64,000 nucleotides of DNA from contig OZ240219.1 in NCBI GenBank assembly GCA_965197645.1, forward strand, positions 256,001 to 320,000. The letters run 5' to 3'. This document shows, piece after piece, positions 1 through 64,000 of this stretch; the first letter of the stretch is position 1; each line of letters opens with the position of its first letter. Made by a program: the position numbers and the translations under genes. Source of the DNA: Dehalococcoidia bacterium (GTDB taxonomy: Bacteria; Chloroflexota; Dehalococcoidia; Plut-88900). The notes under the pieces were generated by a model. The model was not told where the DNA came from and did not search any database. It saw only the letters and a program-made list of their open reading frames with translations.

Positions 1-1
1 G

Positions 2-346
2 ATAGTGGAGTCCTGGGTAGGCGGCGGCCACCCGGGCATCGACTCTATGCTCCTCGCCCAGAAGTGCGAGCAGGCCGGCATAGCGGTCTCTCTCTTAAAC
101 CCCGAGATGGCCCCTACCCAGGAGGACACCGGGTTCGTCCACTTCGTTCCCGAGGCGGACGCCATAGTTAGTCTCGGGAACTACGAGCGTAAGATAAGCC
201 TGCCGCCTGTGGACAAAGTCATAGGCGGGACCCACATATTCGAGTCTGGCGAAGACGCCTCCGGCAGCTGCGAGGTAACCATCCGGCACATGTACGCCGC
301 TACGAGCACCGTTGGCCTGAGCAACATAGCCGGGGTACAGTACTAG
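2..346 (+). CDS. grdE: Glycine/sarcosine/betaine reductase component B proprotein (GrdE/PrdA-like), C-terminal part; truncated by window start
   Basis: GGGHPGIDSMLLAQKCEQAGI...EADAIVSLGNYERKISLPPVDKVIGG resembles the GrdE-family C-terminus; lies directly upstream of grdB. Confidence 0.75.
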   Translation: MVESWVGGGHPGIDSMLLAQKCEQAGIAVSLLNPEMAPTQEDTGFVHFVPEADAIVSLGNYERKISLPPVDKVIGGTHIFESGEDASGSCEVTIRHMYAATSTVGLSNIAGVQY

Positions 347-468
347 ACTGGAGCACGGGGCAAGCGTCGGATCCGTCCTCTGCTTCGAGCCCGCCGTGTT
401 CGGATCTCGCAAGACCGCAGAAGCCCACAACGTCGCAAGCGGTATATAGGGGCCTCATCGCAACGTTG

Positions 469-497
469 TTGAATTGCCCCTTGCATTGAGATAGTAT
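469..497 (+). promoter_or_regulatory. Candidate sigma70 promoter upstream of grdB
   Basis: TTGAAT (469-474), 17-nt spacer, TAGTAT (492-497); RBS GGAGGG before ATG 539. Confidence 0.45.
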
Positions 498-538
498 CTA
501 ACCTGTACGGACCCGCTGTTCCGAGATTGGGAGGGATC

Positions 539-1858
539 ATGGCCAAACTAAAAGTCGTGCACTACTTGAACCAGTTCTTCGCCGGCGTAGGCGGGGAGGA
601 AAAGGCCGACACGCCTCCCGCTTCCAGGGAAGGCCCCACGGGACCGGGAATCGCCTTGGACAAGGCCTTTGGTGACGATGCGGAGGTAATCGGCACCGTC
701 TACTGTGGCGACAACTACATCGCCGAACAGGGCGAGCCGGCCACCGACCAAGTCATCGAGCTGATCTCCCAGTTCAACCCTGACATCGTGGTCGCCGGCC
801 CGGCTTTCGGTTCCGGACGCTACGGACTTGCCTGTGGCCAGGTCTGCCAAGCGGCCATCGAGAGCCTGAAGGTGGCGGCGATTACAGGCGCCCACAAGGA
901 TAGTCCGGTCGCCGAGGCCTACAAGGGCAAGGTCCTGATGGCCTCCACCCGAGACACCGGCGCCGGTATGAACGATGCCGTTCCCGTCCTGACCAGGTTG
1001 GCTCTCAAGCTGGCCAGGCACGAAAATCTGGGGCCCGCTGGGGAAGAGGGCTATCTTCCCACGGGCCGTCGGGAAAACGAGTTCTCCGATAAAACCGCTG
1101 CTCACAGGGGCGTCGAGATGTTGCTGCGAAAGCTGCGGGGCGAAGACCCCCGGACCGAGTGGCCGCTGCCCCGGTACGATCGGGTCGCCCCCGCCCCGCC
1201 CATACAAGACCCCAGCGCAGCAACCCTGGCCCTGGCTACCGAAGGAGGCCTCGTCCAGCGGGGCAACCCGGACAAGCTGGAATCGGCTTGGGCCACCAAA
1301 TGGTTGAAGTTCGATATCGCGGAACAGCCGGCCATGTCGACCGAGACCTATCAGAGCATCCACGGCGGCTTCGATACGACGGCCATCAGCGCCGAACCCA
1401 ACCGGCTGGTGCCCCTGGACGTGGTACGCGACGCTGAAAAGGAAGGCGAGATAGGGAAGGTCCACGACTATCTTTACAGCACCACGGGCAACATGGGGCC
1501 CATCACCAGCATGAAGCAGTTCGGACAGGAGATCGCCGCTGAGCTATCGGCGGCCGGGGTAAGCGGGGTGATACTCACCGCAACCTGAGGCACCGGCACG
1601 CGTAGCGGCGCTACGCTGGCCAAGGAGCTGGAGCGGGCGGGACTTCCCACCGCTCTCGTCACCGCCCTGCACAATCTGGCGGAGAACGTGGGCGCCAACC
1701 GGATAGTCAAGGGCAAGGCTATCCCCCATCCCCTCGGCGACCCGTCCCGATCTCCTGAGCAGGAGCAAGAGGTGCGCAAGAAGGTGCTGGACCAAGCCCT
1801 CGAGGCGTTGAAAACCCAGGTGGACGGACCTACGGTATTCGAGGGCGCGGAAGCCTAA
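539..1858 (+). CDS. grdB: Glycine/sarcosine/betaine reductase selenoprotein B, Sec encoded by TGA 1586-1588
   Basis: N-terminus KVVHYLNQFFAGVGGEEKAD, AGPAFGSGRYG and HGGFD motifs; frame continues past TGA as GTGTRSGATLAKELERAGLP...GANRIVKGKAIPHPLGDP to TAA 1856-1858, matching the GrdB C-terminus. Confidence 0.93.
1600..1616 (+). promoter_or_regulatory. Candidate SECIS hairpin of grdB
   Basis: Perfect 7-bp stem GCGTAGC/GCTACGC with GGC loop starting 19 nt after the UGA. Confidence 0.7.
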
Positions 1859-1872
1859 CGCACAGACTCCCT

Positions 1873-3330
1873 ATGGTTGCCGCCAACGGAAGAAACCCAG
1901 TTGTAAAGGGCGTCACTTACTGCCTGGCCCACGTGCCGGACCTGGTGAGGCACGGCTCCAAGCCTTCGAGGGACATCCCCAGGGATCCGGCGCTTTCGGC
2001 CACGCTGTTGGACCACTGGCGGCCTTTCGAGGAGGCGGTGACCTACCCGCCCAACCAGGTGTTTCTGGGAAACCTTCGACCGGATGACTTGGCCAAGGCG
2101 CCCAAGCCCTGGTTCCGGAACCCTCACATGGAGGGCGGTCGCTTCGGCGCCTACGGCGAGATCATGCCCCAGGAAGAGTTCTACGCCCTGATGAAGGTCT
2201 CGGACCAGTTCGACCTGGTCATGTTGGAGGAGGAGTTCACATCCGAGGCGAGGGCACTGCTGGCCGCACACCCCCTCTTCACCGAGGAGGACGTCGAGCC
2301 ACTGGAGCAAGGCGTACCCCTGGACAAGATCCGGGAGGTGCTGAACGAAGGCACAGCCCTGCCCCTCTATACCGAAAAGGACCGCCTTGTAGGCTGCTTC
2401 CAGCGGGCCCACGAAGAGGACAAGGCTCTGACCGCCGACTCCCTGATCGAAAACCTGGCCGCCAAGGCAACGGCGGCGCTGGCCCTGCGCCACGCCTTCG
2501 ACAAGGTCCCGTCCATCCGGCCCACGGATATCGACTACCTGCTGGGGTGCGGCGAGGAGGCCATCGGCGACCGGTACAACCGGGGCGGCGGCAATCTCGC
2601 CAAGGCCGTCGGCGAGATGTGCGGATGCGTCAACGCCACCGGCTCGGACGTCAAGGCCTTCTGCTGTGCACCCAACCATGCAGTAGTCATCGGCGGCTCG
2701 CTGATCCAATCGGGTGTCTTCGATGAGATCGCCATAGTGGCCGGCGGCTCATTTGCAAAGCTAGGCATGAAGTACCGTGGTCACGTTACCAACGACATGC
2801 CCATCCTGGAAGACGTGCTGGCCTCGGTAGCCATATTCATGGGCCCCGACGACGGCGAAAACCCCAAGGTCCGCCTGGACATCATCGGCAAGCACGATAT
2901 CTCATCGGGGTCGTCCAACCAGGCCATCACCCAAGCCGTGGTGGTTGATCCCCTCAAGAAGCACGGCTTCAAGATCACCGACATCGACCGTTACGCCACG
3001 GAGCTGCACAACCCCGAGATAACCGAGCCCCAGGGCAGCGGCAACACCCCTCGGACCAACTACCGCATGCTGGGCGGCATGGCCGTCAAGGAGGGGGAGA
3101 TAGAGGTCAGCGGACTGGACCAGTTCGTGGAGGACCACGGCATGGTCGGTTTCTCGCCCACCCAGGGGCATATCGCCTCGGCGGTGCCGTTCATAGGACA
3201 CGCCAGAGACATGATCCTGTCCGGCGATATCCAGCGGACCATGTTCTACGCCAAGGGCAGCCTGTTTCTGGGGCGGATGACCAACCTGTCGGACGGAATC
3301 TCCTTCATAATGGAGAGCAACGAGTTGTAA
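1873..3330 (+). CDS. grdC: Glycine/sarcosine/betaine reductase component C beta subunit (FabH-like fold)
   Basis: LAHVPDLVRHGSKP, TYPPNQVFLGN, CGEEAIGDRYNRGGGNLAKA, GSDVKAFCCAP, ELHNPEIT, GFSPTQGHI, KGSLFLGRMTNLSDGISF motifs. Confidence 0.92.
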   Translation: MVAANGRNPVVKGVTYCLAHVPDLVRHGSKPSRDIPRDPALSATLLDHWRPFEEAVTYPPNQVFLGNLRPDDLAKAPKPWFRNPHMEGGRFGAYGEIMPQEEFYALMKVSDQFDLVMLEEEFTSEARALLAAHPLFTEEDVEPLEQGVPLDKIREVLNEGTALPLYTEKDRLVGCFQRAHEEDKALTADSLIENLAAKATAALALRHAFDKVPSIRPTDIDYLLGCGEEAIGDRYNRGGGNLAKAVGEMCGCVNATGSDVKAFCCAPNHAVVIGGSLIQSGVFDEIAIVAGGSFAKLGMKYRGHVTNDMPILEDVLASVAIFMGPDDGENPKVRLDIIGKHDISSGSSNQAITQAVVVDPLKKHGFKITDIDRYATELHNPEITEPQGSGNTPRTNYRMLGGMAVKEGEIEVSGLDQFVEDHGMVGFSPTQGHIASAVPFIGHARDMILSGDIQRTMFYAKGSLFLGRMTNLSDGISFIMESNEL

Positions 3331-3374
3331 ATGGGATATAATGGACGCCAAGCTCGAGCACGGAGGTGAACCAC

Positions 3375-3836
3375 TTGGATCTCAAAGGTAAGAAAGTAAT
3401 TGCCATAGGGGAAAGAGACGGTGTCCAGGGCCCAGCCATTTCAGAGTGTGTCGAGAGCGCCGGCGCCGAGGTGATACTGGAACAGACCCAGTGCTTCGTC
3501 TGAACTGCCGCAGGTGCCATGGACCTGGATGGTCAGGAAAGCATTAAGCGGATTATAGACGAGACCGGCAGGGATGACGTTGTAGTCGTCCTCGGCTCTC
3601 CGGATGCCAACAGCGCGGAGCTGTACGCCGAGACGGTTACCCACGGCGATCCCACCTGGGCCGGTCCCTTGGCCGGAGTACCCTTGGGACTGCCCGTGTA
3701 CCACATCATCGAGCCTGAGGTGAAGGCCACGGTGGATCCCGGCGTGTACGAAGACCAGGTGGGGGTCATGGACGTGGCCCTGGAGTCCGACAAGATTTCG
3801 GACGCCCTGAACAAGGTTAGAGAGAAAGATAGCTAA
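3375..3836 (+). CDS. grdA: Glycine/sarcosine/betaine reductase selenoprotein A, Sec encoded by TGA 3501-3503
   Basis: RBS GGAGGTG, TTG start; [25 protein letters not shown]...[18 protein letters not shown]...[26 protein letters not shown] is the GrdA CxxU signature; the ORF track shows only the part after the TGA. Confidence 0.95.
3511..3527 (+). promoter_or_regulatory. Candidate SECIS hairpin of grdA
   Basis: CAGGT/ACCTG stem enclosing GCCATGG, 8-24 nt after the UGA. Confidence 0.5.
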
Positions 3837-3859
3837 AGGAAAAGTTTCCCGTCGAGCAG

Positions 3860-3897
3860 AAGCCGCCGGCTGAGCACTCCGCACAGTTGGCGGCTTT
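3860..3897 (+). terminator. Stem-loop after grdA, probable terminator
   Basis: AAGCCGCCGGCTG...CAGTTGGCGGCTT followed by a short T run. Confidence 0.5.
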
Positions 3898-3971
3898 ACC
3901 TTGCGGGGAGAAGACCCATGGGTTCAAGACTGAGAGTAGACACCTCTCCTGCCCCTCCACAGCGATAGGAC

Positions 3972-5138
3972 GTGTCGGATACGAAGCAGCTGGTCATCAT
4001 AGGCTCAGGCCCCTATGGCTTGGCCGTCGCCGCCTACGCAAAGCACCTGGGCCTGGACTTCACTCTGCTGGGGCCGCCCATGGGCCTGTGGCGAAACCAT
4101 ATGCCCCGGGGCCTCCTACTACGCTCGCCGACGGACTGGCATGTCGATTCCGTGGGCGGTCGCTCCTTTAACGATTTCCTGGAAAGCAGGGGCCTCACGC
4201 CCGAGGACGTCTTCCCAATACCCGTCGAGCTGTTCCTGGAGTACACCGACTGGTTCACAGCAGAAAACGATCTACGGACCGACCCTCGCCTCGTCAAGAC
4301 CCTCAGCCGACAGGACTCGCTGTTCGAACTCGTGTTGGAGACCGGTGAGACGATCAGGACTAGCAACGTAGTGGCCACCCTGGGTATGCCCTACTTCAAG
4401 CACGTCCCCGACGAGCTGGCGAAGATGATTCCCGAGCACCAGCTTTCCCACGCCGTTGACTCCGTGAACTTCGAGTTTCTGCGAGATAAGGACGTGTTGA
4501 TCGTCGGCGGCAGGATGACCGCTTTCGAGTGGGCGGTACTTATGGCCGAGCAGGCCAATGCTCAGGCCCACATCGTCCACCGCCACAAGACTCCTCCTTT
4601 CGTGAACTCCGACTTCTCGTGGATATGGCCCGAGGTGCAAAACACCACCTACGTCCGCGGCTGGTTCAGGAACCTCCGCGAAGCCCAACAAAAACAGATC
4701 GACAAGCGGTTCTACAAAGAGGGGCGGCTTAAGATGGAGCCCTGGCTCAAGCCCCGGCTTGATGCTGGTGGAGTGCGTATATCAGCCAACACGGCTATCC
4801 GCTCAGCCCGTCCCGGGCCCAACGGCCGTCTCGACGTGGAGTTGGACAACGGAACCTCCGTGACCGTGGACCACGTGATGCTGGCCACGGGTTACCGACT
4901 GGACCTGAAACGCGTTCCCTACATCGCCAACGGGAACATCCTGGACGACCTTCGGATAAACGAGCGAAGCCCCGTGCTGGACGAGGACTTCCGGTCCAGT
5001 ATTCCCGGTCTCTACTTTACCGGGCTGTCCGCCGTCCAGGATTTCGGTCCCTATTTTGGGTTCTGCGTGGGAAGTCCCTCGGCGGGCCGGGTGATAGGCA
5101 GGAGCCTAGAAAAGACTGCCGGCGCCCGCTCCTCCTAG
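3972..5138 (+). CDS. NAD(P)/FAD-dependent oxidoreductase (flavoprotein monooxygenase / Pyr_redox-like)
   Basis: IIGSGPYGLAVAA FAD motif, second Rossmann IVGGRMTA, MLATGY, GLYFTG. Confidence 0.8.
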   Translation: MSDTKQLVIIGSGPYGLAVAAYAKHLGLDFTLLGPPMGLWRNHMPRGLLLRSPTDWHVDSVGGRSFNDFLESRGLTPEDVFPIPVELFLEYTDWFTAENDLRTDPRLVKTLSRQDSLFELVLETGETIRTSNVVATLGMPYFKHVPDELAKMIPEHQLSHAVDSVNFEFLRDKDVLIVGGRMTAFEWAVLMAEQANAQAHIVHRHKTPPFVNSDFSWIWPEVQNTTYVRGWFRNLREAQQKQIDKRFYKEGRLKMEPWLKPRLDAGGVRISANTAIRSARPGPNGRLDVELDNGTSVTVDHVMLATGYRLDLKRVPYIANGNILDDLRINERSPVLDEDFRSSIPGLYFTGLSAVQDFGPYFGFCVGSPSAGRVIGRSLEKTAGARSS

Positions 5139-5221
5139 CTCGGACGGGGCTTGACCCCACACCTACGTCTAGGGCACATTAAGCACCGTATTTCCATGCC
5201 TCGAAATCGGAGGAGAACTGC

Positions 5222-6784
5222 ATGTACGCCGAAGATCTCGCCGTCGTGAACGGCAACGTCATCACCATGGAACCGGACCAACCGTCCGCCGAAGCCGTGC
5301 TCATACACGACGGGCGCGTTGTCCACGTCGGCACCACGGAGGAGGTTCGAAGGGTGGCGCCTGCCGTACAGATCTTCGATTGCGAAGGGAGGACGGTAGT
5401 ACCGGGCTTCATCGACGCCCACTGTCACCTGGAGATGACCTGCCTGGCCGCCGACTACACCGTGGCGTGCCACGCTCCCCCGATGAAAAGCCTGTCCGAG
5501 ATTGCGGCGGCAATGCGCCGGAAAGCTGAACTGACAACGCCCGGCCAATGGATAATCGGTCGAAGCTCCTTCACCCTCTACTCGAAGGTGGAGGAGGGCC
5601 GGCTGTTCACCCGGCAGGAGCTGGACTCGATTTCGGAGCAACACCCTATCATTGTGTTCGCCGGGTTCCACGTCGGGATGCTCAACACCCTGGGCATGAA
5701 GAAGCTGGGCCTGTGGAACAAGGTCGATAGTCCGCCCAGGGGAGTGGTCATCAACCAGGACGAAGCTGGAGAGGCCACCGGCGTCGTTACCGAGATATGG
5801 GACCTGATGCCCTCGTTTTCGGCGGCCGAGACCAGGGACGCGCTCAGGTCGAAGGTGGTGGAGCTCTTCGTCTCCAAGGGGATCACCTCGGCCTACACGA
5901 TACCCTTCTCCTCCGACGATATACGATCGATCCAGGAGCTGCAGCCGGCGGGCGAGTTTCCGTTGCGCATTAGGCTCTACTACCACGTCCCCAAGCTGGT
6001 CTCGCTGGACTCGTTGCTGGCGATGGGAATGAGACCGGGATTCGGCAGCGACATGCTGAAATACGGCGGGGTCAAGATATTCGTCGATGGGACAGCCAAC
6101 GACGGCTACGGCAACCCGGTCGAAGACTTCAAATGGACCGCGCGGGAACTCAATCGGTTCGTTTCCCGGGCCCACGATGGCGGCCAGCAGCTGTTCATGC
6201 ACATCGCCAGCATACCCGCGATAACGATGGCGGCGGACGCTGTCGAAGCCGCTCTACGCAAAACGACGATGCCTCACCGGCACCGGATAGAGCACGGCGC
6301 AGATAACATCCAGGACCCGGAGGACATGAAGCGAATACAGAGCCTGGGCATCGGAATGGTGGCTACACCCCAGTTCATCTATAGCGGGGGGAGCAAGCGG
6401 AGACGGAGCGGCCCAAAGCGCGCCCGGTTCCGCACTCTGATAGACCACGGCATCGAAATCATAGGCGCCAGCGACGCCACCGGCACCGTGCCCGATGGGG
6501 TGGCGCCCCTGTTCAACATCGCCTGCGCTGCGGTGCGTCGAAACGTATCCGGCGAAATCCACGACGTCGAGGAGCGGATAACCGCCGAGGAGGGGCTGAA
6601 AATGTTCACCACGTGGGCTGCCAAGGGCGGCTACGAGGAGCATGAAAAGGGTTCCGTCGCCGTGGGCAAGCTGGGAGACCTGGCCGTCCTGTCGAACGAC
6701 CCGCTGGAAGCAAAGGACGACGAGCTGTACAACATCGACGTGGAGGCTACTATCCTGGGCGGCCAGGTGGTGTACGAAAAGTAG
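5222..6784 (+). CDS. Amidohydrolase-3 (YtcJ-like) metal-dependent hydrolase
   Basis: VVPGFIDAHCH, GVKIFVDG, HRIEHG, KGSVAVGKLGDLAVL, TILGGQVVY. Confidence 0.88.
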   Translation: MYAEDLAVVNGNVITMEPDQPSAEAVLIHDGRVVHVGTTEEVRRVAPAVQIFDCEGRTVVPGFIDAHCHLEMTCLAADYTVACHAPPMKSLSEIAAAMRRKAELTTPGQWIIGRSSFTLYSKVEEGRLFTRQELDSISEQHPIIVFAGFHVGMLNTLGMKKLGLWNKVDSPPRGVVINQDEAGEATGVVTEIWDLMPSFSAAETRDALRSKVVELFVSKGITSAYTIPFSSDDIRSIQELQPAGEFPLRIRLYYHVPKLVSLDSLLAMGMRPGFGSDMLKYGGVKIFVDGTANDGYGNPVEDFKWTARELNRFVSRAHDGGQQLFMHIASIPAITMAADAVEAALRKTTMPHRHRIEHGADNIQDPEDMKRIQSLGIGMVATPQFIYSGGSKRRRSGPKRARFRTLIDHGIEIIGASDATGTVPDGVAPLFNIACAAVRRNVSGEIHDVEERITAEEGLKMFTTWAAKGGYEEHEKGSVAVGKLGDLAVLSNDPLEAKDDELYNIDVEATILGGQVVYEK

Positions 6785-6799
6785 GAGGGATCGTCCGGA

Positions 6800-6895
6800 G
6801 TGTATGAACGAGAGTGGTCAGCAGAGCTGTATGACCACGTAGTCCCCTATCGGGGTCGTGGCGACCTGGACTTCTACGTAGGACTGGCCGGTCAA
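6800..6895 (+). pseudogene. N-terminal remnant of a class I SAM-dependent methyltransferase
   Basis: Preceded by AGGAGG/GGAG; MYEREWSAELYDHVVPYRGRGDLDFYVGLAGQS resembles methyltransferase N-termini and breaks off before motif I where the convergent btpA-like gene ends. Confidence 0.55.
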
Positions 6896-7698
6896 AGCTC
6901 TTGCCTGACCTCGTTGGCCAGCTTCATCAGCTTCGCAACCCGGGCAGGATCGACCGGGTTGGTGGTCAGCCCGTCCTTCTTGAAGGCCGTGCCCACTATC
7001 ACTCCATCGGAATGCTCCAGCATCTCTCTAAGGTTCTCCGGGCCAACACCGCTGCCTACCATGACCGGGGTATCGCCAGCCGCGTCCTTGACCTGGACCA
7101 GATGCTGAACGGAGGTCTCTCGGCCGGTGGCCTCCCCCGAAACGATCAGAGCATCGGCCCTGCCTCTGTGGATGGTGTCCTCTACCTCGACAGCCAAGGG
7201 GCGGTCGCCCAGTGGCGCCGAGTGCTTGGTGGCCACATCTGCCAAAATCAGTGCGTTCCCGCCGAGCAGTTCTCGGTATCTGAGCACCCGGTGCGCCTCA
7301 CCCTCGATAACGCCCTGATCGGTCACGCGAGCTCCGGTCAGAATGTTGACCCGGATGAACTGAGCGTCGACGGCGCGGGCTACGGCCAAGGAAGCCATGG
7401 CATCATTTCGCAGGACGTTTATGCCCAGGGGCTGCGTATACCTGTTGCGCACCTCCAGGGCGAGGGCAGTCATCAAAGCGACGGTGTGAGGCGGCACCCG
7501 GTTAGGGAAGAAGGGCGCATCCCCAAAGTTCTCCACGATGAACCCGTCCACTCCGTTGGCCGCCAGCGCTTCTGTATCGGCGTGCATCCGGCTACGCGCA
7601 GATTCCAGATCGACCGCTCCGGGGGTTCCTGGCAAGGGGAGCAGGTGAAGCATCCCTATGACCGGCTTCGGTCGACCGAAGAGGCTGCTCAAGTCCAT
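6892..7698 (-). CDS. BtpA/SgcQ family TIM-barrel protein
   Basis: IGMLHLLPLPGTP, VENFGDAPF, GINVLRND, TDQGVIEG, ADVATKHS, ADALIVSGEATG, GSGV. Confidence 0.9.
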   Translation of the reverse strand: MDLSSLFGRPKPVIGMLHLLPLPGTPGAVDLESARSRMHADTEALAANGVDGFIVENFGDAPFFPNRVPPHTVALMTALALEVRNRYTQPLGINVLRNDAMASLAVARAVDAQFIRVNILTGARVTDQGVIEGEAHRVLRYRELLGGNALILADVATKHSAPLGDRPLAVEVEDTIHRGRADALIVSGEATGRETSVQHLVQVKDAAGDTPVMVGSGVGPENLREMLEHSDGVIVGTAFKKDGLTTNPVDPARVAKLMKLANEVRQEL

Positions 7699-7743
7699 GG
7701 GACGAATCTTATCACCCTGGACGAAGGCCAACCCGGCCTGGCT

Positions 7744-7799
7744 GGATTGCCACGCCCCGACTTTGTCGGGTCTCGCAATGACGAGGCCGTCGTTGCGAG
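7744..7799. repeat. REP-like palindromic element
   Basis: GGATTGCCACG-CCCCGACTTTGTCGGGT-CTCGCAATGACG...CGTCGTTGCGAG: two hairpins; related GGATTCCTCG...CTCGGAATGAC at 22281-22306. Confidence 0.55.
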
Positions 7800-7841
7800 C
7801 GACGGGGGAGAGGGACGGATTGAATCCCTGGTTAAGATCCC

Positions 7842-8765
7842 TTAATCTTCTGTCCTTCTGACGGAGTGGCCTCCAAACTGGTTACGCATCGCAGCCAGAA
7901 TCTTGGCGCTCAAAGGCTGGTCCTGCCGGGAACGGAACCGGGTCTGTAGTGCCGCCGTGATGACCGGCACCGGCACACCCAGGTCCACCGATTCCTGGAT
8001 CGTCCACCTGCCTTCGCCGGAGTCTTCGACGTAGGCCCTGATCCCCTCCAGCTGGGGGTCTTCATAGAGGGCGGCGGCCGTGAGATCCAGCAGCCAGGAG
8101 CGGACCACGCTGCCGTAGCGCCAGATATCGGCGATGGCGGCCAGGTCCAGGTCGAACTCCTGCTTCGCCTCCATCAGCTCGAAGCCCTCGGCGTAGGCCT
8201 GCATCAGCCCGTACTCGATGCCGTTGTGCACCATCTTCACGAAGTGGCCAGCCCCGGCGGGGCCCACGAAGCCATATCCAGTTTCGGGTGAAGGGGCCAG
8301 CGCCTGGAAGATTGGCTCTAATCTACGGTAGGTCTCGGCATCGCCGCCGATCATCAGGCTATATCCCTCCGTGCGTCCCCAAACTCCACCGCTGGTACCG
8401 ACGTCCAGGAACTTTACTCCTTTGTCAGACAACTCCTTCGAGCGTCTCATGCTGTCCTTGTAGTTGGAGTTCCCCCCATCGATAACCACGTCTCCCTCGG
8501 AGAGAAGGGTGGAGACCGCTTTGATGACGCTTTCGGTGACATCCCCCGCCGGCACCATGACCCAGACTACCCTGGGAGGAGTCAACTGGGACACAAGATG
8601 CTCGAGGTGCATAGAGCGTCCCGCCCCCGCTCTTACCAGAACGCTGATGGCTTCCGTCGCCTGTGGGTCATAGACCACGACTCGGTGGTCTCCGGCCAAC
8701 AGCCGTTGGGCCATGTTCCCGCCCATTCTTCCCAGACCGATAATCCCTAGCTCCATGTCGCTCAT
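7842..8765 (-). CDS. gnd: 6-phosphogluconate dehydrogenase, decarboxylating (short form)
   Basis: GIIGLGRMGGNMA, WVMVPAG, IDGGNS, DVGTSGG, GHFVKMVHNGIEYG, DSGEGRW, MRNQFGGH. Confidence 0.95.
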   Translation of the reverse strand: MSDMELGIIGLGRMGGNMAQRLLAGDHRVVVYDPQATEAISVLVRAGAGRSMHLEHLVSQLTPPRVVWVMVPAGDVTESVIKAVSTLLSEGDVVIDGGNSNYKDSMRRSKELSDKGVKFLDVGTSGGVWGRTEGYSLMIGGDAETYRRLEPIFQALAPSPETGYGFVGPAGAGHFVKMVHNGIEYGLMQAYAEGFELMEAKQEFDLDLAAIADIWRYGSVVRSWLLDLTAAALYEDPQLEGIRAYVEDSGEGRWTIQESVDLGVPVPVITAALQTRFRSRQDQPLSAKILAAMRNQFGGHSVRRTED

Positions 8766-8774
8766 CTCCTGTTG

Positions 8775-10394
8775 CTATCCGATCTCATCGGCGAGTTGGT
8801 CAATTGCTGCCGGCGTATCCCCGTCAAGGTGGACCCAGGCCACCCGGCGCCCGGCGTTCTGTAGAGCCTTGAGGTCACCCAAGGCCTGGGCATCGGAGAG
8901 AGTACCGAAACTGAAGCCCCTGCCGGGAACGGGGACCTCGTCTTCGTGGCTGGACGTCAGCAAGAGAAACAGCCCGGAGTCCGGGCCGCCTTTGTGAAGC
9001 TGTCCCGTCGAGTGGAGGTATCGGGGCCCGTAGCCCACGGTGGTGGCCACCCCGGACCCTTCGGTAACCACGCGTCGCAGATGGGATAGTGCTTGGTCCA
9101 CGTGGGGCTCCGGACTTACATACGCCAGAATCGCCAGGTAGTCTCCGCACTCCGCAGACGTCACTAGCTCTCTCAGTGATGACGAAGTTGCCGGTACGGG
9201 CAGCTTCCCGGTATCTCGATGCGCCTGAAGCAGCGCATTGGTCATGTCCTTGCTAGCCTGAACGGCGGGTTGGTCGAAGGGGTTGATCCCCAGAATCGAG
9301 CCGGCAACGGCGGTGGAGAACTCCCACCGAAAGAACTCGGCGCCAAGGTCGTAATTGTCCCCCAACTTCAAGCCGTAGTAAGGGGCCTCTGCGACGATCT
9401 CACCGTTGCTACCGGTATGCAAATCGACGAACAACCGGTCGTCCCCATAGCTTTCCGGCGAAAGCTGAGTTTCGCCAACAATGGGAACGATGCCCTTGCC
9501 CTCTTTACCGGTGCTCTCTGCAACGAGCTGCTCGATCCAAAGCCCGATGCCATCTATGGACTGCGATGTGGTGAGGGTGAGCTTGTCCCGTCCCTCCAAC
9601 GCCAGGGCAGCCATGATTGCTCCAAGGGCAGCACCCGGGTTCTCTCGGACGGGGACACAGGGGCCGCAACTTGCCCGCATATCATCAGCCCGGTCCAGCA
9701 GCAATCTCAGATCGATTCCCAAGAGGGCAGCGGGCACCAGGCCGAAGTGAGACAGCACCGAGTACCTGCCGCCCACATCAGGCGGGTTGAGGAAGATGCG
9801 CCGGAACCCCTCCTCTACGGCCAGCTTTTCCAATGGGGTTGCCGGATCGGTGATTGCAGCGAAGCTCTGACCTGCTCGTTCCCTCCCGATCGACTGTTCA
9901 ACGATGCTTCGGAAGTAAGCGTACAGAGCGTTGGGCTCCGCGGTAGAGCCGGACTTGGAAGAGACCAGGAACAGGGTAGCCGATGGGTCGATGGAGTCAG
10001 CGGTAGCCTTAACCGAAGCCGGTATCGTGGAGTCCAGAACGATCATCTCAGGGTAACCGGGAGCACTGCCGAAAGCTTGCCGAAGCACCTCGGGCCCCAG
10101 GCTGCTGCCGCCCATCCCCAGCAATACAACGTGGCGAAATCCGGCCTCGATTATCTCAGCAGCAAAGGCCTCAAGGAACGGAACCCGTTCTCTCATCAGG
10201 TCGGAGACGGTGAGCCACCCCAGCCGGTAGGCGATCTCTCCTGGGTCCGGCTTCCATACGGTGTGGTCGCGGGCCCAGATCCTGCCGACCACGTCGGCTT
10301 TCTCCAAGCCATAGATGGTCTCCTCGACCTTGGACATATAGGCGCCAAGGCCCGCGCCCCATTCAATTTCCTGTAACGTCCTGTTCCTTTGCAT
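8775..10394 (-). CDS. pgi: Glucose-6-phosphate isomerase (Tal-Pgi type PGI domain)
   Basis: LLGMGGSSLGPE, VSSKSGST, VGGRYSVLS, EQLVAESTGKEG, NPFDQP, GPRYLHSTGQLHKGG; start placed at ATG 10394. Confidence 0.88.
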   Translation of the reverse strand: MQRNRTLQEIEWGAGLGAYMSKVEETIYGLEKADVVGRIWARDHTVWKPDPGEIAYRLGWLTVSDLMRERVPFLEAFAAEIIEAGFRHVVLLGMGGSSLGPEVLRQAFGSAPGYPEMIVLDSTIPASVKATADSIDPSATLFLVSSKSGSTAEPNALYAYFRSIVEQSIGRERAGQSFAAITDPATPLEKLAVEEGFRRIFLNPPDVGGRYSVLSHFGLVPAALLGIDLRLLLDRADDMRASCGPCVPVRENPGAALGAIMAALALEGRDKLTLTTSQSIDGIGLWIEQLVAESTGKEGKGIVPIVGETQLSPESYGDDRLFVDLHTGSNGEIVAEAPYYGLKLGDNYDLGAEFFRWEFSTAVAGSILGINPFDQPAVQASKDMTNALLQAHRDTGKLPVPATSSSLRELVTSAECGDYLAILAYVSPEPHVDQALSHLRRVVTEGSGVATTVGYGPRYLHSTGQLHKGGPDSGLFLLLTSSHEDEVPVPGRGFSFGTLSDAQALGDLKALQNAGRRVAWVHLDGDTPAAIDQLADEIG

Positions 10395-10621
10395 ATGCTG
10401 AATCGTGAGCCGGTCCCGCGGGAAGATGAACGAGTCCCAGCAGCGAATATACCATGCGGACGGGGCAAGACCAAAACGGCGCCGACGGCCTGCTGCCCCA
10501 GGGACTATGGTCGTAGACATGAGAATAATCGACCCCGAGACCGGTAGCCGGATGTACAACGAAGGGAAGGCGGGTAGACCGAGCTTCTTGGTGGTCCTAG
10601 AGGCGCCGGGGTTAGAGGTTC

Positions 10622-11323
10622 CTACTCTTTCAGGTGCTCGATCAGCCAGTCCTTCAGCAGGGCGTCCAGCTCTTCTTTACACTGGTCGAGACTGTGGTCA
10701 GCGCCCTCGTAGATCTTCAGCTCTTTGGGCTGACTGGCCCACTGGTATATGAGTCGAGCGGCGCGGAGGGGAATAATCTCATCGTCGGCCCCGTGGACCA
10801 GCAGCAGAGGTCTAGGGGCGACAGCGCCGACGTTCTGGGCGCCGGCGCTCTGGCTTGACAGGCCCACTACGGCCTTGACCTTGTCGCTATAGGGAGCGGC
10901 GGAGATCGCTACCGCACCGCCGAAGGAGTGGCCTATCAGCGCCAGCCTCTTGTACCCGACCCCCGATAGCAGGGAGACTCCGGCCAGAGTGTCCATAACG
11001 CATTCGTACAGGTTGTTCGGCTGCCGGTAGTCCAGCCGCAACGAGGCTATCCCCTGTCGGGACAGATCATCGGCCAGCCGGGCGAACATCCCGTCCGCCG
11101 GCCCGCTGGTCCCTCCCCCGGCGCCCCATACCCAGACGATGGCTGCTTCCAGCTTCTCGGCTGGGTGAAGAAGCCCGTAGATGTTTCCCCGCGTGGTCAT
11201 CACAAGCATCGCCTGGCCTGTGTGGCCTTCGGGCGGTCTGAACGGATGGTAGTCCAACACCCGGATAGTTTCGCCGCTTTCCGTCTCTTTCGGGGTCTTA
11301 TCCGGGATGTTTGGACGGGTCAT
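10622..11323 (-). CDS. Alpha/beta hydrolase (dienelactone hydrolase-like)
   Basis: GHSFGG nucleophile elbow, LLVHGADDEII, GADH. Confidence 0.82.
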   Translation of the reverse strand: MTRPNIPDKTPKETESGETIRVLDYHPFRPPEGHTGQAMLVMTTRGNIYGLLHPAEKLEAAIVWVWGAGGGTSGPADGMFARLADDLSRQGIASLRLDYRQPNNLYECVMDTLAGVSLLSGVGYKRLALIGHSFGGAVAISAAPYSDKVKAVVGLSSQSAGAQNVGAVAPRPLLLVHGADDEIIPLRAARLIYQWASQPKELKIYEGADHSLDQCKEELDALLKDWLIEHLKE

Positions 11324-11461
11324 ACGGCTCTGTACCGATTCATGATTGACTGATTCTAACAGACATTGGATTGCCTGGTAATCAAGTAAAAGTATCGCCG
11401 AGGATGTATAATCCCTAGGTTTCGTGTGGCTAGGCTCTTTGACCAGCGCAGCTGAGGGAAA

Positions 11462-12712
11462 TTGGAAGCCCAGACTGAAAACGCTCCTCCTTACCGATGG
11501 GTCATCATCACGTCGCTTACCGCGCTGACGGCGACGCACCTGACCATCATCTACACCATCGGCATCCTGCTGCCGGACATCGCCGAGGATCTGGACCTGT
11601 CCCCTTCCGAGCAGGGCTGGCTCGGCTCGTCGGTGCTCCTGGCCAATCTCTTCTTCGCCATCCCCCTGAGCACTTTGCTCACCCGGTTCCGCCCATGGAG
11701 GGTCGTTGCGCTCCTGTCTCTGGCCGTAGGGCTGTTCGGTCTGCTACAGGGCTGGTCTCCCATCCTGGCGATCTTGCTGATAGGGCGTGTGGGGTCTGGG
11801 TTGGGCTTTACGGCCGCCATGGCGCCCCGGGCCTTGCTGATCCAGCAGTGGTCCAGCCCCAGACAGCTTCCCGTTACCAACGGCATATGGATAGGCGGCG
11901 TAGACCTGGTAATGGGTATAGGTTTCTTCCTCATCCCCCTGGTCATCAAGTTGTGGGGATGGCAGAGCACCTACTACTTTCTGGGCGGCATCGGGTTGGT
12001 TCTCGCCGCCGTATGGATCATCGTTGGCCGTGAGCGGGAGACAGTAGAATACAAGAAGCGCGCCGATTCCCAGGACACCACTCCCCTTTCAGCGATTTTC
12101 AGGCATCCTGAGCTATGGATGTTGGCCCTGGGAATGACGGGTTCCATGATGGGGAATACCGGCTTTCAAGTGTTCTGGCCAAGGTTCGCGGAGGAACAGC
12201 TCGGTATCTCTCTCCAGATCATCGGAATAGCCCTGGGGCTGAGCTCATTTGCCGCCGCTCCCATCGCTTTCGTAGTGAACGCCGTGCCGACCCTACTCCG
12301 GAAACAACCCGCAGTCTTGGCCGTAAGCGGGATAGCCGTCACCGGCGTCTACATGGGCCTCCTCTTCGCCACCTCCACCCCGACAGTACTGGCGCTGGGC
12401 TTCGCCGAGGGGCTATCGAGGGCCTACTTCCCTGTGCTGATGACCATGGTGTACCAGATGCCGGGTATCAAGCCGCGGGAGGTGGGAGTCGGTCTGGCTT
12501 TCATGGAGACCTGCATATGGGGGGGCGGCGCCATCGGCCCGTTGGTGGTCGGATTCGTGGAGGAATCGACTGGCGACCTACGGCTAGCCATCATGATCAT
12601 CTCATTCGCGCCGCTGGTGCTTCTGATAACGTCGGGAATGCTAATGGCCAGACGCTGGTCCCCGATGCCCCAAGCGCCTCCCGAAAGCTCGGCGCTACCC
12701 CAGGAGCTTTGA
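11462..12712 (+). CDS. MFS transporter
   Basis: About 12 hydrophobic segments, LLPDIAEDLDLSPSEQGWL, LLIGRVGSGLG, GGAIGPLVVG. Confidence 0.88.
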   Translation: MEAQTENAPPYRWVIITSLTALTATHLTIIYTIGILLPDIAEDLDLSPSEQGWLGSSVLLANLFFAIPLSTLLTRFRPWRVVALLSLAVGLFGLLQGWSPILAILLIGRVGSGLGFTAAMAPRALLIQQWSSPRQLPVTNGIWIGGVDLVMGIGFFLIPLVIKLWGWQSTYYFLGGIGLVLAAVWIIVGRERETVEYKKRADSQDTTPLSAIFRHPELWMLALGMTGSMMGNTGFQVFWPRFAEEQLGISLQIIGIALGLSSFAAAPIAFVVNAVPTLLRKQPAVLAVSGIAVTGVYMGLLFATSTPTVLALGFAEGLSRAYFPVLMTMVYQMPGIKPREVGVGLAFMETCIWGGGAIGPLVVGFVEESTGDLRLAIMIISFAPLVLLITSGMLMARRWSPMPQAPPESSALPQEL

Positions 12713-12721
12713 TGCGTAGCC

Positions 12722-13792
12722 CTATCGGGCTGCCAGCTCCGGCATCACCTTCTCAGCGAAGAGCTTCATCGATTCCTTCACCAACTCGCTGGGTATCCTG
12801 CTCCGGCGGTTGAATTCCAGGATGAAGGTATCGATGGTGGGCAGCTGTTCCCGAAGGGCCAGCAGCTGCTCGATGCAACCCTCGGGACTGTCGTAGATGC
12901 ACTTCTGTACGGTCGTTTCGAAGGGCCAGATCATCCACCTGATGGCTCCGGGGAGCCCTTCCGGCTGCGTGTGGTCTACACCGATCGACTCCATGTACTC
13001 GATCCCGTCGGCGACATCGCTGTCCCGCCAGTTCTCCGCCATTATCCGATGCGCCTTCTCGCGGGTTTCAGCAACGAAAAACGACACGGCGACGTTAGCG
13101 GGTTGAGGACCGACTTGCCTTCTCGCCGGCTTCGCAGCCTCGAACTCAGCGAGCCTTAACGCCAGGTTAGATGCGTCCTGGGTTAGCGTGGAGCAGATAG
13201 ATCCCAGACCCAACCCGGCGGCATATTTGAAAGTGCTGCTGCTGTTAGACGCAAGGAGCAGTGGGGGGTGGGGGTCTTGGACCGGTTTCGGGAGCACGGT
13301 GATCTCTTCGGTACGCCAGTACTTGCCGCAGAAGGTGATGGTTTCTTCGGTCCAGGCCCGTTTCATCAGCTCTATGCACTCGGCTATCCGTTCACGGCTC
13401 TCCGGCAGGGGAGTGTCCGGCTTTATGCCAAAGGGTCTGCCGATGCTCCGGGCGATGGGCCCGCCGTAGGTGCCTCCCAGGCACAGGTCCAACCGGCCCT
13501 CGGTCAGGATGTCGCAGGTGGCGGCATCCATCGCCAGGTGCAGGGGATGGTGAAGAGGCGTCTGGGTCGCCAGCGGGCCGAACCGGATGTTGCTGGTCCG
13601 TTGGGCGGCGGCCGCGGCCATCATTAGAGGGACCGACATGGGGCGGGTGGGATCGAATACCGACTCGGCCAGCCAGGCGCTGTCGAAACCCAGCTTGTCG
13701 GCCAGCACGATCTCCTCGATCGTTTCCCAGTGCCGGCGGGGTACGTCCGAGCCCTCGTAACCGGGCGTCTGCCAGAACACTCCGAAGCGCAT
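12722..13792 (-). CDS. LLM-class flavin-dependent oxidoreductase
   Basis: LADKLGFDSAWLAES, HHPLHLAMDAATCDILTEGRLDL, LPKPVQDPHPP, SMKLFAEKVMP. Confidence 0.9.
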   Translation of the reverse strand: MRFGVFWQTPGYEGSDVPRRHWETIEEIVLADKLGFDSAWLAESVFDPTRPMSVPLMMAAAAAQRTSNIRFGPLATQTPLHHPLHLAMDAATCDILTEGRLDLCLGGTYGGPIARSIGRPFGIKPDTPLPESRERIAECIELMKRAWTEETITFCGKYWRTEEITVLPKPVQDPHPPLLLASNSSSTFKYAAGLGLGSICSTLTQDASNLALRLAEFEAAKPARRQVGPQPANVAVSFFVAETREKAHRIMAENWRDSDVADGIEYMESIGVDHTQPEGLPGAIRWMIWPFETTVQKCIYDSPEGCIEQLLALREQLPTIDTFILEFNRRSRIPSELVKESMKLFAEKVMPELAAR

Positions 13793-13794
13793 GA

Positions 13795-15441
13795 CTAGGA
13801 GCTCTTCTCCACTTCCCTCTGTCTCAGCTCCACCCTTCGAATCTTGCCGCTGATCGTCTTGGGCAGCTCCGTCACGAACTCGATTTTCCGGGGGTACTTG
13901 TACGGTGCGGTGGTCCTCTTCACGTGGTCTTGGAGACTCTGTACCAGCTCGTCTGAGGATGTGTGCTCGGGAGTGAGGACCACGAAGGCCTTCACCACGT
14001 CGCCTCGTACGGGGTCCGGACTGGCGACCACGGCCGACTCGGCCACCGCCGGATGCTCTATCAGGGCGCTTTCAACTTCGAAGGGTCCAATTCGATACCC
14101 GGCCGAGATGATCACGTCGTCTGCTCGGCCCACGAACCAGAAGTAGCCGTCCGAGTCCTCATACGCCTTGTCTCCAGTGAGATACCAATCGCCCTGGAAC
14201 ACCTGGCTGGTGGTCTCCGGGTCCCGCCAGTATCCGGTGAACATACCCGCCGGCCTCTCCGGGACTACCTTGACCGCTATCTGCCCCTCCTCTCCGGCCG
14301 GCAGCTCCACGCCCTCGTCGTCCAGGATGCTGATCTGGAAGCCCGGCACCGGTTTGCCCATGGAGCCGGCCTTTACCGGAAGGCACCGGTAGTTGCCCAC
14401 CAACAGCACCGTCTCCGTTTGACCGTAGCCGTCATAGATGGTAAGGCCTGTGCCGTCCTCCCACTGCTTGATCACCTCCGGGTTCAAGGGCTCTCCGGCG
14501 CTGGTGCAGTGGCGCAAGTTCCCCAGATCGTGCTTAGACAGGTCTTCCAGGACCAGGAGCCGGTAGACGGTCGGGGGTGCGCAGAATGAGGTGACGCCGT
14601 ACCGTTGGAGCACGTCCAGCGTCAAGGATGGATCGAACCGGCCCCGGCCATCGTGCTGGAGTACGGCGGCGCCCTGCATCCACTGGCCGAACAGCTTTCC
14701 GTAGGCGGCCTTGGCCCACCCCGTATCCGATATGGTCCACTGAAGGTCCGTATGCCGGAGGTCGTGCCAGTACTTGGCGGTCACCAGGTGGGCCAGCCCG
14801 TAGGATGCCTGGGTATGAAGCACCATCTTCGGGTTGCCCACCGTGCCGGAGGTGAAGTATATGAGCATCGGGTCGTCGCTTCGGGTCGGCTGCGTCTCAT
14901 CCAGGTATGGCGAAGCGTCCGCCATCGCCTGGTCATAGGAGGTCCAGCCCCTCTTTTCATCGCCCACCAGCATGAGGGTCTTTAGCGAAGGACAGCTCCC
15001 GGCGGCCTCCTCCACTCTCCCTGTGCCGTCCGCATCTGCGATGACGAGGTTGGCCTCCGCGGTGTTGATCCGGTACTCGATGTCCTTCGGCGTGCACATG
15101 GTGGTGGCCGGCATGGGCAGGACGCCCAGCTTGATCATCCCCAGCATGGCTACGTACCACTGGGGTATCCTGGGCAGCATCAGAAAGACCCGGTCGCCTC
15201 GTTTTATGCCCAGGTCGCGGAGAACGTTGGCGAATCTGTTGGACTCGGTCTTCAGGTCCCAGAACGAGTGCTGCGCCCTCAGGTCCCCCTCAGATGTCAG
15301 CGAGATTAGGGCCAGCTTGGTGCGGTCTTCCGCCCACTTGTCCACAACGTCAAACCCGAAGTTGAAGTACTCCGGCACCTCCAGCCGGAAATCGCGGTAC
15401 TCCTGCTCGTAGTTGAGCATGTTCGGGGGTTGGTCTCTCAT
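13795..15441 (-). CDS. Short/medium-chain acyl-CoA synthetase (AMP-forming, ACSM-like)
   Basis: YFTSGTVGNPK, SAGEPLNP, YGQTET, TGD, GRADDVI, PKTISGKIRR. Confidence 0.92.
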   Translation of the reverse strand: MRDQPPNMLNYEQEYRDFRLEVPEYFNFGFDVVDKWAEDRTKLALISLTSEGDLRAQHSFWDLKTESNRFANVLRDLGIKRGDRVFLMLPRIPQWYVAMLGMIKLGVLPMPATTMCTPKDIEYRINTAEANLVIADADGTGRVEEAAGSCPSLKTLMLVGDEKRGWTSYDQAMADASPYLDETQPTRSDDPMLIYFTSGTVGNPKMVLHTQASYGLAHLVTAKYWHDLRHTDLQWTISDTGWAKAAYGKLFGQWMQGAAVLQHDGRGRFDPSLTLDVLQRYGVTSFCAPPTVYRLLVLEDLSKHDLGNLRHCTSAGEPLNPEVIKQWEDGTGLTIYDGYGQTETVLLVGNYRCLPVKAGSMGKPVPGFQISILDDEGVELPAGEEGQIAVKVVPERPAGMFTGYWRDPETTSQVFQGDWYLTGDKAYEDSDGYFWFVGRADDVIISAGYRIGPFEVESALIEHPAVAESAVVASPDPVRGDVVKAFVVLTPEHTSSDELVQSLQDHVKRTTAPYKYPRKIEFVTELPKTISGKIRRVELRQREVEKSS

Positions 15442-15626
15442 GGCTGTCTCCGGTCCGGGAGTTCCTGTCGAATGGAACAGGATCGCCTGTCACCTAGAAT
15501 AGGATCGAATTTAAACAACGCCTCTCCCGTTGTCAAATGGGCATCCTTCTCCAACACAGGGCTATGCCCGTATAATATGGGGCCTAGACCAGAACGCCCA
15601 CCTGTAGCGACGGGAAAGGAACGGAG

Positions 15627-16847
15627 ATGCAGGCGTATCCGGACAGCCCTCCCCGGCTGGATAGAGTCGAGACCAGCATACCCCTCAGCTATTACTACGA
15701 CGCCGCCCACTATCAACGGGAGCTGGACATCTTCTGGCTGAGAGGCTGGATCTATGCCTGTCGCACGGATGAGGTCGCCGCACCGGGAGACTACGCGGTG
15801 GCGAAGATCGGTGATCAAGCTGTGTTCGTCACCCGAGACAGGGGCGGTCGGCTCCGGGCCTTTCACAACACCTGCAGACACCGGGGCTCGATCTTGTGCA
15901 CCAAGGCCCAGGGCCGGTTCAAGGGCGGCGCCATAGTGTGCCCATACCACGGCTGGACATATGACCTAGAGGGGAGCCTGGTCTCCACACCTCACCGGCT
16001 GCCCGTCGGGGACTTCGATATGTCGGCGTACCCTCTGTACGATGTGGCTGTCGACCAATGGGGAGGCTTCGTCTTCGTCAACCTGTCCGTCGATGGGGTG
16101 GTCCCGCTGCAGAGCGTCCTCGGCGACCTGCCCGTCCGTTTTCAGAACTACCACATAGACGAACTGAAGGTGGGACACCGGGTGGTCAGAGAGGTGGAAG
16201 CCAACTGGAAGATACTGGTGGAGAACTTTGCCGAGTGCCTTCATTGCCCCAACGTCCACCCGGAGCTGTGCCGCATAGTGCCGCTGCATGCCCGGGGGTT
16301 GCTCTACCCCAGAGAGGACCCGGAACGCCCTCCCACCGATGACCCAACCAGGGAGTTCCGGCTGGAGCTGGCCAGCCCCGAGATGGTCACCTACACCATG
16401 GACGGGACCACCAACCGACCTTTCTTCCGAGACTTAACGGATGACCAGAAGGGCAATCCCTACCAGGCGGAGGGAATGCTTCCCAACTTCTACCTCAACG
16501 TGCACCCTGACTACATCAACACCATCAGGATGCTGCCCAAGGGGCCCACCCGTACCGAGGTAACCTACGACTGGCTGTTCGAGGTCTCTACCATGGAGCG
16601 AGAGGACTTCGACGTCAAACAGGCCTACGAGCTCTGGGACATCACTTTCCTTCAGGACACCAGCAACTGCGAGTGGCAGCAGGAGGGCCTGCTCAGCCGC
16701 CGACACCACCACAACGTATACATGCCCCAGGAAGCAGGGGTCTGGTCCTTCAACCAGTGGGTGTTGCAGGAGTTGGGGGAACAGGAAGGCCCTCCGCTCA
16801 AGGGCAGAAAGCGTTGGTCGGGGTCTGTTCCCGCGCCTACCGGTTGA
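15627..16847 (+). CDS. Rieske non-heme iron oxygenase alpha subunit (GbcA/choline monooxygenase-like group)
   Basis: CRHRG...CPYHGW Rieske motif; NWKILVENFAECLHCPNVHPEL iron site; QDTSNCEWQQEG. Confidence 0.9.
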   Translation: MQAYPDSPPRLDRVETSIPLSYYYDAAHYQRELDIFWLRGWIYACRTDEVAAPGDYAVAKIGDQAVFVTRDRGGRLRAFHNTCRHRGSILCTKAQGRFKGGAIVCPYHGWTYDLEGSLVSTPHRLPVGDFDMSAYPLYDVAVDQWGGFVFVNLSVDGVVPLQSVLGDLPVRFQNYHIDELKVGHRVVREVEANWKILVENFAECLHCPNVHPELCRIVPLHARGLLYPREDPERPPTDDPTREFRLELASPEMVTYTMDGTTNRPFFRDLTDDQKGNPYQAEGMLPNFYLNVHPDYINTIRMLPKGPTRTEVTYDWLFEVSTMEREDFDVKQAYELWDITFLQDTSNCEWQQEGLLSRRHHHNVYMPQEAGVWSFNQWVLQELGEQEGPPLKGRKRWSGSVPAPTG

Positions 16848-16930
16848 AAAAGATACCCTCGTTGTTCACAATAGCGGCGTCTGGTGGTGCTCCGAAGACT
16901 CCTTGACCAGAGATCGAAAGGGGGAAGGCT

Positions 16931-18016
16931 ATGAGCGTTCAAGGTACGACTACACGGGTGGAACGCATCCATTCCTTGCGCATAATCGAGGAATACTTCT
17001 GGATGTACCTGCGTCACCTGCACACCTCGGTGTCGCAGCGCCTGGGGGAGCCGGGCATCAAGGCCCTTGAGCAGGGATACCGGACGGCGGGCCGGTACCG
17101 GGGCGAGGGACTGCGGGAGAACCCCCAGAACCTGGCCGAGGGCAACGATGCTCTAGCCCTGATGCGAGCTTGGGATGTAGCCGATCTCGCATTCACCGAT
17201 CCTGATGCCAACCTGAAAGTCGAAGGCGGGTCGGGTCGGGTAACCGTCAGTCTGCCCAACACACCCGGGAGCGCCTACTTCGCATCCCGTGAGGGCGGGG
17301 ACGTACTGGCCCCTTACTGGAGAGAAACCCTGGCGGGAATCGCCGAAGGCTACGACGACCAGCTTTCCGTGTCTCACTCCGATACATCGGCCACCGGGCA
17401 GCAGCCGTTGACCATTACCTGGACCTACTCGGGAGACACCGCCAGCGCATCCGATACCATGCCCATGGACACCTTTGCCGACGTAGCGGCCACCATCCGA
17501 ATGTCCCGAAGGACCTTCGGGGTGTTCTCGGCGCTGTGCATGTACACCTACTGGGCCCTCAAGGAACGGTTCGACGCCACGGGCGAAGAGCTGGTCAGAA
17601 CGTCGTTGTACAACTTCGGGTTCGAACGGTCGTCGGGAATGCTGGAGCAGGCCAAGAAAGAGGAACTGCCCATCAACTTCGAGACGTGGAGCGAGCTGGG
17701 CAAGGAGCGGGATCCCTACGGCACTACATTCGTGTTCAGGGGCGAAGCCCACACGTCTCCCGGCGTCATGCAGTCCTCCTGCACCTACTGCCCGTGCGCC
17801 GAGGTCTGGTCCGAGGAGGGTAACAAAGGCTTGGCCTTCGGGTACATCTACGACATGGAGGTGCACCGGGGTCTGGTCGAAGGCTTCCACCCCGGCGGCG
17901 TGGTGGCCTGGGAAAAGGTCAAGACCCGAGGTGACAAGGTGTGCAACTTCCGGTTCTCCATCCCAGAGCTGGTGACCGACACAGACCCCGAGTGGGCCCG
18001 GAAAGCCCTGCGCTAA
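16931..18016 (+). CDS. Two-domain protein, L-2-amino-thiazoline-4-carboxylate hydrolase-like / V4R-like fold
   Basis: Two similar halves (RLGEPGIKALEQGYRTAGRYRG; RFDATGEELVRTSLYNFGFERS); C-terminal CPCAEVW...GLVEGFHP...RGDKVCNFRF. Confidence 0.6.
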   Translation: MSVQGTTTRVERIHSLRIIEEYFWMYLRHLHTSVSQRLGEPGIKALEQGYRTAGRYRGEGLRENPQNLAEGNDALALMRAWDVADLAFTDPDANLKVEGGSGRVTVSLPNTPGSAYFASREGGDVLAPYWRETLAGIAEGYDDQLSVSHSDTSATGQQPLTITWTYSGDTASASDTMPMDTFADVAATIRMSRRTFGVFSALCMYTYWALKERFDATGEELVRTSLYNFGFERSSGMLEQAKKEELPINFETWSELGKERDPYGTTFVFRGEAHTSPGVMQSSCTYCPCAEVWSEEGNKGLAFGYIYDMEVHRGLVEGFHPGGVVAWEKVKTRGDKVCNFRFSIPELVTDTDPEWARKALR

Positions 18017-18029
18017 CCTGCAGCCGGAG

Positions 18030-20090
18030 CTAGCGCAACGCGGCGGCTATGTTCCCTCCGTCTACCGTGGTGACGTTGGCCGTGGACTTGGTCTGAAGGG
18101 CCTGGTGCACGAAAGCCTGGGCCACGTCGGCCGCCGTAACCTCGATACCCAGCAGGTTGCCGGCCATATATTCCGACTCGGTGACTCCACGTGCCTTGGC
18201 CCTGGCAGAGATCAGCTCCGGCGTCAGCATTCCGCTGCGAATGTGGTCGGCGTTCACGGCGTTGGACCGGATGCCGTCCCGCCCGTAGTCCAGGGCGTAC
18301 TGGCGAGCGAGGAACAGCGTCGCAGCCTTGGGAAGGCCGTAGGGCCCGAAGTCGGCGCCCGGGTTGACCGCCTGCTTGGAAACGTTGAAGACCAGCGTTC
18401 CACCCATCCCCTGTGCCCTCATTATCTCCACGGCGTTTTGAGCGACGGTCTGATGGGCGAAGAAGTTCAGCTCGAAGCTCTCTCGCAGCGAGGCGTCGCT
18501 CACCTCACCGATCTTCCCCTGCCACGCGGCCCCGGCGTTGGACACCACTATATCGACACCGCCGAAAACCTCGCAGACCCGATTGAAGACCGACCGAACC
18601 GATTCTCGATCCGTCACGTCACACTCGATGCCCAGAGCCGTCGAGCTTGTTTTCGAAGCCGCATTCTGCGCCGCGTCGGCATCGACGTCCAGGACGGCCA
18701 CCTCCGCCCCCTGCTTGCTGAATGCAGAGGCTATGGCCGACCCGATGGCCCCTCCGCCCCCGGTGACCACCACCACGTGGCCGGCCAACGGCTTTTCGGC
18801 TGCCTTGCCCAGCTTGGCCTGTTCCAGGGACCAGTACTCCACGTCGAACATCTCCGCCTCGGAGATAGATTCGAAGGCGCCGATTGCCTCGGCGTCGGTT
18901 ATCGTCCGCACCGTGCTCTCGGCTATGTCGGCAGCAACCCGGGCAGCCTTCGCATTCCTGCCCAGGCCGTACAGGCCGAGACCGGGCACCAGCACAACCC
19001 TGGGCACGGGGTCCAGCTCGACCAGGGAGTCGGAGTAGCGGGCGTTATGCCGTCGATAGTACTCCTTGTACCTGTGCATAAACTGGACAGCGGCGTCTTC
19101 AACCGCTTTCTTGAAGGAGCCGGCATCTTCCGCATCGGGCGCCGGAACTAACAGGGGCCAGTTCTTGGTCCTGATGGTGTGATCGGGCGTTGCCACGCCT
19201 GACTGGCTGTAGCGTTCCAGCTCTTTGCCATTGACGTAGGAAAGGATCTCGTCCGAGGTCCTGAAGTCCAGCACGAACGGCTTTTGTCCTGCACCATCGT
19301 CAGAGCCGGCTATCTTGCAGGCGCCCCGCAGTATCGGTCCCACCGAAGCGGCGGGCAGGATGCTTTCCGGTAGTTCGATCGTTGGAAAGACCCGCTTGAG
19401 GCCCCTTTTCAACCGCTTCTCCACCAGAGTCACGAAATCTATCATCCTGTCGTAGGCCTCGATGGCGGTCTCTCCGAAGGTGAATATCCCGTGCTTGATC
19501 AGTACCAGCCCCTGAACGTCCGGGCGTTCCTTGAACACCTTTTCCGAGATTTTGGACAGCGGGAACCCGGGCATCACGTAGGGCACAATGCCGATCCTAT
19601 CGCCCAGGACGTCCCTGCACAGCTCGTCCCCGTTCTGCTGGTCGGTAAGGCTCAAGACGGATACGGCGTGGGTGTGGTCTACGAACTTGTGAGGAAGATT
19701 GGCATGCAGCAACGTCTCCACCGAGGGGTTGGGAGAGTTGGCATCCAGCAGGTTGGTGCGCTGGTAGTTGACCATTTCGTCGTCCGTGAGGCTCTCGACG
19801 TTGCGCAGCTCCAGCAGCGGGTCCAATCGCACGGCGGGAAGGCCCGGCGGCTCGATATCGGCCATGTCCCAGCCACTTCCCTTGACGCAGAGAACGTCCA
19901 CCTGCTTGCCCAGCAGGTCCCGCATCCGGCACTTTACCGAGGTGTTTCCGCCGCCGTGCAGCACCAGCTCAGGGTTGCGACCCAGAAGACGGGTGGTGTA
20001 GACGCGTAGCGCCAGGTCCTCATTGACGCCCTGGTCGGCGTACCGTTTAACCATCTCCCGAGCATCGGTGTCGGACCACATGTTTTTCAT
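18030..20090 (-). CDS. Bifunctional class II aldolase / short-chain dehydrogenase (RhaD-SDR type)
   Basis: LVLHGGGNTSVK, VKGSGWD, PSVETLLH, DHTH, TPDH, EYWSLEQAKL, then SDR TGGGGAIG, NAG, YGLPK. Confidence 0.9.
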   Translation of the reverse strand: MKNMWSDTDAREMVKRYADQGVNEDLALRVYTTRLLGRNPELVLHGGGNTSVKCRMRDLLGKQVDVLCVKGSGWDMADIEPPGLPAVRLDPLLELRNVESLTDDEMVNYQRTNLLDANSPNPSVETLLHANLPHKFVDHTHAVSVLSLTDQQNGDELCRDVLGDRIGIVPYVMPGFPLSKISEKVFKERPDVQGLVLIKHGIFTFGETAIEAYDRMIDFVTLVEKRLKRGLKRVFPTIELPESILPAASVGPILRGACKIAGSDDGAGQKPFVLDFRTSDEILSYVNGKELERYSQSGVATPDHTIRTKNWPLLVPAPDAEDAGSFKKAVEDAAVQFMHRYKEYYRRHNARYSDSLVELDPVPRVVLVPGLGLYGLGRNAKAARVAADIAESTVRTITDAEAIGAFESISEAEMFDVEYWSLEQAKLGKAAEKPLAGHVVVVTGGGGAIGSAIASAFSKQGAEVAVLDVDADAAQNAASKTSSTALGIECDVTDRESVRSVFNRVCEVFGGVDIVVSNAGAAWQGKIGEVSDASLRESFELNFFAHQTVAQNAVEIMRAQGMGGTLVFNVSKQAVNPGADFGPYGLPKAATLFLARQYALDYGRDGIRSNAVNADHIRSGMLTPELISARAKARGVTESEYMAGNLLGIEVTAADVAQAFVHQALQTKSTANVTTVDGGNIAAALR

Positions 20091-20163
20091 CTCAGCATCC
20101 TCTGTTGATGGCTTGTCTGCCCGGATTATACAGCCCGACCCAGGGATGGAGGCGACGGGACAG

Positions 20164-20967
20164 CTATTTCCTGGCCGTGATTACGTGGCACTGAACTGGC
20201 GCGGCCAGCCCGTCGTCGTCCATGTACTGGCAAAGCGAGTCGGTCACGCCCTTTACAAGCACGGATAAGACCTCATCATCGGTGAACAGGTCCGCGACCG
20301 GCGTCGAGGCGAGGTAACCGGGCAGGAACTCGGCGATGGACGGATGGCGAATCCATTTGCCCTCGATGCGAATGTGCGCCTCCCGAAACGCTGCGCCTGC
20401 GATCAAACCCAGGAGCTCATCGCGGTCGCCCAGCGAGAAGGACCAGCGGACTACCTCCGCCGCTTCGAGGCTGACGTGTCGCTCCAGGGCATCCGCCACC
20501 GCCCGGTGCCACGGACAATGCTCGATCGATCTGAAGACGTTCAGCGCCATCCGGCCTCCCGGTCTCAGTACCCGGTTCATCTCCTTCAGGGCGGCCGATT
20601 TGTCGGCGAAAAACTGGAGCCCCTGCTGGCAGAGCACAACGTCAAATTCCGAGCTCCCGAAGGGCATTTCGGCGGCATCAACGCGTTGCCACTCTATCCG
20701 CTGTCCCCCCATCGAACGCGCCACGTCGAGCATGCCCCGGTTGACGTCCAACCCGACCACCCGGCCCTCCTCTCCCACCCTTCGATCCGCCTCCCGAGTC
20801 ACCAGGCCCGTGCCACAGGCTACGTCAAGTACGCGATGACCACGCCGTATGCCGGCGGCTTCGATCAGGTCCTCGGTCCATGGCGCAACGATGCTCTTGC
20901 CAATGTACCGATGGTACGCTTGGGAGGAATCTGGGTGCAGCTGCCAGGTCCGGTCCGGATTCGCCAT
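20164..20967 (-). CDS. Class I SAM-dependent methyltransferase (UbiE-like)
   Basis: VLDVACGTG, FDVVLCQQGLQFF, RVLRPGGR. Confidence 0.88.
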   Translation of the reverse strand: MANPDRTWQLHPDSSQAYHRYIGKSIVAPWTEDLIEAAGIRRGHRVLDVACGTGLVTREADRRVGEEGRVVGLDVNRGMLDVARSMGGQRIEWQRVDAAEMPFGSSEFDVVLCQQGLQFFADKSAALKEMNRVLRPGGRMALNVFRSIEHCPWHRAVADALERHVSLEAAEVVRWSFSLGDRDELLGLIAGAAFREAHIRIEGKWIRHPSIAEFLPGYLASTPVADLFTDDEVLSVLVKGVTDSLCQYMDDDGLAAPVQCHVITARK

Positions 20968-21094
20968 TGCCGGATGGTACGCCATCCCCTTTCGGGCTGG
21001 CAAATAGACCCGCTCGGCTATTGCGATGCGGGCATTACAAGTGGTACAAATGGGGCAGAGCGTCTAACAGGGATATCCAGCAAGGAGACGAGGA

Positions 21095-22171
21095 ATGAAA
21101 GCCAAGGCAGCCGTCCTGTACGAATACAACACGCCGCAAGTCGTCGAGGAGGTGGACGTAGCATCCCCACAGGAAGGTGAGGTGATGGTGAAACTCGCCG
21201 CCTCCGGTGTGTGCTACAGCAACTATCACATCATCCTGGGCCACTTCCCCATGGTGGAGTGTCCCACCATCCTGGGCGACGAGGGCGCCGGCACCATAGT
21301 AGAAGTGGGGGCCGGGGTCAAGAACGTCAAGGTCGGCGACCCCGTGGTGCTGTCGTGGGTGCCCAACTGCAACAACTGCTTCTACTGCAACCGCGGAGAG
21401 TTCCAGCTCTGCGATAAAGGCTTCGCCACCTCCCGGTTCAGTAAGGACGGCAAGTTCATCGACATCTACTCCAACGTCTCCTCCTTTTCCGAGTACACAG
21501 TTGTCCCGGAGACCGGGGTCATACCCATCCGGACCGACGTCCCCCTGGACAAGGCCGCCCTGGTCGGGTGCGCCGTGCCCACGGGTTGGGGCTCGGTGGT
21601 CAACACGGCTAGAGTGGAGCCGGGTTCCACCGTCGCCGTCATCGGACTCGGTGGCGTGGGACTGAGCGCGGTGATGGGGGCCGTCACGGTGGACGCCGAG
21701 AAGATCATCGGTGTGGACATTAACGGCGCCAAGCTGGAGCTTTCCAAGGACTTCGGCGTTACCCACGTGATCGACTCTTCCAAGGAGGACCTGGTGACGG
21801 CGCTAAAGGAGCTGACCGATGGGCGAGGCCCGGACTACGCCTTCGATACCATCGGCATCCCGGAGGTCACCTCCCAGGCCTATACCGCCATCCGTAACGG
21901 TGGAACGGTGGTGACCGTCGGCATGAATGCCGTTTGGGCCGAAGTTACCCTCAGTTTCCCCCTGATCTACGGAGAGCGGAAGCTGCTCGGGTCCCGGTAC
22001 GGCTCTATCCAGCCGGCAAAGGACATCCCCCGCATCCTGGACCTGTACATGGCGGGCAAGCTGGACCTGGACAAGCTGATCACCAAACGGTTCGGCATCG
22101 AGGGTATCAACGAGGCCTTCGATACAATGGTTGGGGGCGAAGTAGCCCGTTGTGTAATCGATTTCGGGTAA
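21095..22171 (+). CDS. Zn-dependent alcohol dehydrogenase (class III-like MDR)
   Basis: GVCYSN, LGDEGAG, CNNCFYC...C structural Zn, GLGGVG. Confidence 0.9.
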   Translation: MKAKAAVLYEYNTPQVVEEVDVASPQEGEVMVKLAASGVCYSNYHIILGHFPMVECPTILGDEGAGTIVEVGAGVKNVKVGDPVVLSWVPNCNNCFYCNRGEFQLCDKGFATSRFSKDGKFIDIYSNVSSFSEYTVVPETGVIPIRTDVPLDKAALVGCAVPTGWGSVVNTARVEPGSTVAVIGLGGVGLSAVMGAVTVDAEKIIGVDINGAKLELSKDFGVTHVIDSSKEDLVTALKELTDGRGPDYAFDTIGIPEVTSQAYTAIRNGGTVVTVGMNAVWAEVTLSFPLIYGERKLLGSRYGSIQPAKDIPRILDLYMAGKLDLDKLITKRFGIEGINEAFDTMVGGEVARCVIDFG

Positions 22172-22179
22172 ACGTTTCC

Positions 22180-22510
22180 GCCCATCCCCCTTGCCTCCTT
22201 CCCGGCCGAGAAGGGGAAAATGTTTCTGAGATACACCCCTTTAGAGGGCTCAGGGTAGGCTCTCAGACTCCCGGTAAAGAGGATTCCTCGATGGACTCGG
22301 AATGACAGAAGGGGAGGTGGGGGCAGCCCCTGCGGCTGACATCATGGGAGTCCAGAGTTTTCTCCCGACGGCAGTCCCGGAAAAAAGAGCTTCGCCCCTC
22401 TCTTCTCTCACATTATGGGTGCAGGGCCTCGCCCTGCCTCTGGCAGGGAGTTTGGGGGAATGTGCCCCCAAGTGTAACATCGTCCCAGGGTGGGTGGGAG
22501 TGTAGAACCA
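22180..22510. repeat. Composite intergenic REP/MITE-like repeat cluster between convergent genes
   Basis: Contains GGGAGTCCAGAG (22346-22357) and CTCTGGCAGGGAGTTTGGGGGAATGTGCCCCCAAG...ATCGTCCCAGGGTGGG (from 22438), both echoed at 42109-42195, plus GGATTCCTCG...CTCGGAATGAC. Confidence 0.65.
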
Positions 22511-22541
22511 CCTGGGGCGGAGCGCCCGCCAGAGCGCGGTG

Positions 22542-23681
22542 CTACGTCCGAAAAGCCGGCATGACCTCGTCGGCGAACCTGGTCAGCTGCTCAGAGTACT
22601 CCGCCAGAGACATCCCCTCCGGCCAGTGCAGGATCACGTGCTCCAGGCCCGGGTACCGCGCCTCGAACTCCTTCAGCACCTCGATGGCATAGGAGGACGG
22701 GCCGCACAGCCACACCTTCTGGTCCACTCCGTCCTGCAGCGATGGGGTGCGGGCCGGTGCGCCGGGCGTACCCCAGGGCCGGCCCTCCTCGTCGGCGTAC
22801 CTGACTAGACCAAAGGGCGCGAACCATTTGTACCGTTCGTCGTGATACGGCTCGACGCGTCGCATGGCCTCTTCCCGGGTCTCGTCTATGTAGAAGAAAA
22901 GCCCTAGCGCCAGATCTTCACCCAACTCCAGATGACGGCCCGAGCGCTCAGACGCATCTTGAAAGGTGTGGAACACCTGGTCAACCAGCAACTCTCCGGT
23001 GCCGTGCACCACGCCATTGATGCCATTCTGGGCTATGTATTCGATGGTCCGGCCGCTGACTATCGGCTGCCATATCTGCACGGGCCTGTTGATGGGCCTG
23101 GGGACCAAGGTGACGTCCTCCAGCTGGTATCCCCGATACTCGACCTGGGCAGGGATGGTGTAGTTCTTGCCGCGATGGGAGAACTGCTCCTCGTTGAAGG
23201 CCTTGAACAACACCTCCATCTGCTCTTCGAACAGTTCTTTGTTGGCATCGTTGTCCGCCATCGGCGAGCCCATCGTCTCGACCTCTCGTGTGTGGTAGCC
23301 GCGGCCGACGCCAAAGATGACCCGGCCGTTGGTCAGAATGTCGGCCATGGCGTAGTCTTCGGCCAGTCTGATCGGGTGCCACATCGGCACAATGCTGAAG
23401 GCACAGCCGAACTTGAGCCGTTGCGTCTGGGTGGCCAGGTAGGTGCTGAGCATGAGCAGGTTGGGCACGCATTCGTAGCCCTCCCGCTGGAAATGGTGTT
23501 CGGCCATCCACAGGGCGTAGTAGCCCTGCTCCTCCATCTGCCGGGCGATGCGGGTCGCCATGTCGAAGCACTGGACCAGCTTTTCATTGGGATAGCGCCG
23601 CTCGTCGGCTGGGGTGCCGTCCGACCCCACGTTGTCCAGCTCGACGTGTCCCACGTAGAGGACCGAGAAATGCTTAATCAT
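22542..23681 (-). CDS. LLM-class flavin-dependent oxidoreductase
   Basis: LWMAEHHFQREGYE, WHPIRLAEDYAMADILTNGRVIFGVGRGY, FADEVMPAF. Confidence 0.9.
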   Translation of the reverse strand: MIKHFSVLYVGHVELDNVGSDGTPADERRYPNEKLVQCFDMATRIARQMEEQGYYALWMAEHHFQREGYECVPNLLMLSTYLATQTQRLKFGCAFSIVPMWHPIRLAEDYAMADILTNGRVIFGVGRGYHTREVETMGSPMADNDANKELFEEQMEVLFKAFNEEQFSHRGKNYTIPAQVEYRGYQLEDVTLVPRPINRPVQIWQPIVSGRTIEYIAQNGINGVVHGTGELLVDQVFHTFQDASERSGRHLELGEDLALGLFFYIDETREEAMRRVEPYHDERYKWFAPFGLVRYADEEGRPWGTPGAPARTPSLQDGVDQKVWLCGPSSYAIEVLKEFEARYPGLEHVILHWPEGMSLAEYSEQLTRFADEVMPAFRT

Positions 23682-23702
23682 TCCAGGGGACCCGCTATCC
23701 GG

Positions 23703-24881
23703 CTAACTGCGTTTGGCGACACTTGCGGAGTACGATTCCTGGGCCTTGTTCATGGCCCTGGTGTTCATCTCCACCAGCTCCGTCCTCTTCGCGATCGACC
23801 AGGCCTGGGACTCCCCCAGGCTGGCGACGGACCCCTGGAACTGGGGCATCACGTACCGAGCTATCAGCTCGTAGCTGTGAAGCACCTGCTCCCGGGTACC
23901 CCACTCGGTGGCCTGCACCAGCAGCCTGCCGAAGCCGCCCGATTCCTCGTCCAACCGGCGGATGTGGGCGATCAGGTCGTCGGGCGTCCCGACACACCAG
24001 TTTTCGGTTTCCACCATGTAGTCGACAATCTCTTCCATGGGCCCATCGTAGGATCGGGGCAGGCCCAGGGTGTTCTCGAAGTACTCTCTCTGGTACCGGC
24101 CCGAGCCGAGTCGAGCCTGCTCTATGGCTTCCTTCTTGGTCTCGGCGAGATGAACGTGCAGCACGATGCCCCAGTCGTCCCTGCTCACGGTGTTGCCATG
24201 CTCGGCGGCCGTCTCCTCGGCGATCTGCCAGAACTTCGCCAGGTCAGGAGCAGCCGCGCCAGGCACGGCGACGGTGTTCAGAGACAACACGCTCAGCCCG
24301 AACTTACCGGCGCATACCATTCCAGCCGGCGATTGGGATGCGGCGACGGCCACCGGCATGTGAGGCTGGGTGAAGGGGCGCAGATGCACTCGTGCCTCTC
24401 GCAGGGTGAACCACTCCGATTCGTAGGTGATGGGCTCGGTCTCCTTCCAGAGACGGAGAATGATCCCCAGGGCCTCGTTCATTCGACTTCTCTGAACGGA
24501 CGGTTCGATGCCCAGCATATAGGCATCCCCGACCAGGGCGCCCGGACCGACTCCCATCATCACCCGGCCCCGGGTCATGTGGTCAAGTTGGATCATCCGG
24601 TTCGCCACCATCAAGGGATGATGATAGGGAAGGCTCAGCACGCCCGTGCCCAGCTTGATGTGCTTGGTGCGTTGGGCTGCGGCCCCTATGAAGATCTCCG
24701 GGGAAGCGATGGTCTCCCAGCCGGCACTGTGATGCTCGCCGATCCAGGCTTCATCGAACCCCAGGTCGTCCAGCCACTCGATAAGCTCCATGTCCCGTTC
24801 CAGGGCCAGCGTGGGATTTTCCTGCTCCCAATGAAATGGCGCCATGAATATACCGAACCTCATCCGACTTGGTAGTGTCAT
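23703..24881 (-). CDS. LLM-class flavin-dependent oxidoreductase (limonene monooxygenase-like subgroup)
   Basis: FGIFMAPFH, FDEAWIGEHHSAGWE, SLPYHHP, LDHMTRGR, SYELIARYVMPQFQG. Confidence 0.9.
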   Translation of the reverse strand: MTLPSRMRFGIFMAPFHWEQENPTLALERDMELIEWLDDLGFDEAWIGEHHSAGWETIASPEIFIGAAAQRTKHIKLGTGVLSLPYHHPLMVANRMIQLDHMTRGRVMMGVGPGALVGDAYMLGIEPSVQRSRMNEALGIILRLWKETEPITYESEWFTLREARVHLRPFTQPHMPVAVAASQSPAGMVCAGKFGLSVLSLNTVAVPGAAAPDLAKFWQIAEETAAEHGNTVSRDDWGIVLHVHLAETKKEAIEQARLGSGRYQREYFENTLGLPRSYDGPMEEIVDYMVETENWCVGTPDDLIAHIRRLDEESGGFGRLLVQATEWGTREQVLHSYELIARYVMPQFQGSVASLGESQAWSIAKRTELVEMNTRAMNKAQESYSASVAKRS

Positions 24882-25014
24882 GATCCGAACCTCCCCCGAC
24901 TTATAGGGCTAAAGAGTCACCTGAGAGCATCGTGCGCTCCGATAGTTTCCGATTTCAGTAAATAGCTATCCCGTTGGCTCCGGGCCTTGAAACCCCGTTT
25001 GCGGATGTGGCCTC

Positions 25015-25254
25015 TTATTGCTGCTTGGCTAGCTCATCAAGCCTATGGGACAAGAGAACCAGTAGGTTGTGCTGTTGTCGTAGCACCTCAAAAAGATAAG
25101 CGCTGAACTCTCCCTTGCCATAACTACCTGTAGCGCCAGTATGCAACGGTCCGAAGCTAGTGCTCTTGTCGTCGTGTTCCTTCTTAAACGAGGCAATAGT
25201 GGCCTCCAACGTATCCAGTCTCTCCCCAATCCGGTCCCGGTCTGATTCTGTCAC
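25015..25254 (-). CDS. Small hypothetical protein
   Basis: 79-aa ORF, GTG start with AGGAGG RBS; AT-richer patch. Confidence 0.6.
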   Translation of the reverse strand: MTESDRDRIGERLDTLEATIASFKKEHDDKSTSFGPLHTGATGSYGKGEFSAYLFEVLRQQHNLLVLLSHRLDELAKQQ

Positions 25255-25316
25255 CTACCGGCCTCCTTTGTGCTCTCTCATTCTTTCGTGTGAAGTTCGG
25301 CTGTGGGGATACCGGC

Positions 25317-25625
25317 TTATTCCGCAATTTCTCCTTGCCAATGTTCCACGGCAACTGCACTCCCGTCTAATATACTGGCAACAAAATAGGCTTCCCATGA
25401 CCCTGCTGCTAGAGCCAGGTTAGGAGATTGGGTTCCATTATCAGAGTGGTGACGGATAAACGTTAGGCAACCACTTTGGTCAACCCGCACTTCATCAGCA
25501 TAGACGTATATCTGGCCATCCTGACTAAGGTTCGTTTTGACACACCAATAGTATCCTCCGTATTTCTCAGCCCCTGATCCTGCCACAGTCCTCTGTCCTT
25601 CCTTGTGATCTCTCGCTGCACTCAA
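25317..25625 (-). CDS. Hypothetical protein
   Basis: 102-aa ORF with AAGGA RBS, protein-like composition (YYWCVK...IYVYAD...AVAVEHW). Confidence 0.65.
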   Translation of the reverse strand: MSAARDHKEGQRTVAGSGAEKYGGYYWCVKTNLSQDGQIYVYADEVRVDQSGCLTFIRHHSDNGTQSPNLALAAGSWEAYFVASILDGSAVAVEHWQGEIAE

Positions 25626-25946
25626 TGCTTATTCCTTGCCCTGGCTTTTCCCTTGTCCCATGCTTCCAACTTGCCCCATATCTATCCCACAAAATCAGCA
25701 GTATCTCAGCTATCCGTAACACGAAGCTCTCTCATTCTTCCAGGCACAACTCGGTGGCGAGGGCACCGCTTTTGATTACAGCTTGCACACAGTGGTTGAT
25801 AGCGTCAAACAGGTTGAGCGTGATCTCTGGACACGGACGGACTTGCCCGTTGAATCTCCACCATAATCATAATTTGAGACCGCATATCGTACATGGGCAT
25901 ACACCCTCCGGGCTGATTCTGCCATCACGCCCTCTTACTCGTTATC

Positions 25947-26423
25947 CTAGAGACAACTATCCAACATCGCCTTTACCTCCTCCGGCAGATCATCCCGTAC
26001 CTCACGAGCAGCAACCAACGCCTCCACCCACTCAGGCTCCGACCAAAACTCATCTATGGACCCAGTGTCCAAGATCACATCCGAGTCCATGTCCTTCACC
26101 ACCTTGACAATGGTCTTCGCGTAAACGATTTGGGCCTGATGAAATTCTCTAAGCTCAACAGGCGGCTCTATCCGTTCGAGAAAGTTAAACCAGTCCTCCC
26201 AAAACTCGCCGACATCACCCCTCACGCCAAGCAGGCCATCCCTACCAGATTGATTCATACGTTCAAAAACGTATCTCTCAACACTGGTATAGAAAATATC
26301 GGTAGCCGGAGAAGAAGATGGAGTAGGCGTTATCTCAGTAGAGCCACAGGCAGCCTCCACCAGCGCAAAGGCCATTAACAGAACTATGCTTCCCTTCACC
26401 AAAGCCGACCCAGTCCTCACCAT
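25947..26423 (-). CDS. Hypothetical lipoprotein
   Basis: Hydrophobic signal ending in EAAC-G, TPTPSSSP linker, helical acidic domain. Confidence 0.65.
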   Translation of the reverse strand: MVRTGSALVKGSIVLLMAFALVEAACGSTEITPTPSSSPATDIFYTSVERYVFERMNQSGRDGLLGVRGDVGEFWEDWFNFLERIEPPVELREFHQAQIVYAKTIVKVVKDMDSDVILDTGSIDEFWSEPEWVEALVAAREVRDDLPEEVKAMLDSCL

Positions 26424-26425
26424 GC

Positions 26426-26545
26426 TTAATCGTCAACCAGCAAGATTAATGTTGCTGGTATGCCCCCGAACACCAGGAGCACGGAGATCATGACAAACCA
26501 CAACCCCACTCCCCACAAACCAGCTGAAAACCGCGGTTTGATCAA
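26426..26545 (-). CDS. Putative 39-aa membrane peptide, below the ORF-track cutoff
   Basis: GGAGGG RBS, TTG start, MIKPRFSAGLWGVGLWFVMISVLLVFGGIPATLILLVDD, stop 2 nt before the next ATG. Confidence 0.4.
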   Translation of the reverse strand: MIKPRFSAGLWGVGLWFVMISVLLVFGGIPATLILLVDD

Positions 26546-27046
26546 GGACGACTCCCTCCTACTTCGCTATTTCCTGGTCATCGCTGAAAATTGAAGCCGA
26601 GCTCCTCTTCACATACATCAAGAGCGGCATCGTAATCGGCATGGTGGCGGCGGCAGCGGCAAGCATGGGCAGGGGCACGACAAACGACGCCATCAACATG
26701 ACTCACAACCCGACCTTTCCATAGACCCACCACATTGCAAAGCCCGCATCAGCTAACCCTGCCAGTTCGGTTACGGCATGAACCAAAATCATCAACACCT
26801 CAGCTATCCGTAAAATGACGTTCTCTTACCTTACGAGCTCACGGTGAGGTCGGCGATGACGACCTTTGGCTCGAATATCTCTTACTCTCCCGGCTTTTGC
26901 CGAGTTTAACAGATTCGGCGTTTTCGCCGCACCAACTGCCGAGGGCGACCGGAAACACGACCCTCCTGCCATCCCTAGAAGGTGAGAGGGATTTTATCAC
27001 CTCGTCATGGCAAAAGGTGAGGTTCCGGGCTATCCTGCCACCGTTG

Positions 27047-27076
27047 TGGACACGGGAAGAACGGGGCCATTAGAAT
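27047..27076 (+). promoter_or_regulatory. Candidate sigma70 promoter of the two-selenoprotein operon
   Basis: TGGACA, 18-nt spacer, TAGAAT; GGAGGTG RBS before ATG 27115. Confidence 0.5.
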
Positions 27077-27114
27077 AGTGCTCGGTTCCCGAAGTTACCG
27101 AGTGGAGGTGAGTC

Positions 27115-27468
27115 ATGCCGGCCAACGAGGTCACGATCTACCTGAAAAACGGCTGAACGTCCTGCAGAAAGGCGAAGGAGTTCCTTTCGCAAAAGGGTGT
27201 GTCGCTGACGGAGCGGGAGATATTCAAGCAACCCCTCAGCAAACAGGAGATAGAGGGCCTGCTCGAACTGCGGCCCCTGGACGAGGTATTCTCCTGGAAG
27301 AGCAGACGGTTGAAGGCCCTGGAGTTGGACGCGGAGGGGCTGTCCGACGAGGAGAAGCTGGACTGGATGACCAAGGAGCCGGCCCTGGTTCGCCGGCCCA
27401 TGATAGACGTGGGCGAGGAGCTAGTGGTGGGGTTCAATGCCAAGAGGCTGGCGGAGATTTATCCCTAA
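27115..27468 (+). CDS. Spx/ArsC-family thioredoxin-fold selenoprotein (UxxC), Sec encoded by TGA 27154-27156
   Basis: MPANEVTIYLKNG-U-TSCRKAKEFLSQKGVSLTEREIFKQPLS...EPALVRRPMI...VVGFN; TGA sits at the first Cys of the family CxxC; hairpin at 27167-27190. Confidence 0.88.
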
Positions 27469-27481
27469 TCAGGAGGGACAG

Positions 27482-28336
27482 ATGAGCGCTCAGACACATG
27501 AACGGCCCGACATGCTGGTCGAGACGGACTGGCTGGAGAAGTACATGGATGATCCCCAGCTGCGGATAGTGGACATGGGGCCGGTAGACGGGTTCAAGCG
27601 GTGCCACATTCCCGGCGCCATCGGCCTCAACAGGGACTATCTCAAAGACCCGGACAACGATCTGTTCGTGATGCAGCCAGAGCAGTTCGAAAAGGCGATG
27701 GGGAAGGTGGGCATCGGCAACGAGCACAACGTGGTCGCCTACGACGATTACGGGGGACTGTACGCCGCCCGGCTGTGGTGGGCGCTGCGGACCTTCGGCC
27801 ACGATAAGGTATGGGTGCTCAACGGGGGATGGAACAAGTGGATGAGGGAGGGCAGGGCGTGGACACAGATAGCCGTCACCGGGTACCACTCCCGCGACTT
27901 CAACCCCCACCCGCCGGCTACCTTCAAGGCCCGAGCCGACTACTCGATGCTCTGCTCGGCCGAGAATATCATGGAGAGATTAAGCGACTCTGATTTCGTT
28001 ACCCTGGACGTGCGCGGCGACGGTGAGTACAACGGGACCAACCTTCGGGGCATGAACCGGCGCGGCGGGCACATGCCCAACACCGTGCACATCGAGTGGT
28101 CCAAGGCGGTCACCGACGACGACCTGCGGACCTTCCGCCCTCCGGACGAGCTAAGGGAGCTGTACGCCTCGGCGGGCGTGACGCCGGAGAAACAGGTAGC
28201 CACATACTGACAGGCCGGAATACGTGCGGCGCACGCTGTATTTGTTCTCAAGCTGCTGGGCTACGAAAACGTCCAGAACTACGATGGTTCCTGGGGCGAG
28301 TGGGGCAACCGGGACGATACGCCTATAGAAGCTTAG
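27482..28336 (+). CDS. Tandem-domain rhodanese / SseA-type sulfurtransferase selenoprotein, Sec encoded by TGA 28208-28210
   Basis: HIPGA, AARLWW, LNGG, GHMP; frame continues [44 protein letters not shown] to TAG 28334-28336, restoring the catalytic loop and the YDGSWxEW signature. Confidence 0.92.
28219..28242 (+). promoter_or_regulatory. Candidate SECIS hairpin of the sulfurtransferase
   Basis: AATA-CGTGC-GGC-GCACG-CTG-TATT; GGC loop starts 18 nt after the UGA. Confidence 0.65.
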
Positions 28337-29093
28337 GCCCGACCACGTACTTCAGGTTGGCCGTGGTCACCTCGGCCACTTCCTCGACCGAGATGCCCCT
28401 GACCTCGGCCACCTTCTGAGCTACCCTGGCCACCTGGGCAGGCTCCAGCGGGTTCCGCTTCTTCCACGGCTGGGGGAAGGAGTCGGTCTCCAGGATCATG
28501 TACTCCATTGGGAGCCGTTTCGCTACGTCGGGGAGATGGGGGATGCTCAGCAGGGTCTTGGAGAAAGAGACATAGATCCCCATATCGACGCACTCGTCGG
28601 CTATGCGCTGGTCCGCGACGAAATAGTGCATGATGGCGCCCACCTCGTAGACGTGCTCCTCCTTGAGAATGCGAAGGCAGTCCCAGTAGGCGTCCCGGCT
28701 GTGGAAGACAATGGGCATCTTCAGCTCTCTGGCCAACCTCACGTGGTCCCGAAAGACCTGCTGCTGTAGCTCGCGGGGCGCCTTGCCCTTGAGATAGTCG
28801 AGGCCCGGTTCGCTCACGACGACCACCCTGTCGCTGGCAAGGGCCATCTCCTTGAGCTGTTCCAGGGTCTCGTCGGTGATGGACTCATCGACGGACATGG
28901 GATGGATGCCGACGCCGGCGTAGATATCGGGATAGGCCTCGGCGATACGGATGCAAGCCCGTGAAGACTCGACGGTAGTGCCGGCGGTGATGATGCGCTC
29001 GACGCCGGCCTCCCTGGCTCGCTGGACCACGGCCTCCAGCTGCTCGGAGGGGTAGTCGTCCAGGTGGGTGTGGGAGTCGGAGAGGTTGGGCAT
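28323..29093 (-). CDS. tatD: TatD family hydrolase
   Basis: DSHTHLD, GIHP, EPGLDY, FHSRDA, LETDS. Confidence 0.85.
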
Positions 29094-29125
29094 GGTAGTT
29101 GAGTTGGGGCCGGTTGCCTATTGGC

Positions 29126-29773
29126 TTAGGCGGCATCCCCTTGCCGGTCGGGTTCAAGGGCATCGACCAGCCCCGCGGCCGCAGCCGTTATGTCCGGTGC
29201 AGCGAGGATGGCTCGGATTACGGTCACGCCGTCGGCGCCAGCGGCCAGCACCTCCGCTACGTTGGATGCATCTATGCCTCCGATAGCGAAGACGGGGATG
29301 CCCACCGCTTCTTTGACCCGCCTGATAATGTCCGGGCCATCGGGCGGTTTGCCGGGGTGAGAAGCGGTCTCGTAGATGGTGCCCAGGGTGACGTAATCGG
29401 CCTCTTCGTCCTGGGCTTTCACGGCATCCTCGACGCTGTGCACCGAGCGCCCCACGGACATGTTCCGCCCTCCGATCTTCCTGGCCACATATACCGGGAT
29501 CGAGCCGGCCGGTAGATGCACTCCGTCCGCCGAAATGGCTGTAGCGATATCGACCCGTTCGTTGATGACCAGACTGGCCTTGCCGTTAGTGACTCGCCTC
29601 AGCTTGACGGCCAGATCATACAGCTCCCCCGAAGGCATGTCCTTTTCTCGCAGGTGCACCACGTCCACACCCCCCTCGACGGCTTGGGCCACGGCATCTT
29701 CGATGGAAATGTCCTTGCAAAGGGTGCGATCGGCTACCAGGTGGAGGCGGGCCTGGGATACGGCGCTAGGCAT
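29126..29773 (-). CDS. thiE: Thiamine phosphate synthase (ThiE/TenI family)
   Basis: HLREKD, INERVDIA, DGVHL, GRSVHS, ETASHPG, FAIGGI; may be TenI-like. Confidence 0.8.
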   Translation of the reverse strand: MPSAVSQARLHLVADRTLCKDISIEDAVAQAVEGGVDVVHLREKDMPSGELYDLAVKLRRVTNGKASLVINERVDIATAISADGVHLPAGSIPVYVARKIGGRNMSVGRSVHSVEDAVKAQDEEADYVTLGTIYETASHPGKPPDGPDIIRRVKEAVGIPVFAIGGIDASNVAEVLAAGADGVTVIRAILAAPDITAAAAGLVDALEPDRQGDAA

Positions 29774-30482
29774 CGGGTGAGCCGAGGTAGTACGTCTCGA
29801 AGGCCTCGTAGGAGAGAGGCACGATGTCCCTGACCAGGCCGGTGATGGCGTCGGCGTAGGCCCGAATCTCGGGTTGGGCGCCCTCGCCTGTCCGAAGCTC
29901 CAGGAAGTTCATGAGGGCCCGGAAGTTGAGGGTCCAGTAGAACTCGGTGTAGTAGGCGGTGCCGAGTACGCCCCGGAAGACCTCGCGAGTGCGCTTGCGA
30001 AGGTGCTTATGGGGCCTTGCCTTTTCCACCATCTTCTCGTAGAAGGAGTGCTCCTGCCGCATCAGCTCTTCGTACTCTTTCAAGTCATCCTCGTCGAATA
30101 TATCGGGGAGGCCCTCCCCGTCGGGAACGTAGAACTCCTCCTTGAAGACCCGGTATCGAGCGGAGCGTTCGTTGTAGGAAGCCATCCGGTGTCGGAACCA
30201 CTGGCGGGCGACGAAGATGGGGCACTTTATCAGAAACTGGAACACAGCGTGCTCGAAGGGCGTGCCGTGCTTGTTCTCCATGAGGAAGAAGATGAGACGC
30301 CGGTCCCGCTCCGGGTCGCCTTTTGCGCCGGTGGAAACCCGGGCCGCATCGAGAATTCGCTGGTCGGAGCCGATGTGGTCCAGCAACTGGACGTAGCCCT
30401 TGTCCAATACCCGGACCTTGTTTTCGGCGGTCTCGGGAACGGAAGGGGCCACTTTAGTCAAATCGGTCTCCCACCTTTTCAC
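29766..30482 (-). CDS. thyX: FAD-dependent thymidylate synthase
   Basis: AARVS, HGTPFEH, PIFVARQWFRHRMASYNERSARY (RHRx7S), AQPEIR. Confidence 0.95.
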   Translation of the reverse strand: MKRWETDLTKVAPSVPETAENKVRVLDKGYVQLLDHIGSDQRILDAARVSTGAKGDPERDRRLIFFLMENKHGTPFEHAVFQFLIKCPIFVARQWFRHRMASYNERSARYRVFKEEFYVPDGEGLPDIFDEDDLKEYEELMRQEHSFYEKMVEKARPHKHLRKRTREVFRGVLGTAYYTEFYWTLNFRALMNFLELRTGEGAQPEIRAYADAITGLVRDIVPLSYEAFETYYLGSPDA

Positions 30483-31632
30483 GGGCCTTCTTGCCCATCT
30501 CTATGCCCGCGACGATCAGGCGCAGCGCCCGCTCGGTGGAGCCCGCGATAAGCTGGTGGGCGTTGCTGATGGAGGCGTCCAGGCCCATCGGACCGGGAGT
30601 GATGCTCATGACCGAGCTGACGCCGTGCCGGTAGATCTCTTCGTAGCCTGGGGCCACGCCTCCGGTTATCGCTATAACGGGGATACCCAGCGCATGGGCC
30701 CTGGTGCCGACGCCCATGATAGTCTTTCCGTAGGACGATTGGCCGTCCAGCTGGCCCTCGCCGGTGATCACAAGGTCGGCGTTCTGGAGCCGGGAGGAAA
30801 ATCCGGTGGCGTCCGCGACCAGGTCCACTCCGGGTCGAAGGACGGCGTCAAGGAAGGCCATCAAGCCTGCGGAGAGGCCTCCCGCAGCGCCGGCGCCGGG
30901 AACGTCCTTGACGTCTTTGCCCAGGTCTTGTTTCAGGACATCGGCGTAGTGAAACAGGGCTTGATCTAGGGTATTGATCATCTCCGGAGTGGCCCCCTTT
31001 TGAGGGCCGTACATGGCCGCTGTCCCCTCCTGCCCACAGAGGGGATTCGTAACGTCGGTGGCCACCTGGAACCGGGACTCGGCAACGCGGGGGTCGATTT
31101 CGGTCAGGTCTATGCGGTCGAGGTCCGCCAGGGCTGCACCCCCACCGGGCAGCTCGTGGCCCCGGGAGTCCAGCAGTTTCGCTCCCAGGGCTTGGGCGAC
31201 ACCGGCACCGCCATCGCAGGTAGCGCTGCCGCCCACACCGAGGATGAAATCCCGCTTGCCGCTATCCAGTGCGTCGCGGATCAACTCGCCGGTGCCGTAC
31301 GTGGTGGCCACCAGGGGACTGAGGTCATTTCGAGGAACCAGCGCCAGGCCCGAGGCCCGAGCCATCTCGATGGCCGCGGTGCGGCCGTCCCCCAGCACCC
31401 CCCAGATCGCCTCCACCGGCGAGCCCAACGGCCCGGTCACGGTAGCTGTGAAGGTCATGCCGCCGGTGCCCTGCACCAGCACCTCCAGGGTGCCGTCCCC
31501 GCCATCGGCCATGGGGGAGATGAGGACCTCGGATTCGGGCAGGACGTTTCTGATGCCCTCGGTGATGGCATCGCAAACCTGGAATGCGCCGAGACTGCCT
31601 TTGAAGGCCTGGGGAGCAACGACGATCTTCAC
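30454..31632 (-). CDS. glxK: Glycerate kinase (GlxK/GarK family)
   Basis: MKIVVAPQAFKGSL, ADGGDGT, IEMARASGL, GGSATCDGG, YGPQKGA, GAGAAGG, ITGEG. Confidence 0.93.
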   Translation of the reverse strand: MKIVVAPQAFKGSLGAFQVCDAITEGIRNVLPESEVLISPMADGGDGTLEVLVQGTGGMTFTATVTGPLGSPVEAIWGVLGDGRTAAIEMARASGLALVPRNDLSPLVATTYGTGELIRDALDSGKRDFILGVGGSATCDGGAGVAQALGAKLLDSRGHELPGGGAALADLDRIDLTEIDPRVAESRFQVATDVTNPLCGQEGTAAMYGPQKGATPEMINTLDQALFHYADVLKQDLGKDVKDVPGAGAAGGLSAGLMAFLDAVLRPGVDLVADATGFSSRLQNADLVITGEGQLDGQSSYGKTIMGVGTRAHALGIPVIAITGGVAPGYEEIYRHGVSSVMSITPGPMGLDASISNAHQLIAGSTERALRLIVAGIEMGKKAREKVGDRFD

Positions 31633-31738
31633 ACGGAGAATTATATCTTATAGAAGGAGGCGCCGTAACCGAATGCCTGCATCATGGGGGAGACCGTTTT
31701 CGGGTATACTTTTGTATGCCCGTTCAGGACCTTTGCTG

Positions 31739-33184
31739 ATGACAAACCAGCGGCATGTAATACAGGAGTTGATCGAAATCGTCGGGGAGCAGTACGTTAT
31801 CTACGCTCCCGAGGACCTGCTCGTCTTCGAGTACGACGGCTCTACAGAAACGGGCTTTCCCCAGGTTGTGGCGGTGCCTTCCACCGCGGAGGAGGTCTCC
31901 AGTATCGTCAAGCTGGCACGCCGGGAGGGTCTGCCCGTAGTGCCCAGGGGCTCAGCGACCAGCATAAGCGGTGGGGCCATTGCCGCCCAGGGGGGCATCC
32001 TGCTGGCTATGACTCGCATGAACCGGGTGTTGGAGGTGGATACGGAGAACATGATCGCGGTTGTTGAGCCCGGTATGTTCAATCTCGATCTGAGCACGGC
32101 GGTGGAGGAGTACGGCTTATACTATGCGCCCGACCCCTCCAGCCAAAAGGCCTGCACCATCGGGGGGAACGTGGCCGAGAACGCCGGCGGCCCCCACTGT
32201 CTCGCCTACGGTGTCACCACCAACCACGTTCTGGGTCTCGAAGTGGTGCTCGCTGACGGGACGGTAATGTGGGTAGGTGGCAGGAACAGGGACATGCCCG
32301 GGTACGATCTGCCGGGGATCATCGTAGGGTCCGAGGGGACTTTCGTCGTAGCTACCAAGGTGATGGTCCGGCTGATGAGGAAACCGGAATCGACCCGGAC
32401 GCTGCTGGGCGTTTACGGAGACGTTCAGGAGGCCGTCAATAGCGTATCGGCCATCATAGGCGCCGGTATCGTCCCGGCGGCGCTGGAAATGATCGACAAC
32501 CTGATAATCCGGGCCGTGGAGCCGGTGGTCCAGGCAGGGTACCCGTTGGATGCCGAGGCCGTACTGCTGATCGAAGTGGAAGGTCTGGAGGAGGCGGTCG
32601 AGGAGGATGCAAAGGCGATTCAGCGGATCTGCCGGGAGAACAGCGCCACCGACGTTCGGCTTGCTGAGGACGACCGGCAGCGAGAGAAGCTGTGGGCAGG
32701 ACGGAAAGGGGCCTTCGGTTCGCTGGGGAGGTTCGCCCCCAACTATTACATTCAGGACGGGGTGGTGCCTCGAAGCAAGCTGCCTGAGGTTATGAAGCGG
32801 GTGCTGGAGATAGGCAGGGAGTACGATCTTACCATTGCCAACGTATTTCACGCCGGTGACGGCAACCTACACCCCATTATCATCTACGACGAGCGGGAGC
32901 CTGGTACAAAGGAAAGGGTGATGGAGGCGGGCAGCAAGGTGATGAAGGCCTGTGTGGAGGTCGGTGGATCGCTCACGGGTGAGCACGGCATAGGTCTGGA
33001 GAAGCAACGGTTCATGCCCTGGGTGTTCACCGACCAGGACCTGGACGCGATGCGCAGGCTGCGTGCCGCCTTTTCATCGGAGGGGCTGTTCAATCCGGGC
33101 AAGATATTCCCCGACGAGGCGCGACCCGAGGAGTCCTGGCGCATTCCCTCGCTGGCCAACGTGGGCGCAGACATGCCGATCTAG
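31739..33184 (+). CDS. glcD: Glycolate oxidase FAD subunit
   Basis: YAPDPSSQKACTIGGNVAENAGGPHCLAYGVT, GSEGT, FHAGDGNLHP, GEHGIG, FNPGK; start at ATG 31739 rather than 31013. Confidence 0.9.
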   Translation: MTNQRHVIQELIEIVGEQYVIYAPEDLLVFEYDGSTETGFPQVVAVPSTAEEVSSIVKLARREGLPVVPRGSATSISGGAIAAQGGILLAMTRMNRVLEVDTENMIAVVEPGMFNLDLSTAVEEYGLYYAPDPSSQKACTIGGNVAENAGGPHCLAYGVTTNHVLGLEVVLADGTVMWVGGRNRDMPGYDLPGIIVGSEGTFVVATKVMVRLMRKPESTRTLLGVYGDVQEAVNSVSAIIGAGIVPAALEMIDNLIIRAVEPVVQAGYPLDAEAVLLIEVEGLEEAVEEDAKAIQRICRENSATDVRLAEDDRQREKLWAGRKGAFGSLGRFAPNYYIQDGVVPRSKLPEVMKRVLEIGREYDLTIANVFHAGDGNLHPIIIYDEREPGTKERVMEAGSKVMKACVEVGGSLTGEHGIGLEKQRFMPWVFTDQDLDAMRRLRAAFSSEGLFNPGKIFPDEARPEESWRIPSLANVGADMPI

Positions 33185-33193
33185 GAGCCGCCG

Positions 33194-34537
33194 ATGCCGA
33201 GAGCCAAGGGCCTGGATAGGGCGGTGGCCGGACTGCCCGGCGCTCGTAAGATAACCCAATCTTCTGGGCTGTCGGATTACTCTGTCGATGGCTGCGCCCC
33301 GGAGGTGGTCGCTTTCCCCAATACCGTCGAGGAGATGAGCACTCTACTTGCAGCAGCGGAAAGTGAGGGCAAGACGGTGGTGCCGTGGGGTGGGGGGACG
33401 CATATGGGACTGGGGAACCTGGTAACGGGGGTGGACGTGGTGGTCGGGGCCTCCCGGTTGAACCGCATCGTCGAGCACGAGCCGGCGGATCTCACGGTTG
33501 TGGTGGAGGGAGGGACACTTCTGGACGTGCTTCAAAACGATCTGGCCGAACGAGGCCAGTTTCTGCCCCTAGACCCTCCTCGCGCCGCCGAAGCGACCAT
33601 CGGAGGCATTCTGGCCGGTAACGCCAGCGGCCCCCGCCGAGCTTTCTTCGGAACGGCCCGAGACAGGCTGATCGGCATCAAGGTAGTCCACGCCAACGGG
33701 GAAGTGACCAAGGGCGGCGGCAAGGTGGTGAAGAACGTCACCGGCTACGATATGAACAAGCTGTACACGGGCTCCCTGGGTACGCTGGGGATAATAGTCC
33801 AGGCGGCCTTCAAGGTGGCTCCCCTCCCCAAAGAGTACCGGACCCTGCTGCTACCCTGTCCCTCGGCGGAGGTAGCCGTTGCTTTGGCGTTGGAGACGCC
33901 CAAACGAGGATTCCAGCCCCTGGCCCTACAGGTGCTCGATGCCAGAGCCGCCTCACCAAAACTGGCGGCTCTGGCAGAAGCCCGGTCTCCATACGTTCTC
34001 GCCGTCGAGCTGGGGGGAACACCGGCGGCGGTGGGCAGGCAGGAGAAGGAGATAGGAGCGCTGAGCCGGGAGTGGTCCATCGAAGTACAGTCGATATCCG
34101 ACGTCGCGGAGTCCACAGATCTGTGGACGGCCATCAGAGACCTGGGCCGGGAAGAGTCTCGGCCGGCGACTATGATCGTCAAGACTACGTCGCTGCCGAC
34201 GCAGACAGGTCGTATCATCGAAGGGATCGAGTCCATTGGCGAGAAAGCCGAGCTGGACCACGCGTTGCAGTCCAACGTGACCAACGGTGTCACCCACAGC
34301 TGCTGGTGGAGCGATAACGGCTCCATCGATGCGCTGCAAAACGTCGTGGGCGAGATTCGCAGCCTGGCGCATAAAGCCGGCGGGCACGGCGTCGTAGAGG
34401 TGTGTCCCGTCGAGCTGAAGCAGCGGATCGATGTCTGGGGTTTCGATGGGCCGGAGCTTACATTGATGAAGAAGATCAAGGAGCAGTTCGATCCCCATGG
34501 AACCCTGAACCCGGGCAGGTTCGTGGGCGGGATCTAG
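33194..34537 (+). CDS. glcE: Glycolate oxidase FAD-binding subunit
   Basis: EHEPADLT, ATIGG, GGKVVKNVTGYDMNKL, FDPHGTLNPGRF. Confidence 0.88.
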   Translation: MPRAKGLDRAVAGLPGARKITQSSGLSDYSVDGCAPEVVAFPNTVEEMSTLLAAAESEGKTVVPWGGGTHMGLGNLVTGVDVVVGASRLNRIVEHEPADLTVVVEGGTLLDVLQNDLAERGQFLPLDPPRAAEATIGGILAGNASGPRRAFFGTARDRLIGIKVVHANGEVTKGGGKVVKNVTGYDMNKLYTGSLGTLGIIVQAAFKVAPLPKEYRTLLLPCPSAEVAVALALETPKRGFQPLALQVLDARAASPKLAALAEARSPYVLAVELGGTPAAVGRQEKEIGALSREWSIEVQSISDVAESTDLWTAIRDLGREESRPATMIVKTTSLPTQTGRIIEGIESIGEKAELDHALQSNVTNGVTHSCWWSDNGSIDALQNVVGEIRSLAHKAGGHGVVEVCPVELKQRIDVWGFDGPELTLMKKIKEQFDPHGTLNPGRFVGGI

Positions 34538-34541
34538 TCCG

Positions 34542-35882
34542 ATGGCAAAGGCTAAACAACAAACTACGCTGGGCCTGGCAGACCTGGGCTTGGACGCCGG
34601 CGTCAACGAGAAAGAGCTGTACAAGTGTGTTCACTGCGGGCTGTGCTTGAGTTCGTGTCCCACCTATCTGGAGCTGGGACTGGAGACCGAGTCTCCCCGG
34701 GGCCGCCTGGCCCTGATGAAGGCGGTGAACGAGGGGCGAGCCGAGTATACGGACCGGCTGGTAGGGCACATGGAGCTGTGCCTCCTGTGCCGGGCGTGTG
34801 AAGCGGCGTGCCCGTCCCAGGTGCCCTTTGGGAGCTTGATGGCGGATACCCGGGCCAATATTCAAAACAGGACCGACGGTCCCCGGTTGGGCAGCCAGAT
34901 TCAAGACCTGGCGTTCAAACACCTGCTGCCCCACAAGAGGCGGCTGGCGCTGGCGTTCAGGCTGGCCCGCATCTACCAGGATTCCGGTTTGCAGCGATGG
35001 GTGCGAAAGTCGGGGCTACTGAGCATGGTCCCCTCCAAGCTGGCCGAGATGGAATCGGCCATGCCTCCCCTGCCAGAGAGGTTCTTCCCACCGTCCAACA
35101 TGGATTTCTTCCCGGCAATGGGCAACGCCAGAGCAGTCGTTGGTTTCTTCTCCGGTTGTATCATGCCTCTGACCTTCGGGCACGTAAACGCCGCCACGAT
35201 GCGAGTGTTGTCCAGAAATGGCTGTGACGTAGTGATCCCCTCGGCACAGGGGTGTTGCGCCGCTCTGAACCACCACGGCGGGGAGAAAGAGGCGGCCGGC
35301 GAGATGGCCAAACGGAACATCGACGCCTTCGAGGCTGCGGGAGTGGACGCGGTGATCGTAAACTCGGCCGGGTGTGGCGCGATGCTGAAGGAGTACAGCG
35401 AGTTACTGGAGGGTGAACCGGACTACGCGCAAAGGGCGAAATCCTTCGTAGGAAAGGTCAAGGACATCAGCGAGTTCCTCTCCGAGCTATCCATCGACGC
35501 CAACATGGGGCGCATAGACAAACGAGCGACGTACCAGGACTCGTGCCACCTAGCCCACGCCCAGCGGATCAAGGACCAACCCAGAGAACTGATGGGCATG
35601 ATCCCCGGCCTGGAGCTGATCGAGATGCCTGGCTCGGACAGATGCTGCGGCGCTGCCGGGGTGTACCAGATAACCCAGCGGGAGATGTCGTACCGGCTGT
35701 TGCAGAGCAAGATGGACGATGTAACGTCGACGCGCGCCGATCTTGTGGTCACGGCCAACCCTGGATGCATGATCCAGCTCGACTCCGGGTTGCGGGAGCG
35801 AGGTGTTCCCGGAAGGTCCTTCCACGTCATCGAGCTGCTGGACTGGGCCTACGCCCTCGCTGACACGAATAGCTCGGAGTAG
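34542..35882 (+). CDS. glcF: Glycolate oxidase Fe-S subunit
   Basis: CVHCGLCLSSCPTY, ESPRGR, CLLCRACEAACPS, two CCG domains, YQDSCHLAH. Confidence 0.9.
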   Translation: MAKAKQQTTLGLADLGLDAGVNEKELYKCVHCGLCLSSCPTYLELGLETESPRGRLALMKAVNEGRAEYTDRLVGHMELCLLCRACEAACPSQVPFGSLMADTRANIQNRTDGPRLGSQIQDLAFKHLLPHKRRLALAFRLARIYQDSGLQRWVRKSGLLSMVPSKLAEMESAMPPLPERFFPPSNMDFFPAMGNARAVVGFFSGCIMPLTFGHVNAATMRVLSRNGCDVVIPSAQGCCAALNHHGGEKEAAGEMAKRNIDAFEAAGVDAVIVNSAGCGAMLKEYSELLEGEPDYAQRAKSFVGKVKDISEFLSELSIDANMGRIDKRATYQDSCHLAHAQRIKDQPRELMGMIPGLELIEMPGSDRCCGAAGVYQITQREMSYRLLQSKMDDVTSTRADLVVTANPGCMIQLDSGLRERGVPGRSFHVIELLDWAYALADTNSSE

Positions 35883-35940
35883 AGGCCCCACAGGTCGTTC
35901 AGGCTCACACGCGCGGCCGTACGACCCCAAGAGGTGAAGA

Positions 35941-37128
35941 CTACGCTTCGGTGTAGGTCCGGCTGGCGGCCCCGACTCCCGCCGACGCGGGGACCTCATA
36001 GCCCTGAGCGAGGAGAATCTTCTCCAGGGCAGAGAGCGCCAACAGCACGTTGCTGGCCTGGGAGGAGTAGCCCATCAGGCCCACTCTCATGGCTCTGCCC
36101 TTGAACTGGCCCAAGCCTCCGCCGGTCTCGATCTTGTAATCGTTCATCAGGGCGCTGCGGACCTGGTCGGCGTCGATGCCGTCGGGCATGAGCACACCGT
36201 GTACGGTGTCCGATCTGCAGTCCTCGGAGGCGATCAACTCGAGGCCCATGGCCTCCAGTCCGGCCCGGAAGGCCGAACCGTTCAGGTGATGCCGGGCAAA
36301 GCTGTTTTCCAGCCCCTCTTCGTCAACGATTCGCAGCGACTCTCGCAGGGCGTAGACCATGTTGGCTGGAACGGTGTGGTGGTACTTGCGACCGCTTACC
36401 CAGTACTCGTCCAGCATGGTCAGGTCCAGGTACCAGCTTCGGGGCTTCTGCTGCCGGGATTTCAATGCCTGGGCGGCCTGATCGCTGAGGGTTATGGGAG
36501 CAAGGCCGGGAGGACAGCTGAGACACTTCTGACTGCCGCTGTAGCATACGTCTATTCCCCAACCATCGACGGCAACGTTGTGGCCACCCATGGAAGCGAC
36601 AGTGTCCACCAGGAACATGGCTCCGTGGTCACGAGCCACCCGGCCGATCTCCTCCAGGGGCTGAAGGGTGCCGGTGGAGGTCTCGCAGTGGACCAGGGCC
36701 ACTACCTTGGCCTCAGGGTGCTGCTTCAACGCCTCCTCCACCTGCTCGGGCTGGACCACCTGGCCCCAATCGGTCTCGACGGTTACGACGTTGGCCTCGG
36801 CACGCAGGGAGATCTCGGCGAGACGGGCGCCGAAGAAACCGGACACGCCAACGACTACTGTATCACCGGGCTCCAGGGAGTTGTAGATCGCCGCCTCCAT
36901 TCCCGCCGAGCCGGTGCCGGAGAGGGTCAGTGTAAGCTCGTTGCGGGTCTGGAACATCTGCTTGAGCAGGTCGACGGTGTCGTCCATGATCTGCCACATG
37001 TCGGGGTCCATGTGGCTGAGGGTCGGGCTGGCCATGGCCTTGTAGACCCTGGGATGGACGCTGCTGGGGCCGGGGCCCAGTAAGGTCTTGGGAGAAGGCT
37101 CGATGTAGTCGGTCGAGGGCCGGGGCAT
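35941..37128 (-). CDS. Alanine/serine-glyoxylate aminotransferase (class V PLP)
   Basis: LLGPGPS, SGTGSAGMEA, VHCETSTG, VDTVAS, YSGSQKCLSCPPG, YHHT, RVGLMG. Confidence 0.92.
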   Translation of the reverse strand: MPRPSTDYIEPSPKTLLGPGPSSVHPRVYKAMASPTLSHMDPDMWQIMDDTVDLLKQMFQTRNELTLTLSGTGSAGMEAAIYNSLEPGDTVVVGVSGFFGARLAEISLRAEANVVTVETDWGQVVQPEQVEEALKQHPEAKVVALVHCETSTGTLQPLEEIGRVARDHGAMFLVDTVASMGGHNVAVDGWGIDVCYSGSQKCLSCPPGLAPITLSDQAAQALKSRQQKPRSWYLDLTMLDEYWVSGRKYHHTVPANMVYALRESLRIVDEEGLENSFARHHLNGSAFRAGLEAMGLELIASEDCRSDTVHGVLMPDGIDADQVRSALMNDYKIETGGGLGQFKGRAMRVGLMGYSSQASNVLLALSALEKILLAQGYEVPASAGVGAASRTYTEA

Positions 37129-37327
37129 GACTTCCTCCTCGTCATGAGGTTCCTGAGATTACGATTTCGATGTTGAATATTCGCCGGTGGAGGTTCTTGG
37201 TCGCAATCGCCGTATGAACCTAGTCCCGGGTGGTTTCAGCCCTGCCGCCCACCTCGCCTGTCGTCCGCAAACTCCTTGCTCCAAGCTTGCCCTCGCAGCA
37301 ATCGCGGCGAGGGGGAAAAGCGAGGGT

Positions 37328-37356
37328 AGTGTAGCAACGGGTCTGGGTGTAGTCAA
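37328..37356 (-). promoter_or_regulatory. Sigma70 promoter for the aminotransferase
   Basis: Minus strand TTGACT, 17-nt spacer, TACACT with extended -10 TG. Confidence 0.65.
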
Positions 37357-37369
37357 CGTGGGAGAGGCT

Positions 37370-38032
37370 TTAGCCACCGTCCAGCAGCGAGTAGTCGAAG
37401 GCGAGCAGGGAGTCGATGCGGATATCGGCTTCCGATAGGTCCAGGTCCCTGGTCAGAGGAGTTACAACGGCGACCACCTTCATTCCAGCGCTCTTGCCGG
37501 CGCTGATGCCGTGGGGTGAGTCCTCGATGACCAGGCACCGGGCCGGGTCGACGCCCAATCTTCGCGCCGCGGTGAGGAATATCTCCGGGTCCGGCTTACC
37601 ATTGGTTACCATTTCGCCCGATACGATTGTCTCGAATTTGTCCTGGACGCCCAGGGTGGTCAGCAGCGCCTCCACCCAGTTGCCCTGGGAGGACGAAGCC
37701 AGCCCCAGCTTCAGCCCCCGGGCTTTGACGCCATCCAGAAGCTCGTAGACGCCGGGCGAAGCCTCGACCCGTCGTCGCAGGTTGTCGACTATGATGGAGT
37801 CGTACCTGGCGACCCAGTCCTCGAGGCTGCCCTCCAGCCCAAACCGGTCGATGATCCATCTCCAGGAGTACTCGACGGTGGTGCCGAGGATCTGGGCATT
37901 GTCCTCATCGGTCAGGGCGTAGCCATGCTCACTGAGCACCTGGTTCAGAGAGTCCTGGTAGATAGGCTCACTGTCGGACAATACGCCGTCCATATCGAAG
38001 ATGACGGCCTGTATCGGTTTCGACGTTTCCAT
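37370..38032 (-). CDS. HAD family phosphatase (IA variant 3; CbbY/beta-PGM/phosphoglycolate phosphatase-like)
   Basis: IFDMDGVLSDSE, LASSS, GKPDPEIF, VIEDSPHG. Confidence 0.88.
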   Translation of the reverse strand: METSKPIQAVIFDMDGVLSDSEPIYQDSLNQVLSEHGYALTDEDNAQILGTTVEYSWRWIIDRFGLEGSLEDWVARYDSIIVDNLRRRVEASPGVYELLDGVKARGLKLGLASSSQGNWVEALLTTLGVQDKFETIVSGEMVTNGKPDPEIFLTAARRLGVDPARCLVIEDSPHGISAGKSAGMKVVAVVTPLTRDLDLSEADIRIDSLLAFDYSLLDGG

Positions 38033-38138
38033 TGGTGAATTCCGGCCAAGTCTAGCACCCGATCCCGAATCGACAAAGTTGTGCGAGTTCTTCGAAACGC
38101 GGTCCCACCAGCTCGCCACGAACTAGCGATTGAGTTCG

Positions 38139-38168
38139 TTGACAGGCCTGCGCGGCAGAACGTAAGGT
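38139..38168 (+). promoter_or_regulatory. Candidate promoter for rhomboid-ankyrin genes
   Basis: TTGACA, 18-nt spacer, TAAGGT. Confidence 0.45.
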
Positions 38169-38233
38169 AGAAATCGATTGAATTCTTAGGTCCGCAGGCC
38201 GGATCGCAGCCATCGCCAGATCGAAGCCATTTA

Positions 38234-39094
38234 ATGTTTCCCGTATCAGACCCCGGACTTCCCACCAAGCAGTTCCCGATCGTCAACGTCACCCTGATCG
38301 GCATCTGCATCCTGGTTTTCCTGTACGAGTTTACCCTAGACGATTTCCATCTCACCAGGCTGTTCAACAACTACGGGCTGGTCCCCTACGAAATAAGCGG
38401 GAAGGGCGACCTCTCTGAGCTGATCCAGGTAGGGAAGCGCACCCGAGATTTGACTCCTATCATGGAAATCGAAGGGGTGCCGGGGATGCTGGTCCAACAC
38501 GCCACCGGTTCAGGGTTTACGGACGGGATCCCTTTCCGTGACATTAGGGACGTCTACGAGGGCGGGCCTCCAACGGTTTGGCTGACCCTCTTCACGTCGA
38601 TGTTCCTACACGGCGGTTGGATGCACCTCATAGGGAACATGGTCTTCCTGTGGGTCTTCGGCGACAACATCGAGGATCGGTTGGGCAGGTTCAAGTACCT
38701 GGTCTTCTACGCGATATGCGGGCTGTTCGCGGCCGCCTTCCAGCTTGTATCCAACCTGATCAGGGTGGACCTGGAATCGGGGATTCCGATGGTGGGCGCC
38801 AGCGGGGCTATCGCCGGTGTGCTGGGCGCTTACTTCGTTCTACATCCCAAGTCCCAGATCAGGACCGTCATCTTCTTCTTCTTGATTACCCTGATACATC
38901 TACCCGCCTGGCTGCTGATAGGTATCTGGATACTCATGCAGTTCTTCAATGCCGTCGGGTCCTTGGGCGGCGACTTCGCCGGGGGCGTAGCCTACTGGGC
39001 CCACGTGGGAGGGTTTGTAGCCGGACTGCTGATCCTGTCTGCGTTTCTCGGAGTGTCAGGAGTGAGGCACCGGTTCGCCGGACACATACCGTGA
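38234..39094 (+). CDS. Rhomboid family intramembrane serine protease
   Basis: TSMFLHGGWMHLIGNM, GASGAIAG catalytic Ser, AYWAHVGGF catalytic His. Confidence 0.93.
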   Translation: MFPVSDPGLPTKQFPIVNVTLIGICILVFLYEFTLDDFHLTRLFNNYGLVPYEISGKGDLSELIQVGKRTRDLTPIMEIEGVPGMLVQHATGSGFTDGIPFRDIRDVYEGGPPTVWLTLFTSMFLHGGWMHLIGNMVFLWVFGDNIEDRLGRFKYLVFYAICGLFAAAFQLVSNLIRVDLESGIPMVGASGAIAGVLGAYFVLHPKSQIRTVIFFFLITLIHLPAWLLIGIWILMQFFNAVGSLGGDFAGGVAYWAHVGGFVAGLLILSAFLGVSGVRHRFAGHIP

Positions 39095-39118
39095 CGAGCT
39101 TGGTTAACAGGAGAACCC

Positions 39119-40543
39119 ATGATGCACTTCAATCGTTTGCACAACCGCTTTCTCAGCAGGTTCCCATCGCTTGAAGGCAAGAGAAGGACGGCAGAAGCGT
39201 CCCTGGTCGTTCTGCTGGGCATGCTGGCATCCCTGGGACTAATGGAATGCGGCAGCGGAGAGCCGCCTACCCCAACACCGGATAGCCTCATGAGCTCAGT
39301 CACCGATCTGTGGCCGGAATGCAACGGGGAGTTCTGGAGCCAAGCAGATGAAGATCAAGTTCAAGCCGAGTTGGATGCAGGGTTGGCGATTGATGCCGGG
39401 GTCACAGACAACTCAACACCGCTACATTGCGCGGCTGCGCTCAGTCCCAATCCAGGAGTAGTTGGATTGTTGCTCTACCGAGGGGCAGACATAGAGGCGC
39501 AGTCCGATAGTGGTATGACCCCATTACATAGCGCCGCAAGGTTCAACAGTAACCCCGCCGTGGTCGGACTGTTGCTCCGCAGAGGGGCGAACATCGAGGC
39601 AAGGGCCTTCTCCGATGACAAAACGCCCTTGTCGGTCGTCGCTCATTACACACCCTTGCACTTCGCCGCCCAGTACAACACCAACCCGGAGGTAACTGGA
39701 CTGTTGCTGGACAGAGGCGCAGACATACAAGCGCAGGGCTCTTTTGACAGAACGCCCCTGCATGAGGCCGCACGGTCCAACAGCAACCCTGAAGTTGTCG
39801 AGTTGCTGCTGGATAGAGGCGCAGACATAGCAGAGCGGGGCGCTTATGACCAAACGCCTCTGCACAGCGCCGCACTTAACGGCAACCCTGAGGTTATCGA
39901 GTTGCTACTGGATAGAGGCGCAGACATAGCAGAGCGAGACGCTTACGACCAAACGCCTCTGCACAGCGCCGCTGGATACAACAGCAACCCTGAGGTTATC
40001 GAGTTGCTACTGGAAAGAGGCGCAGACGTAGCGTCGCAAAGCGTTTTTGACCATACGCCTCTGCACTTCGCCGCTGCATCCAACAGTAACCCTGAAGTTA
40101 TTGAGCTATTGCTCGAAGAAGGCGCAGTCATAGCGTCGCGGGACCATATAGGCCAAACGCCTCTGCACTTCGCCGCTGGACACAACGACAACCCTGAAGT
40201 TATTGGTCTATTGCTCGAAGAAGGCGCAGTCATAGCATCGAGGAGCTATGACGGCGAAACGCCACTGCATGAGGCCGCCAAATACAACGACCATCCTGAA
40301 GTTATTGAGCTATTGCTCGAAGAGGGCGCAGACATAGCGTCGCGGGACGATAAAGGTGAAACACCCCTGCATGAGGCCGCCGCACGGTATGACGACAACC
40401 CTGAAGTTGTCGAGTTTCTGCTCAAGCATGGAGCGGACGTCAACGCGCGGGACACCAACGGCGAAACTCCTCTGGACCTTGCCGTAGCGGAGAATAACTC
40501 TGAGGTAATCGAGATGTTGCAGGCCTACGGATCGGGTCAGTAG
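39119..40543 (+). CDS. Exported/membrane-anchored ankyrin repeat protein, about 11 repeats
   Basis: Repeated TPLHxAA...NPEVIELLLxxGAD units; N-terminal hydrophobic segment followed by Cys and PPTPTP. Confidence 0.92.
   Translation: MMHFNRLHNRFLSRFPSLEGKRRTAEASLVVLLGMLASLGLMECGSGEPPTPTPDSLMSSVTDLWPECNGEFWSQADEDQVQAELDAGLAIDAGVTDNSTPLHCAAALSPNPGVVGLLLYRGADIEAQSDSGMTPLHSAARFNSNPAVVGLLLRRGANIEARAFSDDKTPLSVVAHYTPLHFAAQYNTNPEVTGLLLDRGADIQAQGSFDRTPLHEAARSNSNPEVVELLLDRGADIAERGAYDQTPLHSAALNGNPEVIELLLDRGADIAERDAYDQTPLHSAAGYNSNPEVIELLLERGADVASQSVFDHTPLHFAAASNSNPEVIELLLEEGAVIASRDHIGQTPLHFAAGHNDNPEVIGLLLEEGAVIASRSYDGETPLHEAAKYNDHPEVIELLLEEGADIASRDDKGETPLHEAAARYDDNPEVVEFLLKHGADVNARDTNGETPLDLAVAENNSEVIEMLQAYGSGQ
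39650..40480 (+). repeat. Intragenic tandem repeats of about 99-105 bp encoding ankyrin units
   Basis: Near-identical DNA blocks, e.g. CAAACGCCTCTGCACAGCGCCGC at 39851 and 39950, and AACCCTGA(A/G)GTTAT recurring. Confidence 0.85.
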
Positions 40544-40738
40544 TCTTCTTCGATCTACTGGCGCCAGGTAACAACGCGTCATCAGCCACCTCTGGATCAT
40601 GGCGCGCACCTTGGACACCCTGGTGCCGCCCGTACCTTGAAGGAGTCGCGAATGTTGGGCAGAATGAAACATGCCCAACCGCTTCGAGTGTGATAACATT
40701 CTCTCATATCTACCACTAATACCTCCGGAGGTGACGCC

Positions 40739-41899
40739 GTGGCGGGATGCTTGAGCGGTATTCGAGTGTTGGAGCTGGCCCGTTACCAGGCCGGCCCAAG
40801 GGCAGGGATGCTCATGTCCGACATGGGCGCCGAGGTAATAAAGCTGGAGAAGGTGGGAGGAGAGGAGACCCGGGCCCACGCTCCCCTGGTCAACGGCACC
40901 AGTGTCTACTTCACCGTGTACAACCGCGGGAAGAAGAGCATCACGTTGAACATGCGCTCCCAGGAGGGCAAGGATATCTTTACCGACCTGGTCAAGACCG
41001 CCGACGTGGTGCTGGAAAACTTCAGGCCAGGGGTCATAGCCAAGATGGGGTTTGGTTACGACGTGCTGAAGGGCATCAAAGAGGACATCATACTGACCTC
41101 GGTGTCCGGGTTCGGGCAGTACGGACCGTATCGCGACAGGCCCGCCTTCGACCCCATTGGGCAGGCGATGTCGGGATTGATGGAGATCACCGGCCTCCAC
41201 GAAGGCCACCCGATACTCACCGGCTCGCCGATCATCGATAGGATAACGTCGCTGCACGCCTGCATCGGCACCCTGGGAGCGATAATTCATCGAAACGCCA
41301 CCGGAGAGGGGCAGGTAATCGACGTGAGCCTGCTCGATACGGGCGTCACCCTCACGGAGATTCCCATCTCCCATCATATGGGCACCGGCGCCGATGCCGA
41401 GGACTACTACGGGTCCGTTTACAAGGCCAAGGACGGCTACGTGACCATTCCTGCGGCCTCGAGAACCATCTGGACGCGGATATTCATCGCCATGGGTAGG
41501 CACGAGTTGGCAGAAGACCCGGAGATTCTGGGCAACGGGTCCTCCAACGAGGCGAAGGACAGGCGTTTGGACATCCTGCGGGAGTGGGTGGCCGATACCT
41601 CGGTGGCGGAGATTACGGACAAGCTGGTCATCGCGGAGGTGCCGGTGGGACCGGTCCAGACTGTGCCACAGATGGCCCGGGACCCTCACCTCAAAGCGAG
41701 GGAGATGATGGTGGAGGTGCCCACGGAGGACGGCAAGGGCACCATCATGGCGCCCGGCTTGACCATAAAGTTCTCGAAGACGATGGGCACGGTGGAAAAG
41801 GTCCCGGCGGCGGGGGAACATACGAAGGAGATTCTCGGCGGGCTGCTGAACTTCGATGACGAAAAGCTGGAGGAGCTGAGGGCGGAAGGGGTAATATAG
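40739..41899 (+). CDS. CaiB/BaiF family (class III) CoA transferase
   Basis: LSGIRVLEL, MGAEVIKLE, NRGKKSITL, ENFRPG, SGFGQYGPY, GEGQVIDVSL, GEHT. Confidence 0.92.
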   Translation: MAGCLSGIRVLELARYQAGPRAGMLMSDMGAEVIKLEKVGGEETRAHAPLVNGTSVYFTVYNRGKKSITLNMRSQEGKDIFTDLVKTADVVLENFRPGVIAKMGFGYDVLKGIKEDIILTSVSGFGQYGPYRDRPAFDPIGQAMSGLMEITGLHEGHPILTGSPIIDRITSLHACIGTLGAIIHRNATGEGQVIDVSLLDTGVTLTEIPISHHMGTGADAEDYYGSVYKAKDGYVTIPAASRTIWTRIFIAMGRHELAEDPEILGNGSSNEAKDRRLDILREWVADTSVAEITDKLVIAEVPVGPVQTVPQMARDPHLKAREMMVEVPTEDGKGTIMAPGLTIKFSKTMGTVEKVPAAGEHTKEILGGLLNFDDEKLEELRAEGVI

Positions 41900-42108
41900 G
41901 CCCCGTTCGCTGGGCTGTAACTCTTCGTCCTCAACGGAATCGGGGTATACGCGTAACGGCCTACCCAGGCCTGTCGGGAGTTTCGATGAGTGCCCCGATG
42001 CTACAAAGCCCACGAGGGCCACGCCAGCGGACGCCAGGAACAAGTTGCGTTCATGTCGAATAGAGGAAAAAGGACCGTACACGAGTTCGTCTCAGAACTC
42101 TATATTGA

Positions 42109-42195
42109 GGGAGTCCAGAGGGAAGTTTCCCTCTGGCAGGGGGCGTGGGGGATGTTCCCCCAGTTACAAAATCGTCCGAGGGCGGGCGGTTGGGA
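42109..42195. repeat. REP/MITE-like palindromic repeat
   Basis: CCAGAGGGAAGTTTCCCTCTGG hairpin, then GGGGGATGTTCCCCC hairpin; homologous to 22346-22500. Confidence 0.7.
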
Positions 42196-42237
42196 CGATA
42201 ACGTCCGAGCTTTTGCGATGAGTTCATACGACGCATA

Positions 42238-43368
42238 ATGGACAGCATCAAAGACAAGTGCGCCATCATCGGCATCGGCGAAACGGAGTACTCCAGGGAC
42301 TCGGGAAGAAGCGAGTTGGCCCTGGCCGTCGATGCCTCTGCCAAGGCCATTAGTGATGCGGGGCTGAAGCCCCAGGACATAGACGGCATCCTTCGCTTTG
42401 CCGTCGATACCTCCTCCGAAGACGAGGTGATGGCCTGCCTGGGCATCCGGGAGTTGACCTTCTACGGCGAGCTGGGATACGCCGGCAGCGCCGGAGCCGG
42501 GCTGGTGGCCCACGCAGTATCGGCCATAGCTTCGGGGATGGCGACCAACGTGCTCCTCTATCGGGCGATGAACGGTCGGTCGGGTCGGAGGTACGGCGCC
42601 GGTGCGGTGACCGGTAGGGGTGGGGCTGGGGCGACGGCTTTTTCCGAACCCTACGGCCTCTTGGTGCCGGGCCAGCAGGTGGCTATGTACACCCGGAGGC
42701 GTATGCACGACTACGGGACGACCAGCAGGCAGTTCGGCGCGGTGGCAGTGGCATTCCGAAAGCACGCCAATATGAACCCCAGAGCCGTGATGCACGGCCG
42801 GCCCCTGACTATAGAGGACCACCAGACCTCGAGGACCATATACGATCCGCTCAGGCTGTTCGATTGCTGCCTGGAGACCGATGGAGGAGTGGCCCTGGTG
42901 ATAACCTCCGCCGACCGGGCCAAGGATGCTCCCAATCCGCCGGCCTACATCATGGCGGCGGTGCAGAGTCTGGGAGCGGAGGTCGAAGGTCGGGGCTCGA
43001 TGAGGGAATCGGCCAAGGAGCGCTCTGCGAAGCGGGTCTTCGACATGGCGGGGGTCACGCCCAGGGACATCGACGTGCTCGGGCTCTATGATCACTTCTC
43101 TCCCATGGTCGTGTTCACGCTGGAGGACCTGGGTTTCTGCAAGAAAGGCGAGGGCGGCCCCTTCGTCGAGGAGGGGGGGATCGAGCTAGGTGGCGACCTG
43201 CCAACGAATACGGCCGGAGGCCATCTATCGGAAGCCTACCTGCACGCGGTAAACCAGTTCGTAGAGGCGGTTCGCCAGCTCAGAGGCACGTCGACGGCCC
43301 AGGTACAGGACGCCGAGTTGGCCCTCGTGGACAGCGACGGCATGGGTACCGTGATACTCAGGAGATGA
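42238..43368 (+). CDS. Thiolase-like lipid-transfer protein (Ltp2/SCP-x type)
   Basis: AIIGIGET, YRAMNGRS, PLRLFDCCLETDGG, LYDHFS, NTAGGHLSEAY, EAVRQLRG. Confidence 0.88.
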   Translation: MDSIKDKCAIIGIGETEYSRDSGRSELALAVDASAKAISDAGLKPQDIDGILRFAVDTSSEDEVMACLGIRELTFYGELGYAGSAGAGLVAHAVSAIASGMATNVLLYRAMNGRSGRRYGAGAVTGRGGAGATAFSEPYGLLVPGQQVAMYTRRRMHDYGTTSRQFGAVAVAFRKHANMNPRAVMHGRPLTIEDHQTSRTIYDPLRLFDCCLETDGGVALVITSADRAKDAPNPPAYIMAAVQSLGAEVEGRGSMRESAKERSAKRVFDMAGVTPRDIDVLGLYDHFSPMVVFTLEDLGFCKKGEGGPFVEEGGIELGGDLPTNTAGGHLSEAYLHAVNQFVEAVRQLRGTSTAQVQDAELALVDSDGMGTVILRR

Positions 43369-43375
43369 CATTCCA

Positions 43376-43789
43376 GTGGCTTCACCTACCCCTCTCCCTC
43401 TGCCCATCCCCAATCCTGATAATCAGGAGTATTGGGATGCCTGCAAGCGGCACGAGCTTATAGTCCAGCGCTGCTCTAGCTGTCGGGCCTATCGCCATCC
43501 GCCTCTACCGAACTGCTTCGAATGCGGTTCTGGTGAGTGGGAATGGATGAAGTCCAGCGGCCGGGGCACCGTTTACACCTACACCATCACCCACCATCCG
43601 GTCCACCCTGCCCTCCAAGAAAAGGTGCCGTGGACGGTGGTAAGCGTCGAGCTGGAAGAGGGTGTCCAGATCACCAGCAACCTGTTGGACACTCCGCCCG
43701 ACGAGGTGAAGATCGGCATGCCCGTGGAGGTCACCTTCGAGGCGGTAAACGAAGAGATAACGCTGCCCCAGTTTCGTCCTGTATCCTGA
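43376..43789 (+). CDS. DUF35 Zn-ribbon/OB-fold acyl-CoA-binding protein
   Basis: QRCSSC...HPP...CFECGS, SGRGTVYTYT, VELEEG, IGMPVEVTF. Confidence 0.9.
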   Translation: MASPTPLPLPIPNPDNQEYWDACKRHELIVQRCSSCRAYRHPPLPNCFECGSGEWEWMKSSGRGTVYTYTITHHPVHPALQEKVPWTVVSVELEEGVQITSNLLDTPPDEVKIGMPVEVTFEAVNEEITLPQFRPVS

Positions 43790-43808
43790 CAAAAGCAGGC
43801 CCCGAACG

Positions 43809-44879
43809 ATGGCGGAGAAATCCCAGGTAGGGAAGGTGCAGACGGTGCTGGGCCCGGTCTCGCCCGACGAGTTGGGCACCACCCTGACCCATGAGCATCT
43901 GCTGGTGGATGCGTCCCACCTGCTGGACCCACCTGACTACGCTAGTGACCGAGACCGCTTCTATGCTCCACTAACCATCGAGCTGCTGGGCTGGCTGAGG
44001 CAGGGCAACGGTGTGAATCGCGAGGTGGCGAGCCTGGTGGACCTGGATGTGGCTATAGAAGAGGCCCGGTATTATCAACGGGCAGGGGGCCAGTCGGTGG
44101 TTGATGCCACCAGCAAAGGCATCCACCGCGATCCGCAGACCCTTGCCCAGATCTCCAGGGCTACTGGCCTGAACGTAATTATGGGCGGGTCCTACTACGT
44201 AGCTGCCTCCCATCCGGCGGACATGAACGATCGGACTGAGGACTCTATCGTGGAGGAGATCGTCAAGGACGTAACGGAAGGGGTCGGCGATACCGGCATA
44301 AGGCAAGGGATCATCGGAGAGGTGGGCTGCACCTGGCCCCTAGAGCCAAACGAGCGCAAGGTGCTTCGAGCTTCAGGTCGGGCCCAGCGATTGACCGGCG
44401 CCCCTCTTATCATCCATCCCGGGCGCGACGAGATGGCGCCGGCGGAGATAGTAGGGGTCCTGAGGGAAGTGGACACCGATATCTCTCGGACCATCTTCAG
44501 TCACATGGAGCGGACCATCTACAGGCCGGAGAACCTGAAGAGCCTGGCTGAGACGGGCTGCATCATTGAGTACGACCTGTTCGGGCAAGAGCACACCATC
44601 TATCCCGCGGCCCCTAACCTGGACATGCCAAACGATGGCCGGCGGCTCGACTGGATAACCTGGTTGATAGAGCAGGGGCACGGCGACCAGGTGGTTATGT
44701 CCCATGACATCGATTACCGGATCTACCAGAAGCGGGGCGGTGGCCACGGAAGGGGGCACATCCTGGAGAACGTTGTGCCTCTGATGCGCAGGAAGGGGTT
44801 TACCCAGGAGCAGATCGACGCCATTCTAGTGGAGACCCCGAAACGGGTCCTGGCCTTCGCCGAGCCGGTCACGGAGTAG
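43809..44879 (+). CDS. Phosphotriesterase-related protein (PTER/Php type)
   Basis: VQTVLGPV, LGTTLTHEHL, GIIGEVGC, IHPGR, SHMER, MSHD. Confidence 0.9.
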   Translation: MAEKSQVGKVQTVLGPVSPDELGTTLTHEHLLVDASHLLDPPDYASDRDRFYAPLTIELLGWLRQGNGVNREVASLVDLDVAIEEARYYQRAGGQSVVDATSKGIHRDPQTLAQISRATGLNVIMGGSYYVAASHPADMNDRTEDSIVEEIVKDVTEGVGDTGIRQGIIGEVGCTWPLEPNERKVLRASGRAQRLTGAPLIIHPGRDEMAPAEIVGVLREVDTDISRTIFSHMERTIYRPENLKSLAETGCIIEYDLFGQEHTIYPAAPNLDMPNDGRRLDWITWLIEQGHGDQVVMSHDIDYRIYQKRGGGHGRGHILENVVPLMRRKGFTQEQIDAILVETPKRVLAFAEPVTE

Positions 44880-44913
44880 CAGGGGACTCTCAACATCGAC
44901 GCCGCTGTTCTGG

Positions 44914-44943
44914 TTGACGGTGCGGAGACGGCCTTGCTATAGT
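44914..44943 (+). promoter_or_regulatory. Sigma70 promoter of the tRNA
   Basis: TTGACG, 18-nt spacer, TATAGT with extended -10 TG, 11 nt before the tRNA. Confidence 0.65.
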
Positions 44944-44954
44944 CGAAAGCGATC

Positions 44955-45030
44955 GGGGACATAGCTCAGTTGGGAGAGCGCCGCGTTCGCAACGCGGAGG
45001 TCGGGGGTTCGAATCCCCCTGTCTCCACCA
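44955..45030 (+). tRNA. tRNA-Ala, anticodon CGC
   Basis: 76 nt cloverleaf: acceptor GGGGACA/TGTCTCC with G3:U70, anticodon arm CCGCG-TTCGCAA-CGCGG, GGTTCGAATCC T arm, encoded CCA. Confidence 0.97.
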
Positions 45031-45293
45031 ACGCACTCCCTGGATATGGGTGCGGTTTCAGTCCAATTTCACTGTCCTAACCCGGCCGCTGTAAAGAAGA
45101 TCAACTCATTACCGTCTGAAGCGCCGGAAAACCTGACGTTGGCGCAAAAATGGTTGGACCCAAGAGTGTGAGTGTCACGCCCCTCGCTAGCATTGGCCGC
45201 TAGTACCTAACAAGGTCAAGTCGACGGCACCTATTTTCTGGATACTGTGGAGATGAGTGCGTTGGATCCATAGAGCAGGTTCGTTCTTGCCAT

Positions 45294-45989
45294 TCAAGCA
45301 AACACAACGTAGGGAATGTTCCACTGCTTCAGAATGGATGATATGAAATCCATAATCCGGCACATTCGAGAGATTGCCTCTTCGAAACTATCAGCCGATA
45401 AGTTAAACGCCAGCATGGTGCCATCCCCTAGAGGACCTACCGCCCTACTAAACACTTTATTCCGTGACGAAACTGATCGCGGGGTCCAAGTCACCGCCCC
45501 AGGTCCCATTATCTGGCTGAATAAGGACACATACCCATGAGAGAAACCATCACGGTCAAGAAAGACCTTTTCTAGGTCTTCTTGCAACTCTGGCGTCATC
45601 TGAGAACCGAAACAACGCAAAAATTCTTTGCGCAACGGCTCCGAAGATAGAGTTTCAAGCTTCTTAGTCGCGGAAACTCGCAACGCGTTGGGGAAATGGC
45701 TACCGTTCTCTACGGCGTTCAGTTGCCTCAACTTAGCATCCTCATTAATGCAGATTAAAGCGACCATCTGGCTTTGTAGCCAGAGCGTAGCAGTTACGAG
45801 TTTGCCATATCGAGCAAATCCCTCTTTCTCATTAAGCACATACAATAGGAAATGTGGTGGCATGCCATCTACCATAGGTGCCGAGTCGAAGAACATTTTT
45901 TTCCAAGCGCCCTTAGGAGTTAATTGCGGCCCGCGAGTTTTGGGTTCAGTGCTCAACCTCTTGTTTCGTCGTCGTTCCGCCCTGTTCAT
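45294..45989 (-). CDS. Hypothetical protein in AT-richer DNA next to the tRNA
   Basis: About 231-aa ORF starting MNRAERRR with AGGAG RBS; codon usage differs from flanks. Confidence 0.7.
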   Translation of the reverse strand: MNRAERRRNKRLSTEPKTRGPQLTPKGAWKKMFFDSAPMVDGMPPHFLLYVLNEKEGFARYGKLVTATLWLQSQMVALICINEDAKLRQLNAVENGSHFPNALRVSATKKLETLSSEPLRKEFLRCFGSQMTPELQEDLEKVFLDRDGFSHGYVSLFSQIMGPGAVTWTPRSVSSRNKVFSRAVGPLGDGTMLAFNLSADSFEEAISRMCRIMDFISSILKQWNIPYVVFA

Positions 45990-46500
45990 GTATTGCACTC
46001 CTGAATGAGCTAGGGATTAACCGCGGCAGCCGATCCGACGATACTACCGGAACCGGGCCAACAGGGCGGACGCATCAAGGTCTGGAGGATGGCCTCGATC
46101 TTGGGGAGACCACGCGACCATCGCGATTGCCGGCATAAGGAGTAGACCGATAGTAAGCACTGGCCTGCGACTCTGACTTAAGATATTATACTCCAGCCCA
46201 CACATCGTAACGTCCAGTTAAGCATGTTCCGCACTGTCCTTAGTCAAGAAACAGAAGGAGACATGACGGGAGATGACAACTGATGCCGTGCAGAGATGCT
46301 CTGGTGTTTACCCCCCACGTTAGCACTAATAACTTGAGTCGGGGGACTCAGTATGCTAGCGAACGACCCACCCACAATTGGAAGGGCGTTCTGTCTACAA
46401 TCAACTCTAGTCTATCAGGGCCAGGTATTGGTCAGCAGCAGCGACGCGAAATGAAGATATGGCTGGCTTTGGGGTGTGATGCGTCGTATCATGGGGTGCT

Positions 46501-46860
46501 TTGCGCCACGTCTTTAGCTTCGATATCGATGGCACTCTGGAGGTAGGAGCGCCGCCGGGCCCTATATCGGTGACGCTGATCCGCAGCATCCAGCAGATGG
46601 GACACGTCGTCGGCAGCTGCTCTGATCGCACCCTTGCTCATCAACGAGAGACCTGGAAGGAGCTGGGACTCCAGGAGGACTTCGTGGCGCTCAAGACCGG
46701 TCTTCCCAGCATCCGCGACCGTTTCAAAGCCGGGTCCTACTATCACGTAGGCGACTCGGTGGTCGACCGTATCTACGCCGAAAAGGCCGATTTCACCTAC
46801 GTGACGCCCGACCCATCGGCAGTCGAGGCCCTATCGAAGGATGGAGACACCGGAACATAG
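46501..46860 (+). CDS. Minimal HAD-like protein
   Basis: FSFDIDGTLE, CSDR, HVGDS; capless HAD motifs. Confidence 0.72.
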   Translation: MRHVFSFDIDGTLEVGAPPGPISVTLIRSIQQMGHVVGSCSDRTLAHQRETWKELGLQEDFVALKTGLPSIRDRFKAGSYYHVGDSVVDRIYAEKADFTYVTPDPSAVEALSKDGDTGT

Positions 46861-46899
46861 GCCGATGGCTCTCAGCCCGTCAGCGAGCTCACCTGCTAG

Positions 46900-48447
46900 C
46901 TACACCACCACCTTGGCCAGGTCTTTCAGTATGGCCTTAGCCGCGTTGTGTCCCGGCGCGCCGGTGATGTTGCCCCCGGGGTGGGTACCCGCTCCGCACA
47001 GGTAAAGCCTCTCGATGGGTGACCGGTAGGGCATGCGCCCAGAGAAGATCTGGCGGGAGTTGATATCGATGTGGCGGATATTCCCGTCGGTCATCCCCTC
47101 CCGAATCTCGATGTCCTTGGGGCTCTGGGCCGTCCAGTCGACAAGAGAGTCTCGGAAGTTGGGGGCGTACTCGGTTATGGCGTCGATGATCTGCTCCCCG
47201 ACCCGTTTGGCCATGGCCGCGTCCCAGGGGCCTTCGGCCGGGTGGGCGGGGTAGTAGTTGGTCCAACAGGACAGGACGTGGTGTCCCGGCGGGGCTAGGG
47301 AGGGGTCGTAGGCCGAAGGTATCTGGATGTCCATTATGGGGCTGTTGGTGAGCCGGCCGTTCTTAGCGTCGTCCCAACTTTGCTGAGCGTACTCCGCCGA
47401 CGGGCAGATTTCGATCATGGCAGCTTCTCGGGGGTCGTAGTCCTCGCCGAGGAAGGCGCTGAAGTCGGGCATCTCCCGAAGGGCGGCCAGGAACTTGACG
47501 GCATTGCCCTCGGTCGAAAGGTTCTCGACTTTTCGGGTGAAACCTTCGTCCAGGTGTTCGGCATCGACCAGCGATAGATAGGTGGACTTGGGGTCTGCGT
47601 TGGAGACGGTGATGAAGCTGCGGATCTCCTCGCCGCTGTCGAGGACGACGCCCCGAGCCATCCCGTCTTCCACGATCACCTTGTCCACCTTTACGCCTGT
47701 CCTGATCTCGACGCCCCGGTCTCTGGCGGAGCTGGCCATCGCCTGGGTGATCTGGCCGATGCCGCCGCGAGGGATGCCGATGTCTTCGGTACGGCTGAAG
47801 GTGCTGCAGTGCTCGTAGGCGATGCTAACGATGCTGCCCGGAGCGCTGGGATCGCCCTCGCCTACCGTGCTTATGTGGGCCCCTTTCATCTGTTCAGACT
47901 CGAAATAACGCTCGACCAGGTCCCGGTTGCTGACGGTAAGCATGGTCTCCCATATCTCTTCGTCCCTGGTGCCCCGCAGGTCCTCGGAGACCTGGGCCAG
48001 CGTGGGGGGATCCTGGAGCCAGTACCGGTGAAGAATGCCCGAGGCCCGCTCCCAGAACTCCTCCCACTGCGGGTAGATCTCGGCGTCATGCGGGGAGAAG
48101 GCTGCGATCTGGGTCAAGTCCTCGTTGTGCCCTTCGAAGAATCCCAGGCTCATGTGTTTGCCATCCGGGAAGGGCCGGAAGAGGCCGTGGGAAGGAGGAA
48201 TGATGTCCAGCCCGTATTCCCGAAGCTTCAGGTCGTCGATGACCTTGCCCTGAAGGAGGTAGACGACGTAGGCGCAGTAGGGCACGAAGAAGCCCGGGTA
48301 GAGCTCCTCGGTCACTATAGCGCCCCCCACTACGTCCTGCCGCTCCAGCATCAGGACCGACAGGCCGTCTTCGGCGAGATAGCCGGCTGTGACCAGGCCA
48401 TTATGGCCGGAACCGATGATGATGGCATCATACTGTGTCTGTTCCAT
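46900..48447 (-). CDS. Phytoene desaturase-like NAD(P)/FAD-dependent oxidoreductase (PYROXD2-like)
   Basis: IIGSGHNGLVTAGYLA, PRGGIG, VSNADP, DPSLAPPG, LYLCGAGTHPGGNITGAPGHNAA. Confidence 0.9.
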   Translation of the reverse strand: MEQTQYDAIIIGSGHNGLVTAGYLAEDGLSVLMLERQDVVGGAIVTEELYPGFFVPYCAYVVYLLQGKVIDDLKLREYGLDIIPPSHGLFRPFPDGKHMSLGFFEGHNEDLTQIAAFSPHDAEIYPQWEEFWERASGILHRYWLQDPPTLAQVSEDLRGTRDEEIWETMLTVSNRDLVERYFESEQMKGAHISTVGEGDPSAPGSIVSIAYEHCSTFSRTEDIGIPRGGIGQITQAMASSARDRGVEIRTGVKVDKVIVEDGMARGVVLDSGEEIRSFITVSNADPKSTYLSLVDAEHLDEGFTRKVENLSTEGNAVKFLAALREMPDFSAFLGEDYDPREAAMIEICPSAEYAQQSWDDAKNGRLTNSPIMDIQIPSAYDPSLAPPGHHVLSCWTNYYPAHPAEGPWDAAMAKRVGEQIIDAITEYAPNFRDSLVDWTAQSPKDIEIREGMTDGNIRHIDINSRQIFSGRMPYRSPIERLYLCGAGTHPGGNITGAPGHNAAKAILKDLAKVVV

Positions 48448-48474
48448 GTCCTCTCCTTTGGCTGGGACGGTTTG

Positions 48475-48852
48475 CTAAGCGTCGGGATCGGTGGAAATCA
48501 CTGCTCGTTTGTGGATAGCGACACCGATCTTCTTGTCGCCTTCGTTGGCCTCGATGGAGTAGGTGAGGCGGTTCCGGTCTATCTCGGTGAGCACCGCCTT
48601 GATGGTGACCTTCCCGCCAATGGCCGTGGGAGCTATGTGGCGCAGACCATCGACGGCGAACCCGACGGTGGTTGCGCCCTCGGGCAGGTAGGGGTCCGAG
48701 GCCTGTATGCAGGTATCCTCCATTACCTCCAGCAGGGCTGGGGTGGAGAACACGTCAGCACCGGGCCGGCCCATACGATTGGTGGTCATGGGCTTGGTGA
48801 TCTCGAAATCCTTTTCGGCGCTCTGGCCCGTTTCCAGTTTATCCAAGTTCAT
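48475..48852 (-). CDS. Hotdog thioesterase (FlK fluoroacetyl-CoA thioesterase-like)
   Basis: VFSTPALLEVME, TTVG, RHIAPT, HKRAVI. Confidence 0.85.
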   Translation of the reverse strand: MNLDKLETGQSAEKDFEITKPMTTNRMGRPGADVFSTPALLEVMEDTCIQASDPYLPEGATTVGFAVDGLRHIAPTAIGGKVTIKAVLTEIDRNRLTYSIEANEGDKKIGVAIHKRAVISTDPDA

Positions 48853-48897
48853 GTCGTAACCTCTCGCTCGGTTATATCTGCCCCTTGGCCAGTCGGA

Positions 48898-49758
48898 TTA
48901 GATCTGACTATACCCGGAACCCGGGTCCTTGGCATCGACGCCGGTGCCCCTGGCATCCGACATCCACCCGAACTCACTCAGGATCTGCTGGCTGTAGGTG
49001 ACGCGCCCGGTGATCTTCTCCTGGGGTTCTGTGGCCAGAAGGAGAGTGGACTGGGCCATCAGGTCCGGGTGCTCACCGGTGGGGTCGTCGATGCCGGTGA
49101 CCAAGTTGTGATAGACGGTACCCGGTGTCGGCACCACCAGGGACGGCGAAAGGCAGGTTATCGAGACGCCGTACTCGAAGACCTCTGCGGCCATGCCCTG
49201 GGTAAACCGCTCCAGGGCGGCCTTCTGAGAGCCGTAGCACACATCGCCCTCGGCTGTCTGTCTCTCCTCGGCGCTGTAGGGGCCCCGGCCCGGGCCGATG
49301 GCCGAGCTGGACGAGATGTTGACGATGGAGCCGGCCTTGCGAGGGATCATGTCCTCCAGGACCAGCTGGCTCAGTATGAAGGGTGCGTGGACGTTGACCG
49401 CCCAGGTTCGCATCCACCGGTTCACTTTGTAGTCTTTTATCGACTCGAAATAGGTGAGGGCAGCGTTGTTGACCAGGACATCCACAGGGCCATAGGCGTT
49501 GTGGGTCTCCTCGATCAGCTTCTCGCAGTCTTCGGGGAGCGATATGTTCACCGCCACGGGCGTGGCCTGCCCTCCATCGGCGTTGATGTCGTCACAGGTC
49601 TTCTGAAGGGAACCCTCGAATATGTGATCGCCCTCTTTCAAGGTCCGCGCTGCGCAGACCACCTTTCCTCCCTCTTTGGCAAAGAGCTTGGCGATGTACT
49701 CGCCGATGCCCCTGCTCGCTCCGGTAACTATTGCTACCTTGCCGTCCAGCTTTCCCAT
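48898..49758 (-). CDS. SDR family oxidoreductase
   Basis: VTGASRGIG, LVNNAA, NISS, YGSQK. Confidence 0.9.
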   Translation of the reverse strand: MGKLDGKVAIVTGASRGIGEYIAKLFAKEGGKVVCAARTLKEGDHIFEGSLQKTCDDINADGGQATPVAVNISLPEDCEKLIEETHNAYGPVDVLVNNAALTYFESIKDYKVNRWMRTWAVNVHAPFILSQLVLEDMIPRKAGSIVNISSSSAIGPGRGPYSAEERQTAEGDVCYGSQKAALERFTQGMAAEVFEYGVSITCLSPSLVVPTPGTVYHNLVTGIDDPTGEHPDLMAQSTLLLATEPQEKITGRVTYSQQILSEFGWMSDARGTGVDAKDPGSGYSQI

Positions 49759-49771
49759 GCTGCCCTCCTGA

Positions 49772-50713
49772 TTACTCTTCTAGTGGGGATATCTCGTCGA
49801 TGGCCTGTTTGTCTTCGGGCGTAATATGCCACTCGCTGGCCTTCGCGTTGGCCACTACCTGCTCGGGCCGGGTGGCTCCGGCGATGACGCTGCAGACCGA
49901 GGGAACGGCCAGCAGCCAGGCCATGGCCAGCTCGGTTACAGTGTGGTCTCGTTTGGCAGCGAAGGTCTCCAGCTTATCCAGGATATCGAAATTCTTATCG
50001 GTAAGGACCCGCTGCCAGGCCGGGACCTTGGACATGCGGGTGCCCTCCGGCACCGCTTCGCCCCGGCGGTACTTGCCGGTCAGGAAGCCCGACTCCAATG
50101 GGAAGTATGGAATCACGCCTACGCCCTTGGCCTGGCAGAAGGGCACCAGCTCTCGCTCCACCTCTCGCTTTAGCAGATTGTAGTAGGGCTGCTCGGTCAC
50201 GAACTGGGTCAAGTTGCAGGACTTGGCGGTCCAGTTGGCCTCTGCTATCTGCCAGCCGCCAAAGTTGGAGCTGCCGATGTAGCGTACCTTGCCCTGTTGC
50301 ACCAGATCGTGGAGGGCGTACATCGTCTCCTCTATGGGGGTCTCGGGGTCGGGCTGGTGAAACTGGTAGAGATCGATGTAGTCGGTCTGGAGCCGCTTCA
50401 AGCTGGCATCTACTGCGTCGATGATATGCCCTCGCGAGCCGCCGGACTGATTGGGCCCATCTCCCAGTGGCATGCCGAACTTGGTGGCCAGGATGACCTT
50501 GTCCCGCTTCCCCTTCAATCCACGGCCGATTATCTGCTCGGACATGGTCTTGCTGTAGATGTTGGCGGTATCGATGAAGTTGATTCCCAGATCGATGGAC
50601 TGGTCTATGACCCTGACCGAGTCCTCTTCCGAGCACCTGGAGCCGAAGTTGTTGGCGCCCAGCCCGATGGCCGAGACCTTCAGGCCGGAGGGTCCCAGGG
50701 ACCGGTACTCCAT
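49772..50713 (-). CDS. Aldo/keto reductase
   Basis: GLGANNFG, IDTANIY, LATKFG, SLKRLQTDYIDLYQFH, GKVRYIGSSN; start ATG 50713. Confidence 0.92.
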   Translation of the reverse strand: MEYRSLGPSGLKVSAIGLGANNFGSRCSEEDSVRVIDQSIDLGINFIDTANIYSKTMSEQIIGRGLKGKRDKVILATKFGMPLGDGPNQSGGSRGHIIDAVDASLKRLQTDYIDLYQFHQPDPETPIEETMYALHDLVQQGKVRYIGSSNFGGWQIAEANWTAKSCNLTQFVTEQPYYNLLKREVERELVPFCQAKGVGVIPYFPLESGFLTGKYRRGEAVPEGTRMSKVPAWQRVLTDKNFDILDKLETFAAKRDHTVTELAMAWLLAVPSVCSVIAGATRPEQVVANAKASEWHITPEDKQAIDEISPLEE

Positions 50714-50835
50714 TGATTCCTCCCGTGAAACGTCTTTGGAGACTTTCGGGCCACATGATAGCCTATGACGCTCAATCAGGAAAGGCGTATCTGTGCCTAT
50801 GCCACGGCATTGACGTTGAGCTGGGAGTAGGACGC

Positions 50836-51219
50836 CTAAGTACCGGTGCGCCACGGGCCGGCAACGGGAATAGCCTCGTCGTCTCCGGGCCAGGGCGGCA
50901 TGGTAGCGATGATGAACCGGAGCGGCCCATCTCCCGTGTTTTGAAACTGGAAATGGACGCCGACAGGGATGTCCAGGCAAACGCCCGGGCCTACGTCTAT
51001 CGTTTCCTCGAGTTCGTCCTGCTTGCGCCAGAACTGACCGGTGCCCTCCAGAAAGTACCAGACCTCCTCGATCGTCTTGTGGGTTATGGCCTGGGATACG
51101 GTGCGAGGAGGGAGGGTGAAGTGGTTCAGAGCACCCCTTGTAGCGTCCACCAGGAGCCGGACCTCAGAGCCGTCCGGGGCGATGGTGTCGTATTCTTGGC
51201 GGAGGCGAGCCGTTTGCAT
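50836..51219 (-). CDS. Cupin domain protein
   Basis: APDGSEVRLL, HKTIEEVWYFLEGTG, HFQFQN, TMPPWPG. Confidence 0.85.
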   Translation of the reverse strand: MQTARLRQEYDTIAPDGSEVRLLVDATRGALNHFTLPPRTVSQAITHKTIEEVWYFLEGTGQFWRKQDELEETIDVGPGVCLDIPVGVHFQFQNTGDGPLRFIIATMPPWPGDDEAIPVAGPWRTGT

Positions 51220-51373
51220 CTGCCTGTCCTCACGTGGAGTAGCTAAGGGGACGGGTATGTCCCGTCGGGCCTGACGGTCTGTCGATCAGGCACGTCTATG
51301 CCGGGGATTAGACCACCTGTAATTGGGCCTGTCAATTTGCGCCGCGTGGAGGGAAAAGGGTACCCTCGGTAAG

Positions 51374-51724
51374 ATGACTATCGAATCGATCAGCGCGATA
51401 ACCCTGGCCACCAACGACATGGCCCGTTCGGTGCGGTTCTATCGCACGCTGGGCTTCGAGATGTTGTACGGCGGCGAGAAAGCCCATTTCACCAGCTTCA
51501 AAGTAGGCGCCGGATATCTGAACCTGATAGCCCAGGTCAGGGAGCAGGGGTGGTGGGGTCGGGCGATATTCTACGTTTCCAACGTGGACGATGTGTACAA
51601 GCTGGCCCTACGCGAGGGGCTAAAGCCCGATACGGAACCACGAGACGCCGAGTGGGGCGAGCGGTACTTCCACATCACCGACCCCGACGGCCATGAGCTC
51701 AGCTTCGCGAAGCCGTTGACGTAG
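51374..51724 (+). CDS. VOC/glyoxalase family protein
   Basis: ITLATNDMARSVRFY, WGERYFHITDPDGHELSF. Confidence 0.88.
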   Translation: MTIESISAITLATNDMARSVRFYRTLGFEMLYGGEKAHFTSFKVGAGYLNLIAQVREQGWWGRAIFYVSNVDDVYKLALREGLKPDTEPRDAEWGERYFHITDPDGHELSFAKPLT

Positions 51725-51742
51725 GAGCTGTCCCCTGGCCGC

Positions 51743-52264
51743 CTAGATGGGGCTGCCCTTCATGCCCTGCAGACCCTTGAGGACCCAGAGCTCGCCGAGG
51801 TGGCTGTATCCGTGATTCATGACAGTACGGTCTATTACATCGATCAGCGGCGACTCCCCGAAGGGTTTGACCATCACGTTTTCGGATAGGTCACTGTCGG
51901 ACAGGGTCGCCAGGTAGGCTTCCGCCTCTCTGAAAACGGTGCTCATGTAAGTGGGAAACTCGGCCCACGGGTCCAATCGAAGAGCGGCTGCGTCTTCCGA
52001 GGGCATGCCGGTGCCCTGAGACTTGCTATCCAGGTTGTACTTCGCGTCCCAACCGCCTTCGATCCACACGGTCGGCTTGCGTTGGAGCACCCAGAGGAAG
52101 ATGTTGTCCTCGGTGCGGAGGTAGTGCCAAAGGATGAAGGCGATGTGGTTGGCCAGACCTCCGGGACGCCAGTGGGCCTGCTCATCGGTGATGTCGGCTA
52201 CGGCATCGGTGAACGCTCCGTGAAGGTTCTTCATCGAGTCTTGCACGAACTCTATTGTGCTCAT
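51743..52264 (-). CDS. DinB family protein (thiol S-transferase-like)
   Basis: NHIAFILWHYLRTED...NHGYSHLGE His triad. Confidence 0.82.
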   Translation of the reverse strand: MSTIEFVQDSMKNLHGAFTDAVADITDEQAHWRPGGLANHIAFILWHYLRTEDNIFLWVLQRKPTVWIEGGWDAKYNLDSKSQGTGMPSEDAAALRLDPWAEFPTYMSTVFREAEAYLATLSDSDLSENVMVKPFGESPLIDVIDRTVMNHGYSHLGELWVLKGLQGMKGSPI

Positions 52265-52265
52265 T

Positions 52266-53381
52266 TTATGCTCCTTTTCTTCTGGGTTGGACATCGACGT
52301 CGAAGGTGAAGGCCCCGCTGACATCATCGTTCACGACGACGCGGCCGCTGGCGCCGGCATCCCCACCCTGAGACACCCGCACGGATACATGGAAGGAGTC
52401 GCCGCCCAGGTTCACCCTGAAGGCGCCTTCAGATGGACCGGTCGATACCAACTTCTTCAGGCTCGCCAGCGACTCTTCCTGGTCCCTGAGTGCTCTGTGG
52501 GCTTCCTCGATCTCGATGGCCATGAAGCGCACCTCATCGCCGGGGATGCTCTGGGCAAGCCGCCCCGCGTCCACGCTGATGATGGTGGCGATCTTCGCAT
52601 AGCCTCCTGAGGTCCCCCGGTCGGCCATCAACGCTATGGGCTGGCCATCTCCGGCGACCTGTATCGCCCCGAACGCTATACCATCGGACACGATGTCGGG
52701 GCTGGACTTGTGCTCGATTATCGGACCCTCTAGCCTGTACCCCATCCGGTCTGACAGGGGTGTGATTGTGTAGGTAGAGTTGAGAAAGGTCTCGATACCG
52801 CGGCTGGTGAATGCGTCGTCCTGGGGGCCCAGAATCACCCTCAGCTCGAGCTCGTGAGGGTAGGAGGGCTGAGGCGCCCTCCGCCCTTCAAGGTCGGGAG
52901 GTGGCGAGAGAGGGGTGGTGGACAGCACATCGCCGACCGCCAGTGCCTTGCCGTCCAGGCCGCCGAATCCGGCCTTCAAGTAGGTGGACCGGCTGTCCAT
53001 TACCCCGGGCACCTCGATGCCCCCAGCTACGGCCACGTAGGCCCGGCTTCCCTGCTTTAGCCCCTTGAAGGACAGGGTAGTCCCCTGGGCGACCAGTACC
53101 GAACGCCAGGTGTGCGTAGGACTCCCATCCAGGTTGGGGGCCATGTCTGCGCCCGTAATGGAGATGAGGGCATCGGCGAGGAATCTGAGCTTCGGGCCGG
53201 CGATGGTCATTTCAACGCAGGCGTGGTCCTCGGGATTTCCCACAAGGATGTTGGCAACACGCAGCGCGTAGGTGTCCATGGCGCCCGCAGTGGGCACGCC
53301 GTAGCGCATGTAGCCATACCTGCCCAGGTCCTGGACGGTGGTCAGCAGACCCGGTTCAACGACTTCGATGACGTCGGTCAA
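52266..53381 (-). CDS. pxpC: 5-oxoprolinase subunit C (allophanate hydrolase subunit 2 family) with C-terminal extension
   Basis: PGLLTTVQDLGR, GAMD, SRST, SDRMGYRL, GAIQV, MADRGTSGGYAKI. Confidence 0.88.
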   Translation of the reverse strand: MTDVIEVVEPGLLTTVQDLGRYGYMRYGVPTAGAMDTYALRVANILVGNPEDHACVEMTIAGPKLRFLADALISITGADMAPNLDGSPTHTWRSVLVAQGTTLSFKGLKQGSRAYVAVAGGIEVPGVMDSRSTYLKAGFGGLDGKALAVGDVLSTTPLSPPPDLEGRRAPQPSYPHELELRVILGPQDDAFTSRGIETFLNSTYTITPLSDRMGYRLEGPIIEHKSSPDIVSDGIAFGAIQVAGDGQPIALMADRGTSGGYAKIATIISVDAGRLAQSIPGDEVRFMAIEIEEAHRALRDQEESLASLKKLVSTGPSEGAFRVNLGGDSFHVSVRVSQGGDAGASGRVVVNDDVSGAFTFDVDVQPRRKGA

Positions 53382-53421
53382 GAGTCCTCTTCCCCCTTGC
53401 GTTAAGGGGCGCTATCAACTA

Positions 53422-54150
53422 CTAGCTAGAATCTAGCCTGACCACCTGGTAGGCGCCCGATTTCACCTGGTCTTCCAGCTCCCGGTAACGGGCTTCATCG
53501 ATGGAGACGAACCGGACGGTATCTCCGGCCTGGGCTACTGCGGGCGGTTCGCGGTCGGGGTCGAAAATGGGGACGGGAGTACGCCCGATGAGCCGCCAGC
53601 CGCCAGGGCTGTCCAGGGGATATACGCCGGTCTGGGACTCGGCTATGCCCACCGAGCCGGCGGTTATGGTAACCCGTGGTGTGCTCAACCGGGGAGTAGC
53701 TATCCGCTCCGACATCCCGCCCAGATAGGGAAACCCGGGGTTGAACCCGAGCATGTATACCAGGTATTCGCCGCCGGTATGTATGTCGATAACTTCTTGC
53801 TGGGACAGGTTGTTGTGGGAGGCCACGAAATCCAGGTCTGGGCCGTACTCGCCGCCGTACAAGCAGGGGACCTCCACGATACTGGCAACCTCGGAAGCTT
53901 CCTCAGTAGACGATTGGTTGAGGGCGGTCAGGCGGCACTGTAGATCGTCGACGGCTATGCGCAACGGGTCATAATAGACAAGGATTGAGCAATAGGTGGG
54001 CGCCAGGTCTATGACACCCGGGATGGACTCCTCATCTATAGAGTGGACCAACTGCTTGATTCGGCGGTTGACTTCTCGGTCTATCGAACTGCCCAACTCG
54101 ACGTAGAGGGCCTTATCGCCACCGAGGAGAAATCGGGGTTGCTGGTACAA
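53422..54150 (-). CDS. pxpB: 5-oxoprolinase subunit B
   Basis: PTYCS, YGGEYGPDL, GFNPGFPYLG, GSVGIA, QTGVYP, SPGGWRLIGRT; TTG start with GGGAG RBS. Confidence 0.9.
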   Translation of the reverse strand: MYQQPRFLLGGDKALYVELGSSIDREVNRRIKQLVHSIDEESIPGVIDLAPTYCSILVYYDPLRIAVDDLQCRLTALNQSSTEEASEVASIVEVPCLYGGEYGPDLDFVASHNNLSQQEVIDIHTGGEYLVYMLGFNPGFPYLGGMSERIATPRLSTPRVTITAGSVGIAESQTGVYPLDSPGGWRLIGRTPVPIFDPDREPPAVAQAGDTVRFVSIDEARYRELEDQVKSGAYQVVRLDSS

Positions 54151-54178
54151 AAGTTGACTCCCGGCTGGTGGGTCTCGA

Positions 54179-54943
54179 TCAGCAGAAGGCGCCCATGGGA
54201 ACCACCTGCACGCCCTCGGCCTCGAATTTGCTCCGCAGTCCCGCTGCCAGCTCGACCGCGCCGGGATTGTCGCCGTGGAGGCAGATGGTATCGGCTTCCA
54301 TCTGGATCTCCTCACCGGTAATGGCGGTGACCCGGGACTCCTTCACCATCTTGAGGCTGCGCCCGATGACCTCTTCAGGCTCGTGGAGGACGGAGCCGGG
54401 TTGAGAGCGGGCTACCAGGGTGCCATCGGGGTTGAAGGCCCTGTCAGCGAAGGTCTCGCGGGCGATCCTCGTCCCCATCTCGTTCCCTATCTCCACCCAC
54501 TGGGTGCCGGCGAGGACCACCAGGATGAGCTCGGGATCAACCTCCAGGACGGCTTCGCAGATGGCCCGGGCCAGGTCGGCGTCCTTGACGGCCATGTTGT
54601 AGAACGCGCCGTGGGGTTTGACGTGCTGCAGATGCCCGCCTTTGACGAAGCCTTTCAATGCGCCTATCTGGTACTTGATGTAGGCCTTGGCCTCATCAGG
54701 GGTGATGGTCATGTTTCGCCGTCCAAATCCCATCAGGTCGGGGAAACCGGGGTGGGCGCCGATGGCTACGCCGTTGTCGTCTGCGATGTCGACGGTGTGC
54801 TGCATCCACTGGGGGTCGCCGGCGTGAAAGCCGCAGGCCACGTTGGAAGAGGTTACATGTTTGATCACCTCTTCGTCCAAGCCCATCTTGTAGGCCCCGA
54901 AGCTCTCGCCCATGTCGCAGTTGAAATCTATCTTAGCGCTCAT
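54179..54943 (-). CDS. pxpA: 5-oxoprolinase subunit A (LamB/YcsF)
   Basis: DFNCDMGESFG, NVACGFHAGDP, GAHPGFPD, HVKPHGA, FADR, CLHGD. Confidence 0.94.
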   Translation of the reverse strand: MSAKIDFNCDMGESFGAYKMGLDEEVIKHVTSSNVACGFHAGDPQWMQHTVDIADDNGVAIGAHPGFPDLMGFGRRNMTITPDEAKAYIKYQIGALKGFVKGGHLQHVKPHGAFYNMAVKDADLARAICEAVLEVDPELILVVLAGTQWVEIGNEMGTRIARETFADRAFNPDGTLVARSQPGSVLHEPEEVIGRSLKMVKESRVTAITGEEIQMEADTICLHGDNPGAVELAAGLRSKFEAEGVQVVPMGAFC

Positions 54944-54968
54944 GCCTATTACCTCCTGGCTAGACAGT

Positions 54969-54998
54969 ATCGTACCGTTGGGTGGAAGCTAGTGTCAA
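54969..54998 (-). promoter_or_regulatory. Sigma70 promoter of pxpABC
   Basis: Minus strand TTGACA, 18-nt spacer, TACGAT. Confidence 0.65.
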
Positions 54999-55060
54999 TG
55001 AGGGCAGCGGGGTTTGTGCGCGGTGGACTGCGTAAGTAAAATCCGAGGTGGGTTATCGCA

Positions 55061-56602
55061 GTGACGAACGTAACGCGTCGAACTTTTCTGAAGTGGTCCG
55101 GGGCAGCCATACTGGCAGGGCTGGCGGCGTACTCGGGCTGTAGGTTTCAGTCAGGCGGCTCGCAAGTCCCTGAAGATGTGGACCTGGAGAAGGTAAGGGA
55201 CGTCATCGTAGTGGGAGCGGGCATATCCGGGCTGGTAACGGCCTATCTCTTATCCCTAAGCGGCAGGCGGGTCACGGTCCTGGAGGCCAGCGATCGTCCC
55301 GGCGGGAGAGTGCACACCCATCGATGGCCCAACGGCCAGACCTCGGAGCTGGGGTTCGAGGAGTTCTTCGACCGGAACGTGGACTCCGACGTCTGGTGGC
55401 TTGCGTCTGAGCTGGGATTGACTGAAGATATCAGGACGTATCCCGGTTCGGTTGGAGCCTACCTCAGGGATAAATTCGTGCCTCCGAGGTCCTGGGAGAG
55501 CTGGGTGAGGGCCCTCCCCTGGCAGGATTCCACGGTGGACGCCGCGGAGTACTTGGAGATGTCCGAGAACATCTCGAGCCTTATCGGATACCTGTGGGCG
55601 CCGGGGCGGGAGGACGACTACCTAGCCTACGACCACCAGAGCATGTCCGATTGGATACTGGAAAATTACGACACATCGGGGCGGGGAGAGATCGAGTGGG
55701 TGATGAATATCTTTTTGAAAGCGGGATTTGGCGTACCCGTGGACCGTGTTAGCGCGGCGTACGGGATAGGCTCTTACTGGGTGTGGTACAACTCCCAGGC
55801 ATTTCACCTGCAGCATGGCAACGATCAGCTGGTCCACCGCCTCGTCGACCGGCTTCCTGCCGAAACCCTGAAGCTGGAGTCTCCGGTCTCCTCGCTGCGG
55901 CACACCGGCGATGGCGAAAAGGTGGAGGTCAAGTTTCAAACCGAGGGAACAGCTCGTACGCTGTCCGCAGACGTTGTCGTGACGACCGTACCCCATACCC
56001 TGGTGCCGGGAATCGTGCCCGAGCTCCCGGATGCCAGGACAAAATCGCTGTCCATGTTGGAGCACTCAAAGGTAATCCGCACCGACTATCAGTTTTCGGA
56101 GAGGACTTGGCAAAAGGAGTACGGGTTCTACGGTCTTGGCATATACACCGATCAAACGGCAGCCTGGATAGGCGACCTGGGCTCCGGAGGCCACGATACC
56201 GGCGTGCTGGCCGGATACGTCAACGAGCCCGAATCATCCGAGCACTGGGTGGACATGGATACGGAGTTCGTGCCCCACGCCTTGTTGAGCGAAGAAGCGG
56301 GCCGGCCTATCGCCAACCGAGTTCTGGGGGAGTTGGAGCGGGTGTGGCCCGGTCTGGAACGGTCGCTGATGGAGACAAGGGTCTCACAGGTGCCTTACTA
56401 TGGGCCGGTCCACCCTCCGAGATACGTCGCCGACGGGGCCTACTCCCTGAACCAGGAGCCGTTCGGTAGGATCTTCTTTGCCGGTGACTGGGTATACGGA
56501 TTCGGAGCCTCGGACGCAATTGGCCGCGCCAGGGACGTCGCCACTCTCCTGACCCAGAAGGGACCAGGTGCTGGACTGGGCGCTAGACGCCGAGTACTGT
56601 GA
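55061..56602 (+). CDS. Tat-exported flavin monoamine oxidase family (lipo)protein
   Basis: TRRTFLK twin-arginine signal, YSGC lipobox-like, VVGAGISGL, EASDRPGGRVHT, RIFFAGD. Confidence 0.85.
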   Translation: MTNVTRRTFLKWSGAAILAGLAAYSGCRFQSGGSQVPEDVDLEKVRDVIVVGAGISGLVTAYLLSLSGRRVTVLEASDRPGGRVHTHRWPNGQTSELGFEEFFDRNVDSDVWWLASELGLTEDIRTYPGSVGAYLRDKFVPPRSWESWVRALPWQDSTVDAAEYLEMSENISSLIGYLWAPGREDDYLAYDHQSMSDWILENYDTSGRGEIEWVMNIFLKAGFGVPVDRVSAAYGIGSYWVWYNSQAFHLQHGNDQLVHRLVDRLPAETLKLESPVSSLRHTGDGEKVEVKFQTEGTARTLSADVVVTTVPHTLVPGIVPELPDARTKSLSMLEHSKVIRTDYQFSERTWQKEYGFYGLGIYTDQTAAWIGDLGSGGHDTGVLAGYVNEPESSEHWVDMDTEFVPHALLSEEAGRPIANRVLGELERVWPGLERSLMETRVSQVPYYGPVHPPRYVADGAYSLNQEPFGRIFFAGDWVYGFGASDAIGRARDVATLLTQKGPGAGLGARRRVL

Positions 56603-56628
56603 GGGGGACAAGCTAAGGTTCGCTAGAG

Positions 56629-57417
56629 ATGTCGGAAGATCAGGACCACAAGAGAATCTTGATAGTGGACGACGAATGGGACTCGTCCATCGTTAAGGCG
56701 GTACGGCGGCGGATGGAGGACGAAGGATGGGAGACCGTTGCCGTTACGCCGGATGACTCATGGACATCGGCAGACGGGTTCGAGGATGCCGCTCTGTACG
56801 CCATCGAGCAGCACAGCCCCGATGGTACGTTGCTGGACGTACGATTCGGAGAGCACCGGGACGATAGGTTCAAAGGGCTGGGGATCCTCCGAAAGATCAT
56901 CGAGCGTCATCCCAGGCTGCCGGTGTTGATGTTCACCCAGTACGCCTCAGGGCCGGAGCGGGAGACGGCGATGCGCGGCACCCTGAAGTGGGACGCCCTG
57001 GTGGACTTCATCGATAAGCTGGCCAGCCCGGAGGAGACGGTGCTCCGGCTGCGGCGGCTAATGGGTGGTGCCCAGGAGACGATCTCCATCGGAGAGCGCA
57101 TCAGTCTGGATACAAGGACGAAGACCGTGTATTCGAAGAAGGGGGAGGCGTCCCTGCCCGTCGACGATATCCGGGGGATGAGATACGAGATCCTGCGCGA
57201 GCTGGCCGAGACTTGGTACCGGAGTCCAGGGGAACTGGTGCCCTTCAGCAAGCTGGAACGGTACTCCGAGGGCGAGGACGCCCGGGCCTCGCTGCGGGTC
57301 AGGATCAGAGAGATCAAGGCCTCTCTGAGCAAGGCCCTAGGATGGCGGCTGGGGGCAACCGACCTGATAATCAACGTGCGAGACCAGGGCTACCGTCTGG
57401 TCCCCCCTGCAAAGTGA
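56629..57417 (+). CDS. Response regulator with winged-helix output domain
   Basis: ILIVDDE, LLDVRF (phospho-Asp), MFT, IDK; C-terminal LRVRIREIK...INVRDQGYRL. Confidence 0.85.
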   Translation: MSEDQDHKRILIVDDEWDSSIVKAVRRRMEDEGWETVAVTPDDSWTSADGFEDAALYAIEQHSPDGTLLDVRFGEHRDDRFKGLGILRKIIERHPRLPVLMFTQYASGPERETAMRGTLKWDALVDFIDKLASPEETVLRLRRLMGGAQETISIGERISLDTRTKTVYSKKGEASLPVDDIRGMRYEILRELAETWYRSPGELVPFSKLERYSEGEDARASLRVRIREIKASLSKALGWRLGATDLIINVRDQGYRLVPPAK

Positions 57418-58379
57418 GAGCCGTCTCAAAGCTGACGGCCGTCAGAGTGGCCGGGGCGCTGGCGGCCATCGGTGGGGCCATCCTTCTCGTCCTTTCGCCC
57501 TTCATTGGCGATTCCGTCTTTTCCAAGCTATGGGCGGTCGAGCCGCTGGCTTACATCGGGGCCGTCCTAGTAGCCGCAGGCATGCTGGCAACTTCCCTCG
57601 CCTACGTTGTGCCGGAGATAGTGGCCAGGAAGCGTGGTGTAAGGGTCGATGACCTGGATAGATGGGTCCGTACAACCCAGGACTACTTCGACCTGTTCCA
57701 TCACGACCTCGGCCGGCCTCTACGTAGAATCCTGGGCAAGGAGCGAGAGCTCAGAGCGCTGCTGGCGTCCAGCTCGGCGGGAGTAAGCTCCGAGGTAAAG
57801 GAGCTTCTCGACGAGATCGAAGGCCAGGCCCCCAACTTCCGGCTGATGATGTCCAACATCCAGGTGCTGGTGCAGTTGGAGATGCCCGGAGCGCCTCGGA
57901 CGCCGGAACCGGTGGAGCCTTCCGAGATAGTGAGAAGGATCGTCGATAGGTATGGGGCCGTAGCCGAGGAGGCCGGTAAATCGATCACGTGGTGGACTGA
58001 GCCTACAGAGTTCGGCATCGTCTATGCGGATAGCTCGGCCATGGAGCACATAGTTACCAATCTCGTAGATAATGCGCTCCGGTTCGCCAGGAGCCAGGTG
58101 GAGGTAAAGCTGACGAGAAACCAGGACCACTTCTTTGTAAGGGTGTGGGACGACGGCGGGGGCATCTCTCCTCAGTACCTTCCTCATATCTTCGATCGGG
58201 GGTGGACTCCCCAGGTAGCGCGGCGGGAAGAGAAAAACAGCTCGGGGATTGGGCTGTTCATTGCCAAGACCCTCGCCGAAGCCAACGGAGGCGCTCTGAC
58301 TGTGGAGAGCAGCTCTGCCCCGGACCCGGAGACCCATACGACCTTCCTTCTCGGCCTTCCGTTGGGAGAAGCGAAGTGA
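57414..58379 (+). CDS. Membrane histidine kinase with two TM helices and almost no sensor loop
   Basis: GTGA overlap with regulator; HHDLGRPL H-box, NLVDNALRF, DDGGGI, SGIGLFIAK. Confidence 0.87.
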   Translation: MRAVSKLTAVRVAGALAAIGGAILLVLSPFIGDSVFSKLWAVEPLAYIGAVLVAAGMLATSLAYVVPEIVARKRGVRVDDLDRWVRTTQDYFDLFHHDLGRPLRRILGKERELRALLASSSAGVSSEVKELLDEIEGQAPNFRLMMSNIQVLVQLEMPGAPRTPEPVEPSEIVRRIVDRYGAVAEEAGKSITWWTEPTEFGIVYADSSAMEHIVTNLVDNALRFARSQVEVKLTRNQDHFFVRVWDDGGGISPQYLPHIFDRGWTPQVARREEKNSSGIGLFIAKTLAEANGGALTVESSSAPDPETHTTFLLGLPLGEAK

Positions 58380-58406
58380 TACTGCCCCCAGACTGGACCA
58401 GATAGT

Positions 58407-59000
58407 TTGAAACCGTACGTAGCATCCGGAAAACGTAGGTGGGTCTCCAGGGGCTTGATCGTCTCGCTGATCATCATCGTTGTACCGCTATGGCTGGCTG
58501 GGTGTGCCACGTCCGTGGAGCGTTCGGGCGGCGCGACGCCGGCATCCATACCGGCAACTCCAACTTCCAGCCCGACTCAGGTCCCGATAACAACCGCGAC
58601 ACCCTCCCCTACGCCGGCTCCGATTGCCACAGCCAGCCCGACGGTTGTTCCAACCCCGGCGCCTACGACCACCTCAACGGCCACGCCGACCCCGGCGCCA
58701 ACTCCGGAGGCCACCCCCACCTCCCTTCCCATCGGCAGCGAGTTGATCGACGACCTGTTCCTGCAGATAACCAACTTCCCCAAGGAGAGTGTGGTTCGCA
58801 CCAACACCGTCGATCTAGCGGGCCGCACCAGTCCCGACGCCCTCGTCAGCGTTAACGGAGTGCTGGTTGACGTGGACGCCGACGGTGCTTTTGCGGCGAC
58901 GGTGACCTTGAACGAAGAACCCAATCTGGTAGAGGTCATCGCCAGCGACTTTCGCGGCAATCAAGTAAGCGCCGTGCTGACCATTATCTACATACCATAA
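58407..59000 (+). CDS. Lipoprotein with Pro/Thr-rich linker and C-terminal Ig-like domain
   Basis: LAGC lipobox, (TP)n stretch, GRTSPDALVSVNG...GAFAATVTLNEEPNLVEVIASD. Confidence 0.8.
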   Translation: MKPYVASGKRRWVSRGLIVSLIIIVVPLWLAGCATSVERSGGATPASIPATPTSSPTQVPITTATPSPTPAPIATASPTVVPTPAPTTTSTATPTPAPTPEATPTSLPIGSELIDDLFLQITNFPKESVVRTNTVDLAGRTSPDALVSVNGVLVDVDADGAFAATVTLNEEPNLVEVIASDFRGNQVSAVLTIIYIP

Positions 59001-59040
59001 TCACAATAATTGGTAACACAGCAGTAATGCTCTTAATGAA

Positions 59041-60894
59041 ATGATCAAGACACCGAGACGAAAAACGCGATTAGTGGAGGTTGGGACAGGGAGAGTGATA
59101 AACCCGGGCCGCCTGATGGCAGCGGCGACGATCGTGCTGCTACTCTCGATGATCACCGCGGGAGGCGCCTTTGCCGCCCCTGTGTTTCAGCTGAGCGAAG
59201 AGCGGGGGGGAGTGTTCGGTACGGTATCCGCCATTCTGGACGACTCCCTGGTGCTGGACGGTGAGAAGATAGTGGCCACCGACAGCAACACCCGCGTGCT
59301 GGTCCCCGGCGCCGAGGAAGCGAGCCTGGAGGATATTTCGATTGGAGACCGGCTGGCCGTCGTTGCGGAGGCGCACGAGGATGGGGGCATAGTAGCCATA
59401 GACATAATGGTGACCCCTCCACAGCCCGTTAACAACGACCACGTGGTAGGGGTGGTAACCAACACGGAAAACGGTGTCATCACCGTCACCGACAACGATG
59501 GCAACTCCGTCGATGTAGAGGTTCCCGATACTGCGGAGATCAAAATAGGGGACTTTCTCACCATAGTTTCCGACAAGGGCAGCGAAACGGAAAATCGCTC
59601 AGCGCGAGCGATAGCCGAGATCGACCATGTGATAAATCGCCTCACTGAGGACATCGAGGCGGCGACGGATAGGGCCACAATGAGGCTGCAAGAGTTGCTG
59701 GAGGACAACGGCGACGGACACCTGACGGCTCTTTCGAAGGTCCTGGAGAAGACTTCTCAGCAAGCCCGAGAGGCCCTGGAAAGGGCTTTTGAGCAGGCCC
59801 AACTCGAGCTCGAGGAGACGCTGGCAGAGCTCGGGGCCAATAGTCCTGGCATAAGAGTGCGGGGATTCGTGAGAGGGTTGGTTATCGAGCAGGCTATAGG
59901 GGTCATTGCCATCGACTCCATCGACGACGGTGTAGTAATACTGAAAATCACCGGCGAAACCGATTTGGCAGAGGGCGTAGAGGAAGGGAGCTTCGTCAAG
60001 GCCAGCTACAATCGGGGCCAACTAGCATCCAGGATTACCCTTGACGACGACTCGGTAGTTTTCAGAGGCGTGATTCAGCGCCTTTCCGACACGGCGTTCC
60101 TGCTCGAGGACATTGAGTTTCAGATAGTCGAAGAGACGGAGATACAGGGCATGCTGGAAGCAGGGGCGTCCGTCCAAGTGAAAGGCGTACATGAAGGTAA
60201 AGAGCTCGTCGCGGTAGCGGTGGAAGTAATGGGAGTGGATGAGGAAGAAGGGGACCCCGACAAGATCGAGTTTCTGGGCGTGGTCACCGTCGTGCTTTCC
60301 GACCAAGAGGTCGAAATAGAGGGTCACGCAGTAGTAATAACTCCGGACACGGAGATAGACGGCAGGCTGGTGGAGGGCGCACTGGTCAAGATTCAGGGCG
60401 AAATCAGCGACGGATCGCTGATCGTTAAAGAGATAAGAATGCTGGAAGTCGGGAGTGACGATGTCAGGTTCAGAGGCGTAGTCACCGGGATCTTGAGCGA
60501 GGGTGACATAGAGGTGGACGGGCGGATTGTCCGGATAACTGAGGACACGGAGATAGAGGGTGATCTGGCACTGGGGGCTCAAGCAAAGATCGAGGGGATC
60601 AGGGACGGTCTGACGGTCATCGCCTCCGCGATAGACGTAAAAGCGCAGGAGGAGTTGGAGAGGGAGGTGGAATTCGCCGGTACGATTACGGAAATCTTCG
60701 ATACGGGCCTGAAGGTCGATGGACTGACGGTGCGGCTGGCGCCTGACTCCAACGTCGCGGAGACCCTTTACCTGGGTGCCAGGGTGCGGGTGGAGGCCGT
60801 GATGACCGAGGATGGTCTCGTGGCGGCGGAAATTGTGATAGAGGAGTTGGAGGGGGACGAGGATGACGCTCCGCTTGATGTCGGAGACGCGTAA
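59041..60894 (+). CDS. Secreted acidic protein with multiple DUF5666-like OB-fold repeats
   Basis: Signal peptide (GGAFA); repeats of F(R/L)GVVT...V(D/E)GxxVxITxDTEIEGxLxxGAxVKI(E/Q)G. Confidence 0.75.
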   Translation: MIKTPRRKTRLVEVGTGRVINPGRLMAAATIVLLLSMITAGGAFAAPVFQLSEERGGVFGTVSAILDDSLVLDGEKIVATDSNTRVLVPGAEEASLEDISIGDRLAVVAEAHEDGGIVAIDIMVTPPQPVNNDHVVGVVTNTENGVITVTDNDGNSVDVEVPDTAEIKIGDFLTIVSDKGSETENRSARAIAEIDHVINRLTEDIEAATDRATMRLQELLEDNGDGHLTALSKVLEKTSQQAREALERAFEQAQLELEETLAELGANSPGIRVRGFVRGLVIEQAIGVIAIDSIDDGVVILKITGETDLAEGVEEGSFVKASYNRGQLASRITLDDDSVVFRGVIQRLSDTAFLLEDIEFQIVEETEIQGMLEAGASVQVKGVHEGKELVAVAVEVMGVDEEEGDPDKIEFLGVVTVVLSDQEVEIEGHAVVITPDTEIDGRLVEGALVKIQGEISDGSLIVKEIRMLEVGSDDVRFRGVVTGILSEGDIEVDGRIVRITEDTEIEGDLALGAQAKIEGIRDGLTVIASAIDVKAQEELEREVEFAGTITEIFDTGLKVDGLTVRLAPDSNVAETLYLGARVRVEAVMTEDGLVAAEIVIEELEGDEDDAPLDVGDA

Positions 60895-61074
60895 GACTCT
60901 ACGTCATCACTTGGATTTCAGCCCGCGTGCTCCAACTGCCCACCTATCGGAGAAGGGGTCCTGCCACGGCTCCACTACTACCGGTAGGAATTCTCTGAAC
61001 TCGTTCAGATAGATGTGAGACAGAGGATGCTCGTCGGTGTTAGACTGAGCCGCAAAATCTCCGGGAGCTTGCTC

Positions 61075-61902
61075 ATGAAGTTCAGCATCATCTATCCCAT
61101 TATGGAGCACTACTGTGACCCGAAGCTGATAGCGCCCGTGGCCAGGGCCGCGGATGGCATCGGCTTCGATTCATTTCTGGTCTGGGACCACTACACCCTG
61201 CCCGACGGCCCCGAAACGTTGGATGCCTGGGATGTTCTGGCCTACGCGGCCGGCGTAACTTCCCATATGCGTCTGGGAACGGTCGTAACGCCCATCCCCT
61301 TCCGGCCTCCCGCCCAGCTGGCCAAGCAGGTCGCTACCGTGGACATCTTGTCCGAGGGCAGGGCGATCCTGGGCGTGGGCGTCGGATGGCACCAGGACGA
61401 GTTCGATGGATACAGCCAGTGGGACCCGCTGGGAGTCCGGGTGAAGAAGACGATGGAAGGGCTGGACCTGATTGTTCGGCTGTGGACGGAGGACAAGGTG
61501 GACTTCGATGGGGAGTACTACCAGGCCAAGGGCGCCGTCCTCGAGCCGAAACCGGTGTCCAAGCCCCACCCGCCCTTGTGGTTCGGGGTGCTGGGACCAA
61601 AGATGCGGAGGCTGACCGCCAGATATGGAGACGCCTGGATCCCCAACCCGACGGGAGGAGACGAGTACCGGCAAATGCTGGAAGAGATGCACCGCCACCA
61701 GGCCGAGATCGGCACTTCGCCGCCGGTGATCGGGGCGATCCAGCACGACTGCTGCAACACCGTAGACGAGTACCTCAGCGTCTTCGAGGAGTACGGCAAG
61801 GCGGGATGCGAGAACTTCGGGCTGATCTGGGCCTATCCCCAGGACGAGATGGTGGACCGGCTCAAATGGTTCGAGCGGGAGGTTATGCCGAAGGTCTCCT
61901 GA
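61075..61902 (+). CDS. LLM-class (possibly F420-dependent) oxidoreductase
   Basis: GFDSFLVWDH, RPPAQLAKQVATVDILSEGRAILGVGVGW, PKPVSKPHPPLWFG. Confidence 0.9.
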   Translation: MKFSIIYPIMEHYCDPKLIAPVARAADGIGFDSFLVWDHYTLPDGPETLDAWDVLAYAAGVTSHMRLGTVVTPIPFRPPAQLAKQVATVDILSEGRAILGVGVGWHQDEFDGYSQWDPLGVRVKKTMEGLDLIVRLWTEDKVDFDGEYYQAKGAVLEPKPVSKPHPPLWFGVLGPKMRRLTARYGDAWIPNPTGGDEYRQMLEEMHRHQAEIGTSPPVIGAIQHDCCNTVDEYLSVFEEYGKAGCENFGLIWAYPQDEMVDRLKWFEREVMPKVS

Positions 61903-61908
61903 TCCGGG

Positions 61909-62463
61909 TCAGGCGCCGAAGGACTGCCGCAGCCGGTAGATGGTCATCTCCGGTTCAATGGGGGCTACGGGAACGGGATCCCCTTCCTCGATCTTGGCTA
62001 CGATGACCCAGGGGCCGTCTTCTCTGAGTGCCCGCTGGAAGGCTTCATCAAACGCCTCCATGTCCCGGACCGTCTCCGTCCTGCTTATGCCGGCGCCCTT
62101 AGCCACCTGCTCCAGGTCGGTATCGAACGCTGTGTGGGTAGGTTGATGGCCCGTCTGGCACCACTCCTCGTTGTCCCATACGACGACGATCAGGTTCCTC
62201 GGTTTCTCACGGGCTATGGTTGCCAGTGCCCCCATGTTCATGAGGAGGGAACCATCGCCATCGAGAGAGACGACCTTCTCATCCGTCGATAGGGCCACTC
62301 CCAGGGCTATCGAAGAGCAGAGGCCCATCGATCCGTAGGTGTAGAGGTTCCTATCCCTGTGCCCCAGCTTCCAAAGCTCGTCGGTGGTAGGACCCAGGTT
62401 GGACACCAGCACCTCGTTGGTGACGTGCCTTAGAAGGAGCTCGGTGGCCGGAATCCTAAGCAA
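61909..62463 (-). CDS. TPP-dependent sulfopyruvate/phosphonopyruvate decarboxylase-like beta subunit (ComE-like)
   Basis: GSMGLCSSIALG, DGDGSLLMN...WDN TPP motif, TGHQPT. Confidence 0.85.
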   Translation of the reverse strand: MLRIPATELLLRHVTNEVLVSNLGPTTDELWKLGHRDRNLYTYGSMGLCSSIALGVALSTDEKVVSLDGDGSLLMNMGALATIAREKPRNLIVVVWDNEEWCQTGHQPTHTAFDTDLEQVAKGAGISRTETVRDMEAFDEAFQRALREDGPWVIVAKIEEGDPVPVAPIEPEMTIYRLRQSFGA

Positions 62464-62962
62464 GCTTGCCCCCGTGAAGCAGAGGGCTCAGGCACAGAGC
62501 CACGGGCTCCCGGCTGCTGTAGCAGAGCTTGAGGGCGCCGGACACCACCTTATCGAGGCGGTCTTCTGTGGTGAGATCGTAGTAGGGGATACCCAGGACA
62601 TCGAGGATCGGGCGGGTCGCCCGGCCCATGGCCACTTGGGCAATGTTGAACTCGCCCACCTCGCCGCGCAGGTTGATGAACATCGGCAACGGGATGCGGC
62701 AGGGGATGCATAGGCTGGAGATGGCGTTGATGGTGTTGCCGAAGCCGCTGGACTGCATGAACACAGCTGCGTTTCGGCCCGCGGCGTAGGCGCCGCCGGC
62801 GATCCCTAAAGCCTCCTCCTCACGGGTGGCGGCTATCACCCGGAAGTAGGGATCTTCCTCCAGCTGCTTCGTGACCTTGTCGATGCTGATGTCCGGTACG
62901 AATGAGACCAGGGAGACCTGGCTCTCCTTCAGTGAGTCCACTATGGTCTCGGCCCAGCCCAT
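62456..62962 (-). CDS. Sulfopyruvate/phosphonopyruvate decarboxylase-like alpha subunit (ComD-like)
   Basis: FVPD, TREEEALGIAGG, MQSSGFGN, RGEVGEFNIAQVAMG. Confidence 0.85.
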   Translation of the reverse strand: MGWAETIVDSLKESQVSLVSFVPDISIDKVTKQLEEDPYFRVIAATREEEALGIAGGAYAAGRNAAVFMQSSGFGNTINAISSLCIPCRIPLPMFINLRGEVGEFNIAQVAMGRATRPILDVLGIPYYDLTTEDRLDKVVSGALKLCYSSREPVALCLSPLLHGGKLA

Positions 62963-62972
62963 CGGATGGTTA

Positions 62973-64000
62973 CTATACCACCGGCCAGCGGTGCTGGGGA
63001 AAGGGTAGGCCCGTCCTGGCCAGCATCTCCTCGCCGACGGCCTGCACCTTCTGGATCAGCTCCCACTCGTCGACATAGGTGGGCTTGTGGTCTTCGATGA
63101 CCACTTTGCCATCGACGATAACGGTGTGAACGCTGCGGCCGTCGGCGTTATAGACCAGGGTGTTGACCGGGTTGAACAGGGTGCGCCATTCAGGCCTGCG
63201 GGTGTCAAAGAGGACTAGGTCCGCCTTCTTGCCCTCCTCGATGGAGCCGACCTGGTCTTCCAGGCCCAGGGCAGCTGCGCCATCGATAGTGGCCATCTCC
63301 AGGGCTTTCTCCGCGGGCATCACGTCGGTGGTCTCCCGTCCATCCTTGTACAGGGTTGCCACCAGGTACATGGATCGCATCGCCTCGACCAGATTGGAGT
63401 TGTTGCCCGAATCGGTGCCTATGCCGACACGAACACCCTTTTCCAGAAGCTCGGGCAGCATGCCATGACGGGTGGTGCCCGAGGCCATCTTCATGGCGGC
63501 CGTCGGACACATGACGACTTTGGCGTCGGTGCGGGCGATGCTGTCGACCTCAGCCTCGTCGAGACCCACGGCGTGGGCCAGCAGAACGTTGGGGCCCAGG
63601 GCGCCGATGTCCTCCATATAGACGGCGGGCCGCTTGCCGTATCTGTCCAGGTGCGCCTGCACCGAGTCCTGGCTATTGGCCATGTGTACGGTAGCCCCGG
63701 TGTCATACTCGTCGGCCAGCTTCCGAGCGGCCACCAGGATTTCCGCCGAGGCCTGGTCCGTCGAGAAGGGCATGGCCCAGGCCCGGACGCGTCCGTCCAA
63801 TCGGTGATCGAACTTACGGATCGCCTCCTCCATCTGTCTGATCGCTTCGTCAGGAGGGATGAGGGGCAGGTTGAGAGCGTTGGGCATGTCGCCAACCCCT
63901 GCCCCGATGATCACCCTGCAGCCCGATTCCTGATAGGCCTGCATGCAGGCGTCTATGTACTTGGTGCTGCCCGGGTCCAGGAAACAGGTGGTGCCGTACT
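62973..64000 (-). CDS. Amidohydrolase (MTA/SAH deaminase / chlorohydrolase family); N-terminus outside window
   Basis: YGTTCFLD, VHMA, LLAHAV, MCPT, GIGTD, EMATIDGAAALG, GSIEEGKKADLV. Confidence 0.88.
   Translation of the reverse strand, partial: YGTTCFLDPGSTKYIDACMQAYQESGCRVIIGAGVGDMPNALNLPLIPPDEAIRQMEEAIRKFDHRLDGRVRAWAMPFSTDQASAEILVAARKLADEYDTGATVHMANSQDSVQAHLDRYGKRPAVYMEDIGALGPNVLLAHAVGLDEAEVDSIARTDAKVVMCPTAAMKMASGTTRHGMLPELLEKGVRVGIGTDSGNNSNLVEAMRSMYLVATLYKDGRETTDVMPAEKALEMATIDGAAALGLEDQVGSIEEGKKADLVLFDTRRPEWRTLFNPVNTLVYNADGRSVHTVIVDGKVVIEDHKPTYVDEWELIQKVQAVGEEMLARTGLPFPQHRWPVV

Follow-up and report, generated by a model that had tools for sequence, protein, structure and literature searches.

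Introduction

Selenoproteins of the two families considered here have been described separately. In the parts of the literature available to us, rhodanese-related sulfurtransferase (COG2897) and arsenate reductase are both tabulated as selenoproteins in PMC1088965, where three rhodanese-related sequences come with a predicted SECIS element; an "ArsC-like" selenoprotein is mentioned in Deltaproteobacteria (PMC1794560), and an "Arsenate reductase-like protein, UxxC" appears in the selenoproteome tables of PMC9312934 and PMC13188914, the latter also tabulating rhodanese "form 2" and "form 4" with a UxxG motif. Selenoproteins can be numerous in the class studied here, with 46–49 of them in Dehalococcoidia MAGs according to the accessible part of PMC13326102. 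Selenoprotein genes can also be organized in operons, and the portion of PMC13188914 at hand names grdA-grdB, prdB-prdC, frhA-frhD-hdrA, Prx + SelW-like, SAO and Tso.

The present work deals with a window of 64,000 nucleotides from a Dehalococcoidia bacterium, the window being the whole stretch of DNA that was analysed. An earlier note on this DNA had pointed to two neighbouring genes, each interrupted by one in-frame TGA, and had seen in them a possible dedicated and so far undescribed selenium–sulfur relay, while recalling that each family had been reported on its own; the four surveys PMC1088965, PMC1794560, PMC9312934 and PMC13188914 agree with the latter statement as far as their available parts go. 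Like the recognised selenoprotein operons of PMC13188914, in the portion accessible to us, the pair brings two Sec-encoding genes very close together on the same strand; those operons, however, recur across lineages or show functional links, whereas this pair recurs only within one bacterial family. The "Selenoprotein operon" section of that survey, as far as it was available, does not mention the pair, and the supplements of selenoproteome surveys and BSepDB may include these genes or their neighbours. The reading that we favour, with a probability of about 78%, is that of two authentic, co-transcribed selenoproteins from known families, brought together by a single lineage-specific juxtaposition inside a larger syntenic block.

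Gene Calling and Locus Layout

Read with translation table 11, gene 1 is shortened to 27199–27468 (89 aa) and gene 2 to 27437–28210 (257 aa), in keeping with the earlier remark that the ORF track truncates both. The public annotation of this genome has the same 89-aa fragment of gene 1 (P0003), and public gene calls cut off both genes in this genome and likewise in its relatives. With the TGA of each gene read as selenocysteine, the locus is laid out as follows (positions are those of the window).

27047–27076, + strand: sigma-70-like promoter candidate, TGGACA-18 nt-TAGAAT, matching the consensus at 10/12 positions
27104–27110, + strand: Shine-Dalgarno of gene 1, GGAGGTG, 4 nt 5' of the ATG
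27115–27468, + strand: gene 1, ATG 27115, TAA 27468; 117 aa; predicted ArsC/Spx-superfamily thioredoxin-fold selenoprotein, U14-T-S-C17
27154–27156, + strand: UGA read as selenocysteine in gene 1, single in-frame TGA, residue 14, K-N-G-U-T-S-C
27172–27190, + strand: bSECIS-like hairpin of gene 1, GCGAAGG / AGUUC / CUUUCGC, 7 bp and a 5-nt loop
27471–27477, + strand: Shine-Dalgarno of gene 2, AGGAGGG, within the 13-nt gap and 4 nt 5' of the ATG
27482–28336, + strand: gene 2, ATG 27482, TAG 28336; 284 aa; predicted two-domain rhodanese (thiosulfate-sulfurtransferase type), Sec243 in U-Q-A-G-I-R
28208–28210, + strand: UGA read as selenocysteine in gene 2, single in-frame TGA, residue 243, T-Y-U-Q-A-G-I-R
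28222–28236, + strand: bSECIS-like hairpin of gene 2, CGUGC / GGC / GCACG at 28223–28235, 5 bp in the window

These coordinates (27115–27468 and 27482–28336) confirm that the two genes are neighbours on the same strand with an intergenic gap of 13 nt, and alignment to Cys homologues places the one in-frame TGA of each gene (27154 and 28208) at the catalytic Cys position, as had been proposed from the letters alone. On the comparative sequence evidence set out below, both are genuine selenoprotein genes missed by standard ORF calling, Sec insertion itself being predicted.

Selenocysteine Decoding

The presence of the selenocysteine machinery in the genome had been put forward as a check of this reading, and all of its four components were found: a tRNA-Sec scoring 66.4 bits, with anticodon tca according to ARAGORN, together with selA (547.7 bits), selB (346.8 bits) and selD (379.7 bits), all four exceeding the curated cut-offs. 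The selD gene of this genome itself contains one TGA.

Codon 14 of gene 1 is TGA in 20 of 21 homologous loci and a Cys codon in the remaining one (L063), and a scan of all species genomes revealed Cys at the Sec position in three further loci (L114, L123 and L127). For gene 2, codon 243 is TGA in 24 of 25 homologues (11/11 in the same family and 13/14 outside it), the sole exception being a TGC in a tandem paralogue on L069. The alternation between Cys and TGA suggested as a check in relatives is, thus, observed at both sites. The protein database, in which a search with gene 1 gave eight matches, contains truncated gene calls and was of no use for such statistics. Metagenome proteins P0005 and P0007–P0009 carry a W at the Sec-aligned position, which is perhaps a TGA rendered as Trp by the gene caller.

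One could object that the TGAs come from sequencing errors or pseudogene lesions, or that an altered code gives them a sense meaning, and the fact that standard ORF calling shortens both genes speaks in favour of such an artefact. We nevertheless hold it for hardly credible: TGA recurs at the same codon across dozens of independent genomes, the protein sequence on either side being conserved; independent DNA assemblies from two other studies cover the stretch, with no change at either TGA among the differences listed, beyond which there are 45 more; homologues have Cys, not Trp or Gly, at the Sec positions; and the genome possesses the complete Sec machinery. TGA is, moreover, an ordinary stop in 12 of the 44 long ORFs of the window, on which ground a global reassignment of this codon was rejected.

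Hairpins Downstream of the UGA Codons

Single-sequence folding of the region after each TGA gave results no better than those of shuffled sequences (z −0.2 to −0.6), and we therefore relied on comparative structure instead. In gene 1, the stem begins 18 nt past the U of the UGA and, in most relatives, consists of 8 bp with a 3-nt loop. This helix is paired in 95.6% of 160 cells, as opposed to 36–67% with the partner slid; compensatory changes affect 4 of its 8 pairs, its covariation score was reached by 0/500 shuffles, and RNAalifold independently predicts the identical helix. The stem of gene 2 begins 14–15 nt past the U and reaches 6 bp in most relatives, being paired in 90% of 150 cells against 10–62% when slid. 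Its closing pair varies (AU in 11 sequences, CG in 7, GC in 2), with a covariation score again reached by none of 500 shuffles; RNAalifold recovers the inner four pairs, and a terminator scan selects the same stem. Both apical loops contain a G, and the compensatory changes also change the encoded residues, for example from AAG/TCG to CGG/GCG.

A hairpin behind each TGA, noticed earlier in this one sequence, is hence conserved with covariation across relatives. By their sequence and position, these elements are conserved bSECIS-like stem-loops downstream of both UGAs, and binding of SelB to them is predicted.

Gene 1, an ArsC/Spx-like UxxC Protein

Gene 1 exceeds the cut-off of PF03960 (ArsC; 55.6 bits for a cut-off of 24) and that of TIGR01617, the Spx/MgsR family, narrowly (79.1 against 75.05 bits), and it falls below that of NF041106, the ArsC family (seleno)protein model (46.8 against 85 bits). 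The glutaredoxin-coupled arsenate reductase ArsC (TIGR00014) was rejected as a candidate, with 36.7 bits for the 106.05 needed. The "Arsenate reductase-like" selenoproteins (COG1393) share with gene 1 the ArsC-superfamily fold and the N-terminal UxxC. Homologues of gene 1 bearing the TGA are found in Syntrophales, in other deltaproteobacterial MAGs and in cultured strains of Archangium, among them A. gephyra and A. minus (loci L112 and L116).

In view of its resemblance to Spx, gene 1 could be a genuine regulator of the Spx type, binding RNA polymerase and switching through a selenenylsulfide, with the co-transcribed rhodanese then taking part in a sulfur or oxidant stress response. The top six solved-structure matches are indeed all Spx (E-values from 4e-16 to 3e-14), the best match named arsenate reductase reaching only 2.7e-10, and the TIGR01617 score points the same way. 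The alignment to Spx of Bacillus and Streptococcus (1z3e, 3l78, 7f75) spans residues 6–114 of gene 1 and sets U14 and C17 opposite the first and the second Cys, respectively, of the Spx CxxC; U-T-S-C-R-K-A in gene 1 answers to C-T-S-C-R-K-A in Spx, and the R-R-P motif is conserved. Yet the models of Spx proper all remain below their cut-offs (77.4/123 bits for NF002459, 52.9/152 for NF009885 and 48/159 for NF009210), and gene 1 differs from Spx by a Sec in place of the first Cys, by its length of only 117 aa without the Spx C-terminal tail, and by its Chloroflexota host, Spx regulators being, to our knowledge, a feature of Firmicutes. In the HMMER alignment, gene 1 also shows a 2-residue gap at the ..E-D-G-T.. 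stretch of Spx, in a region whose length varies within the gene 1 family; in Spx, this stretch includes Gly52, required for alpha-CTD binding, in a loop that contacts the alpha subunit. We regard an Spx-type regulator as very unlikely. Under the reading that we favour, of a Sec form of a known family, gene 1 may belong to a separate Sec-bearing branch that scores better on TIGR01617 than on NF041106.

Gene 2, a Sec-Rhodanese

Gene 2 matches PF00581 in two stretches (118 bits), and scores below the cut-off of the Sec-specific model NF041203 (40.2 against 115 bits). 3-mercaptopyruvate sulfurtransferase (3-MST, NF008557) was rejected at 143.3 against 250 bits. The best solved structures are 1uar (7e-47), 3hwi and 3aax, and the Cys in the Y-C-R-I-x-E-R loop of 1uar and 3hwi, the catalytic residue of these enzymes, has U243 as its counterpart in gene 2. 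Alignments with the rhodanese of T. thermophilus (1uar) and with CysA (3hwi/3aax) and SseA (3hzu) of M. tuberculosis run over the full length (E-values 7e-47 to 1e-37). The protein shares with Cys-type thiosulfate sulfurtransferases an inactive N-terminal and a catalytic C-terminal domain, as well as a six-residue loop ending in Arg; it differs from them by Sec in place of Cys and by Q-A-G-I-R instead of R-I-x-E-R in the loop. Over 23 aligned sequences, C/U243, Q244, G246 and R248 show no variation. The two PF00581 stretches and the C-terminal six-residue loop mark gene 2 as a predicted two-domain rhodanese of the thiosulfate sulfurtransferase kind. The rhodanese selenoproteins of the Sargasso Sea survey (COG2897, UxxG) are equally two-domain proteins whose catalytic position has Sec-x-x-G, which reads U-Q-A-G in gene 2. 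An insertion of about 10 residues in the inter-domain linker is found in gene 2 of the window's family and in the outgroup genome G042.

Taken with the published tables in the parts available to us, gene 1 and gene 2 would be Sec forms of already catalogued families, a placement made by motif and superfamily rather than by direct comparison to published accessions such as MDE3003982.1 and MCY3690685.1 of PMC13188914, and with the cut-offs of NF041106 and NF041203 lying above their scores.

Promoter and Transcription

The earlier note had placed both genes behind one promoter-like element. A consensus site does exist at 27047–27076; the number of sigma-70-like sites, one in 2.2 kb, stays within the spread of shuffled sequences (0.6 +/− 0.8) and is not significant alone. 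Contigs from RNA libraries, which may contain DNA and are to be read as transcripts within that limit, match portions of either gene, the contig at 27143–27373 running across the TGA of gene 1. None covers the gap at 27469–27481 or the TGA of gene 2, an absence that proves nothing; these are contigs rather than reads. The word shares of runs X10–X13 and X14 were small and provide no habitat evidence. Co-transcription is made plausible by the spacing, since only 13 nt lie between the genes here and 16–30 nt in eight of the other 11 genomes of the family, and the two genes probably form one transcription unit.

Gene Order in Relatives

Gene 1 and gene 2 are adjacent in all 11 same-family genomes, distributed over four genera including that of the window. 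The upstream flank of the pair is not conserved among them; about 8 kb downstream (TatD, thiE, thyX and onward) are syntenic as well, so that inherited gene order explains the adjacency. A single member of the family, G011, has a 1.9-kb AAA_21/DUF4276 insertion between them. In the closest outgroup, G042 (54% and 58% identity), they lie on different contigs with other ORFs alongside.

Further away, the pairing was not encountered in the loci examined. There is no rhodanese within 6–8 kb of the ArsC-like gene in nine class-level loci outside the family; in the scan of all species, a rhodanese is absent within that distance at 69 of 80 ArsC-like loci, the pair occurring at 0 of the 69 non-family loci. 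Conversely, the surroundings of the 13 Sec-rhodanese loci outside the family lack an ArsC-like gene over a distance of about 6 kb, and no recurrent neighbour cluster emerges from these 13. Outside the family, the Sec ArsC-like gene stands 3' of a MutS-like gene in 12 loci, followed in seven of these by a MutL-like gene; over 37 such loci, its neighbours (Pfam was run on selected ones) comprise MutS, MutL, a HAD-like ORF, EamA, DTW, YCII and a GcvT-like protein, with no recurrent redox partner among them. Confined to one bacterial family, the adjacency falls short of a functional module with wide conservation. The synteny check proposed earlier, therefore, came out positive for the 11 same-family genomes and negative for the independent lineages examined.

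These observations bear directly on the relay, in which the Sec-rhodanese would take up sulfur from thiosulfate or mercaptopyruvate as an Se–S adduct, to be resolved, reduced or sensed by the UxxC protein. Several points are to its credit: the genes are co-oriented, with a spacing of 13–30 nt in nine of the 12 genomes of the family, the window included; both products are redox- or sulfur-active selenoproteins by family; the pair persists across four genera though its upstream flank is not conserved; and 5 of the 9 out-of-family genomes with a Sec ArsC-like gene also have a Sec-rhodanese elsewhere in the genome, a co-occurrence confounded by the fact that both genes need the Sec trait. The tight spacing over four genera at 55–65% protein identity could reflect selection for co-expression, which is inseparable here from general synteny. 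Against this, the adjacency is seen in one family only, inside a larger syntenic block, and is lacking in the closest outgroup and every other lineage examined; G011 tolerates its insertion; and elsewhere each gene adjoins unrelated housekeeping genes. We consequently think the relay improbable, and the idea of a dedicated and undescribed system finds no comparative support, given the restriction to one family, the G011 insertion and the fact that both selenoprotein families are already catalogued. Nor would we expect, by a similar estimate, a working pair in this family that acts as a selenium-based persulfide/sulfane-sulfur relay or sensor, in which an Se–S adduct of the rhodanese would be handed to the U-x-x-C protein or resolved on it, the latter protein perhaps signalling to RNA polymerase in the manner of Spx.

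Proposed Model

Two selenoproteins of known families, juxtaposed once in this lineage and transcribed together, would operate as follows. The transcript of both genes would start near 27080; on meeting the UGA of each gene, the ribosome would find a hairpin 14–18 nt downstream that recruits SelB with Sec-tRNA(Sec), and selenocysteine would be inserted in place of termination, as in the standard bacterial mechanism. In the gene 1 product, U14-x-x-C17 should cycle between selenol/thiol and selenenylsulfide, and the protein would then be a thiol-disulfide-type oxidoreductase or a redox sensor. The Sec of gene 2 should hold the sulfane sulfur in transfer as an Se–S adduct. All functions of the two products are inferred from homology.

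Significance

Should the relay exist after all, sulfur transfer from one selenoprotein to another would be seen for the first time, and perhaps also a transcription switch based on selenocysteine; the pairing matters only if there is a specific interaction, for which the comparative evidence offers no reason. We know of no biochemical characterisation of a natural Sec-rhodanese or Sec ArsC/Spx-like protein, so that any expressed example of either would be useful, and the cultured Archangium strains with TGA-bearing homologues of gene 1 offer a tractable organism. The practical gain lies in correct annotation: any gene calling that ignores read-through gives too low a count for the selenoproteome of these Dehalococcoidia.

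Gene layout and transcription

Both genes are cut short under translation table 11, as the earlier note had said of its ORF track, and the layout it described, i.e., two genes separated by 13 nt with one in-frame TGA each, was re-derived from the sequence:

27047-27076, + strand: sigma-70-like site TGGACA-18-TAGAAT, candidate promoter
27115-27468, + strand: gene 1 (ArsC/Spx-like), ATG to TAA, 117 codons, strong Shine-Dalgarno sequence GGAGGTG before the start
27154-27156, + strand: single in-frame TGA of gene 1, context K-N-G-U-T-S-C-R-K-A
27482-28336, + strand: gene 2 (rhodanese), ATG to TAG, 284 codons, strong Shine-Dalgarno sequence AGGAGGG before the start
28208-28210, + strand: single in-frame TGA of gene 2, context A-T-Y-U-Q-A-G-I-R
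28323-29093, − strand: TatD-family gene (PF01026, 224.5 bits)

The two genes probably form one transcription unit. The promoter-like element of the earlier note is present, but one has to keep in mind that such sites are no commoner here than in shuffled sequence (1 in 2.2 kb vs. 0.6 +/- 0.8), so that it is a mere candidate. The TatD-family gene overlaps gene 2 tail to tail by 14 nt (28323-28336), so that a terminator would have no space between the two. RNA-library contigs at 27143-27373 (spanning the gene-1 TGA), 27209-27360, 27513-27690, and 27663-27828 are a hint, not a proof, of transcription in parts of both genes. The sole gene-1 record in a large protein collection is an 89-aa C-terminal fragment (P0003).

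Selenocysteine codons

The window's own genome, a single 3.21-Mb contig (94% complete), holds all four components whose presence the earlier note had proposed to check: a tRNA-Sec with anticodon UCA, selA (547.7 bits), selB (346.8 bits), and selD (379.7 bits). The selD gene (G000:C1:941844-942767, + strand, locus L017, in this same genome) has one in-frame TGA itself; selenophosphate synthetase is therefore probably a selenoprotein here too. A global reassignment of TGA, which would make both codons ordinary sense codons, is ruled out, as TGA still terminates 12 of the 44 long ORFs of the window.

We surveyed gene-1 homologues in 61 Dehalococcoidia genomes, counting the one that holds the window: 22 gave a long match, with one TGA in 21 and none in the remaining one (G037). 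Of 21 such loci read, 20 have the TGA at the equivalent codon with x-x-C after it, and locus L063 has Cys. Codon 243 of gene 2 is TGA in all 11 homologues from the same bacterial family and in 13 of 14 from outside it, the fourteenth, a tandem paralogue, having TGC. Cys and TGA do alternate at both sites, a check suggested in the earlier note (Cys in L063, TGC in the L069 paralogue). Independent DNA assemblies from two other studies span the whole stretch, and neither TGA is among the differences listed, a list that leaves out 45 more.

A hairpin after each TGA, also claimed in the earlier note, is conserved in relatives with compensatory changes at both sites. In gene 1, the stem begins 18 nt after U and comprises 8 bp under a 3-nt loop that contains G; pairing holds in 95.6% of cells (36–67% with the partner slid), 4 of the 8 pairs show compensatory changes, and RNAalifold recovered the helix independently. 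Some of these compensations are non-synonymous on either side (K/S to R/A), a pattern not expected from protein conservation alone. In gene 2, the distance from U to the stem is 14–15 nt; the stem comprises 6 bp and carries a GGC loop, with 90% of cells paired (10–62% when slid) and a closing pair that is A-U (11), C-G (7), or G-C (2), but has 5 bp only in the window itself. By single-sequence folding, neither window hairpin is exceptional. Machinery, codon conservation, the use of TGA as a stop, and hairpins agree, and on this sequence evidence both TGAs are selenocysteine codons.

Adjoining rhodanese paralogues in one relative (genome G027, L069:1369-3040) have catalytic codons TGC (Cys) and TGA (Sec), a natural Cys/Sec pair. 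Four metagenome homologues of gene 1 (P0005, P0007, P0008, and P0009) have Trp at the Sec-aligned position (..K-W-N-T-C..), which may be a TGA that was translated as Trp when genes were called under a different table.

Identity of the two proteins

Gene 1 belongs to the ArsC superfamily (PF03960, 55.6 bits) and narrowly passes the Spx/MgsR-type model TIGR01617 (79.1 vs. 75.05), and it falls below the cut-offs of the Spx-proper models. It also fails NF041106, “ArsC family (seleno)protein” (46.8 vs. a cut-off of 85), and an arsenate reductase identity was rejected, the equivalog model having failed. Among solved structures, Spx proteins take the six top places (E 4e-16 to 3e-14). In these alignments, U14 and C17 fall opposite the two Cys of the Spx CxxC motif and R-R-P is retained; one loop, of variable length within the gene-1 family, has a two-residue gap. 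The Spx loop opposite this gap carries Gly52, a residue required for alpha-CTD binding. A Spx-like regulatory role is conceivable, with no backing from comparative genomics.

Gene 2 encodes two rhodanese domains and aligns end to end with the T. thermophilus rhodanese 1uar (7e-47) and with the M. tuberculosis CysA/SseA structures, U243 lying opposite their active-site-loop Cys. The four specified positions of its loop, U-Q-x-G-x-R, are invariant in 23 sequences. Identification as a 3-mercaptopyruvate sulfurtransferase was rejected, the model cut-off being missed. An inter-domain linker insertion of ~10 residues (residues about 130–140; columns 143–152 of the rhodanese alignment A5) occurs in the window's family and in G042, the closest genome outside it, and is absent from the other Sec and Cys homologues compared.

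Genomic context of the pair

The earlier note had proposed a dedicated selenium-based relay, to be checked by synteny. Within the family, synteny holds: the two Sec genes are neighbours in all 11 other genomes, from three other genera, with gaps of 16–30 nt in eight and of 269 nt (G001), 532 nt (G002), and 1875 nt (G011) in the others. About 8 kb downstream (TatD, thiE, thyX, and onward) is syntenic and nothing upstream of 27000 is conserved, so that the pair stands at the edge of a block in which gene order is generally conserved. The gap in G011 (L054:8143-10017) is a 1.9-kb insertion of AAA_21 (AbiEii-like) ATPase and DUF4276 genes, apparently a small two-gene module of mobile or defence type.

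No such link was seen beyond the family. In G042 (54% and 58% identity), the genes lie on different contigs beside other ORFs. No rhodanese turned up within some 8 kb of nine further Sec ArsC-like loci, and no ArsC-like gene within some 6 kb of thirteen Sec-rhodanese loci. When bacteria and archaea were scanned for the pattern, with one genome per species, 80 loci came up, with a rhodanese in the flanks only in the 11 same-family genomes, an absence that is weaker at some of the other 69 because of short contigs. Both Sec genes co-occur in 5 of 9 out-of-family genomes with a Sec ArsC-like gene, which is not independent evidence because both need the Sec trait. Among the loci examined, adjacency is confined to one family, and a single juxtaposition specific to that lineage is its best explanation. 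A relay in function between the products is conceivable, again with no backing from comparative genomics.

The Sec ArsC-like gene has other neighbours elsewhere. At 12 other Dehalococcoidia loci (L089, L091, L095, L098, L100, L101, L103, L106, L108, L109, and L111, around 6000 in each, and L090), the gene directly upstream of it is MutS-like, and 7 of these loci have a small HAD-like ORF and a MutL-like gene on its downstream side (neighbours grouped by ORF clusters, Pfam checked on L091); this place inside a mismatch-repair cluster is odd and recurrent in the class. In Archangium, the Sec ArsC-like gene adjoins EamA and DTW genes (Pfam checked on representatives only).

Relation to known selenoproteins

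Each family had already been reported separately, as the earlier note held. The Sargasso Sea selenoproteome (PMC1088965) includes, with predicted SECIS elements, selenoproteins of COG2897 (rhodanese-related sulfurtransferase) and COG1393 (arsenate reductase). “ArsC-like” selenoproteins are tabulated for Deltaproteobacteria (PMC1794560), and two reviews have entries for an “Arsenate reductase-like protein, UxxC” and for UxxG forms of rhodanese (PMC9312934, PMC13188914). Several operons, this pair not among them, appear in the excerpted “Selenoprotein operon” section of the latter, and BSepDB gives Dehalococcoidia MAGs with 46–49 selenoproteins (PMC13326102). Our literature search on selenoproteins and Spx/ArsC turned up no published Sec-containing Spx-like protein; supplements to the surveys may already list the exact genes. 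To our knowledge, the catalogued Sec ArsC-like and Sec-rhodanese families are biochemically uncharacterised.

Genes 1 and 2 are, as judged from sequence, real selenoprotein genes and new members of these catalogued families. TGA-bearing gene-1 homologues (38–42% identity) also occur in Archangium (L112, L113, L115-L118, and L120), cultured myxobacteria with several complete genomes, in which selenium incorporation should be practicable to follow with 75Se.
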